A DNA stretch of 64,000 bases from assembly GCA_964016885.1 (NCBI GenBank), contig OZ024740.1:344100001-344164000 (forward strand). The letters run 5' to 3'. The position numbers were made by a program, and so were the translations under genes. The notes under the pieces are model-generated. The model had not been told where the DNA came from, did not search any database, and was given only the letters and a program-made list of their open reading frames with translations. This document shows positions 1 through 64,000 of this stretch, one piece after another (position 1 is the stretch's first letter; every line of letters starts with the position of its first letter). The stretch is from Eledone cirrhosa (Eukaryota).

Positions 1-183
1 ATTCATAAAATGCTGAAACCGGTAATAGAAAATTATTAAATATATAAATAATTAAATAAATAAATAAATAAATAAATGCCATTGTTAATTAATAAATAAA
101 TTAACTAATACTTTAACACTTCACACAAAGTAAAATATTTTGCTTTAAACATTTTCTGACCCAGAAAAAAGAGAAAAGAATAA

Positions 184-259
<76 letters not shown>

Positions 260-438
260 TTATTCTTTTCTCTTTTTTCTGGGTCAGAAAATGTTTAAAG
301 CAAAATATTTTACTTTGTGTGAAGTGTTAAAGTATTAGTTAATTTATTTATTAATTAACAATGGCATTTATTTATTTATTTATTTGATTATTTATATATT
401 TAATAATTTTCTATTACCGGTTTCAGCATTTTATGAAT
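1..438. repeat. Inverted duplication (arms 1-188 and 255-438) centred on a (TA)n tract; PLE-type 3' ends tail-to-tail
   Basis: 255-438 is the near-exact reverse complement of 1-188. The arm includes a decayed HHR core (minus strand TTGATAA...GAAACCGGTA at ~414-444). The left arm is cut by the window edge. Confidence 0.9.
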
Positions 439-1440
439 TATCAAAGGGGGGAATTTGTATACCTCTTATTTCTCTATATATATAAAGTTATGAAACGAAA
501 GGAGCTGTGTGGTTACTGTGTGGTTACATAGATGCATGAGTATATAAATATAAACGTGCAAACACAGACACGCTTACAAAAATCAACATACACTCACGCA
601 GGCAGCAGGCGCAAAGAGTGAGGAGTAGTATGAGGCAGTCAAACTACTCCTCTCTCTTTACATGTTGTGACAGAATCGCAGAAATTTATATAAAGATTTC
701 ATTAACGACACATGTCTTAAGTTTTACAGGGAAAAGTAAAACAAGATACTGTGACAGTTATTTAAGTTTCAAGTGTATGATAGGCTTAAGTAAACCGAAT
801 CGGTATCAAATGTTTAACATGAGCATAGTTCTTCTACATTGTCAATCCGGTGGTAAAATGCATAACCGTTTCACGACAGTGGTATATATAATTGAATGAA
901 TCGTACAAGTCTGTCATGGCTATGATGTTTTCTTTTATTGGTATCTCCTGATATATATAAAACATATAAACGAAGGAGTTGCAGCTTTCTCTCTTGACCT
1001 ATTAGAAATACACACCTAATCATATATATATATGGAAAGTATACATTGCGTTAAAGTACGGCAGTGCATACAATACTTGAATAAAGTAAGATGGTCACAA
1101 CTGAAATACATATAATTAAGGATGGTCTAGGATTAAACATCAAAAACAAAAGACATAAAATCTACTAAAATAAGCAAATTACATATTACATAATCTCTAG
1201 CAATCTTCCGATTCTGTCATTCTGTTATTCACGATATATTAAAATCTTTGGCAATTATCAATATATTGGAACGTATTTATAGAAAGCTGTTGTTGATACT
1301 GCGGAATTTTTCCTACCATATCCACAGAGTTCGCTATTTCATGCGTGAACTCATTTTTTATGACGTTAACGAGTGAATTCAGAGAGACTTAGCTTTTATT
1401 TCTAGTACAATCAGCTATCACGTTGGCTCGCATTAATTTT

Positions 1441-1980
1441 TACGTCATACAGTTACGGCCATTCGTGTTCTAAGTTCAAATACCGCCCAGGTTAGCTTTG
1501 CCTTTCATCCTTACGCGGTCGATAAAATAAAGTATCAGTAACGCACTGGGGTCGATTTAATCGACTTTCCTCTCCCCTAAAAGTGCTGGCCTTGTGCCTA
1601 AATCAGAAACCATTTGGATTGGCAGTATCGGTAGAGCGTCAGACACCATACTTTGCAGCATAGAGTTATGGCCCTTTAGGTTCGGAGTTCAAATCCCGCC
1701 GAGCTAAACTTTGCCTTTCATCCTTACTGTGTCGATAAAATAAGTATCAATAATGCACTGGGATAATTGTTGGCCTTGGGCCAAATATAGAAACAATTAT
1801 TTTTTGCAGCATAGAGTTATTGCGTTTTACATTCTAAGTTCAAATCCCGCCGAGGTTAGCTTTGTCTTTCCTCCTTACGGGGTCGATAAAATAAAGTACT
1901 AATAACGCCCTGGTGTTGATTTAATCGACTTTCCCCACCCCTTAAAATTGCCGGCCTTGTGCCTAAATCAGAACCCATTA
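1441..1980 (+). mobile_element. Three tandem copies of a tRNA-derived SINE (~1441-1611, 1616-1800, 1803-1980)
   Basis: A-box-like TGGCAGTATCGG, B-box GAGTTCAAATCC, shared core GCCTTTCATCCTTACGGGGTCGATAAAATAAAGTA and tail GGCCTTGTGCCTAAATCAGAAAC. Confidence 0.9.
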
Positions 1981-2450
1981 TTTTTTATATCTAATATCTA
2001 CAAATTAGACGTTCCAACGTAACCGGCGACATCTAATGTACAAAGTACTGTATATCTTGTCTCCCCCGCAAATATACCAACACTATCTGTGTTCTTTGGA
2101 ATTGAATGAAACTACATTTCACAGTGCTTTCCGGTCGAACGCTCTAACAATCTTCTACACCTTCATAGAGACTGGCGTCGAAGATTCTTTTTATCTTATT
2201 CTATTTGTGTATTTATATGTTTATGTATTTAGTTGTTTGTTTTTCTTTAAACTCAGCCACAAGACTAGTAGCATCGCAGTATTTTATATATCCACACAAC
2301 GAACCCAGTAATATTTTATTAACTTTTATTAAGTTACGATACCTTCACAAACACAAGCACACACTTGCGTACATATACACACACACATAAACGTACGCAC
2401 ACACACATACAGATAGATGTATATACATTCACTCGTCTCTCTTTCACTCT

Positions 2451-2500
<50 letters not shown>

Positions 2501-2501
<1 letters not shown>

Positions 2502-2678
2502 AAAAAGACGGTTTGGTAAGATACCAGTTGGACCATAACGCACCAGAGTACTCAATACTTAGGGTAGTAGAGTAGGTAATTGGAAAAGGGTCAGACTCCC
2601 GACGGCTCAGGTCTGGCCGTTTCGAGAGCTAGATCTGAACTAAGCTACCAGGTCGACTAGTTCAGATCTAGAATCTTT

Positions 2679-2681
<3 letters not shown>
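2501..2681 (-). mobile_element. Short (TA)n-embedded repeat, family B (PLE-type 3' end with HHR 3' half)
   Basis: Shares GGACCATAACGCACCAGAGTACTCAATACTTAGGGTAGTAGAGT with the copies at 13942, 18441 and 52107. Hairpin 2629-2671; (TA)n on both sides. Confidence 0.8.
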
Positions 2682-2727
<46 letters not shown>

Positions 2728-2925
2728 AATTTTAGTATAGCATTAACGAAGCTTTAGTTTGCGGCCTAGCTAACGAATGCAAATTCGGAATGTAGCTTTA
2801 GCACTCGAATGGGAATAGTACCCCAGAGTAATAACAATACGTTTAGACAGCTTAGCAAATCAAATATAGCGATCGGCAGTCCAGCCGCATTACCACAGCA
2901 ACGAGAATGGTTGGACTCAGGAAAA

Positions 2926-3063
<138 letters not shown>

Positions 3064-3280
3064 CGTGTGTGTCAATTGAAATGTTTTTTTAGAATCTACA
3101 CCAGCTTCTTGTTCTTTACACTTATCTCTACCCCTCTGTGCTCTCGTCTCCTCCTTTTCCTTTTGCATATCCCGTCGTCTCTGCCCCCCTTTATCTATCT
3201 ACCTGTCAATCTAAATTGCTTACTGGAATGAGTGAGTGATCGAAAGCGAGCGAAAGAGATGGATAGATGATATATATATA

Positions 3281-3965
<685 letters not shown>

Positions 3966-3970
3966 TAGAG

Positions 3971-4050
<80 letters not shown>

Positions 4051-5299
4051 AAATGTTGTGTGGGGTAGTGAAATATAACTGCTTATGAAAAGGAAAATAA
4101 ATGCTTATGTTCAATTCTACATTAATTGAGGAATTGTTTGCCTGCTCATGACACACTGACCATACAACGTTATGGCTTGAACTTGAGCCCGAGTAACACT
4201 ACGCCATTTTAATTTTCCCTAGAAATGAAGTTGACGTCTGTTTATCCTGTCTTTCTCTCGCAATTGTTTATGGATTCTTCACTGAACAGTTGTTATAAGA
4301 ACCGTGGGCAGGTGCAATACACATTTATGCTTATATCACTCATTGTGTGTTTTGTATGTAATGATTCATTCTCCTAATTGTCATGTACGTTTCTTAATTG
4401 AGGCATTTCACTTCATGTTTCACTCCTACTTTTCTGCAATTAATAAGGCTTGTTTTTGCTTTTGTTATTGTTGTGTAGCCTTAGATATGTGTTGGTCCAT
4501 CTTGACAAGAACTATGACCAAAGCAATGTTAACATGATCCACAATCTTTTATTAGGATACAGTGAATTTAAGAAGGTGTGGTATGAGAGAGCATTTGTTG
4601 CTCTTACTAGCAAATCATGTGACTAATAGTAGCTCACTTTTAAGACAATGAAGATAGCCAAACTAACATTTTAATGAGTATTGCAGAATGGCAGTTTTTT
4701 CCTGGATAAACCACAAGCACAAACACATCCACATTTGCTATTATATAATGCTGTATATCGTTTTTGTGAAAAATACATTACTGCCATACAAAGATTTCAG
4801 TTTGTGAATTATCAGTTCAAAAATCATTCAATAAGAACATAGTTGAACATATTAATTCAAATAAAAATCAAAATATCATTAGTGTAGTCAAAACATATAC
4901 CATTAGACATTCCCCAGAAATTTCCATTCTGTTACACATGGCATCCTCTCAGTCTGCTGAAATTTATACGCAGATATAAGATGCATTTGGCAGTGTTCCG
5001 CGGACTGAGTACGCGGATATAGCAGAAAACGGTTTTTCATAGTTTGGCAACTTTCCTGCATAAGGTTGTTTATTTTATTTTGGCTGATAACCTATATATT
5101 TATTAATAAAGATCAGTTAATTCTTTGATCTGTTTCTGGCGGAACCGGATCATCCCTGGTAGGTGTTCTAGGCCCCGAGAAATAGATGGTAAAATATCAT
5201 AATTTAGTAATATTCAACATTCTCATGCGGTTACTGATGTAGCTAGATTCATAGATTAAAATACAGACAGTGAGACATGAACTGATTATATATGCTTCA

Positions 5300-5895
5300 A
5301 TATAATCTTTATTCTGAACCACGCTCTGTTAGTGCTACTGATAATTGGATAATTGATATTAGCCTGTGAAACCCAGACTTTATGCAAATTGGGATCTCGA
5401 AAAATGTATTGTTTGCAAAATATATAAATAAATATTAGCTTGTCTACCTTATCACGTAACCGATGATGGAATAGCGATCTTGAAATAGAAGCATTTGTCG
5501 TCCTCATACATTTACTGAGCGAGCTGTGTTATGATCACAGCTTAAAATGCCACTAGCGAGACTTATGCATTTTTATTACGCATAAGCATTTTATATATGG
5601 TTCTATATACGCCTCTATCTGAATCGCGTTCTGTTAGCATTACTGATAATTAATATTAAACCGCGAGACCCGCCCTATATGTACATGTGCATCTCCAAAC
5701 ATATATTATTTACAATATATATATATATATATACGATAGCTCATCTCCCCCAGTCCAATGTGAATACAACTAAATAATGAAAGAGTAGCGATCTTGAAAT
5801 ATAATACGCCTCTATTCTGAAGCAGGCTGTATTAGAGATACTGTTTAATTAATAGGCATGGTATATCAGACTAAATGAGGAGAATCTCCAATTCA
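5300..5895. repeat. Old degenerate tandem repeat (three copies starting ~5308, ~5613, ~5810)
   Basis: Recurrent blocks tctgaa..ctgttag..tactgataatt and tagcgatcttgaaata. Confidence 0.55.
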
Positions 5896-5984
5896 TTATA
5901 ACACATACGCACACACGCACACGCACATGCACACACATATATAAATACGCAAGTTTATATTTACTAAAATATAGCATCAATTTC

Positions 5985-6088
5985 AGGTTGACTTTGCCTT
6001 TCATCCTTACGGGGTCGATAAAATAAAGTACCAGTAACGCACTGGGTAATTGATGGCCTTGTGCCTAAAGTAGAAACAATTATTATTA
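5985..6088 (+). mobile_element. 5'-truncated SINE (same family)
   Basis: Core GACTTTGCCTTTCATCCTTACGGGGTCGATAAAATAAAGTACCAG plus tail and (TTA)n. Confidence 0.85.
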
Positions 6089-7947
6089 CTTCGAAATACG
6101 CAGACTTTTAGAAAATCGAGCGTGTTGGTTAAGAGGGTTATATTGTTAGAATTAAAGTTTGTTTGTTTGATCTAAGCCTGTAGATAGTAATTTAGAGAGA
6201 TATCGAAGTTTTATATACCACCGTAAAGTAGCCTGATAGAAGCGAACAATTCAATGGGAAGTTACGAAAAACAGACATCCCAAACTAGTTTCCTAAATTG
6301 TAATTAAAAGAAAAAAAAATCCTCTTTAATACAAGATAGCAACGTATCGATGCCATGAACGAATAACTATAAAAATTACATCGTATACTAATTTCGCAAT
6401 TCGTAATCTAAATTTCTTGTTATCCGTTCAAAGTAGTTGAATTTAACTATTCAAATTTCTCGTTTATACTTGGTGACAGAAATTACATTTCGCTTTTCCT
6501 TCAATTCAGTAAATGGTTATTGAACTTCAGTTCACTGATGTGGAGTAGAATAACCTTCATCTCAGCGACAATAGTATCCTTTTATCTGTTCAAATTTCTC
6601 ATTTACTTCGGGAGCTAAAAGAATTATAGATCTGTAAGGAAAGATTTCTGATTACTTCTTTAAAAACTGTCACAGAATTCAATCTATTGAAGTTATCTAC
6701 AGTCTTCATATCAAATAGCTATTACCTAGAACTCGTCCTACTCCAGCTCGCAAAATTAGTCTTTTGTGATTGATCGCATAACTTTCTTTCAGAAAGTCAT
6801 CTCTTGACACCTTCGGAAGGTATCATCAAAGGTGGATTACAATGTTCGTGTATGAGTAAGTATACGTGGTATATATGTGTGAGTGTTGCATTATTCACGT
6901 GCAGTTATATACACCGAGCTACTCAAATCAAAATCAGTTATCCTCACGAACTCTATAAGATTCAAGGAACGCTTATACGTCCTTCTACATTACTACTATC
7001 ATCAAGACTTAAAGCAATTTACATTCTTGAGGATTTTTTCAATTCTTAACACATACGAACTTTATCTCACTAGACATCGATGCAATTCCATCAACATATC
7101 GAATAAAGTTCGTATCCCCCATCAAGACATTTTCTAATTTCTTTTGTATATATATCTGAACAGAAAATCAAAGCTGACCAAAGAAAGAATTCCCCTGGAA
7201 GCAGACTGAATAGAATTTAGGGATTTAATTTCACCACATCAATAATAACGATTTCCTTAGTATTTTCATATTTATCTCCATAGAAAGGATATCATAATTA
7301 TCACGTCAGTTAGAATAATGATTATTGTGGCCCATTCGTATTCATTGATGCACAAGACCATTTACCTTCTATTACAGATTTGCTTTTAGTGAAAGTCGCT
7401 CTCCAGATGTTGTTTCATAAGAATGGTTTATAGTGTCTTCTGGAGAGTAAATTAAAATTATATTTCATCGCTTTCTCTTTTATTCATATGAAATCTCAGG
7501 ACTTTAGGACAAGAAAAAAGGAATTATGTCGTTTTGAAATTAATACGTGTATGAATTTAACAGTAAGGGAAAATATATACCTACTTCATGAGAAATAATT
7601 ATGTAATTTAACTGTATATTGTCTATGTATGCATGTAGATATGCATGTAATATTTGTATTACATGATATGTTTCATGATCAAATAAAGTTTAGCGAGACA
7701 TCCTATCCCCCCCCCCCCCACATCTCTCTCTTTATATATATATATATATATATCTGTGTGTGTGGGTGGGTGGGGGGGCGTATGTATGTGTGTGTGCGTG
7801 TGCCTATGTGTATGTATATATACAAATTATTCAACATATTTGCAAACACACAATTGAAATAGAAAAATTCAGACACACGTATATATATATATATATGAGA
7901 TGCATAAATAAACAGATTTATATATATATATATATACACACACACGT

Positions 7948-7987
<40 letters not shown>

Positions 7988-8205
7988 GTATATATATGTA
8001 TATATGTATATATGTATTCATATATACATATGTTTATGTACACATATATATACTTATATATATATATATAAGTATATATATATATATATATAATATATAT
8101 ATAATATATATTTCTTTAGGTTTGTTGGTTCACCACTGGATAGATCTGGTCATTCCGTATGGTCAATCCTGGTGTAATATTGTAAAGAGTACTCAACGCA
8201 GTGCA

Positions 8206-8263
8206 ATACCTGATGATATCACCGGATTCATATGGAACCCGGTCAATGAAATGATCATAGTAT
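8206..8263 (+). ncRNA. Minimal type I hammerhead ribozyme motif in a ~200-bp (TA)n-embedded insert (8110-8310)
   Basis: atac-CTGATGA-..accgg/ccggt..-GAAA-tgatca-TA-gtat. Stem I atac/gtat, palindromic stem III ATGATCAT, AUA site. Confidence 0.7.
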
Positions 8264-8337
8264 AATAAACCTTTCAAGGATTTACACCAGTCCAGCCTCA
8301 TGTTATTTCATTTATATATAATATATATATATATATA

Positions 8338-8423
<86 letters not shown>

Positions 8424-8477
8424 CGTATATATATATACGTATATACTGACGTTTGTGAGACACAACTTTGTATATAC

Positions 8478-8522
<45 letters not shown>

Positions 8523-9015
8523 CATGTATGTGTATCTTCCAGTACACATAACCACGAATGTGAATATATCAGCATGAATACAGGCGCAGACGAATGTATA
8601 GACGTTGCGTATCTTCTATAATTTATGCGTTAGATTGATTTACAGTTTGAAAAAGCCTTGGAGATTTTCTAAGACTCTGTTTAAATAGTTCATTTCATTC
8701 ATTTAGTTTCTTTGCTGAAAGCTGAGCATTTAGGAATCGATGTTTATATCTCTATGTCTGTAATTACCGGTTGTTTGCTAATCTATGAATTTTTAAATCA
8801 CTTGAAGAGCATATGGGATTTAAGAGAAGCACCAAACAGCGAACTTTTATTGCCTTAAGACGGCAGAGACAGAAATCTCGGGCGTATCACGTAATTCGTT
8901 AACGTGATATTTGGCGTAAGCTTACGGCAATATTGCTAATTTAATATTGGAGCTAAGATCTCATGGAATTATTCTAATTCTAATACAGACACATACACGC
9001 AGGTAAACACACACT

Positions 9016-9050
<35 letters not shown>

Positions 9051-9114
9051 TTAAATTTTATTTGCGTTTGTGTGTGAGTTTATGTGTGTTTATGTATATG
9101 CATATGCATGCATA

Positions 9115-9225
<111 letters not shown>

Positions 9226-9416
9226 TCCCAATATGCCTAAACGTATGTACATATACACGTATATGTATCCCTACTTTATTAAGATAAACATTCGTTTTCC
9301 TAATTTCACAATATATTCTTCAACTTTATTCATTGCCGCTTCCCCATGCACATATCTTCTCTTCCTCTCTCCCCTCTCTCCCCTCATTCTCTGTATATAT
9401 ATATATATATACATAC

Positions 9417-9543
<127 letters not shown>

Positions 9544-10489
9544 TGTGTGTGTGTGTGCGTGTGTGTGTCTTTTGTTCACAAACATTATTTCGTGATAACC
9601 TTATAGGCTAATTGTCTTGACATTAGCTATTTGAAAATGTACCTTAAGATCTAGATAGTAGGCAATTATATAGAGGATATCTAAATACACTGATTTGTAA
9701 TATTCGTGAGAACACATTTTCCTCAGTTCTTACAAGCTATGTAAAATTAAAGGATTCTGTCGTACAATATCAACTTCTCTTAGATAAACAAATATGTATA
9801 TATAAGAAGAATAACTAACTGATGTGACCTTCAATTTTTTAAAAGTATCATCGTTGTTCAGATATTATAGACAGAACATTGATCAATTTTTTAGCACGTA
9901 AGACAGAATTCCTGAGTTTATTGGGTCAAGTACTCTGCGTTCTGTTTTATTCTATCGGGACTGGTAGAATAACATAACACTTACATGCTGTGGATTGGCG
10001 ATGATGTTGGGGATCCGACAAGTTGTTTGGTGGTATTTGTTCAGGCTTTCGGATCTCTAAGATGAATTCCCACTGTGGTTTATATGGGTGGTATTCTTTG
10101 ACGGTCACCCGGTATAACATCATAAACCGCTCGTTGGTTTTCTAGCTTTCATTTTGTTGCAAGCTTTCTGACCAGGTCTTCTCCTCCGTACCCGCCTAGG
10201 GGTAACTGACAAGAGATATGGGCACTGTTCCCCCCCTCTCCTATAATGAAAAAAAAACTAACTAAATGTGGGTAGAAAATTTGTGTTCAATCGTAACTAA
10301 ATGTATATCTTACTTCATGATTATTAACCAGATTATATATAATATACATTTGTTTATTCATTTATTTCTTTTCTGGTATTAGACATTCTACTAGGGACCT
10401 TTAGTGTGGCTCTCATTTTAACGATCCCTATATTACCGAAATCTTAGATAAAATTTGACGTAGAGGGACGTAAACAGATACATGTATAT

Positions 10490-10692
10490 AGACCTGTTTT
10501 TTTCTCTAAAATAATTTTGGACATTGCCCGTCTACTTAATTTTTTATTTCTTCTTTAATTTCTCATTCTGTTTTTTGCTGATGAAGGACAAGCGCCCGAA
10601 AATTTAAGCCTCTTTTCCTACTATATCAAATGTAAAACCAATAATATATTTCTTCATTGTACTGTGTCGTTTGCTTTGTTATTTCTGTTTGC
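10490..10692 (+). mobile_element. PLE 3' end, family D, with decayed HHR
   Basis: CTGATGAAGGACAAGCGCCCGAAA at 10578-10601. The tail resembles 43836-43942 and the reverse complement of 54432-54550; ends in (TA)n. Confidence 0.7.
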
Positions 10693-10694
10693 AT

Positions 10695-10750
<56 letters not shown>

Positions 10751-11428
10751 AGAGAGAGAGGGATAATGTGTGTATGTATACTTGTTTATGTGGACAAGAT
10801 GAGTGGTTGTGGAAGGAATAAATTTATGAGTAAAGAATGGTCGACAGCGCGAGGATATGCCGAGCTGGGTGTATTTAGGCATGAGAAAACTCGTGATGTG
10901 CCATATTTATTGTGCACGATTCATAAAACTATAATCTATAGAGATCGTTTACTTTTTATATTTCGTCTCTCTTTCATATTCTCACGATATGTATGTTTCA
11001 ATTCTTTACCTCAATTTCTCTCTTTTACCTTGCCTTGAAGCTTATATATTGATTGATATATAGTGAAATTAATACATTGGATATATTTCATATAATATAA
11101 TTAAGACAAGTAAATGAATAAAATACATAAAGCAAAATCATACTTACAAAATCAAAATATCATGGAAAATTTTAATATAACTATATATAAAAGTTGTAAT
11201 GCATATGAAGATGAACATACGTTTGGAGAAATGTTATGTGAAAAGTCTGAGATAAGTAATTACAAAGGAAATACATTTTTTTTAAAGTTTTCCTTAACGT
11301 CATATCACCTTCAAGACAGCATACGAGGTAGCTAGTTAATAATAACATGTAAAACAAAGACAGAAATAATGGTGAATGTTTTTGATGATCAGCAAAGATG
11401 GAGAGAGATAATGAGAGAGAGAGAGAGA

Positions 11429-11471
<43 letters not shown>

Positions 11472-12230
11472 GGGGTATAGAAGGTGAGAAAGAAAGACAG
11501 GCATTTTTATATCATAACGGTAATTTAGGGATTGCTAAAACATGTAATGGACGGGAATGGTATCGACATTAATATAATCAACATAACCTTTTGAAGGCGT
11601 ACTGCTGTCCTCCAATAACCGAATCCATTAATTTTAGGGGAACAGTATAAGACAAGTAAAAGAGCCAGGTAAGACACCATCAGTTTGTATTCTGACTGTG
11701 ATTGTGATTGTTAGGCTTCAATCAAGATACCATATTTCTCATGGATGCTGTAGCATGTAATCATTGTAGAATGACCTTCTAGCTAACAGTTTCTATTGTT
11801 GCCTTACTTAAAAGAAGCGTACCAAGTATCTTAATAAAGTGAACTAGATGTCTTTACAATTGGATGTAGTTGAAATATTTAAACGTGTGTTTATGCAGTT
11901 TATAAATAGTTTGGAAAACAAAAAATTGATTTAGAATAGATGTTTAACAAATAACGTCGAATACCTAAAACATCAACATAATAAGAGAAATTAGCGTACT
12001 TTCCTAAGGCTCTTATCTGATAGTCTGGTTTCCTTCTGTATAAGAGACACTGTCAACGATATTTTAGCATAAAGAGTCACTATCTACTAAGCTATTAGAA
12101 ACGATGTTTGTATATTAATAAGAATGTATACGAGATCGATTTAAATGATAACAAAAATTAGATCGAAATTTATCTATAAATATTTACCATGAATAAATAT
12201 ACACTCATTGTATTTTTCTTGTTTAAAAAC

Positions 12231-12382
<152 letters not shown>

Positions 12383-12933
12383 ATATATATATATATCCAT
12401 ATATATATATATATAATTGCATTATATATGTGCATACATACAGTCAATCATACACATTATATCAAGAAATGCCGCCAAGGGATTTGTGTAAATATGACAT
12501 CCTCACCCCTGCCCTCCACTATCACACATTTTACATTGCTTTGCTTACTTACATACGTACTGGCTTAAGTGTTAAGTTTAACGGCGGTAGAACATGAGCG
12601 TGGTTTTTGAGATCTTCCTACGAGACAAACATTCCCGCTAGCAGAATAAACTGTTTCGAGATGTTGATTTGTGCAGCTGACACCGCCGTTAGCACCTTGC
12701 TTAGCGTTTTGTCTCCGGGCTATCCAGTACATGTTTATGTATTCTAAACACCCCTGTTTCCATGTCTTCAACACTACATAACTTCTACTTTTCTTCGTCT
12801 GTTTGTCCTTCCTACCCGGTTTGTCTCATTTTTTCCCTCTACGTCCCCTTTAACTTCTCTAACTTTATTCTAAACATATGCAAAAATATCAAAAGTATCA
12901 CACGACTCCACTTACAAACACATATGAACACAG

Positions 12934-12965
<32 letters not shown>

Positions 12966-13001
12966 GCATGCACACACCCTCACACACATGCACTCTCTCT
13001 C

Positions 13002-13054
<53 letters not shown>

Positions 13055-13334
13055 TGTGTAAGTGCATATTTATATGCAAAAGTATTCATTTTTATATATA
13101 TTTAAACATGATCAAACACAAGCATACACGGACACACGCACTTACAAATATACATAACTACTATGTGTATGTATGTATGTATGTATGTATGTATGTATGT
13201 ATGTATGTATGTATGTATGTATGTATGTATGTATGTGTGCGTGTATGTATGTAGGTATGTAGGTATGTATGCATGCATGTGTGTATGTATGTATGTATCT
13301 ATGTATGTATGCATGTACGTGTGAATGTATGTGT

Positions 13335-13453
<119 letters not shown>

Positions 13454-13511
13454 GTGAGAACGAGAGAGAGAGAGAAAGAGTGAGAGAACGAGTGAGAGAG
13501 AAATAAAAGTG

Positions 13512-13555
<44 letters not shown>

Positions 13556-13941
13556 GATTTATAGAAAGTTTTTCACTTACATTCTGACACCCATACACAG
13601 AAACCACACAAACTAATACACACGTACATACAAACAGACACACACATACATAAATATAAACTGTTTACTGGTAACTAGATAAGGTTCTTGACAGCTAAAC
13701 TCAGTAAGCTATGGAGGTGGCAAGGTGTAGGTTACTGTTGTCTAGAGTAGCGGTACTGTTGATGATGTGATGATATTGATGTTGTTATTGCGGTGCAGAT
13801 ACAGTCAGACAGCTCGACTGGAGCACACCTATGGCATAGTGATAAATGATCGACATTTTTGCAGAAGAATACAACCTACGTCTCGAATATTATATGTATG
13901 TATGTATGTATGTTGTATAGATATATATATGTATATATATA

Positions 13942-14139
13942 TAACGAAGGAAATGTGGTAAGGAACCAGATGGACCCTAACGCACCAAAGTACTCAATAC
14001 TTAGGGTAGTAGAGTGGGTAATAGGAACAAGTATGACCCCGACGGCAGAGCTCATGCCGTTTCGACGGCTAATTCTGGACATTAGAATTAGCTGTCGAAA
14101 CGGCTTGGGGTCTGCCGTCGGGGTCATACTTGTTCCTAT
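13942..14139 (-). mobile_element. Family B copy with fold-back hairpin 14021-14139
   Basis: ~56-bp arms around loop GGACATT (14077-14083); (TA)n on both sides. Confidence 0.85.
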
Positions 14140-14159
14140 ATATATATATATATATGTAC

Positions 14160-14306
14160 GTCAATACTCATCTTTTTCCATTTCTCCGAGGGTTCTTAAC
14201 CCCACTATCAGACTAAATAATTTTCTTTAATTTCTTTAGTCAAAATACGGCGATAGCTTACATTTATAATTTCAAACCCACTCGCTGTTTCGAAAATGTG
14301 CTTGCT

Positions 14307-14310
<4 letters not shown>
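14160..14310. mobile_element. Short (TA)n-embedded repeat, family F (second copy 19572-19740)
   Basis: Both copies share ACTCATCTTTTTCCATTTCTCCGAGGGTT..CCCCACTATCAG and lie between (TA)n tracts. Confidence 0.7.
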
Positions 14311-14355
<45 letters not shown>

Positions 14356-14489
14356 GTATTTTCTTCGGGGTTATAAGTGGCTTAGCTCTGTTTCTCGACC
14401 GTTATATCGCGTGACTATCTCCCCCTCCGCCTTTTGGGATTCTTTCTCACGTCGTGTAGACGCGTTCTTGAGACTAGTAAAATGAGGTA

Positions 14490-14579
14490 TCCTCTTGATA
14501 AGTCGGCAGACCTCGCAGGGACTCTATATCTTTATGAAGTATTGTTTTTGTTTATGCCACGAAACTACGTAGTCGAGGA
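14490..14579 (+). ncRNA. Type I hammerhead ribozyme motif, U3-A8 core variant
   Basis: tcctc-TTGATAA-gtcggc...gccac-GAAAC-tacgta-GTC-gagga. 5-bp stem I, palindromic stem III, GUC site. Confidence 0.75.
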
Positions 14580-14679
14580 ATCTAGGAGCAGTTTAGGTAT
14601 GATACATTTTATTACTAATTATATCTAAATGTTTCTTCTCTCTTCATAATATATATATATATATATATATTGTAGATGT

Positions 14680-14779
<100 letters not shown>

Positions 14780-14799
14780 CACACACCCATGCCAGTTTA

Positions 14800-15463
14800 A
14801 TACCGTGCCACACACTATCTTAATCATCTATAGTTAGAATGAATTCCTAAAACTGAATATACTCATACAGATTTAGTAGTGTGATGACAATAATCAATTA
14901 GGGTTATATATAAAATTAATACAACTAATATCAACCAAGTAAGAAATCAAATCAATTAAAAAAATAATATATAAAGAATATTGATACCCAAACAAATGCT
15001 GGTTTCACCTATGCCAAACTGTTAGTGTGAGTTACGTAAATAAGTGTATATTGCAAGCGTCAGTTGTATAACAACCCGGAATTGGCTTTCGGATCTTCAG
15101 TTAGTTTGTTCGGTAAACAACATAAGGAAAAATAAATAAACTATTTTTCATATATGCTAGCAGTTGTTAGCTCTGTCTTCGTGTGTCTCTCAGCGGCTTG
15201 AAATTAAGTTGTTGTACTCGGCTGTGTTGTCTAAAAAAGGCGGCGTCTTAACGGAGAAATTCACACACGCTTTTTAATAAGCACTCCACTAGAATTATTA
15301 CTAGGAGTAAAATACTTTTAGATTTACGAAATCACACTACCACAAGATGCGTTGTGTACATATGGCTGTACAATACCGTGCCACACACTATCTTACTGAA
15401 CGATAATTGGAATGAAGTCCGGAAACACAGTTTTCTCATACAAATTTGGCCTGGTTCATCACA

Positions 15464-15465
<2 letters not shown>
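14800..15465. mobile_element. (TA)n-embedded insert with diverged terminal direct repeat (~14800 and ~15372), pLTR-like partial tandem
   Basis: ATACCGTGCCACACACTATCTTA..GAATGAA..CTCATACA occurs at both ends. Confidence 0.55.
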
Positions 15466-15502
<37 letters not shown>

Positions 15503-15508
<6 letters not shown>

Positions 15509-15687
15509 TCTACTTTTGACACAAGGCCAGCAATTATCCCAGTGTATTACTGGTACTTTATTTTATCGACCCCGTAAGGATGAAAGGCAGAGTTAACCTC
15601 GACGGGATTTGAACTCAGTCCGTAAAGGGACGTAACTGTGCTGCAAAGCATGGCGCCCGACCCTCTACCGATACTGCCAATTCACCA
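15503..15687 (-). mobile_element. SINE (same family), near full length, inside (TA)n
   Basis: Reverse complement of head, core and tail. Confidence 0.9.
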
Positions 15688-16050
15688 TATATATATAAAG
15701 ACATATACATCATGTATGATAAAGTTACAAGTGTCTGGATATGATTGTTTAAAGCTGTGATCATTTCACAACTATTATAGAAGCCGTTTGAGAATGTGCA
15801 ACACCTGTTCCTGGAATGTTATCTGCCATCAGTGACACTCACTACTTCGGTTCTGAGACAAGTATAATCTTATATCATATGACAAGTATAAGCTTATGAC
15901 AAATATAATCTTATATCATATATGTCTTTTTGCGCATGAAACATCTATATATCTCTATATGTTGTGTGCATTAGGATAGTTTATTGTGCACGCATGTAGC
16001 TATATGAGTGAATATCGGTTCATTATCATGATGAGCAGTGGAAAAATAAT

Positions 16051-16242
16051 TGTTTCTACTTTGGCACAAGGCCAGCAAACCCCGTGCATTACTGGTACTT
16101 TATTTCATCGACCCCGTAAGGATTAAAGGCAAAGTTAACCTCGGCGGGATTTGAACTCAGAATGGCAAGGGCCGTAAGTCTATGCGTCAAAGCATGGCGT
16201 CCGACTATCTACCGATACTGCCAATCCATCGCCCTTGGAGAT
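16051..16242 (-). mobile_element. Full-length SINE with 13-bp target-site duplication
   Basis: GTGGAAAAATAAT at 16038-16050 and 16243-16255 flanks the element. Confidence 0.9.
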
Positions 16243-17199
16243 GTGGAAAAATAATGACTACCGTTATGTAGGGTAGGATAACATATATTCAAAGCAAAGT
16301 CTGAGTAAATCGAGTTTCCCATGTCCGATAAATAAGCACACGCACACCTACACATCCGATTCGTTAGCTATAGGTAAATTCTGATCGACCAAACCTATTC
16401 AAGTCATATTTATATGGTTTTTAGGGGTCTGTATGAATACTGTATCTAATGGGTGCTTCCCTTAGTTACGATGTTTGTGTGTGACCTGAAAGTATTTAGA
16501 CTCTATTTCTAACTGGCCAATAGAACACTTTGATGGGCCATAAATCTTATTGTGAAGGGAGATGAAACAAGAGACCAAAAGAAATTCAAATTATGCCGTG
16601 AAAAGATGAACAGAAAAAGGCAAATAAATCTAAAAAAATCAGAGAACAACAGGTTGTTCACACTAATACAAGAAATCACAATAAAAGTAGATCAAGAGAA
16701 CAAGCTCTAATAATATAAACAATAATTTATAATATCAAGTTAAAGTTTGCAGTATCATCACCAGCAGACACAGCAGCAGTGATATCACGGAAAGGACCAG
16801 CAACATCTTCCTCAACAACAATAACAACGTAATATAAAACTGACAAGCACTGCAATGGCTACAGCAGTAACAGTTAACAGCATACACACTATCCACAAAT
16901 CTGTGAAGCTATACTATAATCAACGTCATTCCATTGATAGCAACGTGAAATAATCGTCAAGCCGAGATAATGTAATCGAGCGGTAAAGATGGCGACCAGA
17001 CTTTTTGTAGCTAATTTGTAATACTCAGCAGCGAGCAACAGGAAATTATCCCAATCACTGAGGCATACGTTCATCAAATTATATATGATGACTGATGTGT
17101 ATTTTATATAGTCAATTGACGCTGGAAACATCGTTTCCTGTCATGATCACCCTCGTTAAGGAACACTGAATTTGGTTGGCTACGAAATAAATGACCGTT

Positions 17200-17480
17200 T
17201 ATATTTATTTTGTATTTCTTTTTTTTTTGTAAGAAAATAGCTTTTAAACAAATTGTGCTATGATGTTTAGCTCGAAGGACAGAACCAGAATTATGTAAAA
17301 CAGATAAAAAATTACCTTTCAAATATTTTAAAAAGAAATAATAACGAATCCTCGAATAACTGTGGCCAGAATCACTGGATAGTTAGATGTTTCCCAAATA
17401 TATCAATGTATGTTAAAATATCATTTACTTCTCAATGAGCATTGGATGAAGTTTGCAAACATGTGATTCCATCTTATATT
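17200..17480 (-). mobile_element. Possible very old hAT transposase C-terminal remnant
   Basis: Broken frames WETSNYPVILA...SGSVLRAKH...AIFL loosely resemble the hAT dimerisation domain. Confidence 0.25.
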
Positions 17481-17685
17481 TGAACTTGTAAATCATGTAA
17501 AATACACTTTTGCTTCAGCAACTACTATTTCCAGAAACAGATGTTTTCGTTTTTTTTGCGCAACTGAAGAATATGAGAAAATGGGACATTAGATGCCATG
17601 CTGCAATTTTTTCAGGTAGAATCAGTTGCCATAATTAACCCTCTGAAAACATATCTACATTATTTAGATTATTGAAATGGAATAA

Positions 17686-17855
17686 TGGATTCTGATTTAG
17701 ACACAGGGCCAGCAGTTTTAGGGGAGGGGAAAGTCGATGAAATCGACCTCAGTGCATTACTGGTGCTTTATTTTATCGACCCCGTATGGATGAAAGGCCA
17801 AATCTCGGCTGGATTTACGTTCTGAACTCAGAACATAAAGGGCCGTAACTATGCG
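17686..17855 (-). mobile_element. SINE (same family)
   Basis: Reverse complement of core and tail. Confidence 0.85.
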
Positions 17856-18314
17856 AACCCTTACGATCCAGTAGAAAACGCCTGAAAAACTAATAAAATA
17901 TGCAATAGAAAGAGTATATTTATTATTCTTTGTATTGAAACATGTAATACATAGCTGATATAACTTTCCCTGTATTATTATATGCCTGAAACGATATAGA
18001 ATTAAGATTAGATCCTTCTCTTACGCAGTTATTTCGCATACGTTAAATATTTAAAGGTAAAATCTTAAAAGAGAAACAGGCGCTTTAACAGACAAATTAG
18101 GCAGGTGCAGCCATTGGTACATTAACACTTTGTGAGCAAAATATTATAGAAAGGAAATTTGCAGAAGTTGCATATAACTAAAAATAAGAGTAGTATTTGA
18201 TGCACGTGTGTTTGTGTGTAGGGGGGCGGGGGAGTTCCGGGTTCAATCAGGGGTAACCACAGTAAGTAATGTTCTCAGTACAAGAGTAGAGTGTAAACAT
18301 CAGGTTTAATATAG

Positions 18315-18409
18315 AAATGGTTTCCATAGGACTAGAACTGTTTCATGCGAAATCATCAGGAAAGCAGTTTCGTTTGAATGAAACAGTTCTAGTCCTGTAG
18401 AAACCATTT
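18315..18409. mobile_element. Fold-back hairpin containing an HHR core, family C (relatives ~50200-50270 and ~62620-62690)
   Basis: Arms 18315-18346 and 18378-18409; the minus strand has CTGATGA-tttcgcat-GAAAC. Confidence 0.65.
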
Positions 18410-18440
18410 GTATACACACACACACATATATATATATATG

Positions 18441-18631
18441 TAGAAAAATGTTCAAGACCCGACGGCAGAACTCAAGCCGTTTCGACGGCTATTTCATTCG
18501 AAAAATAGCCGTCGAAACGGCTTGAGCTCTGCCGTCGGGGTCTTGAAATTCCTATTACCCACTCTACTACCCTAAGTATTGAGTACTCTGGTGCGTTATG
18601 GTCCACCTGGTTCCTTACCACACTTCCTTCG

Positions 18632-18634
<3 letters not shown>
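18441..18634 (+). mobile_element. Family B copy with fold-back hairpin ~18451-18547
   Basis: Arms CAAGACCCGACGGCAGA..CCGTTTCGACGGCTATTT / AAATAGCCGTCGAAACGG..GCCGTCGGGGTCTTG. Confidence 0.85.
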
Positions 18635-18704
<70 letters not shown>

Positions 18705-18711
18705 TATATAC

Positions 18712-18744
<33 letters not shown>

Positions 18745-18755
18745 CATATATATAT

Positions 18756-18834
<79 letters not shown>

Positions 18835-19143
18835 CCATATATATATATATATATATATAAGGAATTTATATCTAGTAACATTTATATACACACAGGTGCA
18901 TATCAATGCTAGCAAATATATAGGTTTTGTGTCTTATTAACAATGTGGTTCACCACTCGCTTTCCACTGATTGACCTCGATGTCACGTGATTGATTCTTT
19001 TTGAATTTGCCACGGACGTGGAGGCAGTGATTTTCTCAATGGCTTGGAATCCAGTCCACGCATCGCTATTTCCATTCCACTGAATTATTTTTTTAATAAG
19101 TTTCCAGTGTCCTCGCTATGCCTGGAGACCTATACGGAAAAAG

Positions 19144-19226
19144 ACTTTCCTGATGACGGAATGATTTTCTATAAGTTTCTTCGGAAAATATATTTACTCC
19201 ATTCCAGAAACTAATTAGTTGGAAGT
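19144..19226 (+). ncRNA. Type I hammerhead ribozyme motif (C.A at 10.1/11.1, GUU site)
   Basis: actttc-CTGATGA-c-ggaatg...cattcc-a-GAAAC-taatta-GTT-ggaagt; palindromic stem III. Confidence 0.7.
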
Positions 19227-19271
19227 GATTTTTTAGTAAGTAATTTAATTTTATAATTTTCTTATTTTACG

Positions 19272-19354
<83 letters not shown>

Positions 19355-19484
19355 ATTCTAACATTTTATCAATGCACTCTCCCCTAAAGATAGTGGATTC
19401 CGTTATTGGACGACGGCTGTATTGTACTCCACTTTCAAAATATTATATTGCTGATATTAATTCCAACACCAATCCTGTGTTCTA

Positions 19485-19572
<88 letters not shown>

Positions 19573-19736
19573 GGCAACACTCATCTTTTTCCATTTCTCC
19601 GAGGGTTATAAACCCCACTATCAGGCTAGAAATGTCTTTAGTCTAAAATACGGTGAAAGCTTATAATTTCTAGTTTCTAATTTCAAACTCGCGCACCGTT
19701 TCAAAAACATACTTACATGTTTACGTTTATAATTTG

Positions 19737-19777
<41 letters not shown>

Positions 19778-19779
<2 letters not shown>

Positions 19780-21018
19780 CGGCGATGAATTAGTTTTGCG
19801 AGGTTTTTTATATGAAATCGTGTGTCGAAACAGATATTGTTATACTTGGGGAGGGTCATATTTGCGTAATATTGCCAGAATTAATAACAGAACACACTCA
19901 CTGTTTGGTTGGTTTTCGCTTCTCGCTGTCTTTTATTATATCTGCGATCTAACTTACTCGGTCCTCAATGTTGCCATTGACTGACCGGCGGTCAAAAATA
20001 ATACAGATACAATATAGACACAAACACATATATATATAGTTTACATAATTTACATAAATCTTTCGTTGCACATCTGCAACATCGTCAGTGGTGTTATATT
20101 CATTGTTCCTCCTGTTGTGTTGTATGTCTACGCCATTTTTTTTGTTCAGTCTGTCTATATATTTATTTATTTATTTGCTTGTTTGTTTATCTTATTTTAT
20201 TTTGTCTTCTTTGCGCATGCGTTTGCGTGTGTGTATAGTGTTATGTGTGATGTGTGACTAGTGTGTATAGTGTTGTGTCTGCTGGGTGACTAGTGTGTGT
20301 TTATGTGCTTGTTGTTATTGTGCTTGTGTATGTATTTATTTATCTTATTTTATTTAATTTTATTTACTTATTTATACTTCTCTTAGGTCAGTGTTGTTTG
20401 TTTGGGTGTTGTTGTTGTTCCACTCATTCTTTCTGTTTAGCTTTGGTCTTCTAATTTCTATTTCACTGGCCTCTCTGATTTGCCTATCTGCTGGGTCATT
20501 CCTATGTTTAGATATTATTCTAATTTCTATGTTGTCTATGTTACCGTCATGTTGTTGTCTAGCATGTTCGTATAGTACTGACCCGTTTTTTCGTCCTTTT
20601 AGTTCCCCCCAGTGTTGGTCTATCCTTTCACCTATGCTACGAGCTGTCTCACCTATGTATGTTGTTGTCATGTTTCTGCAAGTACCCTCTGTACATCTTA
20701 TGCTATAGACTACGTTTCTAGTTTTACAGTTTATCCGGGGGTTCACCTTACATATGATACACTTCCTATTGGTACAGTGGGTTTTCTTAAAAGGGTAGGT
20801 TTTGCTGATCAGGGATTTTATGGTGGTTCCTGGCTTTTCTACCACCTTTATTTTTAAGTGGGTCCTTCTCAGGGCCTTTCTACACTGGTTAGCTAATTTC
20901 CCTCCAGGGGTGGCGTCCACAAACATGACACTCTGATATCTCTGGTTGTCGTACCATGATGTGGCCTTCCCTATCTTATGTCTAGCCCTATCTAAGCTAT
21001 TCCATGATTTGCTCCTGT

Positions 21019-21021
<3 letters not shown>
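19778..21021 (-). mobile_element. 5'-truncated Penelope-like element: end of thumb, GIY-YIG endonuclease (ORF 20372-21021), 3' UTR and terminal module
   Basis: NVVYSIRC..YIGETARSIGERIDQH..RQIREA..LN motif with a Cys-rich linker. Frame intact; same family as 58117-61925; (TA)n flanks. Confidence 0.9.
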
Positions 21022-21085
<64 letters not shown>

Positions 21086-21086
<1 letters not shown>

Positions 21087-21571
21087 TAGCCGAATTACCC
21101 GTGCCTTGCTGCTTTTCACACATTTTTGAAAATGAAGATTGATTTTAAATCAGTGATATAATTTATGGAGAAAATCTCTGCATTTCAATATTACTAATGT
21201 AAAATGCAATGCATGAAAATTTGGAAAACATTATTTTTGTAATATATCAAATCAAAATTACATTATTAAATCTTATTCTTATTTTGTTTCTCGTAAATAA
21301 TTTTTTTCAAAATATCAATTCAAAACTTTTGTGAATAGACATCATATCTTGTCATTTACCTATGGTTTAAATTTCATCTAAATCGAAGGGAAAATATTTT
21401 CACCGCGGGTTTGTGTCCCCGCTGAACCCTTTGATTAAAATGAAATATAGTTATCTAAGTACCCTGGGCAATGTAGTTTCAGTATATATATGGTTATGGG
21501 GTCTATTTACAAAACAATAGGAGGGGTTTGTGAACAAACAAACAAACAGACAGCAACTACAAATATATAGA
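21086..21571 (-). mobile_element. Non-autonomous Helitron
   Basis: Minus strand begins A|TCTATATATTTG with a (GTTT)n microsatellite and ends GCACGGGTAATTCGGCTAG|T. Canonical TC...CTAG ends in an AT site; the subterminal hairpin is only half preserved. Confidence 0.7.
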
Positions 21572-22372
21572 TAAATGAGAGGTAGTGATGCTCTGACCAA
21601 GAGTGACTGGGTTGTGACTGGGATTATGGCAAATCAGGCATTATATAAAATTTATTAGATCTAGAGTCGAAATAATTAAGGTAACCTGACTCATTCGATA
21701 AATTAATGTTTCTTCCAGATAGGTACATTATTGAGCAGAAAAGGTGAAAATCAAAGTTTACCTCGGTGGTTTAATAAATAACCACATTCAAAATATTGTC
21801 CATATTGCGAGCTCCAACTGACAATGAGAGTCTTTTTGGATTCGCACGACCTGCTACAGTCAACAGGCAGAGATCACTCACATCCCAATTAAGTACTCTA
21901 AATAATAGATACATTGATCAATTAGTAGACCATGCTATACTGAAGGACGGCATGACGTTGGCTGGAACCTCTTAGCTTAGAGATCTGTTGATCTAGACTG
22001 AAAATAACGAAGAAAGAGAATCCCTTCTCTTGTTAATGTTTTCGGAAAATGAACTTACTGAGTATTCTTTAGATTACTTTAATATAATGGATGGAATAAA
22101 CACTTGAGATTCCACAAAGAATTTATATCAATCATAGAGACCTTGTACCAAAGCTATGAATATACGGTGTATAGTCTGCAGAATGGAAAATATGAAATGA
22201 TTTATTAACAATATTCTGAATATCCATTGTTTAGACATTATACGAATGAATGATATGAAAAGCGCAGATGTCTGCCACATCTGAAATATATACAACGGTA
22301 CAACCATATACAGGGCTAGATACTGATATACACAACGACATACATATCCAAATAGAAACAGACAGAACATTA

Positions 22373-22446
<74 letters not shown>

Positions 22447-22492
22447 TGTGTGTGTATGTGTGTGTCTGAGTGTCTTTATATATACATATATC

Positions 22493-24418
22493 TAAACGTT
22501 TGAATATGTATAATAAAGCGAAAACAATGCAGGTATGGACATAGAATAAAGAATGCAAATGCAAAAGATATTGTTGACAATTAGTCTTTTACCTTAGATT
22601 TATTTAAATGTCCTTAATTTTTGAGATAATATCTCTTCTTCGGAGGGAAGTAAAGCGGTTAAACCAGTGTTCTAAATAGCTTGCCAAGTCATGCTGACAG
22701 GAAATGGTATAGAGTATCTGTTCTATCTCTAATGTCAAAGAGTTAAGGTTAGGTGGATAAAGAGTAGTCTCCATTTAAAAGGTTTTTTTTTACATGCCTG
22801 TTTAAGTGTGTGGGAGAATGCATGAAGGTGTAAGTATGTGAGTGTGTGTGTGTGAGTGTGAGAAGATATGTCTATACGTAAATGTGGGGGATAGATGTTA
22901 TCTCGTGTTAGAACTTGTCTTTGTGTGTGTATGTGTGTGTGAGAGAGAGAATAAGTGGAGGTGTAAGCGTGTGTGTGTGTGTGTGTGCATGCGTGTGCGT
23001 GTGCGTGTGTGTGCGTGTGTGTGTGGGGGGATGTGTGTAAATATGGGGCTAAAAGCTGTATCAAGTTATAAATTGGGTGTTGAGATCTAGTCTATTATTG
23101 ATTGGTGGTTGTGTTTTGTCTATAATTATTGCTTCCTTAATTCTAAGATTGCCGAGGTTTCTTTCTTTAGTTTCTATCCTAACTGTTATGGTTTTGTCGG
23201 TGTTTTTGCATTTAACTAGGTATTTCTTAAATGAGGAAGCGTTAGTATTGAGGTGTTCTTTTATTCTTATGTGGAGTGGTCTGGTGGTGCTACCTACGTA
23301 GAAGTTGCTGCATTTGTCACACCCTAGTCTGTATACGACGTAAGCCTGGTGGCATAGGTCTGTGTCGCTGATGGGGCAGTTGGCTAGCCTGCAGCAGTTG
23401 TTATGTCTGGTGGAATGTCTTTTGGTCAGCTGTCCGCCTAGAGAAGGACCTGAGTGGGCCAGTTGGATATCTAGTCCCTCTTGTCTGATAGCTCTGTGGA
23501 TGGCTGTTGTTGTTTCGTCACTGAAGTGTGGGAGCTTCAGGAAGCAAGTGTTAGTGCCTCGGGTGTGGTGTACTCTGTTCTTTCTGGCACGGTTTGTGGT
23601 GGATGTCGTGTATCCGTTCAGTTTGAGTACTTCCAGGAAATGTGTGGTGTGTGTGTCTCGGTCTCTAGCGTCGGTGTATTTGTTCCGGATACGTGTAGTT
23701 CGTTCTTTATGTATCCAAACTTACCGCCGGCTGGGATGGCCGATCTGAAATGTACGAACAGGTCCCTGCTGGCGGCTTTTTTATAGAAGCAGGTGTGGAT
23801 GTTGCCTTCCTCTATTAACCTGAGTTGGAAGTCCAGTAGGGATAGGGATCCGCGGTCATCGGGGTGTTCCATGCTGAACTTTATACTGGCGTCCATGCTG
23901 GAGAATGTTGTGTATATTTTATCTGCCTCCTCACGGGATGATGTAAGGATAAGTATGTCATCTACATACCTTCTTCACCCGATATGTGACCAGTTCTAAC
24001 ACGAGATAACATCTATTCCCCACATTTACGTATAGACATATCTTCTCACACTCACACACACACACACTCACATACTTACACCTTCATGCATTCTCCCACA
24101 CACTTAAACAGGCATGTAAAAAAAAAAACCTTTTAAAGGGAGACTACTCGTTATCCACCTAACCTTAACTCTTTGACATTAGAGATAGAACAGATACTCT
24201 ATACCATTTCCTGTCAGCATGACTTGGCAAGCTATTTAGAACACTGGTTTAACCGCTTTACTTCCCTCCGAAGAAGAGATATTATCTCAAATATTAAGGA
24301 CATTTAAATAAATCTAAGGTAAAAGACTAATTGTCAACAATATCTTTTGCATTTGCATTCTTTATTCTATGTCCATACCTGCATGGTTTTGGCTTTATTA
24401 TACATATACAAACGTTTA
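22493..24418 (-). mobile_element. 5'-truncated Penelope-like element (RT YVDD to GIY-YIG, frameshifted) with inverted pseudo-LTR
   Basis: RYVDD at ~23957-23971, LSLLDF, YKKAAS..HFRSAIP and VVYRLGCDKCSNFYVGSTTRPLHIRIKEH. 22493-22915 is the reverse complement of 23992-24418. Confidence 0.92.
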
Positions 24419-24501
24419 TACCTCATTACACAATGCTTCAAGTGAACTATAACCTCCTCGAGTGAACTATAACAATGCTTCAAGTGAACTATAACCTCCT
24501 C

Positions 24502-24655
<154 letters not shown>

Positions 24656-24734
24656 GTGTGTGTGTGTGCGTTGATAGTAATCATAATAAATTTGAAGACT
24701 AAAATCCAAAGAAGGCTCGATAAGGATAAATATA

Positions 24735-25200
24735 TATCAGATATATAAGAACCGTTGAGCAAATATTTATTAAAATAACAGATTAAAGTTTAAGCAAAGA
24801 ATCGCTGCTTTTACACTTAACGGGATCTTCTGAAACGAAAAAAATCAATCTGTGAACGCAGAAGTAAATATTTCAAAAAACGTTGCAACCGGAGGAAGAC
24901 AGGAAGACGATACTTTGGTTCGTGGAAACGTTCCCTGGCAAAGAACGGAAAAAAACGGCAAAAACGAAGATAATGCGTCATTATTTGGAGCGGTGAAAAC
25001 AATTACACGCAAAGAGAAAACCACGTTTATGGTATAAATGAAGTCGTAGACTAATACTGTATTAGGTGGTTCGTGGAGACGTTCTCTGGCAATGAACGAA
25101 AAAAAAACGAAGATAATACGTCATTATTTGGAGCGTGGGAGAACAATTACACGCAAAGACAAAACCACGTTTATGGTATAACTGAAGTGGTAGACTAAAA
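24735..25200 (+). repeat. Interspersed repeat (head shared with 43040-43122) containing a tandem duplication (24917-25053 / 25068-25198); possibly Helitron-related
   Basis: GTTTAAGCAAAGAATCGCTGCTTT occurs at both loci; internal direct repeat. Confidence 0.55.
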
Positions 25201-25539
25201 TTCTATTTTGGAACCCGAATGATTCGCGGCTTCAGAGTTAAGATTAATGTCAATAAATCACAGAGGTAATTGAAATCAACAAACATTAAATATATACATG
25301 CGCGCATCCATATACGTACATACACATGCATAAGCGAAAACACCCGCCATGGGTATACAAATACAAGCACGTACACAAAAAAACCACACGCACGGACATA
25401 CAGAACCCACGGAGCGCCGGTACCCGCACACATAAGAACGTATACACCAAATACACATAAACATATATATAAAAAAATTATATATATATGTGTGTGTGTG
25501 CGTGTATACATATAATAATATGAATATAATATATACATA

Positions 25540-25577
<38 letters not shown>

Positions 25578-25592
25578 CACACACATATATAT

Positions 25593-26382
<790 letters not shown>

Positions 26383-26419
26383 ATACACATATATATATAT
26401 AAATATATATATATACGCA

Positions 26420-26451
<32 letters not shown>

Positions 26452-26454
26452 CAT

Positions 26455-26543
<89 letters not shown>

Positions 26544-26827
26544 TAGGCCGAATTTACTTGCAAACCGCCAGAGATTCGATTTTACTATTTTCCAATTATA
26601 CATATATTTATATATATATATAAATCGAACAAAAACATATACACCCACGTTACAATATGCACCACAAATACACGTATACGAAAATGAACATAGGTACAGG
26701 CATGCTGAGCTTTTAGTCCTCGGATGCACTTATTACAATTTTTATATATTCGAGTTATGATCGCCACCATCATTATCAAGCCCATTTCTTCTTCTTCTTC
26801 TTCTTCTTCTTCTTCAGTGGGGGGGGG

Positions 26828-27068
26828 GGCAATTATCCCAGTGCATTACTGGTACTTTATTGTATCGACCCCGTAAGGATGAAAGGCAAAGTTAACCTCG
26901 GCGGGATTTGAACTCAGAATGGCAAGGGCCGTAAGTCTATGCGTCAAAGCATGGCGTCCGACTATCTACCGATGCTGCCAATCCATCGCCCTTGGAGATG
27001 TGGAAAAATAATGACTACCGTTATGTAGGGTAGGATAACATATATTCAAAGCAAAGTCTGAGTAAATC
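26828..27068 (-). repeat. Copy of the 16080-16311 SINE together with its unique flank
   Basis: Near-identity continues past the SINE head and TSD through ...GCAAAGTCTGAGTAAATCG. Confidence 0.85.
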
Positions 27069-27429
27069 GGGCCAATAATAATGGTTCACTCTTTTAGTTC
27101 ATAAGACACTTCTACTGTTTCTATAGTCATTTGGGAATTGTATATATCATAACAGAAGACTTACCTCTAATTCATGTCTCGACTCGCGTTTCACGAGTAT
27201 TAGATAGATTTAGCGGTCTTCACTTTCCCTGGTACTTTCAATACGTTCACTGCCCTCCACACTGCCACACTTTCTTTCTTCTACGTATAACAGCACCGAA
27301 ACGCTGAAGAATTACTGCAATGTACGATATTATTTCATAGGAGGATACTTTTGTAGATAGGTTTGGTAGAATTTTTTATACGCATGCGTGTTTACACACA
27401 CACAGATACACACACACGCATACATATAT

Positions 27430-28656
27430 TATATACATATAGAAGTAAAAAACAAAATAACAAAAACAATAAGGTAGAGTGCAGTACAAACAGTGTGGTA
27501 TTAGGTTTACGCTTGAAAGTGGGTGGTGGGGACGATGTTTCGGGCATAAGACCTTCATCAGGAGAAAAGTGGGAAGGAAAAGTGTTCTGAGTGGTGGAAA
27601 TACATTAAAAAAGGGGAAGAAAATTAAAAGGAAGGAAAAAAATTAAAATGAGGTAAAAAAAAACAAAAAAACAAGTGGTGAAAGAGTGTGAGGCGTGTAG
27701 AGGTGGTGGTGGGTGGATGAAGAGGGAGAGGGGAGAAGGAAACAGGGGGGTCCGAGCGGGGAGGCCGGAAGGTGATGTGTGTGTATGTGTGTAGGTGTAC
27801 GTGTGTGTGTGTGTATGTGTGGAGGTGAGTGTGAGAGTTAGGGGAAGAGCGAGGTTCCATGTTCGGGTAATAGGAAAACCAGTGTGTTGATGGGGTGGGT
27901 ATAAGTCAGTGTGTGTATGTGCGTGTGGATGGTGAGGGGTCGGAAGGGTTTTGGAGAGGGGGTGTGTGGGAGTCTGGAGGCCGAGTAGGTGTATGTGAGG
28001 ATACGCACGTGTGTGTGTGTGTTTGTGTGGTGTGGATACGTGGGAATGTATGTTTGCGTGTGTGAAAATAGTGTAAGTTTTTGTGTGTGTATGGGGGTGG
28101 GGGGTAGTACGGGGGGCAGAGAAAGAAGGTGTTGGGTACAGTATGGGTGAGTGTGATATACTGGTGTGTGTTCGTGTGTGTGTTGAGGGGGAAGGTTGGT
28201 TGGAGGATGTTTAGTATTATTAGTGGTGGGGGTGGGGGGTGGGGTCGGATGTGGATGTGTGTGGGGGGGGTTAGTGTTGGTAGTAGGGTGTGTGAATAGT
28301 GTGAGTGTATATATGTACTGGTGTGTGTGTGCGTTTTGAAGGTGTGGGGGCGTGTGTGATAGGGGATGGTGTGGGGTTGTTAGTATTATTAGTGTGGGGT
28401 GGGCAACGGGGGTGGGGGTGGCTGGAAGTGGAGTGGACAGTGAATCTTGGGAGTATCTTGTGGTGTTAGTAGGGTGTGTGTGTAGGGGAGAGGGATGGGG
28501 ACGGTCGAAGGCTAAAGGAAGAGGGGTGGGGGGTTCAGGCCGGCTCGTCTGTGGGTCTGTAAGGTGAAGCTGGTGTTTTGTACTGCCCTAAGGCGGGTTG
28601 CGGGGGTCCCATGGCATTCGATCAGGCCACAGACGGTGAAGTTGTTGGCGGAGTGT

Positions 28657-28659
<3 letters not shown>
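27430..28659 (-). mobile_element. 5'-truncated PLE, family E: last ~50 codons of GIY-YIG, C-rich 3' UTR and HHR core
   Basis: GHSANNFTVCGLIECHG..FTLQTHRRAGLN. Minus-strand CTGATGAAGGTCTTATGCCCGAAAC at 27537-27561; homologous to 41380-41855. Confidence 0.8.
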
Positions 28660-28720
<61 letters not shown>

Positions 28721-28896
28721 ATGTATGTGTGTGAGGGGGTTGCGTATGTGTTCACGCATGCATATGTGGGGAGAGGTGTCTCTGAAATTTGAAAGTTGTG
28801 CTTCCCAGGACAAATGACAATACTGGTAGTCGAGCAGTATAAATAATTGTTGAGAGAAATGGGTAAAGTATGTGCGTGCCTATGAATGCATTTATA

Positions 28897-29410
28897 TACG
28901 AGGTGTTCTGATATGAAACAGGACTAATCCCCTTAAATCTGTTGCACTTTCCTATCCATCTCCACTACGCCAGTATGTTCCCCTGGAAGGATTTTCCGGG
29001 TTTCTTTTACGCTCCGTCGTCACAGTTCTCTTGATGGCTTCATGTTCGGAAAACCGGCTTCCTTGATGACACACTTGGTCTTCGGGAAAAGGAAAATATT
29101 ATACGGATCCAGGTTTGTTGAGTAGGGTGGTTGGTTCAGCATAGTGTTGTTCTTGGCCAGGAACTGCCAGATACTCCTAGCAAATATTAGGCATGCCCAA
29201 ATCTTCGATGGTATTCTTCCAAATGGTGTTGCAGTTCATGCCCAGCTCACTTATGTTCAGTCGAACAGTTAGCCGACGATCGCCACGTACCACCTACATC
29301 ACGCGCTCAAAGTTTGCCTCATTCCTGCTCGTTGAAGACCTTTCGTTCCTGGGATCGTCATCAACATCCACACGTCCCTTCTTGTACCTTTTGTATCTTT
29401 CAAAAACCTT
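28897..29410 (-). mobile_element. Internally deleted mariner transposon remnant
   Basis: TA+TACGAGGTG terminus. Degenerate QPPYSTNLDP..FLFPK (YSPDLAP motif) and GRVDVDDDPR..DRRLTVR..DLGM (N-terminal DNA-binding region). Confidence 0.8.
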
Positions 29411-29516
29411 CCATATTATGTGTCCGCCTAATGTTCTTGTGACAAAGTTTTGATCTTATATTTGTGTTTGACTTTTGTTATCAACTCCGATATATTCCGG
29501 TCTTGTGCTAGGATGA

Positions 29517-29575
29517 ATCGATCGCCACTCATTAAATGTTTGAAATTTTAAACACTCTTTGATTGTCATTTACAT

Positions 29576-29644
<69 letters not shown>

Positions 29645-29694
29645 TAAATGACAATCAGAGAGTGTTTAAAATTTCAAACATTTAATGAGTGGCG

Positions 29695-29700
<6 letters not shown>
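29517..29700. repeat. Inverted duplication (29517-29578 / 29638-29700) centred on (TA)n
   Basis: Arms are reverse complements with about one mismatch. Confidence 0.9.
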
Positions 29701-29742
<42 letters not shown>

Positions 29743-32219
29743 ACATATATAACCGTGTGATGTTAATGGACGTAAAATTGTATACTCACTACCGAACTGG
29801 AGTTTAAATATACTTTATTCTGGCAGTGACGGGTCATGTTGCCCTGGAGTTATCTGTGCACTCACACTATCATCGGACAGCAATAAATGATGCTCTTCAA
29901 TCCACGTTTGGGGAGTCTGCTCTTATTGCTGCCTTCATTGTTGCCCTTTGTTTCCTTTCATCCCCGCTTTTCCACCACCTCTGGGGTAAATGCCTTCATA
30001 CGAAACTTACCTCTAGCAGCTGAATTTTCTGACAGGCACCTTTAATTTAATTGCTTAAGCTTTCTCCCTTACAATTGACTAAATCTCTGGAATAGCACTG
30101 TATTTTTGTTGGTAATATAGAGGTATTGTTCATATTATTTCGTGTTACTTTTCCACTCAACATATGTGCGTATTTTCCTATGAAGATGATAATGATTGAT
30201 ACATTCCGTGCTCCCCAATTACATTACTCGTGAATCGGGCTTTATCTCCTTATACACTGCAGCACCAGCATATATAAAACGAATACTTTTCGCATAATTA
30301 TTTCATGTTAAACTGGTAAATCACGACAAAGCTTAAATATCAGAACGTATTGATTTTAATCATTATACAAACCATCATTATCTAAATTTTAATTCTTTTC
30401 ATAAGATAGTAGATAATGTTTATAAGATGTTTGGTTGCAATTCCTAACAATTGCCACAAAAAATACTTTTTTTACCTAATTCATATAAAGTGTTATTGTC
30501 AGACATTTTGTCTCAAACATAATTTAATACACCGAATGCTATATATATTTTGATATCTTAGTACCCAAATTAATTTACATGCATAAAATCTTGACTACCC
30601 ATCATGCGTAGAAAATTCTTTATCTTTCGAACTATTGAACTAATCGCTTACTTATCAAGAAATTACAAACAGTGATACTTCGTTCTATCTTCTTCTTCTT
30701 CTTCTTCTTCTTCTTCTTCTTCTTCTTCTTCTTCTTCTTCTTCTTCTTCTTCTTCTTCTTCTTCTTCTTCTTCCAGTGCTACTCTCTAAGGAATGATAAA
30801 GCGCGATTCCATCCGTTTCCATCTCATTCATCACAAATTCTTTCATCATATCCACTCAGATTGAGAAACAGTAGCATTCAACCACATTGTATTTACTAAA
30901 AGAGCCTCATGATTGATTAAGCTGGCAGCCACAGCTCTCTTATATTAGTTAGCAGCTGTTCGACATTGGTGCACGGACAGGTGAATGCCAAGAATAAAAA
31001 AACAACTTTACGCTAGGTGTAAAAATTCCGTATATGTGTCCGCTGGTTATTAAGATTGATCTTAGTCACTATGACGCTATATCTAATAATAGAAATGAAA
31101 TAATGTTATTTGACAAGAGAAATTCGAACAACATTCTTGTATACAAATAGTTTAGTAAAAACACTGAACTTAGTACAAAGCTAGAAATAAATCGTTCAAT
31201 AAATACAAGTTAGTGAGAAATAGAATTTCAGCAGTTCTGTATCTTACAATGTTCCACGCCGAATTAATAACGAGAATGTTTTTTTCATATAGGGTACAAA
31301 ACTTTATATATATATATAGGACAGAATGTTGGGTTAAAAGCGGGTTTTATTTTTTTATGAACATTAGCAATCAATGTGAAGTGAAATGATTACATGGAAA
31401 TATGGATATCAATGTGAGAGATCACCCTTGTTTCATGATGTATAAAGGGTCATTTGATCTACTGAAATCTCCCTCAAACCAAACTGATTAGTTACTGTAG
31501 TCCTGAAAGAATCATATATCCAAAGAATGTGGTGGTCAAGTCTAGAACGCCGTTGATCATAGATCACGCTTCATGTGATCTATGCAACAAAAACAAGACT
31601 AACAACAACAATAAGAAGAATTAAATTAAAGAAGAATAAAATCAATGATATCTTAAGTATCTAAAACATAAAGGGTAAAATAAATATGTGGCTAGACGAC
31701 CAAAACTATATGAAACAAGGCTAGGGTGATGTAATTATATAATAGGCGTAAATTTGATAAAAGACGGAATAATTGTAGATGTATAATAAATTACGCAATG
31801 ATTAACACTGATAATATAGAAAGAACTTAAACGAAAATTTAAATGAAAACAGAACTTCAAAATTGAATTTTATAGATGTGAAATAGAATGTTATGTGGTG
31901 TACAGGTAACTGCTGAGCTCACTATGCTAAGAAGACAGGATAGTTTTTACCTAAAATTTAAGTATATTTAAGGTAAATGCGTTACAGTGTACACTGGGCA
32001 TATATTTTTGTTATATATATATATATATACATACATTGGCGGAATAGTTCGCACAATATTGGTTGCCAGGAAGAGACAAAGAGACCCCCACACAACTACA
32101 ATACTATCATTTAATGTTTTTATATCGAATAACATTTTTTTTAAAAATCCTTTATATTTTGTGTATGCAATTGACACAAAAATTTTAAAGTAAAAATACA
32201 GATTATAAAATAAATTATA

Positions 32220-32864
32220 CGAGCGGTGCTTTTAGAACAGAGAAGCTGAAGGAAGCTATAGCCACAGAACCATAGCTAGAGCTTCCAAGGCGAACAGTGT
32301 TTTTAGAATAGCGAAACCGAAGGAAGCTATAGCCACAGAACCATAGCTAGAGCTTCCAAGGCGAACAGTGCTTTTAGGATAGCGAAACCGAAGGAAGTTA
32401 TAGCCACAGAACCATAGCTAGAGCTTCCAAGGCGAACAGTGTTTTTAGAATAGCGAAACCGAAGGAAGTTATAGCCACAGAACCATAGCTAGAGCTTCCA
32501 AGGTGAACAGTGTTTTTAGAATAGCGAAACCGAAGGAAGCTATAGCCACAGAACCATAGCTAGAGCTTCCAAGGCGATCAGTGCTTTTAGGATAGCGAAA
32601 CCGAAGGAAGTTATAGCTACAGAACTATATCTAGAGCTTCCAAGGCGATCAGTGCTTTTAGGATAGCGAAACCGAAGGAAGTTATAGCCACTGAACCATA
32701 GCTAGAGCTTCCAAGGAGAGCGGTGCTTTACAGCGATATCGAAAGAAGCTATAACCATAGAAGCACAGCTAGAGCTATCTAGGCGAGCGGTGCTTTTAAC
32801 ACAGCGAAGCCAAAGGAAGCTATAGCCACAGAACCACAGCTAGATCTTCCAAGGCTAGCGGTGC
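32220..32864. repeat. 71-bp minisatellite, about 9 units
   Basis: CGAACAGTG recurs at 32291, 32362 and 32433; the terminal units are more diverged. Confidence 0.95.
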
Positions 32865-33232
32865 TTCTTCTACATTCTACTTTCTTTTAGTTGGCAAGAC
32901 CAGAAGAAGAAAAAAATCTTCATCTTGGCGTAAGGAGATTGAAATCAGAATAGTCTTTGCTAATTAAAATTAGCAGTTATACAACCACTTAGACAGCGCA
33001 AAATTTGTACCACACTACCACTTAGACTGCTAAAAATTTAAAGCATTTTAAAGTTATAATGCAAATATTAACCTTTGGAATCTTTATGGTCTTACTTACT
33101 TTACACTTACGTATTGATTTACTGAAGTATTTTATATTGTTGGATATCGGGTTCGGTTATTCTATCAATTAGTAAAGACTAAAATTTACTGTTATTTATT
33201 TAATTATTTTCATTTCTATCTGTACAAATAGC

Positions 33233-33263
<31 letters not shown>

Positions 33264-33306
33264 AAGAAGAAGAAGAGGAGGAGAAGGAGAAGGAGAAGGA
33301 GAAGGA

Positions 33307-33428
<122 letters not shown>

Positions 33429-34497
33429 TACAACATGTTCCACAAGAGGAGTGATGTCGATAGACTCTACCTAAGGAGATCTGAGGGTGGAAGAGGTCTT
33501 ATCAGCATAGAGGACTGTGTTCAGATGGAGAAAAACAACCTATACAAATACGTGACCTATAGTAAGGAGCCAATGCTCAGAACTGTACTGAAGGAGGGGA
33601 CAGTAGGCCAGGGGATGTCCAAGGAGGAAATAATATCAAGGAGGAAGAGCAGCCTTAAGGGAAAATCCTTTCATAGTACCTTCTTTGAGAAAACTGAATT
33701 TAGAGATCCACAGACATGGAACTGGTTGAGAAGAGGAGACCTCAAAAAGGCTACAGAAGGAATGCTAATGGCTGCGCAGGAGCAGGCCCTCAAAACGAAG
33801 TGGTTGAAGCACCATATTTACAAGGAGGAGGCTAGCCCACTGTGCAGGATCTGTGGAGAGAGAGAGGAGACTGTGGCTCACATTGTGTCCGAGTGTAAAC
33901 ACCTAGCCCAGACCCACTATAAGGGCTGGAGACACGATGTGATGGGCAGGGTGATCCACTGGCACCTGTGCAAAGTAAACAATTTACCACATTCTGAGAA
34001 ATGGTATGAGCATAGGCCAGAGGCGGTGATGGAGAACAATCAGGTGAAGGTGCTGTGGGATTTTAGGATACAGACGGACAAAAAACTGGAACACAATAGA
34101 CCTGACCTGGTGGTTGTGGACAAAGAAAAAAGATCGTGTCTGATTGTGGATGTGGCCTGCCCTTTCGACACGAGAGTGCAAGAGAAGGAGAGGGAGAAAA
34201 TTAACCGATACCAGGACCTAAAGTGGGAGGTGAAAAGGATTTGGAACTGCCATGAAGTCAAAGTGATCCCGATTGTCATAGGCGCACTGGGGACTATCTC
34301 CAAAAGTTTCCAGGGATGGTTAAAGAAAATCGGCCCCTTCACGCTTTTTGGAACGCTTCAAAAGGCATGCTTGCTTGGAACAGCAAGAACCCTCCGATAC
34401 GTCCTGAATATCTGAGGCTGCAGGTAGTGGCTTGATATTCATTCCAACGGACTTTCCAGTTAACCAACATCAATGACTGAGATTCAAGGAATAAAAA
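33429..34497 (+). mobile_element. 5'-truncated R4/Dong-like non-LTR retrotransposon (thumb, CCHC knuckle, REL endonuclease; ORF 33435-34415) in (TAA)n
   Basis: RLYLRRSEGGRGL, CRICGEREETVAHIVSEC, RHD, RPDLVV..IVDVACP..EKINRYQDL and PIVIGALG. (TAA)n directly on both sides; 326 uninterrupted codons. Confidence 0.92.
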
Positions 34498-34545
34498 CAA
34501 TAATAATAATAATAATAATAATAATTTTGCTTCTCGTTTTGCTAG

Positions 34546-34612
34546 AAGAAGTTAGAATGTGCAAGATGGCTTCGCCGTGGTTGAAGCCCCGCTCGCCTCG
34601 GACGCTCGAGAT
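34546..34612 (+). other. Candidate host exon
   Basis: Polypyrimidine tract plus TAG acceptor, GTGAGT donor, CpG-rich, and AAGATGG start context giving MASPWLKPRSPRTLE. Confidence 0.3.
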
Positions 34613-34829
34613 GTGAGTCTTTTTATTGGAGAAGTTAAGGTATTTTTAATATATTATATATTCTATAATCTGTATTTTCACTTTACAATTTAACAGTCAA
34701 TTGGATACACAGAAAAAGGAAAATAAATTTTAATTTTATGTATTTGATATTAAAATTAAATGATAGCCTTATAGTTGTGTGGACTCTTTTGTCTCTTCCT
34801 GGCAAACAATATTTTTTAGATCCAGTCTG

Positions 34830-34875
<46 letters not shown>

Positions 34876-34930
34876 CGTGTGTATATGTTCGCGAGACAAT
34901 TGTTTTGAGTGTCTATTCAAAGCAAAGGAA

Positions 34931-35121
34931 AATAATTGTTTCTACTTTAGGCACAAGGCCAGCAATTAACCAGTGCATTACTGGTACTTTATTTTATCGA
35001 CCCCGTAAGGATGAAAGGCAAAGTCAACAACCTCGGCGGGATTTGAATTCAGATCCTAAAGGGACGTAACTATGCTGGAAAGCATGGCGTCCGACCCTCT
35101 ACCGATACTGCCAATCCACCT
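34931..35121 (-). mobile_element. SINE (same family)
   Basis: Reverse complement of head, core and tail. Confidence 0.9.
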
Positions 35122-35586
35122 ACGAATGCATCTAATGTCAACCGCGTTGTTTATAATTCTAGGCTCTATGATGAAAATATTCTTAAAAGACAGAATTGAT
35201 GGTCAGACTTATTTTTAGCGATGTAGTTAGCGCATTTATTCGACATCAGATTGATGCAGGCTTTGAAGCTTTGATTGTCGACATTTCCCCCTCTGAACTG
35301 TTACTTGACTTTAGTCAAGTTTTCTCAACTATTATTTTGGTCATTTGTGGTGTATCATACGCATTTTAGCCTTCAAATTTTCGAAATGCTTTTTTATGCC
35401 AACAGTTTTATTTCTTTCAGTATAAATATACAGGAGCCGTAGTGATATATTAAAACTGCTGATTTCTTCCAGAGAAAAGAGAGAGAGAGAAAAAGTGATG
35501 AAGTATGATAGGGGAAAAATCGACCCCAGCACAGGAATCGTACTTTATTTATCGCTACGTTCTTATAAAATAAATAAATAAATACA

Positions 35587-35617
<31 letters not shown>

Positions 35618-36074
35618 ATATATATATATATATAAAAATATATATATACACACACACACACACACATACATACATAATTATGACTTGGAATGAACATATA
35701 TTATCAAACAGTTTTCTTTATCACAGTCTCAGTGTATTTTAAATGGCCATGGGCAATGTCATACCTCACCATTAGTAAATAATAAATGGGATACATATCA
35801 TGAGTAAACATCACAACAATATGTAATATAAAAAGAAAAATACTAAAAGAAAAGCAATTCTCCGTAATGGCAACAAGAGTTCACACATATTCTGTCTCAG
35901 TCTCGATTGTCAAGGTTATGAGATCTGGCCTTCATCACTCTGTCAATGGTGGTTCCTTTCTTATTCTTGCTTATGAAAAATGGTAATTAATACTCAAACA
36001 TATCACTCACACAGTTGCATGTCATCTTATGTCAGATATCTATGCAAGCGCGTACATTTATGAGTATGGGCAAT

Positions 36075-36143
<69 letters not shown>

Positions 36144-36256
36144 ACCTCTCTCTCTCCCCCTCTCTCTCTCCCTCTCTCTTTCTCCCCTCTCTCTCTTTGT
36201 TTCTCTTTCTCTCATTCTGTACACACATGCACACACACACACAAATACACACACAT

Positions 36257-36301
<45 letters not shown>

Positions 36302-36426
36302 CACTCATACACATATAAATGTATTTATATAAATATATATATATATATACATACATACACAAATATATTGTTGAGTATATACATATTAGTAAAAACACGT
36401 ATAAATACACATACATATGTATATGT

Positions 36427-36472
<46 letters not shown>

Positions 36473-36562
36473 ACGTATATATACATATTTACTGTATATA
36501 TAAATATTGTCACTCTTTTTATATATACATACTGTAAAAATGTATATATATACACACACACA

Positions 36563-36682
<120 letters not shown>

Positions 36683-37339
36683 TATTTATGGATGCATGGA
36701 TACATCCATATTGGTATAGAGTAATTTCATATGGCTGTAATGTCAGTAGAGAAGTGTTCGAAAAGATTGCGGAGGTCTATTTATTCATCATTGACAGAAA
36801 CCGGTGTGTATGTTTTGGAAACAAAATAGGGATGAAGCTGACAAGAAGGATTCTGACTGTGGTGACACTCATCCATGATAAGCGTTTAATCTCCTTTCGC
36901 CACCTCATTTTACTTTCACTCCCCGTACCCCATCTCGTTCTCAGTCTATATTTCTCGAAAATCACACATTACAGGAGATTAAGCGGAAGAAGAGTATTGT
37001 ATAAAAAATAGAAATATTATGAGCCGCGAATAAGGTAATGTAATCTGTAAGCATAGGTGAAGAGGCGGGATTATCAGAGGAAAATGAAAACTGGAATGAT
37101 TGGATTAAGAAATGTGGTGGCGGCAAAAGTGAATGTTACTAGAGAATGAGTATGATATATTTTGTGTATGTGTGTTTATATGTGTGTATGTTTGTGAGAG
37201 GAGGGAACAGGGCAGAAGACGAGCTATGTTGGGGGTGGTGGTGTGTGAAGCGATGCCATGGAGGTCTTAACTATGGCAGCTATATTGTAGCAATGTCAGC
37301 GATGGCACCACAGAAAGAGAATTTCTAGCGAGCAGCGGG

Positions 37340-39500
37340 AATTATGATGACGATAATAATGGTGATCATTGTGGCAATGTTGATGATAAAAATAGAGGTT
37401 ATGACCGTGATGATGATGACGAAGAAGAACAAGAAGAAGAAGAAGAAGAAGAAGAAGAAAAAGAAGAAGAAGAAGAAGAAGAAGAAGATGATGATGATGA
37501 TGATGATGATGATTAAGACTGTGCTGGTAATGATAACTGCCCTTATTCTGTCATTGTGATGATTCTGTTCAGCTGCTGCTGCTATGATGTTGGTGCAGCC
37601 ATGGTGTTGTTAATATAATGCTATTGCTGCTGCTATGATGCTGTTACAGCTATGATCTGGTTTCTATAATGTTGTTACTGCTGCTATGATATTGCAGATA
37701 TGATATAACTATAATATTGCTGCTGCTATGATGTTGTTGCATCTATGCTACCGCTGCTGTTGCTTTCGTGATGCTGTTTGTGACAAATAACGTCTATTAG
37801 GATGTCATAACTGCTATGATCCTGCTAATATGATGCTGCTACGATGTTGCTACTGCAAAATTGTTGCTGTTGTTATGATGATGCAGCTATTGTGATGTCA
37901 CTACTACACATTTGTTGTCGCTGTAATGATGCTGTTCGGATGATGAGGTTGTGATTTTGGTTTCTGATTTAGGCACAGGGCCAACAGTTTGTAGGTGAGC
38001 TCACAGTACATTACTGGTACTTTATTTTATCTACCCCGGAATGATGAAAGGCAAAGGTAATCCCGGCAGGATTTGAACTCAGATCATAAATGGGCGTAAT
38101 ATTATGCCATACTTGCCCACGCTTTGTGATGTTGCTGCTGTGGTATATCTGTTGTGATATTGCTGATGAAATGTTTCTGCATAGCTATTATCATTGCTGT
38201 GATGTTACTGTTATGGTGCAGATGCTATGATGCTCTTACTCTAGTGTATTTACTATGATATTGCTGTAGTGATATTGATGTTTAGATGGTGTTGTAGTGA
38301 TGTTAATGCAGTTATCTACCGCGATGTGGCTACCGAGATGCTGCTGTGATATTGCTACTGAAATGCTGCGGTGATGGTGTTGTTATGATGTTGCTGCTGT
38401 GATGCTGCAGTTGTGATATTGCTCCTGTGATGCTGCTCTAATGCTGCTGCTGTGATGTTGCTGCTGTAATGCTGCTGCTGTGATGTTGCTGCTGTGATGT
38501 TGCTGTTGTGCAGTTGCTGCAGTAATGCTGTTACCATAATGCTACTGAAGTGATGTTGCTGTTGTAATGTTGCAGCTATAATGCTGATGCTTCGATATTG
38601 CTGCTGTAATATTGCTGCTGTGATGCTGCTGTGATGTTTCTGCTCTAATGCTGCTGTTGAGATGTTGCTACTGTATAGTTGCTGTTGTTATGCTGCTGCT
38701 GTGATGTCACCGCTGTGATATTGCTGATGCGGTGTTGCTGTTCTAATGCTGTTGCTGTTAAATTGCTGTTATGTGGTTGCTGTTGCAACGCTGTTGTTGT
38801 GGTGTTGATGCTGTAATGTTGCTGTTGTGTGGTTGCTGCTGTACTGCTGCTGTTGTGATATTGCTACTGTGTAGTTGCTGCTGTAATGCTACTGCTGTGA
38901 TGTCGCTGCTGTAATATCGTTGGTGTGATATTTCTGCGCCGATGTTGCTGCAGTTATGTTGTTGAGGTGTTGACACAGTGATCATTTTGAAGTGTGGCTA
39001 CTGTTGGGTGTTGCTGAATAAAATTGTTGAAATACTGCTGCAGCAAGGTTGCTGCAGATTTTGCTGCTACTGTGATTATATTGCTGCTATGATGCAGCTG
39101 CTAAGATATTGCATCTATGATGCGGATTTTATGATGCATCTGATGCGGTAATAGTGTTGGGGTGTTGCTCATGCTCTGTGAAGCATTCTATATTAAATTT
39201 AGAATCGGAGATAGCAATTGGTAATAGCCGTAGCAGTCATACGAATGGTGGTACTGGTGAATATAATGGTCGCTGGGACAGAGAAAATGGTAGAAGTTTT
39301 GTTGCTTTTGGTGGAAGTTCGTTTGGAAGTTGTTGGAGAGGTTGTGCTGGTTTTGGTGTCTGTGTTGATTGTGGTAGTGGTGTTAGTAAAATTGGTGTTT
39401 GTGGTGCTGGAGTCTAGATGGAAACGATAGGCTGGATATTAAGATCATTGGTGATTGTTATATTTGCGGTTGTGCTTGGTGTTGCTGGCATTAGATAATA
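37340..39500. repeat. Degenerate GCT/GAT/GTT low-complexity array with a SINE inserted at ~37960-38100 (-)
   Basis: Recurrent GCTGCTGTGATGTT-like units; all frames are broken. Confidence 0.85.
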
Positions 39501-39810
39501 AGGTGGTGGGCGTATTGAGTATATAATAGTGATGTTAGATTATATAAAATATATGTGGCGAAGTTGACCTTACTAACAGAAGTTCAGTAGTCAGTTGGTA
39601 AAGTATATATAATAGGTTAAGCATTCAAATCAACTACGGACATTCCATTGTACACCATAATATATTGTAAATTGTCTCCCTTTATTCTCAGTGTATGACA
39701 ATCTAAAAGACGTATAACAATATAAGAATTCTCGCCCCATTTCTTTTTCTTTCTGTCTGTCTACCTTTCTAGTATACTCACACACACTCATAAATATCCC
39801 ACCAAATATC

Positions 39811-39913
<103 letters not shown>

Positions 39914-40022
39914 AAAGTATCTCTGTCACTAGTAGAGCGTGGTTCATAATAGTGTTCCATATGAAAACATATGGGATATGTTTATGTATAATAAATACAG
40001 AATAATCTCCATAGCCGGTCAC

Positions 40023-40069
40023 AATGTTAAACAGGTGTTTCTGGATTTATATCCGTCATCAGTAACATT
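40023..40069 (-). ncRNA. Compact type I hammerhead ribozyme motif (C.A at 10.1/11.1, GUU site)
   Basis: aatgtta-CTGATGA-c-ggat-ataa-atcc-a-GAAAC-acct-GTT-taacatt; perfect 7-bp stem I. Confidence 0.8.
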
Positions 40070-40501
40070 TACTCACTCGAAATTGAGATAAGAATAAGCT
40101 AACAGCTTATATGGTTTTTTTCCGTATGTCACATTGGAGGGTGATGCTCAATTGTATATATTGCGAAATTGAGAGGCAACAATTAATTAGCAGTATCAGT
40201 AACGAACTGTAGGCCGGAGCTTAGTCAATGTGATATTTTTATGAAATGTAATCTTTTAGTCATAAAAAGAAACAAAAAGAAATATTGCACAAAGCCTATC
40301 ATTGCAATGGCATTGGAAATAGTTTCTGGTTCATGAAATAATTTATTTAAAGTATTATGTAAATAAGTATTGTGGTATTTGTATAAGAAACACTTTATAA
40401 GAAAAAAGAAATACAATTGTCCATTTTTAATTTCGATCATATATTTAAATTGGACTTCCCTCTCTTCCTCCCTCACATTCTCTTATATATATATATATAT
40501 A

Positions 40502-40830
40502 TCATAAAGTGTCAGGACGCGGCGGCTGAGCTAATTCAATTATATTAAATAAATGGAAACTATATTTATAAAACTATATTTATTCTATTATCAAGGGTAC
40601 CAACATTTTGGTACACTCTCATCAGATAAAATACAAAGTTTGTTTTATAAATATTGACATAACCAGGAAGAAGATCTTAACCGTTCAAGTTTTTCCTGGT
40701 TTCATAAATATAGTTTCCATTTATTTAATATCTTTGAATATTATACTCCAAAATACAGTCGAGTGCTTCGAATCAGTTATAAACATTTATATTTGTTGAA
40801 ACACCAACAAATTAAATATCCCTTTTACTT
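40502..40830 (-). mobile_element. (TA)n-embedded PLE-type 3' end, family G (second copy ~50540-50745) with decayed HHR
   Basis: Shared ATATTAAATAAATGGAAA..TTTATAAAAC. Minus strand has CTGATGAG-hairpin here and CTGAGGAAGG..CCTGAAA at ~50592-50633. Confidence 0.6.
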
Positions 40831-40854
40831 ATATATATATATATATATATATAT

Positions 40855-41325
40855 ATGAATGTATGTATAGTATATTTGGCAATATACCGTATTTTGAAGA
40901 CCTTGCGCTTTCATTTTAAAGTAATGACTATGTCACTTACCGTTTTTTAATTAAACATACGGTATATTGCCAAATATACTATACACACATTCATGTATAC
41001 ATCGCTATTTCAGAGTACCAATCCTAATTTTCAATTTTTGCTAGACCGGCAATTAGTTCCTGATTATTACTGGAATTCTATAAGAATCCAGCCTCTATAA
41101 TTTTCAGCAAGGCAGGGAGTACGTTGCTCTGAGGAACACCAACATTGTGAAACAGAATCTGTCATCTTCTCTCCCTTCTCCCGAAAAATAAGAAGTAAGT
41201 GACATAGTCACTATTTAAAGTGATAGCGCATGGTCTACAACATGTTTTTAATTAAACCACCGGTATATTGCCAAATTTACTATACATACATTCCTGTATA
41301 CATCGCTATTTCAGAGCACCAATCC

Positions 41326-41330
<5 letters not shown>
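40855..41330 (+). mobile_element. pLTR-like remnant with tandem and inverted segments and an HHR core at 41129-41163
   Basis: ~40945-41030 repeats at ~41245-41330, and 40855-40895 and ~40900-40940 are inverted copies of internal parts. CTGAGGA..GAAAC-agaatct-GTC. Confidence 0.7.
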
Positions 41331-41367
<37 letters not shown>

Positions 41368-41379
41368 ATATTTATATAC

Positions 41380-41855
41380 ACACTCAACCTCCTGAATCCT
41401 CACACCACCTCCCCCACCCTCTGACCCCTCTCCTTCCACACGCACGCACACACCTTCTCTTGAACATGGAACCTCGTTCTTCCTCAAACTCTCACATACA
41501 CACGCACACACACTCACGTACACCTACACACGTACACAAACACACCTTCAGCCTTCCCCGCTTCGACCTCCCACCTCCCTCTCCCAACTCCACCCGCCAC
41601 CACCCTTACAAGCCTCACACCCTTCCGCCACCTGTCCATCTTATTGTTTATTCTTATGTTTATTTTTACGTTTATTTTTATTTTTATTTGTTCTCCTTCC
41701 CCCTTTTTTCTAAATGTATTTCCACACACCCTCTGAACTCTCTTCCTAACCTATTTACTCCTGAAGAAGGGCTTATGCCCGAAACGTCCCCCTCCCCTCT
41801 CAAAAGCGTGAACCTAATAAACCTTTATTTGTCTGCCTCTCTGTTTTGTTCCCGT
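41380..41855 (+). mobile_element. PLE 3' UTR, family E, with HHR core CTGAAGAAGGGCTTATGCCCGAAACGTC at 41761
   Basis: Homologous to the reverse complement of ~27480-27960. Confidence 0.8.
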
Positions 41856-42120
41856 ATAAATTTGTAGTTAGCTGACAGAAGACGGTATTTTAGAATTTTG
41901 TTCCGTTCAGCTGCGAATGCTGTAGCTCTCCCCCTTACCGCTGCATCCAGAATGTGGGAAGAAGCAAAAGAGTCACTAACTGTGACGTCCCGGGTAAGGC
42001 ATTGCCTCCTGACCAGGAGCACAGAGTAAGACCTTTAAGTCTTTTCCCATCAATTCAGGACAACCCTGACGGTTGCAAAATTGAGGGGAGTTTGCCCTGG
42101 CCAAAGCTCTTAAGTGGTAA
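41856..42120 (-). mobile_element. CRE-like non-LTR retrotransposon REL endonuclease fragment
   Basis: QPSGLS*IDGKRLKGLTL..W then DVTVSDSFASSH..AAERNKILKY, matching the EPxGL..DGKRPDG..WDVTV..K..KY pattern; frameshifted. Confidence 0.7.
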
Positions 42121-42296
42121 TAGGACAGTGTGCGTATGTGCGCGCGCGTGAGTTTGTCGACGTTCTTAAATTAGGGACACATGTGTGTGTCACTGTTTTT
42201 AAGTGAGACATACATATGTGTGTATCCCTTTCCTTCCTTTTACACACACATACATTCACACAAACACATACACACATTGCGTAATGGACGGGTGGA

Positions 42297-42905
42297 CATG
42301 TGAATGGAGTTCTACTGAAGCAGTTAGGGAAGTTCAAGTATCTTGGAGCCGTGTTCATGAGTGATGGAATGTAGGAGTCTGAATTAAGTGCAACAATTGC
42401 AAAAGCTGATGCAGTAATGCACCAGCCTCAGCATTCAGCAATCAGATGAAGGGGTGTTGATGTAAAAGCCAAACTCGCTGTATTCCTGGTATTCCTGCCA
42501 ACTCTTACCGAGGATCATGAATATTGAGTAATGTCCAAAAGAATACAATTGCAAATAAAATTGGCATAAATGGGATTCCTCCGAAGGGTCTCAGAGATTC
42601 ACTCCTGGTAGAGCCGCTACTTCTCTAAATTGAGAGATCACAACTCCAATATTATGAGCATGGGATTAGAATGTCTCAGTAAAGAATCGCTGGACACATT
42701 TTACAGGCAAATCCAATTGGCAATAGACCCAGAGGTAGACCCTGAGCAAGATAGTTGGATAACATCGATGAGCTTGGCTTGTCACGCTTTTAGATCCAGC
42801 TGGATCAGTTAGAGATGTTTGCTACTAACAGACTCGCTGGAAGGAGTGTTTAAGAAGGACTCTGTCCACACGACCCTCTCAGAAAAAAGTGGGTGAAGAA
42901 GAAGA
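42297..42905 (+). mobile_element. Degenerate RTE-clade LINE 3' fragment
   Basis: VNGVLLKQLGKFKYLGAVFMSDG..FLPTLT..MGFLRRVS with stops; (GAA)n tail. Confidence 0.8.
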
Positions 42906-42989
42906 TATTGTGAATTTACTTTTCAATTTACATATATCTATATGCATATATATATTTGCGTATAATACCAATATGCACACTACATATGG

Positions 42990-43026
42990 TAGCAGAAAAC
43001 CGCGCGCTGGGCGGTTTTTCTGCTAG
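42990..43026 (+). mobile_element. Helitron-like 3' terminal hairpin ending CTAG|T
   Basis: TAGCAGAAAACCGC-gcgctgg-GCGGTTTTTCTGCTAG followed by T. Confidence 0.5.
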
Positions 43027-43123
43027 TATATATAATATATATATATAAACCCGTAGAGCAAATATACATTATAAGTTCAGATTTAAGTTTAAGCAAAGAA
43101 TCGCTGCTTTCACCCTTAACTGA

Positions 43124-43942
43124 TTTGGACATCTCCGTCGCCATCGATCTCTCTCACCGCTCCCGCATCACCTCCGCCTTCTTCAAACCCACTGACTCCC
43201 ACTCCTACCTCGACTTCACCTCTTCCCACCCTAGACACACGAAACACTCCATTCCCTACAACCAACTCCTCCGGATCCACCGGCTTTGCAGCCGAGATGC
43301 TGACTTCGAGACTCAGGCCCTCTCTCTAGTCAGCCATTTCATCCGGAGAGGTTACCGCCCCTCCCTCGTCCCCGCCGCCCTCGCAGTCCACCGCTCCACC
43401 GCCCTCGCAGTCCACCGCTCCACCGCCCTCACCCCACGCCCCCACACCCCCACACACCCACCCAACGTCTCCCTTTCCCTTCACCCACCTCCACCCCCTC
43501 CACGCACCATCATCCGCCTCTTCCAACGCCTCCTGTCCAATCCCTCCACCCCCCATCTTCCCATTACTACTCCTCCCCTCCTCCAAACGCGCGCGAAACC
43601 TCCGCTCCATCCTCGTCCGCAGGTCCCTACCTCCAACCCCCGCCCCCGTTGCCCCCCGGTTTCCTTCCCTGTTACAGACCTCGCTGCCACACCTGTCCCC
43701 ACATCACCAACACCACCACCTTCCAGGGTTCCAATGGCCACTCTCTCTCTGTCCGGCATGCCTTCCGCTGCACCTTCTCCAGCCTCGTCTATGGATTTCG
43801 CTGCACGGAGTGCAACGCAACCTCCGTCGGACAGACTAGAGTCCGAAACGTTAAGACCCTCTTCCTGCTATATCAGGCGTTAACCAAATATATCCCTTCC
43901 ATATACTGTACCGATTGTGTTATTTCTGTTTACCTTTTACAT
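43124..43942 (+). mobile_element. Internally deleted Neptune-like PLE (RT end, thumb, Cys linker, start of GIY-YIG) joined to a family D 3' end
   Basis: FKPTDSHSYLDFTSSHPRHTKHSIPYNQLLRIHRLCS and PCYRPRCHTC..LVYGFRC..VGQT; jumps to GTCCGAAACGTTAA at ~43836. Confidence 0.85.
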
Positions 43943-43998
<56 letters not shown>

Positions 43999-44034
43999 GA
44001 AGATTGCGAGTTGGAGAGAGAAAGAGAGAGCGAG

Positions 44035-44119
<85 letters not shown>

Positions 44120-44671
44120 CGTGGAGTATGTGTATTTTTACATACACTGTTTTGAATCGCTTTATGAATGGCATTGTATCTTAGTTGGTTAATGTCTCAC
44201 GTCTCTCACGTATATATATATGTATGTGTTTGCGCTTTTTCCTTTTGTGCATAACTATGTATAGTCACGTAATGTCTATGTTCCATAAAATGTGTTCGTC
44301 TAAATGCGTGTATCTCTTTCTCGTACGCTGCCTAGTCTCTACTACGTTATCCATCAAGTGTACCATTTTAACTATTCATTTAGCAATGTTAGGCATCTGT
44401 CATTGTGGTCACATGGATTGTTATGTTCTGATTTGCCGTCAAAAATTCCTACATCTTGCTGCCAAAATCCTACTAAGAGCAATACACTAAACAATTGGTG
44501 AAAAGAAAAAAAGGAAAATACAAACTTTCCTAGTGTTTCATATATACATTTGTATATCCCTGTGTAGTTTTCTCAGTCATGTATTTCGTCAGTACTTAAA
44601 ATCTCATCCATTATAACTTGTATGAGAGTGTTTGTACATATGTATGGATGCACACATATATAGCAACATAG

Positions 44672-44729
<58 letters not shown>

Positions 44730-44802
44730 CATATATATATATACGCATTTATATATATATATATATATATATATACGCATTTATATATATATATATATAA
44801 AT

Positions 44803-44841
<39 letters not shown>

Positions 44842-44878
44842 GCGTATACATATATATATATGTATATATATATATATT

Positions 44879-44914
<36 letters not shown>

Positions 44915-44917
44915 CGC

Positions 44918-44964
<47 letters not shown>

Positions 44965-44966
44965 AC

Positions 44967-45009
<43 letters not shown>

Positions 45010-45015
45010 CGCATT

Positions 45016-45051
<36 letters not shown>

Positions 45052-45258
45052 TACACATATACATATGTATAGATATATTTGTGTATATACATTTATATAC
45101 ATATATACATATATATGAGTATACATGTTTGTGTAGAAGTATATGATAGCATATATGTGTATCTGTCTATTTATGTGTGCTTATATGTAGTTTGGGCAGA
45201 CGACGATACCGGATCTAAATGAGTGCCATTCCCTTATCTATCTATTTATCTATCTATC

Positions 45259-45294
45259 CCACTTTTGATGCCCTAGTGGCAAATAAAAGAAACA
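45259..45294 (+). mobile_element. 36-bp Tx1-like 3' tail between (TATC)n tracts
   Basis: CCACTTTTGATGCCCTAGTGGCAAATAAAAGAAA matches the 3' ends at ~48090-48125 and ~48899-48935. Confidence 0.85.
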
Positions 45295-45322
45295 TATCTA
45301 TCTATCTATCTATCTATCTATC

Positions 45323-48123
45323 TTAGCCTCAAATAGAAATAGGAAGGAAACGGAGCTGGTAGATAGTGTAGAAGAGGCAATTAGAAGCGGCGACGTGGCC
45401 AGAGTGCTAGCGTCGAGAACGGCCCTGGGCCAGTTCTTCGAAGCGAAACACGAAGGCTGCATCGTCCGAAGCAAAATACGTGCTCTGGGAAACGAGGGGA
45501 CCAAAGCTGTTAGCTGGGCCCGCGTGACAGAAGCCAAAAGAGGGAGCAGATCCACTATCCGGTCTTTGCGAGACCAGGATGGACGGGTGATCATTGAACC
45601 TAAGCAGATGTGCGAGGCTTTTCAAAAGCAATTTGCCGGATTGTTCGGAAGGGGCGGGGAGTCGGTTGGGGATGTGGACTTCGGTCCATACCTCGACGGC
45701 CTGCCGCGTCTCTCGGACAGGGAGGCGAAGTCCTGCGAGGAGCCGATTTCACCCGCTGAAATAGAGGACGTGCTAAGCCAATGCGGCAAACGCAAATCCC
45801 CGGGTCTCGATGGTCTTCCATACGAACTGTATCTAGCTATGCCGGACTTGTTCCCCGATCTCCTCGAGGCGGTCTACTGCAACTGGCAACAGAACGGGAG
45901 AATTCCCTGTGCTGTGACCAAGGGCGTAGTCAGGCTAGTGAGGAAGGACGAGAACAAGGGGGACGATATAAATAATTTCAGGCCCATAACTCTGCTAAAT
46001 ACAGAGTTACAGATTTTGGCCAAGGTGCTAGCAAAGAGGTTGGCGCTTGTCGTGGGCAACCTGGTGGGAGATGCGCAGACATGTGCTATCCCGCCCAGGT
46101 CCATCCACGACAACCTCCACCTCATGCGATACATCATAGAGAGGTTTGGGAACGAACCCGGCTTTGGTGGGGCCCTGATCAACTTGGATCAATCTAAGGC
46201 GTTCGATAGGGTCGACCATGGTTACCTGGATGCGGTGCTAGCGGCGGCCGGCTTCGGACCCGTTTTCAGGGGCTGGATCAATGCCATGCAGAGCAGCCGC
46301 ATCTGCTTTAGGGTCAAGGTGAACGGCTACCTCTCGGAGATTCGAAATCGCGCGGTCCATCCGACAAGGGTGCCCTCTCTCCTCCCTTCTGTATGTGATG
46401 ACTCTAGAGCCACTGCTGCGGAAGTAGGAGTTGTTGCAGGGCATCCCGTTGGAACGGGGATTGCGGAAAGCGGTGTCGGCCTACGCCGACGACGTAACAG
46501 TAATGGTGTCGACGGCCTCGGAAATCGGGGCGGTCGGCACCATACTGGAGGAGTACGAAAGGTTTACAGGGATTAGATGAACCGGGACAAGTCGAACAGT
46601 CTGCAACTCGGCACGTGAAGGGGCAGATTGATGCCCTCCGATGGCGTCGTCGGGCGCTAGACGGAGGGCTCGGTGAAGTTGCTCGGGGTCTGGTTCGGAC
46701 CAGACCTCCAGGTGGAGAAGAACTGGGGTGAGGTAACGAAAAGGATTTTGCACTGACCCAGAAGTGGGCCGAGTGCAAACTGTCCCTGAAAGGTCGGGCG
46801 GAGGTGGCGAACACTTATATAGCGTCCGTCATCTACTACCGCCTGACCGTTGTGCCTTGCCCAGGGGAAACGCTCGCCAAAATGGAGCGCGCACTCTTCC
46901 AATTCCTTTGGAAGAAACGGGCTCCTATGGTGAGGAGATCCATCTGCTGTCAACACCCTTCGAAAGGAGGGCTGGGGATGCCGTGGCTAATGATGCGTAA
47001 TCACGCATTAAGGCTACGGCACATCCAGGTATTCCTCACCGGTCAGCTGGTGTGGGCCCCGTTTGTGAGGCGAGCCTTTCCCAGACTCGTCTCACTCACC
47101 GAGCTGCAATCCTGGGTCAAGCAAAGACCGAGAAAACTGGGCGCCTAGCACACCGAGTGTGCCCAGGCGCTCACGGCTCTCTGGCAGGCGGACCCGGCTG
47201 TCAGTGGAGAATCCACCTCGTAATTCTATAGAGGGCTGGTGGTTAGCAGTGCGACGACGCCCTCGGAGAAGCCCTAGGCATGGAGGAAGACGAACTGGCC
47301 AACCTGTTCGGTAGGACATTCAGCCTGGGACCCATGGATAACTTCCAGAGGTCCCTGGCCTGGCAGTTCTACAGAAGGGCTCTGCCCGTTCGAGAAAGGA
47401 TCTACAGACACTGGCGCCCGGGTAGGGACCCCTCGAAAAAGATCTGTCCCAGATGCGTGTGCGACGAGGAAACCGTTGCACACGCATTGGTACACTGCTC
47501 GGGCATTGCCGATCTATGGGGTTATGTCGAACAACTGCTGTCAAGGGTGGGACCGATCCGGTTGACCACCGAGTCTATTGTAACGATCAAGCCGCCTCCC
47601 CTCTTCAAAAACGAAGGAGAGGCGGTGTTTCTGTGCGTAATAGCCATGGCGAAAGAGGTTGTATAGTGGACGCGTCTGAAAGGACTGAGGTCAGACACCT
47701 TTCTCTCTGGCCAACAACTGGTCCGTTTCTTCCGATATCATTTCGTAAAAGGATCAGGATGGAGAGAGAGGTGCTGCACCCCAGCCGTTTTTATGAAAGA
47801 TGGGAGAAAGTGGCGAGAATGGCCCGTGTGAATGGGCCTTCATTCTACATCAGACTATAGGTGAGGAAGATGAAAGACCAAGGGAGTACCCCCTCTCTGT
47901 GCTCCTGAGGAGAAGGGTTGCACACTTTTTTCCGGGGGTGTGTGCGACCCCCCAAGGCGCCTCCTCTCTATTGAGGATTTTGTTATAAATTTTATTTTGT
48001 TACATTTTATTTTATTTTTATATTTTGTTATTGCCTCCTCCTTATTAAGGACGCCTTGTTATGTAAACTGCCCCCATTGTACTTGTCGCACTTTTTGATG
48101 CCCTGGTGGCAAATAAAAAGAAA

Positions 48124-48125
<2 letters not shown>
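45323..48125 (+). mobile_element. 5'-truncated Tx1/L1-clade LINE, ORF2 pseudogene (RT plus C-terminal CCHC)
   Basis: KSPGLDGLPYE, NFRPITLLN, LDQSKAFDRVDH, RQGCPLSP, YADD (46482), KGGLGMP and CPRC..EETVAHALVHC. Several stops and frameshifts; (TATC)n on both sides. Confidence 0.93.
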
Positions 48126-48189
<64 letters not shown>

Positions 48190-48935
48190 GTTCGAGAAAG
48201 GCTCTACAGACACGGACGCCCGGGTAGGGACCCCTCGAAAAAGATCTGTCCCAGATGCGTGTGCGACGAGGAAACCGTTGCACACGCATTGGTACACTGC
48301 TCGGGCATTGCCGATCTGTGGGGCTATGTCGAACAACTGCTGTCAAGAGTGGGACCGATCCGGTTGACCACCGAGTCTATTGTAACGATCAAGCCGCCTC
48401 CCCTCTTCAAAAACGAAGGAGAGGCGGTGTTTCTGTGCGTAATAGCCATGGCGAAAGAGGTTGTATGGTGGACGCGTCTGAAAGGACTGAGGTCAGACAC
48501 CTTTCTCTCTGGCCAACAACTGGTCCGTTTCTTCCGATATCATTTCGGAAGAAGGATCAGGATGGAGAGAGAGGTGCTGCACCCCAGCCGTTTTTATGAA
48601 AGATGGGTGAAAGTGGCGAGAATGGCCCGTGTGAATGGGCCTTAACTCTACATCAGACTATAGGTGAGGAAGATGAAAGACCAAGGGAGCACCCCCTCTC
48701 TGTGCTCCTGAGGAGAAGGGTTGCACACTTTTTTTCGGGGGTGTGTTCGACCCACCAAGGCGCCTCATCCCTATTGAGGATATTGTTATAAAATTTATTT
48801 TGTTATATTTTATTTTATTTTTATACTTTTATATCTTGTTATTGCCTCCTCCATATTGAGGACTCCTTTGCATGTAAACTCCCCCCTTTGTACTTGTCCC
48901 ACTTTTGATGCCCTGGTGGCAAATAAAAAGAAAGT
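48190..48935 (+). mobile_element. Further 5'-truncated copy of the same Tx1-like family
   Basis: Near-identical to 47388-48125; bounded by (TATC)n. Confidence 0.92.
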
Positions 48936-48951
48936 TATCTATCTATCTATC

Positions 48952-49912
48952 TTCGAGTGCCTACAGACGCTCACAGCCCTCTACCAAGCGGAAACGGTAA
49001 TTAGCGGAGACTCCACTTCGACATTCTATAGGGGATTAGTGGAGGATAAGTGCGACGACGTTCTCGGGGAAACTCTAGGCATCGAGGAGGACGAACTGAC
49101 CAGTCTTTTCGGGAGGACTTTCCGTCCAGGGTCTATGGATACCTTCAAGAGGTCTCTGGTCTGGCAGTGCTACCGAGGAGCTCTACCAGTTCGAGACAAA
49201 ATCTACAGGCACGGACGCCCTGGCAGAGATCCTGCCAAAAGGACCTGTCCAAGATGCGAGCCGGACATCGAAACCGTTCTGCACGCAATTGTTCACTGCC
49301 CAGGGGTGACCGACCTGTGGAATTATGTCGAACAGTTGCTGTCACGTGTGGCACACATCCAGTTGTCAGCCGAGTCCATCGTGAGGATCACCCCGCCGCC
49401 TTCATTTAAGAAGGAAGGAGAGGCTGTTTTCCTCTGTCTGGTGACTATGGCGAAAGAGGTAATATGGTGGACGAGGTTAAGAGGACTGAGGGCAAACACC
49501 TTTCTCTCCGGACAACGACTTACCCACTTCTTTAAGTATCACTTCAAAAGGAAGGTGAGAGTGGAGAGAGAGGTGCTACACCCCAGTAAATTCGCTGAAA
49601 GGTGGGGGAATGTGGCAAAAATGGCCCGAGTGAATGGGCCTTCTCTGTATATAGACCTGTAGGTTGAGGAAGATAAACAGAGGGAAGACAGGAACACCTA
49701 CAAAACGGGTTCCTGGTATTGAGGGTTATTCTATCTACGGGGTGTAAAACAACCCTGCAGTAACGTTCCCCTCTACTGGGACTTCAATTGTTATTTTATT
49801 ATATATAGTTTATTGTTATTTATTAAGGTTAAAGTTATTTTTATGTAAAACCCCCGCCGTCACGTCTTGTAATGTCCCATTTTTGTACGCCCCTGTGGCA
49901 AATGAAGAAAGA
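48952..49912 (+). mobile_element. 5'-truncated copy of a diverged Tx1-like subfamily
   Basis: Open frame to 49662, homologous to the other copies but with many substitutions and a different 3' UTR. Same terminal GTGGCAAAT motif; bounded by (TATC)n. Confidence 0.92.
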
Positions 49913-49926
49913 TATCTATCTATCTA

Positions 49927-50023
<97 letters not shown>

Positions 50024-50340
50024 ATATATTTATCTATCTATATTATCTATCTGTCCTTCTAGTTGTCTGCGCATCTATCTTTTTATTTATCGGTCTACCT
50101 CTGTTTCTGTACCATTTCACACGATCACAATGCAGAAACAACGCATACACACACACACATACACACATACACACACACACCTATATTTAAATGAATTCGA
50201 CACGACTGGAACTGTTTCCTTCCTGATGATTACATACGAACGAAACACTTCTAATACTGTATAGTTCATTTTTATACCTATTCTCTTCCAATGTATTTAG
50301 TACCTTTTATAATTGTAGTTACCAACACAAATGGGGTATT

Positions 50341-50382
<42 letters not shown>

Positions 50383-50405
50383 CACTCACCCACACACACT
50401 AATAT

Positions 50406-50482
<77 letters not shown>

Positions 50483-51186
50483 CACTCACCCACACACACT
50501 TATATATATATATATATAAATATATATATATAAATATACAATATTAAATAAATGGAAAATTTATAAAACCATATTTATTTCATTATATATATTTCAGGGA
50601 TATCATATTAACAATATGCTATGCCTTCCTCAGACAAAATACAATATAAACAGTTTTATAGATAAATAGATTCGACATACCGTAACAACATCGACTTGCA
50701 TTTGAAGAGGTTGATTTGGCAGTTTATATTAATCTTATGTGTATAAATATATATATATATTTATACACATAAAATTAATATATCTGGAAACAGCATACAA
50801 AATATATATTATATTCTAGAATGAATACATATTTCAAGGAAGTTACCATTACGGGTCATTTCCTTGTACATTCAAATCAAGTATGGGTCACACCTGCACT
50901 GCCAAATAAAAACTCTAACATCTGGGTAGCAATAATAGACTTTACACCTTAAAGCAGCCTCGGCTTGCGCCAAGAGGCTGTTCAACATTCTCAATCTTGA
51001 CACATAGATGTATCATCAACACTCCCCTGTATACTTACCCAACCGCATTTATGCCTTCGGATTAAAATAGAATCAGACATACGTAAGCAAGAACTCATGC
51101 CTATACATATATACATACAGACAGACATACATACAACGATACATGCATACATACCTAGATAAATATATAGAGAAAAACACATTTTC

Positions 51187-51222
<36 letters not shown>

Positions 51223-51265
51223 TTACATACATACAAGACATACATACATACATACATACACATAG

Positions 51266-51306
<41 letters not shown>

Positions 51307-51609
51307 CATCATCCTACACACATGTACATAAAGCATGTTCATGTGTGTATGAATATGTCAGAGAAATCTTACTTTTCAATACGTCACTTTAGTAAACGAG
51401 TATGTGGTCCGAATACCTAAGTGCCATACATAGTTTCAATAATTTTTTTTTATTTCTTCTTCGTTTTCACCCTTTATCCTACCAAAATAATCGACCTACT
51501 GGGATGCTGGTGTAAAACTAATTGGGGTTTTGAAATTTGTTGGAGGTCCGTAAGTTTGTGTGGCTGCATCATTTATTACAATTTCTATACATACACATAG
51601 ACCCCCCCC

Positions 51610-51738
<129 letters not shown>

Positions 51739-51783
51739 AGTGTGTGTGTGTGTGTGTGTATGTGTGTGTGTGAGTGTGTGTGT

Positions 51784-52021
51784 GTTATATTAGGGGAAAG
51801 TGATATTGTTATAATATAGCTAGAAATAATAACAGAACAGACTCACTGTTTGGTTTGGGTTGGTTTTCTCTTCTGTATGTTTTATATCTCCATAGTTAAT
51901 TTATCTGGCAATCAATGTTTATCATTGATTGACCAACGGTTAAAAATACAGATATATATATATATATAGTCTAACAATATTTGTTTCAACACACGATTTC
52001 ATATCAAAAACCTTGCAACGC
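51784..52021. mobile_element. Fragments of the PLE terminal module (family of 19778-20030) in opposite orientations around a short TA tract
   Basis: 51784-51950 matches 19839-20008; 51972-52018 is the reverse complement of ~19797-19842. Confidence 0.7.
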
Positions 52022-52106
52022 ATATATATATATATATATATAAATTATTCCGGGTCCTGTAGAAGCTCTTGTATATATATATATATATATAATTTTTTTT
52101 TTTTGA

Positions 52107-52250
52107 AACGAAGGAAGTGTGGTAAGGAACCAGGTGGATCATAACGCACCAGAGTACTCAATACTTAGGGTAGTAGAGTGGGTAATAGGAAAATGTTCAA
52201 GACCTCGACGCAGACCTCAAGCCATTTCGACGTCTATTGCTGGACTAAAT
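52107..52250 (-). mobile_element. Family B copy
   Basis: AACGAAGGAAGTGTGGTAAGGAACCAGGTGG..CTTAGGGTAGTAGAGTGGG. Confidence 0.85.
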
Positions 52251-53262
52251 TAGATTTTTAGCGTGGTAATAATTCTTCATATGGGAAGATTGTAGTTGTC
52301 AAAATTTCTTGTAAACACAATTAAATCTTTCATGACGGTGGGTGGGGTGGGGGGGTGTCTGAACTTGCCTCTAGAACAATGAGGGAGTGGGTGGAGCCGG
52401 TCAAGCGTAGAAAGTGAATTCTATACAGCAAATTCTAAGAAGTGTGGATGAAGTTAGGCTAGCTAGAAAGCAGGCGAAAAACGAATTCTGGAGGAATCTG
52501 AGTGGGAAGTTATAAAATAAAAAAGTTAATAAATTGAAATAAAAAAAAATAATGAATAAAAATAATAATAAAATAATAAAATAATAAAAAATAAAAAATA
52601 AAAAATAAAAAAAACTACCACATACCATCTTACTTGGAGCTTACTTTCCAGGGCTAACTCATACACGGGAGGAGACCGTCCGTGTAACTTGTGCTGGGAG
52701 GAAACAATACAAATTCTGTTTACGAAGGACCAACTTGTAACCGCATGTAAAGACCGATTGCGTAGGACTTGCCTCGCCTTCAAACCCCCTCATGACAAGG
52801 TGGGTAGATAATGGCTGTAACATCCTTCTTTTCCCTACTTGCCAAACAAGATAGGGGAAACCCCAGCATACATAGGTAGATGTACTTCTTTTCTTTTTTT
52901 TCCCTTTATCTCTTCTTCCCACTTCCCTCGACTCCCTCATTGTTCTACAAGCAAGTTCAGCCACCACCACCTCCCACCCACCACCATGAAAGATATAATT
53001 GTGTTTACAAGATCCATTGATCTTACACAAGTATCTACATAACTTGGTATAATTTCACCCAGCATGTAGAAATCTTATAATGAAACGATTCGTTTGGGAA
53101 ATGAGATCTTTAATATATCTCATATAAAATAATGCAGCCAATTATCCACACAATACAATATAGTTAGTACCCCAAACGTATAATTGGGAATATACTCCGG
53201 TATATCTTAATGTTTGTTGAGTGAGTTGTAAATTGGTCGGAGTATCGCTAATAGCTTTCTCC

Positions 53263-53323
<61 letters not shown>

Positions 53324-53417
53324 AACACGTTTAAACTAATTAGACCCTTATTCACCAGATTATTCGATATTATAGTTGTTAAAATCCTGATCTCTCTCTC
53401 TTTCTCTCTCTCTCTCT

Positions 53418-53526
<109 letters not shown>

Positions 53527-54190
53527 ATAATTCATATTCAAAAGTTATATTTAGAGAGAGAGAAAAAACAACTCATATATCGTTTGAGAAACAGTATTTT
53601 GTACACATATTTAATACAAATAATATCCAGATATACATACTTATGGTATAAATAATATTCCTGACAGTACTTTTCACAGACGCAAGAGAAAGTTAAATAG
53701 ATTGGAAACCTATCCAAGTAATACATTATTGATTATCTATTATCGATTCCGATAAAAGCCAACGAAAGACAAGGAGCAACTATCAGAGAAAGTGTCTTTA
53801 AATATGTCCCATAATGTAAATACGTTTATATCTGTTGAGAGGTGTCTGAATGAGCTTCATAAACGTGGTGCCGATAAATATTTAACGACGAGTGCAAATA
53901 TAAATAGGACTGGACATCTCGCCTGCTAGAAAGAGCTGAGAGATTTCAATCACAATTAAATCAGCTCGACAAATGAATAAATTTAGAGCAGCTGTACACA
54001 ATTTTAAGGTATCAAAACATATTTATTATGAATGATAACCGTGTTTCTCTTTAAATAAGTTCAATTTAACTTAGGTCAGCGCATCGATAATTCAAATTCA
54101 AAAGATATATTTACCGAGTAAGAGAGAAAAAGTCATATATCGTTTCAGAAACACATAGTATTTTGAGTATAGCTGCTCCAAATTTATTAA

Positions 54191-54335
54191 TTTCAACATC
54201 TAGTTCCAGACCGGAACTAGCTGTGGAAACGACACGTGCTCAGTCGTCGGGTCCCGACTCTTATAATACTCTACTATCCCATGTATCGAGTACTCTGTTG
54301 AGTAATGGTGTAACAACTTCCAAACTGGTTCTATC
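54191..54335 (+). mobile_element. Diverged family B copy
   Basis: Hairpin CTAGTTCC/GGAACTAG, then GAAAC-GAC-9 nt-GTC-GTC-GGG and ACTCTACTATCCC..GAGTACTCTG. Confidence 0.7.
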
Positions 54336-54390
54336 CTGATTTATGTATGTTTATATATATATATATTTGTACATATATTATATATATATT

Positions 54391-54431
<41 letters not shown>

Positions 54432-54665
54432 GTAAAAGGTAAACAGAAATAACAACACAATCGGTACAGTATATGGAAGGGATATATTAGGTTAACGCTT
54501 GATATAGCAGGAAGAGAGTGTTAACGTTTCGGACGCTAGTCCTTCATCAAAATTATGAATGAAAAATAAGATAGATTGAGGGGACGGGCGGGTTGGAATT
54601 GGAAAAAAAGTCTTTAGATAAAAATAACAGGTCCATTCATGTTGACATCTCTCGTGTCTGTGTCT
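54432..54665 (-). mobile_element. PLE 3' end, family D, with HHR core TTGATGAAGGACTAGCGTCCGAAACGTTA
   Basis: Reverse complement matches 43836-43942. Confidence 0.8.
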
Positions 54666-54678
54666 GTAAATACATGTT

Positions 54679-54800
<122 letters not shown>

Positions 54801-56547
54801 ATGAGGGTGTGTATTTCTCTAGACGGAAATGTTTTGAGAATCCAGTATCACATCTTGCGGGCCAAATTAATTTTGGTGTTTATATGAGTACCTTAGCTTA
54901 AATTGTTGACAACAATTATCCAATTACCTTGGTGCTGTTTGATACCACGAGGCGTCACTTGAGGGAAGAGATTGTGATAACTTCAATGCATCCTCTTTTC
55001 CAATGTGGATTGATTCAAATTTATTCTCGTTTATTAGAATATTGCTTTTGTCACGCATTGGATAAATAGCGTAAAAATTCAAGCAAATTCATGCCCAGTC
55101 GCCCACACTGTTGATGACCCTCTGGAGCTTGCGAAAATTGTGTAATTATCCCTAAACTTGTTAAGAAGAAACCTAAGAGTGTAAGCAAATTAGTTTTAAG
55201 TTGTATTAGACTACTAAACCAAGAAACCCCCCACACGATCGCAATGGCATGACAACAGCAACGTAAATAGTGGTTTCAATAACATCAGAGACAATCAGTG
55301 ATCTAAATTCATCATGTTGAACATTGTCAAATGTTACCTATACATTCCAATTCAATACGATCTTATTTGGAAATATATATTGTAACATAAACAACAATAA
55401 GATAGATATTATTATGTATTCCAGGAAATATCCGCTTTACAAAATGATATAGCATGGTTCCACAATATCAAGGGTCCTTTGGCGAGTTATCTTGATATTT
55501 TCAAAACTTCATCCGAAAATACATATAACGCAACATCGATGATATTTAAATCTTTATATAAAGAAACGTATCGATATGACGTCTGCGCTATATTTTTTTT
55601 TAGATTTGCCCTCTGTCGTGTGGTGTAATGCATTTTAATTGTTCATGTCTGTAATTGTTTTGTGAACCGATGCGGTAGACTGTCGTACATGTGTAGTCAT
55701 CATATTTTAGCATTTTATCCCGTCATTGCAACAACTTTCAATAATTATATATATCTATTGCATTCGAAACAGAAATAAAAATCTATTTTTTTTTCGGCAC
55801 AAGGGGATAAAATTTAGGGGAAGGAGATTCCATTGACTGCATTGATTGTTATTTATCTTACACACTAAGGGAAGATGAAATGTAGACTAAGCCTCGAAGT
55901 CAGAACGATGAGTCACTCAACTGATTAACACAAGTTATTTCGTCCAGTGTTCCACCGCGTTGTGCTAAAATCTTCTGTTTCGAATTTTGGTTCAAGACCA
56001 CACATTTTAGAGTATCCGGCTTTATATAAATGACCATACGCTTCCCAAGAGTTGTCAATGTGTTTCAACTTTGTGCTTGTACGAGAAAGAATTAGTATTT
56101 ACTATTTCATTATTTTACACTCTTTCTTTTTTCAATTGTATCTGTAGAATATTTTACTCTCTGTGTGGTTAATTGAATTGGTGTTCCAGCTAGCTATGAT
56201 GAATAAGACAAAAACGCAAACAAAGATATTTAAAAAAGCAAAATAAATAAAATGACAATCAATCAAAGTGAACACAGTGAGTACACAGTAGCAAATCATA
56301 CACACATACACGCGCATTGATACATACAAACACTAACACATGGAAAGACATCAATAAAAACCCACATACATACATATAAACATATAGACTGACAGACACA
56401 TATATATACATAGATGCATACATACATATATGCCTACATACATACACACACATACATACATACATACATACATACATACATAAACACACACACACACACA
56501 CACATATATATATGTTTCTTATTGGCAACATGACCCTCCCAAAGTAT

Positions 56548-56630
<83 letters not shown>

Positions 56631-57101
56631 CACACATATATTTTATAGCATATATAAAGCCGAAAAGAAAATACACAACACACAACAAAAAGTGATAAAT
56701 ATATAAAAGAAACACCATTCTTCAGTTGAACGTAATTGTTCATTGGACACCTGCAGCTGGGATAGCCATAAGTCTATTCGTCGCAAATGTTTACGTTCAA
56801 CTCAGTTGGTTAGATATCTGTATTGTTTATCATTGCTCGAAGTTGATGTGTGTAAGTGGGGGTCAATCTTAAAAAGAACCGAACCCATCACCCGTACGGC
56901 ACTTCCAGCATATATTTTGTACTCAATACCATAGAGGTGTTTTTCTTAAAGATAAATCCGATACTCTGTGATTGATAAATTTGAATTATGTATGAATGTA
57001 TGTATGTATGCGTTCATATGTATGTATATACATACATACATATATATATATATGTATAATATATATGTATGTATATATGTATATATATATATATGTATAT
57101 T

Positions 57102-57165
<64 letters not shown>

Positions 57166-57785
57166 ACGGCGATGAATTAGTTTTGCGAGGTTTTTGATAT
57201 ACATGTATACATACATACATGTATATATATATATATACAGAGATATCCACGGTAAGTTGTGGGGTCCAGTCTGCATGAAGAACTCAATGTAATCCATATG
57301 TTGAAAATGTTGTAGGTTAAAATAAATCCCGGAAAACAATAAAACATTAAAAGGAAAACAGTCATGATATAAGTTAAAACAATGAAATAAAAAAATAAAC
57401 TCATTAGAATTGCTATATTTATAATAGCAATTCTATTATTAACACCATTCAAAGAGTCATGACATGAAGTGAATTATTTTTAATCTTAACATCATATGGA
57501 AAAAAATACAATCTGATTGGTTAGTTCTTCAGCTATCTCCAACTAAAGTCATAGAAGTAAACTTACTACTAATTTACTACTAATTTTGAATAAAATTATT
57601 ATTGCTTTTTTACAACAGCTGGTGATATGCATGTAAGTAAATATTTTCCTTATCTGATATTTTGTAACTAACCTTACCTAGATCGATAACGAAGTATAGT
57701 TACGATGATTTATCACATCACCTAGAAACGATTGTAAAGCATTGAAGTATATTTCTAATGACTTGATTTTTTATTTCATTGTTTT

Positions 57786-57850
<65 letters not shown>

Positions 57851-57901
57851 ATACATACATGTAAACGCATACATACGTTGTATATGTATATATATATATA
57901 C

Positions 57902-57988
<87 letters not shown>

Positions 57989-58004
57989 CATATACATATA
58001 TATG

Positions 58005-58035
<31 letters not shown>

Positions 58036-58116
58036 GTATATATATACATATACATATATATGTATATATATATTTATACATATATATATATGTATATATA
58101 TATACATATATATATG

Positions 58117-61100
58117 TTGTTATACTTTGGGAGGGTCATGTTGCCAATAAGAAACACACGCACCAGTCGCTTTCACTTCAATATATTATAATAAATTTAT
58201 AAATTTAGGAATTTATAAATTTCCGGTTGGTTGGTTGGTTCCACAACCAGATGGTTGTTTATATATTGTCAAAGTTCTTTCGTCACACATTCTGTGACCT
58301 CTTCAGTGACTGGGGTTCTTTTCTTTGTTTTTTGTGCCTCTCCTTTGTTCTGTCCTACGCCATCTTGTTTTTGTGTGTGTGTTGTGTGCTTAGTTTGCGC
58401 ATGTGTTACATCCGGGTGTCTGTGTGTGTTTATATTCGTTTATTTATTTGCTTATTTACATGTTACTGGTTGTTTGTTTGTTCTATGTGTGTGTGTGTTT
58501 TCATTTCGTCCTTAATTGTAAGTTGTCATGTTGCTGTTCCACTCATATTTTCTATTTAATTTTGGTTGTAATTCATTTATGTTTATTGCCTCTGTGATTT
58601 GTCTAAACATTGCGTCTTTTCTGTGTGTAGATTCTATTTTTATTTCTATGTTCTCTAATTTACCCTTATGTTCTATTTTAGCATGTTGGTAGAGTACATA
58701 TGATTCTCTACTATATTGAAGGTCTCGCCAGTGTTCATTTTTCCGTTCCCCTATACTACGAGCTGTCTCACCAATGTACACTATATTTTTATCCCTACAT
58801 TGTCCTTCAGTACATCTTATGCTATATACTACATTTCTAGTTTTACAGTTAATATGGGGGCTTAATTTACAGATTATACATTTCTTATCTATACAGGGAG
58901 TCTTTGAAAAGGGTATGTCTTGCTAATAAGTGTTTTTATGGAGGTACCTGGTCTTTCTACTATCTTAATATTGAGTTTATGTTTATCTAGGGCCCTTCTA
59001 AATTTGGAAGCTAATTCACCTCTAGGGGTTGTATCGATGAACCTTACACTCTGGTATTTATTGCTATCATACCATGAGTTTATTCTATTAGCCTTATTCC
59101 TAGTTATTTCTATTCTATTCCAAAATTTGCTCCTATACAAGGGGCAGGTCCCATTTGTATCATTATTTACCATTTTTTTCCATTTGGTTCTGGCTCCTCT
59201 ATACACTCTGATTTTATCTCTCTGGTTGTAACCAGAGAACTGCATACGGTGGATGAAGTGTTGTATGTGTCTCTCTAGTTCTTCGGGGTTGCACATGCGG
59301 GACACGTTTCTCATCACCCGTACCAAGTCCGCAATCAGTATGTTGATTTTCGTATGGTCCGAAATGGCCGAGTTTCGGTGGATCAGATGTTTGGAAGTCA
59401 TGGGTTTGGCATAATGGGAATGGAGGATTTGTTTTTTGTTATTAATGGTATCTAACTAGAGCTCTGTGTCTAGTACAGGTAATCGATGGTTGGGGTGTTT
59501 GCTTGGGTAGTCTATAGTAACTCTAATACTCTGGTGGATGGAGTTAGCTATTTGCTGGATGCTTTCCATTGTGTTTTTCTCTAATTTCTGACTGTTCTCT
59601 AGTGGGGGTGTTTTAACTACGATGTTTATATCATCAACGTAGCGGGAGTACATTATCAGGGTTAAGGGGTCTTTAATTGTTCTTTAAGTTAAAGTTTAAG
59701 TCTACTGTCCCATCATACCATGAATAAGTTAGCTATGTCGCCTGCAATGCTAACACCAATGGCTGCTCCCTCCTATGTTTTTCCATTAAATTTGAACATA
59801 TGTTCCTTAAGGGTTAATTTTATGCTAGATCCCACCGCATGTGCAATCATTTTCTTTAGTTCATCGTGGTTTTCGGGCGTCCGTATTGCTCTGGTCCACC
59901 CGTTCCATCTATCTTTGTGTGTTTTCTTGGCCATTGAGGTAATGGTAGGTGGTCTGCCTCTTGCTGGTCTTGTAGGCCACAGGTTGCTAAGGTCATATGT
60001 GTCTAGATAATTATTACTATAGGTAAGTTTAAGTAGGAGTCCCAGCTCACTGGTATCAATCCTATGGAATTCAACATTGCTCTCACTGATCATTTCTACG
60101 CATTTCTCCACAACAAAAGCCACGTCAATAGATGGATATAGGGACACAACATCCATACTACCTATTATGCAGTTTGTTAGGTCCCTAGATCGGTTACTCT
60201 CGCCGATTCTGCTGAGGAGGTCCTCCATGCTGTCAATACATCTGGGGCCATTTCAATGATGGGGTCTATGATCAGGGAGAGGAAGTAGAACAGTCTGTAG
60301 TTATTAGCAATGTTAGCTCCACAGACTGGCCGTGTTGGTGGTCCCGTAACAGGGTCAATGCTCGTTTTATGGTCTTTTCGAAGCCCATACAACGCTGGCA
60401 CGTCATTGTTCCAGGCCTGGAAGTTGTTGGCAGTCCTTTTGTTGGGCTGAATTATATTTGTCCACATCACCATATGAGCATTGAGGGCTTTTTCTCTATC
60501 CTCATGCTCTTGTGGTGTTACTTCTCTTGTGTTAGTGATGTGGGGTTGCATTGCCTGGATGTAGTTTGGCAGACTGTCAACCGACATTCTGCCAGAATTG
60601 TCTGTTGGAAAGCATGCTATCACTCTATTATGCGAGCGCTGCATGAGCTTACGCAAGCCATTTGCAGATTTTTCTCCCAGTTTCTGGGCCTCCATTCTAT
60701 TATGCTTCTTGCTATACTGTTCTATAATATTTCTAAGTTTAGATCTAGCTATACTAAATTGTGCTTCTGTTTGTTCATCGGTCTGCAACGGCAATTGCGT
60801 GCGTTTGTTAAAAGCTAAAGTCGTGGCGTGGACTCGTCGCAGGTCGAACGACTTATCGGAGAGATTATAAAAAGTAGAGTTCCAGGCTGCTGCTTTATGT
60901 GTACTAGTGCTATTGTTATTGTTAGTTGTGTTGTTTCTATTTCTATTTCCACCAACAGCCTCATGTCTCTCATTATTACTCCTGTCTCTTTCCTCTGGCT
61001 CATTGTTATTATCTACTCTATTTTGTGTGTCTGTGTGTTCGTCTTGGCTATTTTCTCTGTCCATAGTCTCCCTTCTCCTTTCAATCCTATTACCTTCCCT

Positions 61101-61925
61101 TATTTCTGTGCTATTGTCATTACCTGTTTTCTGTGTCTGTGTGTTGGTTAAGATTGTGGTGGTGGTGAGAGGCATTGAATGTGTGTGTATGGTGAGAGGC
61201 ATTGAATGTGTGTGTATTGTTGTTGTTGTAGTTGTTGTTGTTGATGTGTGTTGTTGTTGTTGTCTCCGTGTATGTTATTATTGTTGTGTGTGTTGTTATC
61301 GTTGTTTGTGTCTGCGTGTCTGTTGCTGTTGTTTCTGAGTATGTTATTATTGTTGATGTGTGTGTTGTTGTTATTGTTGTTTGTGTCTGTGTGTCTGTTG
61401 TTGTTGGGATGTGTGTTGTATATGCGTGTGTGCGTGCCTATGTTGTTACTTTTGTTTTTGTTTTTGTTTTTGAGGCTCCAACGTAATTTTGTAAATGATT
61501 TTTCTATTTCTGACTAGCATCTAATCATATTTACCTTGTTGTATGTGGCATACTTAGGCGGCAGTTGTAATACAGATAATTCATAAGAGTCGACCGTAGT
61601 GTTGCCGTATGTATTTGTGTTGTTGTTGTTGAATTCATCTGTTAATGAGATGTCGGCCATATTTATACCGTCAATTTTGTCGGGATATCTATTGATATTC
61701 TCTAAAGTATCTTGATTTAGTTTTATCTGTTTAAGCCACTTTAGTTTCTTGTTAAAGTGCTTGTCACATTCTTGAACGATGTACTGTTCTTCAGGACGTG
61801 AATTGAAGTGAAAGAAACTGGTGCATGTGTTTCTTATTGGCAACATTACCCTCCCAAAGTATAACAATATCGGTTTCAACACACGTTTTCAGATAAAGAA
61901 TCTTGCTAAACAAATTCAGAAACGA
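58117..61925 (-). mobile_element. Near full-length Penelope-like element pseudogene (N-terminal domain, RT, thumb, C-terminal GIY-YIG) with inverted termini
   Basis: LQLPPKYA..KLRW, PTDNSG, LYGLRKDHK, RPV, GSMDVVSLYPSID, GAAIG, YSRYVDD, LPVLD and VVYSIRC..YIGET. 58117-58183 is the reverse complement of 61801-61867; several stops and frameshifts. Confidence 0.93.
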
Positions 61926-62284
61926 AATATATATATATGATTTATCATTTATCATTTATTATTATTTATCATTTATCATTTATTATCATTTATCAGTTAT
62001 CATTAATTTTGTTTGACCTGTTCAGCTTGATTTGTTTTTTGGCTAAGGTGGTTAATGCCTTTTTAACCACTTTTTCAGTTTGTATGGCGTTTTAACATAT
62101 TGTTTAGTTCTGGTTTTTTAACTATTAGGCGCTTGCCAGCATTTCTACCATTTTTGCGTTTCGTTTCGCTTTTTCTACCAGCCGAAATACGATTCTCGCT
62201 GAATTATATTTATATATATATGTATATATATATATACATATATATATATGTATAAATATATATATATACATATATATGTATATG

Positions 62285-62371
<87 letters not shown>

Positions 62372-62477
62372 AAATATATATATACATATATATGTATATA
62401 TATATATATGTATATATATACATATACATATATATGTATATATATATTTATACATATATATATGTATATATATATAC

Positions 62478-62508
<31 letters not shown>

Positions 62509-62833
62509 CATATATATACATATATATATATACACATACAATGTGTGTGTATCTGTAAATGTGTGTGTGTATATGTGTATGTGTATGTGTAAGTGTGTGT
62601 GTGTGTATAAAATAATATAGAGATGGCTCCTACTGAACTAGAACCGTTTCATTCATGATGTGTTCATAAAAATAAACAGTTCTCGTCTTGCAAAAGACAT
62701 TTCTTTATTAAATGGTTGGTGTTTACATTCTACTAATTTATTGAGTACCTTATTCACTGGGGTTACCCCCAATTCAACTCGGGATCTATACACTCATATA
62801 TATATATACATACATACATACATACATACAGAC

Positions 62834-62869
<36 letters not shown>

Positions 62870-62880
<11 letters not shown>

Positions 62881-64000
62881 AATACTGCAGGTAGCACATG
62901 GATAACATGTAATAAAATAAGTCCCTCATCAGTGATTTGCCGAAGATCATAGATATTTCATTGCATTAAAAATCATATATCTCACGTCGGTGCAATAATA
63001 ACCAAAATAAGTTATTAGGACAATTAAAACGCGTAAAGCGAGTGAGATAGGAGAACAACAGAGTAAAGCTAACCGGGGGAAAGAAACAAGCTTCAAAAAT
63101 TATTCTGTTTAGCATAAGCTAGGTGAATATATGAGCGCTTAGAGAATAGATCCTACACGAGCGAAGACTATGAGCAGAGAGAGAAAAATAGCGTTCGTGG
63201 TGTGCATGATGAAATGAAGAGAAGAGAGAGAAAAACAGTGAGTGAGTGAAAGTGTGAGGAAGAGTTAACGGACATGACAGAGGGGGAGTAACAGAGAGAA
63301 TGGGGGAACAGTAAGAGAGAGAGAAAAAAACACAGAATCGCAGTGGTAAATATATGTATTAAAATATAGAGAAAAATACTGCAGGTAGCACATGGATAAC
63401 ATGTAATAAAATAAGTCCCTCATCAGTGATTTGCCGAAGATCATAGATATTTCATTGCATTAAAAATCATATATCTCACGTCGGTGCAATAATAACCAAA
63501 ATAAGTTATTAGGACAATTAAAACGCGTAAAGCGAGTGAGACAGGAGAACAACAGAGTAAAGCTAACCGGGGGAAAGAAACAAGCTTCAAAAATTATTCT
63601 GTTTAGCATAAGCTAGGTGAATTAATGAGCGCTTAGAGAATAGATCCTACACGAGCGAAGACTATGAGCAGAGAGAGAAAAATAGCGTTCGTGGTGTGCA
63701 GGATGAAATGAAGAGAAGAGAGAGAAAAACAGTGAGTGAGTGAAAGTGTGAGGAAGAGTTAACGGACATGACAGAGGGGGAGTAACAGAGAGAATGGGGG
63801 AACAGTAAGAGAGAGAGAAAAAAACACAGAATCGCAGTGGTAAATATATGTATTAAAATATAGAGAAAAATACTGCAGGTAGCACATGGATAACATGTAA
63901 TAAAATAAGTCCCTCATCAGTGATTTGCCGAAGATCATAGATATTTCATTGCATTAAAAATCATATATCTCACGTCGGTGCAATAATAACCAAAATAAGT
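62870..64000. repeat. 494-bp near-identical tandem array (at least 2.3 units, runs off the window)
   Basis: TACTGCAGGTAGCAC at 62883, 63377 and 63871. Confidence 0.97.

Follow-up and report, generated by a model that had tools for sequence, protein, structure and literature searches.

The stacked copies and their spacers

Within the window, a 64-kb stretch of Eledone cirrhosa DNA, four 5'-truncated LINE copies of 36, 2803, 746 and 961 bp are arranged head-to-tail, all on the + strand and delimited by TATC repeats, as follows:

45235..45258, + strand: left TATC array bordering the stack on its outer 5' side, six units of which one is a variant (read from the sequence)
45259..45294, + strand: copy 1, 36 bp, 3' terminus only (aligns with the terminal 35 nt of reference A, a full-length copy)
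45295..45322, + strand: (TATC)7 spacer (repeat scan)
45323..48125, + strand: copy 2, 2803 bp, 5'-truncated, subfamily A (95% identical to reference A positions 2939-5726)
45323..46576, + strand: longest open reading frame in copy 2, coding for the N-terminal portion of the reverse transcriptase (Pfam RVT_1, E 6e-11)
48126..48189, + strand: (TATC)16 spacer, exceeding the length of a target-site duplication (repeat scan)
48190..48935, + strand: copy 3, 746 bp, subfamily A (98% identical to other copies)
48936..48951, + strand: (TATC)4 spacer, equal to the typical length of a target-site duplication (median 17; repeat scan)
48952..49912, + strand: copy 4, 961 bp, subfamily B (94.5% identical to reference B, 74% to subfamily A)
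49913..49932, + strand: (TATC)5 right flank, running on into (TC)n and (TA)n (read from the sequence)

Copy 2 extends from the ORF2 linker through the reverse transcriptase and zinc-binding region into the 3' UTR, and its frames are fragmented by frameshifts and stops. In copy 4 the C-terminal ORF2 frame is open to 49662, with a zf-RVT match (E 5e-5) under the curated cut-off. The terminal motif is found in all four copies and poly(A) in none. The four ends represent four terminal variants (sub-lineages), each of which recurs among the loci that were fetched from the genome; that of copy 1 has 100% matches in L065, L077 and L103. The window contains exactly five perfect arrays of at least three TATC units, and these are the five junctions. 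Not one of the other arrays, 130 (TA)≥6, 41 (CA/TG)≥6 and 14 (GA/TC)≥6, is located at a junction. The sequence-only reading from which we started was thus accurate in the coordinates, sizes and orientation of the truncated, (TATC)n-delimited copies, and in the lack of poly(A) and the conserved terminal motif. Its observation that (TA)n, (CA)n and (GA)n are avoided stands within the window, but across the genome (TA)n does occasionally receive insertions: (TA)4 opens 3/75 of the 3' flanks in our positional sample, which consists of 75 consecutive copies on contig C1.

The same reading had recognised one copy as a diverged subfamily and had considered tandem duplication insufficient to explain the stack, and both points were borne out. 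Identity is 74% between copies 4 and 2 and 94.5% between copies 2 and 3, whereas the best relatives of copy 3 outside the stack reach 98.4%. Within the 3' UTR, copies 2 and 3 share only 89.7% identity, while their respective values with copies at other loci are 96.6% and 98.2%. Considering the fact that each is closer to copies elsewhere than to the other, they are separate insertions, which rules out that copy 3 arose from copy 2 by tandem duplication. Copy 3 is likely the youngest of the stack because it is the closest to copies elsewhere (98%), the pure-repeat spacers being uninformative on the order of insertion. The excess length of the (TATC)16 spacer would derive from slippage or from RNA-borne units.

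Architecture and classification of the element

Full-length copies are around 5.7 kb long and contain an ORF1, with a weak zf-CCHC match (E 0.03), and an ORF2 of APE-RT-zinc composition. The ORF2 domains in L195 and L199 include Exo_endo_phos (E 8e-9), RVT_1 (E 2e-24) and zf-RVT (E 4e-5, under the cut-off), and L356 carries an open ORF2 of 1153 aa. The lineage displays the traits of APE-type non-LTR retrotransposons of the L1 group, namely an APE, a reverse transcriptase and a C-terminal zinc-binding region in ORF2, together with a separate ORF1, variable 5' truncation, a fixed 3' end and target-site duplications. Contigs from four sequencing runs that aligned to the 3' part represent related copies and carry nothing on the junctions.

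In protein comparisons the highest scores were obtained with YTX2/TX1-named proteins (208-247 bits, the names being automatic annotations), followed by human L1 (121 bits), plant L1-type proteins (94-99 bits) and R2 (51-75 bits). Human L1 ORF2p, the best match among solved structures, shares the APE-RT architecture and the target-site duplications, but its score is roughly half that of the Tx1-named proteins, and it differs from the octopod lineage in the poly(A) tails and T-tract targets of L1 (PMC1950540). In the RT tree, which holds no vertebrate L1 row, the octopod clade and an unnamed ENA/JGI clade group together (100/100), the vertebrate Tx1-named proteins form a clade of their own (100/99), and both are placed on an unresolved node. 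The earlier assignment to Tx1 is thus supported by the best score, on the basis of which the lineage may be called Tx1-like, but in the tree the octopod sequences do not join the vertebrate Tx1-named ones, and clade membership is left undecided.

Genome-wide flanks and the recognised site

The internal arrays of the stack serve as 3' and 5' flank at once, by which the window provides a single independent 5' flank, and a test of targeting therefore needed genome-wide copies. TATCT comes after the exact subfamily-A end (as NN-TATCT) in 701 of 849 cases genome-wide (83%). Among 143 lineage ends outside the window, 122 start with TATCT and 0 with poly(A), and position +1 is a T in 99%. On the 5' side, 42 of the 75 consecutive copies (56%) have a TATC-rich flank, compared with 1.6% of 13,320 random windows; in an identity-ranked sample that overlaps the positional one this holds for 62/88, and 15/88 have informative duplications. 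The 5' junctions of full-length copies lie in TATC-type DNA in 30/30 cases, although they lose their independent value should the RNA itself bring TATC along. A family is regarded as target-specific when one sequence type makes up over 20% of its flanks (PMC4494074), and here TATC accounts for 83% of the 849 3' flanks and 56% of the 75 5' flanks. In 200 kb of random DNA, by comparison, there are 418 (TA)≥6 arrays and only 14 (TATC)≥3 arrays.

Given the great abundance of microsatellites in this genome, one could argue that insertion is unselective and that copies simply survive best in microsatellite-rich, tolerant regions, as was proposed for Drosophila Waldo-A and -B (PMC3812793). Such passive accumulation is contradicted by phase and strand, considering the T at +1 and the fact that downstream neighbours are co-oriented in 21/21 cases (for 24 of the 75 copies, another member of the lineage lies no more than 200 bp away). 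Moreover, (TA)n occurs in the 5' flanks at background (6/75 versus 8.4%), and sister families sort cleanly into other repeats. We regard this explanation as the least credible of all.

Alternatively, TATC could be a 3' tail encoded by the element, with near-random insertion and stacks formed by template jumping or duplication. A minority of the copies speaks for this picture and against the targeting reading: in 27 of the 75, a TATC-rich 5' flank and a duplication are both missing, and after subtraction of about 8 that appear to be mis-called junctions, by reading of the alignments, around 19 (25%) remain without a 5' signature, some of which combine a long 3' TATC run with an unrelated 5' flank, as expected of a tail. 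No effect of copy length on the missing signature was found (26/39 versus 17/30, p 0.46). For the majority of copies, however, the encoded tail is contradicted. Where a 5'-truncated copy stands alone, its 5' flank is rich in TATC in 32/63 cases in the positional sample (null 1.6%) and in 36/59 in the partly overlapping identity-ranked sample, and the outcome that would have spoken against the initial proposal, TATC at the 3' end only with random 5' flanks, was not observed. Duplications of at least 10 bp flank 37 of the 75 copies, 13 of which are informative (shuffled mean 0.6, maximum 3); target-site duplications start at the junction and measure 13-23 bp, apart from two longer ones in pure repeats, and the informative ones begin with TATC itself. 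Departures from the target (TGTC, TATA, TACC, TATT) occur on both sides of the insertion, copied in the 3' flank, and TATC is therefore the target and not a fixed tail. Considering also that stacks mix sub-lineages of 74-95% identity, an encoded tail is very improbable.

The consensus over 25 informative duplications is TATC|TATCTAT. Conservation is strongest at +1 to +7, the primer side, and weaker at -4 to -1, where TATC is matched in 20, 19, 17 and 15 of the 25 cases, counts that are inflated by arrays. The recognised site is this short motif rather than the array, and it is present outside arrays too; a (TATC)n array offers it once every four bases and is for that reason a hotspot. The proposed targeting of (TATC)n is thereby supported as far as TATC is concerned, but has to be narrowed from the array to the motif.

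We consider it probable that the stack arose by four insertion events, independent of one another, from a Tx1-like LINE lineage with copies that terminate at TATC|TATCTAT, likely through a putative APE nick on the GATA strand that primes reverse transcription. The first nick would fall between A and G of the GATA strand and the second around 17 nt downstream. The RNA likely reads slightly into donor TATC at both ends, and pairing of its 3' end with the primer would produce the exact junction without poly(A). Each insertion would duplicate about four repeat units and keep the target on both sides, by which same-orientation stacks could build up.

The part of the RNA may be larger than this. AATAAA lies only ~7-11 nt ahead of the element end, and as established polyadenylation spacing places the transcript end beyond such a signal, the transcript should run into the flank. 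Where the 3' flank leaves the repeat early, extra 5' TATC was seen in 10/15 full-length versus 13/72 truncated copies (p 4e-4); in the former it amounts to about 5-15 TATC-like bases beyond the duplication, and the RNA 5' end of full-length copies likely carries it. Endonuclease specificity is regarded as the main determinant of targeting (PMC4494074), and targeting by R2Ol is aided by annealing of read-through RNA (PMC6530143). A loosely specific enzyme might nick AT-rich DNA, with only those primers extended that pair with donor UAUC at the RNA 3' end, in which case the target is inherited from the location of the master copy. The primer-side conservation, the expected read-through, the extra 5' TATC and the different targets of families with 77-82% identical endonucleases agree with this. 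On the other hand, the bases upstream of the nick, unreadable by 3' pairing, still favour TATC, allowing for the inflation by arrays; no extra units occur between element and duplication at the non-array sites L012, L019, L063 and L074; and off-consensus bases persist in the 3' flank. Overwriting of that flank by RNA was dismissed, as duplication mismatches favour the consensus three times on each side. Site selection by RNA pairing is therefore considered unlikely, and recognition by the APE endonuclease is preferred as the more probable mechanism.

Known targets and close relatives

Waldo, Mino and Dong belong to other lineages than the octopod element. The targets of the insect elements Waldo, (ACAY)n, and Mino, (AC)n, and of Dong, (TAA)n (PMC3812793), and of the NeSL-related Togen, (TG)n (PMC4640811), all microsatellite-specific non-LTR elements, differ from TATC; the target of Dong is shared by ATT sister families of the octopod lineage. 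Parallels also exist in the teleost Tx1 elements Kibi, (TC)n, and Koshi, (TTC)n, and in Tx1 families of crocodilians that occupy (TTCC)n/(TTTC)n (PMC4494074, PMC3812793), which are likewise APE-type and confined to one specific microsatellite. (TATC)n/(GATA)n is absent from the Tx1 targets given in the main text of these sources, and this target, together with the cephalopod host, sets the octopod lineage apart from Kibi and Koshi; (TC)n or (TTC)n is not its target, with (TC)5 in 1/75 of the 5' flanks and TATCT at the start of the 3' flanks. In the text of the papers searched, no report of TATC/GATA as a LINE target was found. On that basis this appears to be a new target for the strategy known from Kibi and Koshi, by which (GATA)n would join the list of LINE targets. 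As many as 80 L1-Tx1 consensus families are counted in PMC13282606. The target-primed, site-specific SART1Bm, R1Bm and R2Ol use telomere or rDNA targets, unlike the octopod lineage, although SART1Bm needs three target repeats (PMC7265360), comparable to its roughly three-unit site, and R2Ol is aided by target sequence flanking its RNA, comparable to its read-through (PMC6530143). SART1Bm depends on a poly(A) tail, whereas the octopod insertions lack one.

Close relatives in the genome use other targets, namely (ATT)n, a 72-bp repeat and a ~30-bp repeat. As an internal control, sister families of 70-75% identity end at ATTATT in 32/35 cases and at TATCT in 0/35, with a further 30/30 in a second set. 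The family in the 72-bp repeat has an endonuclease that is 77% identical to that of subfamily A; an Rfam search on six of its loci returned just three sub-threshold miRNA matches. Comparison of the endonucleases of the TATC, ATT and 72-bp-repeat families revealed no protein determinant of the target. The hairpin tip, S/T in TATC families and I in ATT families, was dropped as a candidate, since it reflects one phylogenetic change only and an S tip is found in the 72-bp-repeat family as well. Loop grafting failed to transfer the specificity of an APE-type LINE (PMC1950540).

Very tentatively, a single octopod LINE radiation may have moved quickly between targets, first (ATT)n, then (TATC)n, then the 72-bp and ~30-bp repeats, with endonucleases in a graded series (60-82%). 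Donor flank on both RNA ends would let a family inherit and reseed its own target, an RNA-assisted, self-reinforcing process that would also feed the GATA microsatellites of the genome. GATA marker loci in these animals often adjoin a retrotransposon and call for caution. How APE-type LINEs acquire and change specificity is still unsettled, and the relatives in this genome could help to decide whether enzyme or RNA is the determinant: they use at least four different targets, and several combine ORF2 frames that are intact with copy numbers in the hundreds or above.

The stack of insertions in the window

The four LINE fragments stacked in the window are all co-oriented and belong to a Tx1-like family whose copies end at TATC (GATA) repeats, hereafter the TATC lineage. 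Copies 2 and 3 represent its subfamily A and copy 4 its subfamily B.

Copy 1, 45259-45294, + strand: terminal motif common to all four copies, TATC runs on either side
Copy 2, 45323-48125, + strand: common terminal motif, TATC-bordered; RT-bearing (RVT_1, E 6e-11), frameshifted
Copy 3, 48190-48935, + strand: common terminal motif, TATC-bordered
Copy 4, 48952-49912, + strand: common terminal motif, TATC-bordered; weak zf-RVT match

The sequence-only reading had described four same-orientation copies delimited by TATC, and the coordinates, the shared terminal motif and the TATC borders all hold. Perfect arrays of at least three TATC units number five in 64 kb, all bordering stack copies, and (TA)n arrays of at least six units number 130. 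Identity between copies 2 and 3 is 94.5%, falling to 89.7% in the 3' UTR, for which the best outside matches reach 96.6% and 98.2%, respectively; copy 3 is 98.4% identical to one copy elsewhere in the genome. Because copies 2 and 3 are each nearer to outside copies than to each other, and copy 4 is only 74% identical to either, the stack represents four separate insertions; simple tandem duplication was rightly considered inadequate.

Junctions and target site of the TATC lineage

A search of the genome (3.0 Gb, 1796 contigs) initially yielded 1825 candidates with the end of copy 3 as query, 3057 with that of copy 4 and 1267 with the 5' end; these figures are not copy numbers. The exact 28-mer at the end of subfamily A occurs 849 times and is followed by two bases and then TATCT in 701 cases. 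From the fetched loci L001-L230, window excluded, 180 distinct 3' termini were collected, 143 of the TATC lineage, 35 of sister families and two unassigned. The flanks of the 143 started with TATCT in 122 cases, with TATCTAT in 112 and with (TA)4 in one, and none started with poly(A). In several further loci (L255, L266, L268, L270, L273) the last few bases at the 3' end of the element were repeated or missing, which is consistent with slippage at the start of reverse transcription.

For the 5' side, the null consisted of 13,320 windows of 30 nt from 20 stretches of 10 kb, evenly chosen, with TATC-rich windows making up 1.6% and TA-rich windows 8.4%. A first set was made up of those 88 of 112 A and B termini whose 5' end was closed and whose identity to their reference reached 88% or more; the flank was TATC-rich in 62 of them, and in 36 of the 59 solitary truncated copies. 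Identity ranking had partly shaped this set, so a second, overlapping sample was formed from the first 75 matches in succession along one contig (C1). Here, 3' flanks began with TATCT in 56 and with (TA)4 in three, and 5' flanks were TATC-rich in 42, far above the null; (TA)n was not enriched at the 5' side (6/75, equal to background). Duplications of at least 10 bp were found in 37 of the 75, and 13 were informative (shuffled mean 0.6, maximum 3 in 500). The alternative that TATC is a tail only, present at the 3' end with random 5' flanks, is contradicted for most copies, as 32 of the 63 solitary truncated copies were TATC-rich; a passive model is likewise contradicted for most copies. Against targeting, neither a TATC-rich 5' flank nor a duplication was seen in 27 of the 75, of which around 8 were mis-called junctions on inspection and around 19 had no explanation. 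Inverted 5' segments occurred in three C1 copies (L296, L298, L335), and in the full-length L068 the first ~30 bases were present again, inverted, at the 5' junction.

All 30 full-length 5' ends examined lay in TATC-type DNA. Among copies whose 3' flank soon exits the repeat, the 10 bases immediately 5' of the element remained TATC in 10 of 15 full-length copies (one pairing, L326, being uncertain) and in 13 of 72 truncated ones (p 4e-4), and in L193, L206 and L210 a clear duplication was followed by 9-14 additional TATC-like bases. The RNA thus likely begins within the TATC of the donor. With TATC probably borne on the RNA, full-length 5' junctions are not independent support for targeting, and the argument therefore rests on the truncated copies.

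A site profile was made from 25 informative duplications, which were 13-30 bp long with a median of 17. Positions -4 to -1 of the target matched TATC in 20, 19, 17 and 15 of the 25, and +1 to +7 matched TATCTAT in 21-25 per position. Where targets were off-TATC, the deviation was mirrored in both flanks, and mismatches between flanks favoured the consensus equally on either side; the first bases 3' of the element are therefore target and not a fixed tail. Several targets contained barely two TATC units, so the element reads a short motif, supplied serially by arrays, and not the array as such. In random DNA, 61 of 156 TATCTAT heptamers were inside arrays. The target preference is thus real and strongly supported, and the (TATC)n specificity proposed earlier is supported genome-wide, with the refinement that the recognised unit is a short motif also found outside arrays. 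A lineage neighbour lay within 200 bp in 24 of the 75 C1 copies (a raw count that includes the expectation from long arrays), and all 21 downstream neighbours were co-oriented, as the target is stranded and duplicated at each insertion. In 2 of the 20 random 10-kb stretches, L112 (near 9488) and L119 (near 5914-5944, - strand), remnant-like 3' termini of ~9 bp preceded TATC arrays, so insertions of very small size may be frequent and escape the counts.

The best reading is a nick-primed insertion set mainly by the endonuclease, with nick position, enzyme role and RNA ends as we infer them. The endonuclease would nick the GATA strand, reverse transcription would be primed at the target from this nick, and donor-flank RNA would assist at both the 5' and 3' junctions. 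The main rival is that the site is chosen through RNA pairing.

Affiliation and sister families

Full-length subfamily A is ~5.7 kb and encodes ORF1 and ORF2. The latter comprises an APE, an RT and a zinc-binding region, and an open frame of 1153 aa is present in one A-type copy. The nearest named proteins are from Argonauta (63%) and Sepia (57%). Phmmer scores were highest for YTX2 / TX1 149 kDa entries (208-247 bits; names automatic), followed by human L1 ORF2 (121) and R2 (51-75). An RT tree was built on 38 rows (one of 29 outside proteins was left out, its overlap being too short); in it, the clade of octopod sequences and that of vertebrate Tx1-named proteins were each well supported, but not joined to each other. 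Tx1-like is thus justified as a label, as the earlier reading had it, and Tx1 membership is not proven. An Argonauta protein fragment (P0002) nests within the TATC clade, which suggests that the lineage may be older than the argonaut-octopus split.

The same genome contains sister families with other targets. Families E and F (L058, L116, L131-L160, L211-L225, L231-L260), 70-75% identical to the TATC lineage in nucleotides, have an (ATT)n target and also form head-to-tail stacks. Their termini were followed by ATTATT in 32 of 35 cases and by TATCT in none, and the 5' flank was ATT-rich in 8 of 20; further F copies, many with open 1152-aa ORF2 frames, ended at (ATT)n in 30 of 30. Family G (L341, L344, L347-L349, L355, L359-L388) is very young, with an open 1152-aa ORF2 and head-to-tail arrays. 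All 30 copies examined, spread over 12 contigs, end in a 72-bp repeat and always at the same phase of it; they are 99.8-100% identical across 1747 nt, and their 5' ends all lie beyond the fetched loci. Family H (L342, L345, L389-L408) has a TATAT ending in 18 of 20, mostly within a degenerate ~30-bp repeat, and one 5' junction is common to two copies. Endonuclease identity to subfamily A is 77% for G, 81% for H and 60% for F. A quick tree with 19 rows placed G and H among the TATC families and left the ATT families outside, which suggests that targets may have changed from ATT to TATC to longer repeats. Such a set of close relatives with differing targets raises the interest of the finding.

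Known systems and other features of the window

Kibi (TC)n, Koshi (TTC)n and crocodilian (TTCC)n/(TTTC)n families have been described (PMC4494074), and a TATC or GATA target is absent from the part of that main text available to us. Waldo, Mino and Dong (PMC3812793) and Togen (PMC4640811) are further cases. L1-Tx1 families of Octopus vulgaris have been counted (PMC13282606), and a search of text and supplement, as far as accessible, found no target named for them. Literature searches, with Repbase and Dfam outside their scope, returned no prior report of a TATC target. The TATC lineage has the microsatellite-targeting strategy in common with Kibi and Koshi, and represents a new target and a new host for this known strategy.

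Elsewhere in the window, the following were observed.

20372-21085, 23061-23974, 42993-43883 and 58512-60252: ORFs resembling Penelope-like element fragments, with a putative GIY-YIG-type motif
33204-34415: C-terminal portion of a further, putatively RTE-like LINE ORF, its 5' side adjoining (AAG)n(AAT)n arrays
32226-32866: 71-bp tandem repeat, 9 copies, 89% matches
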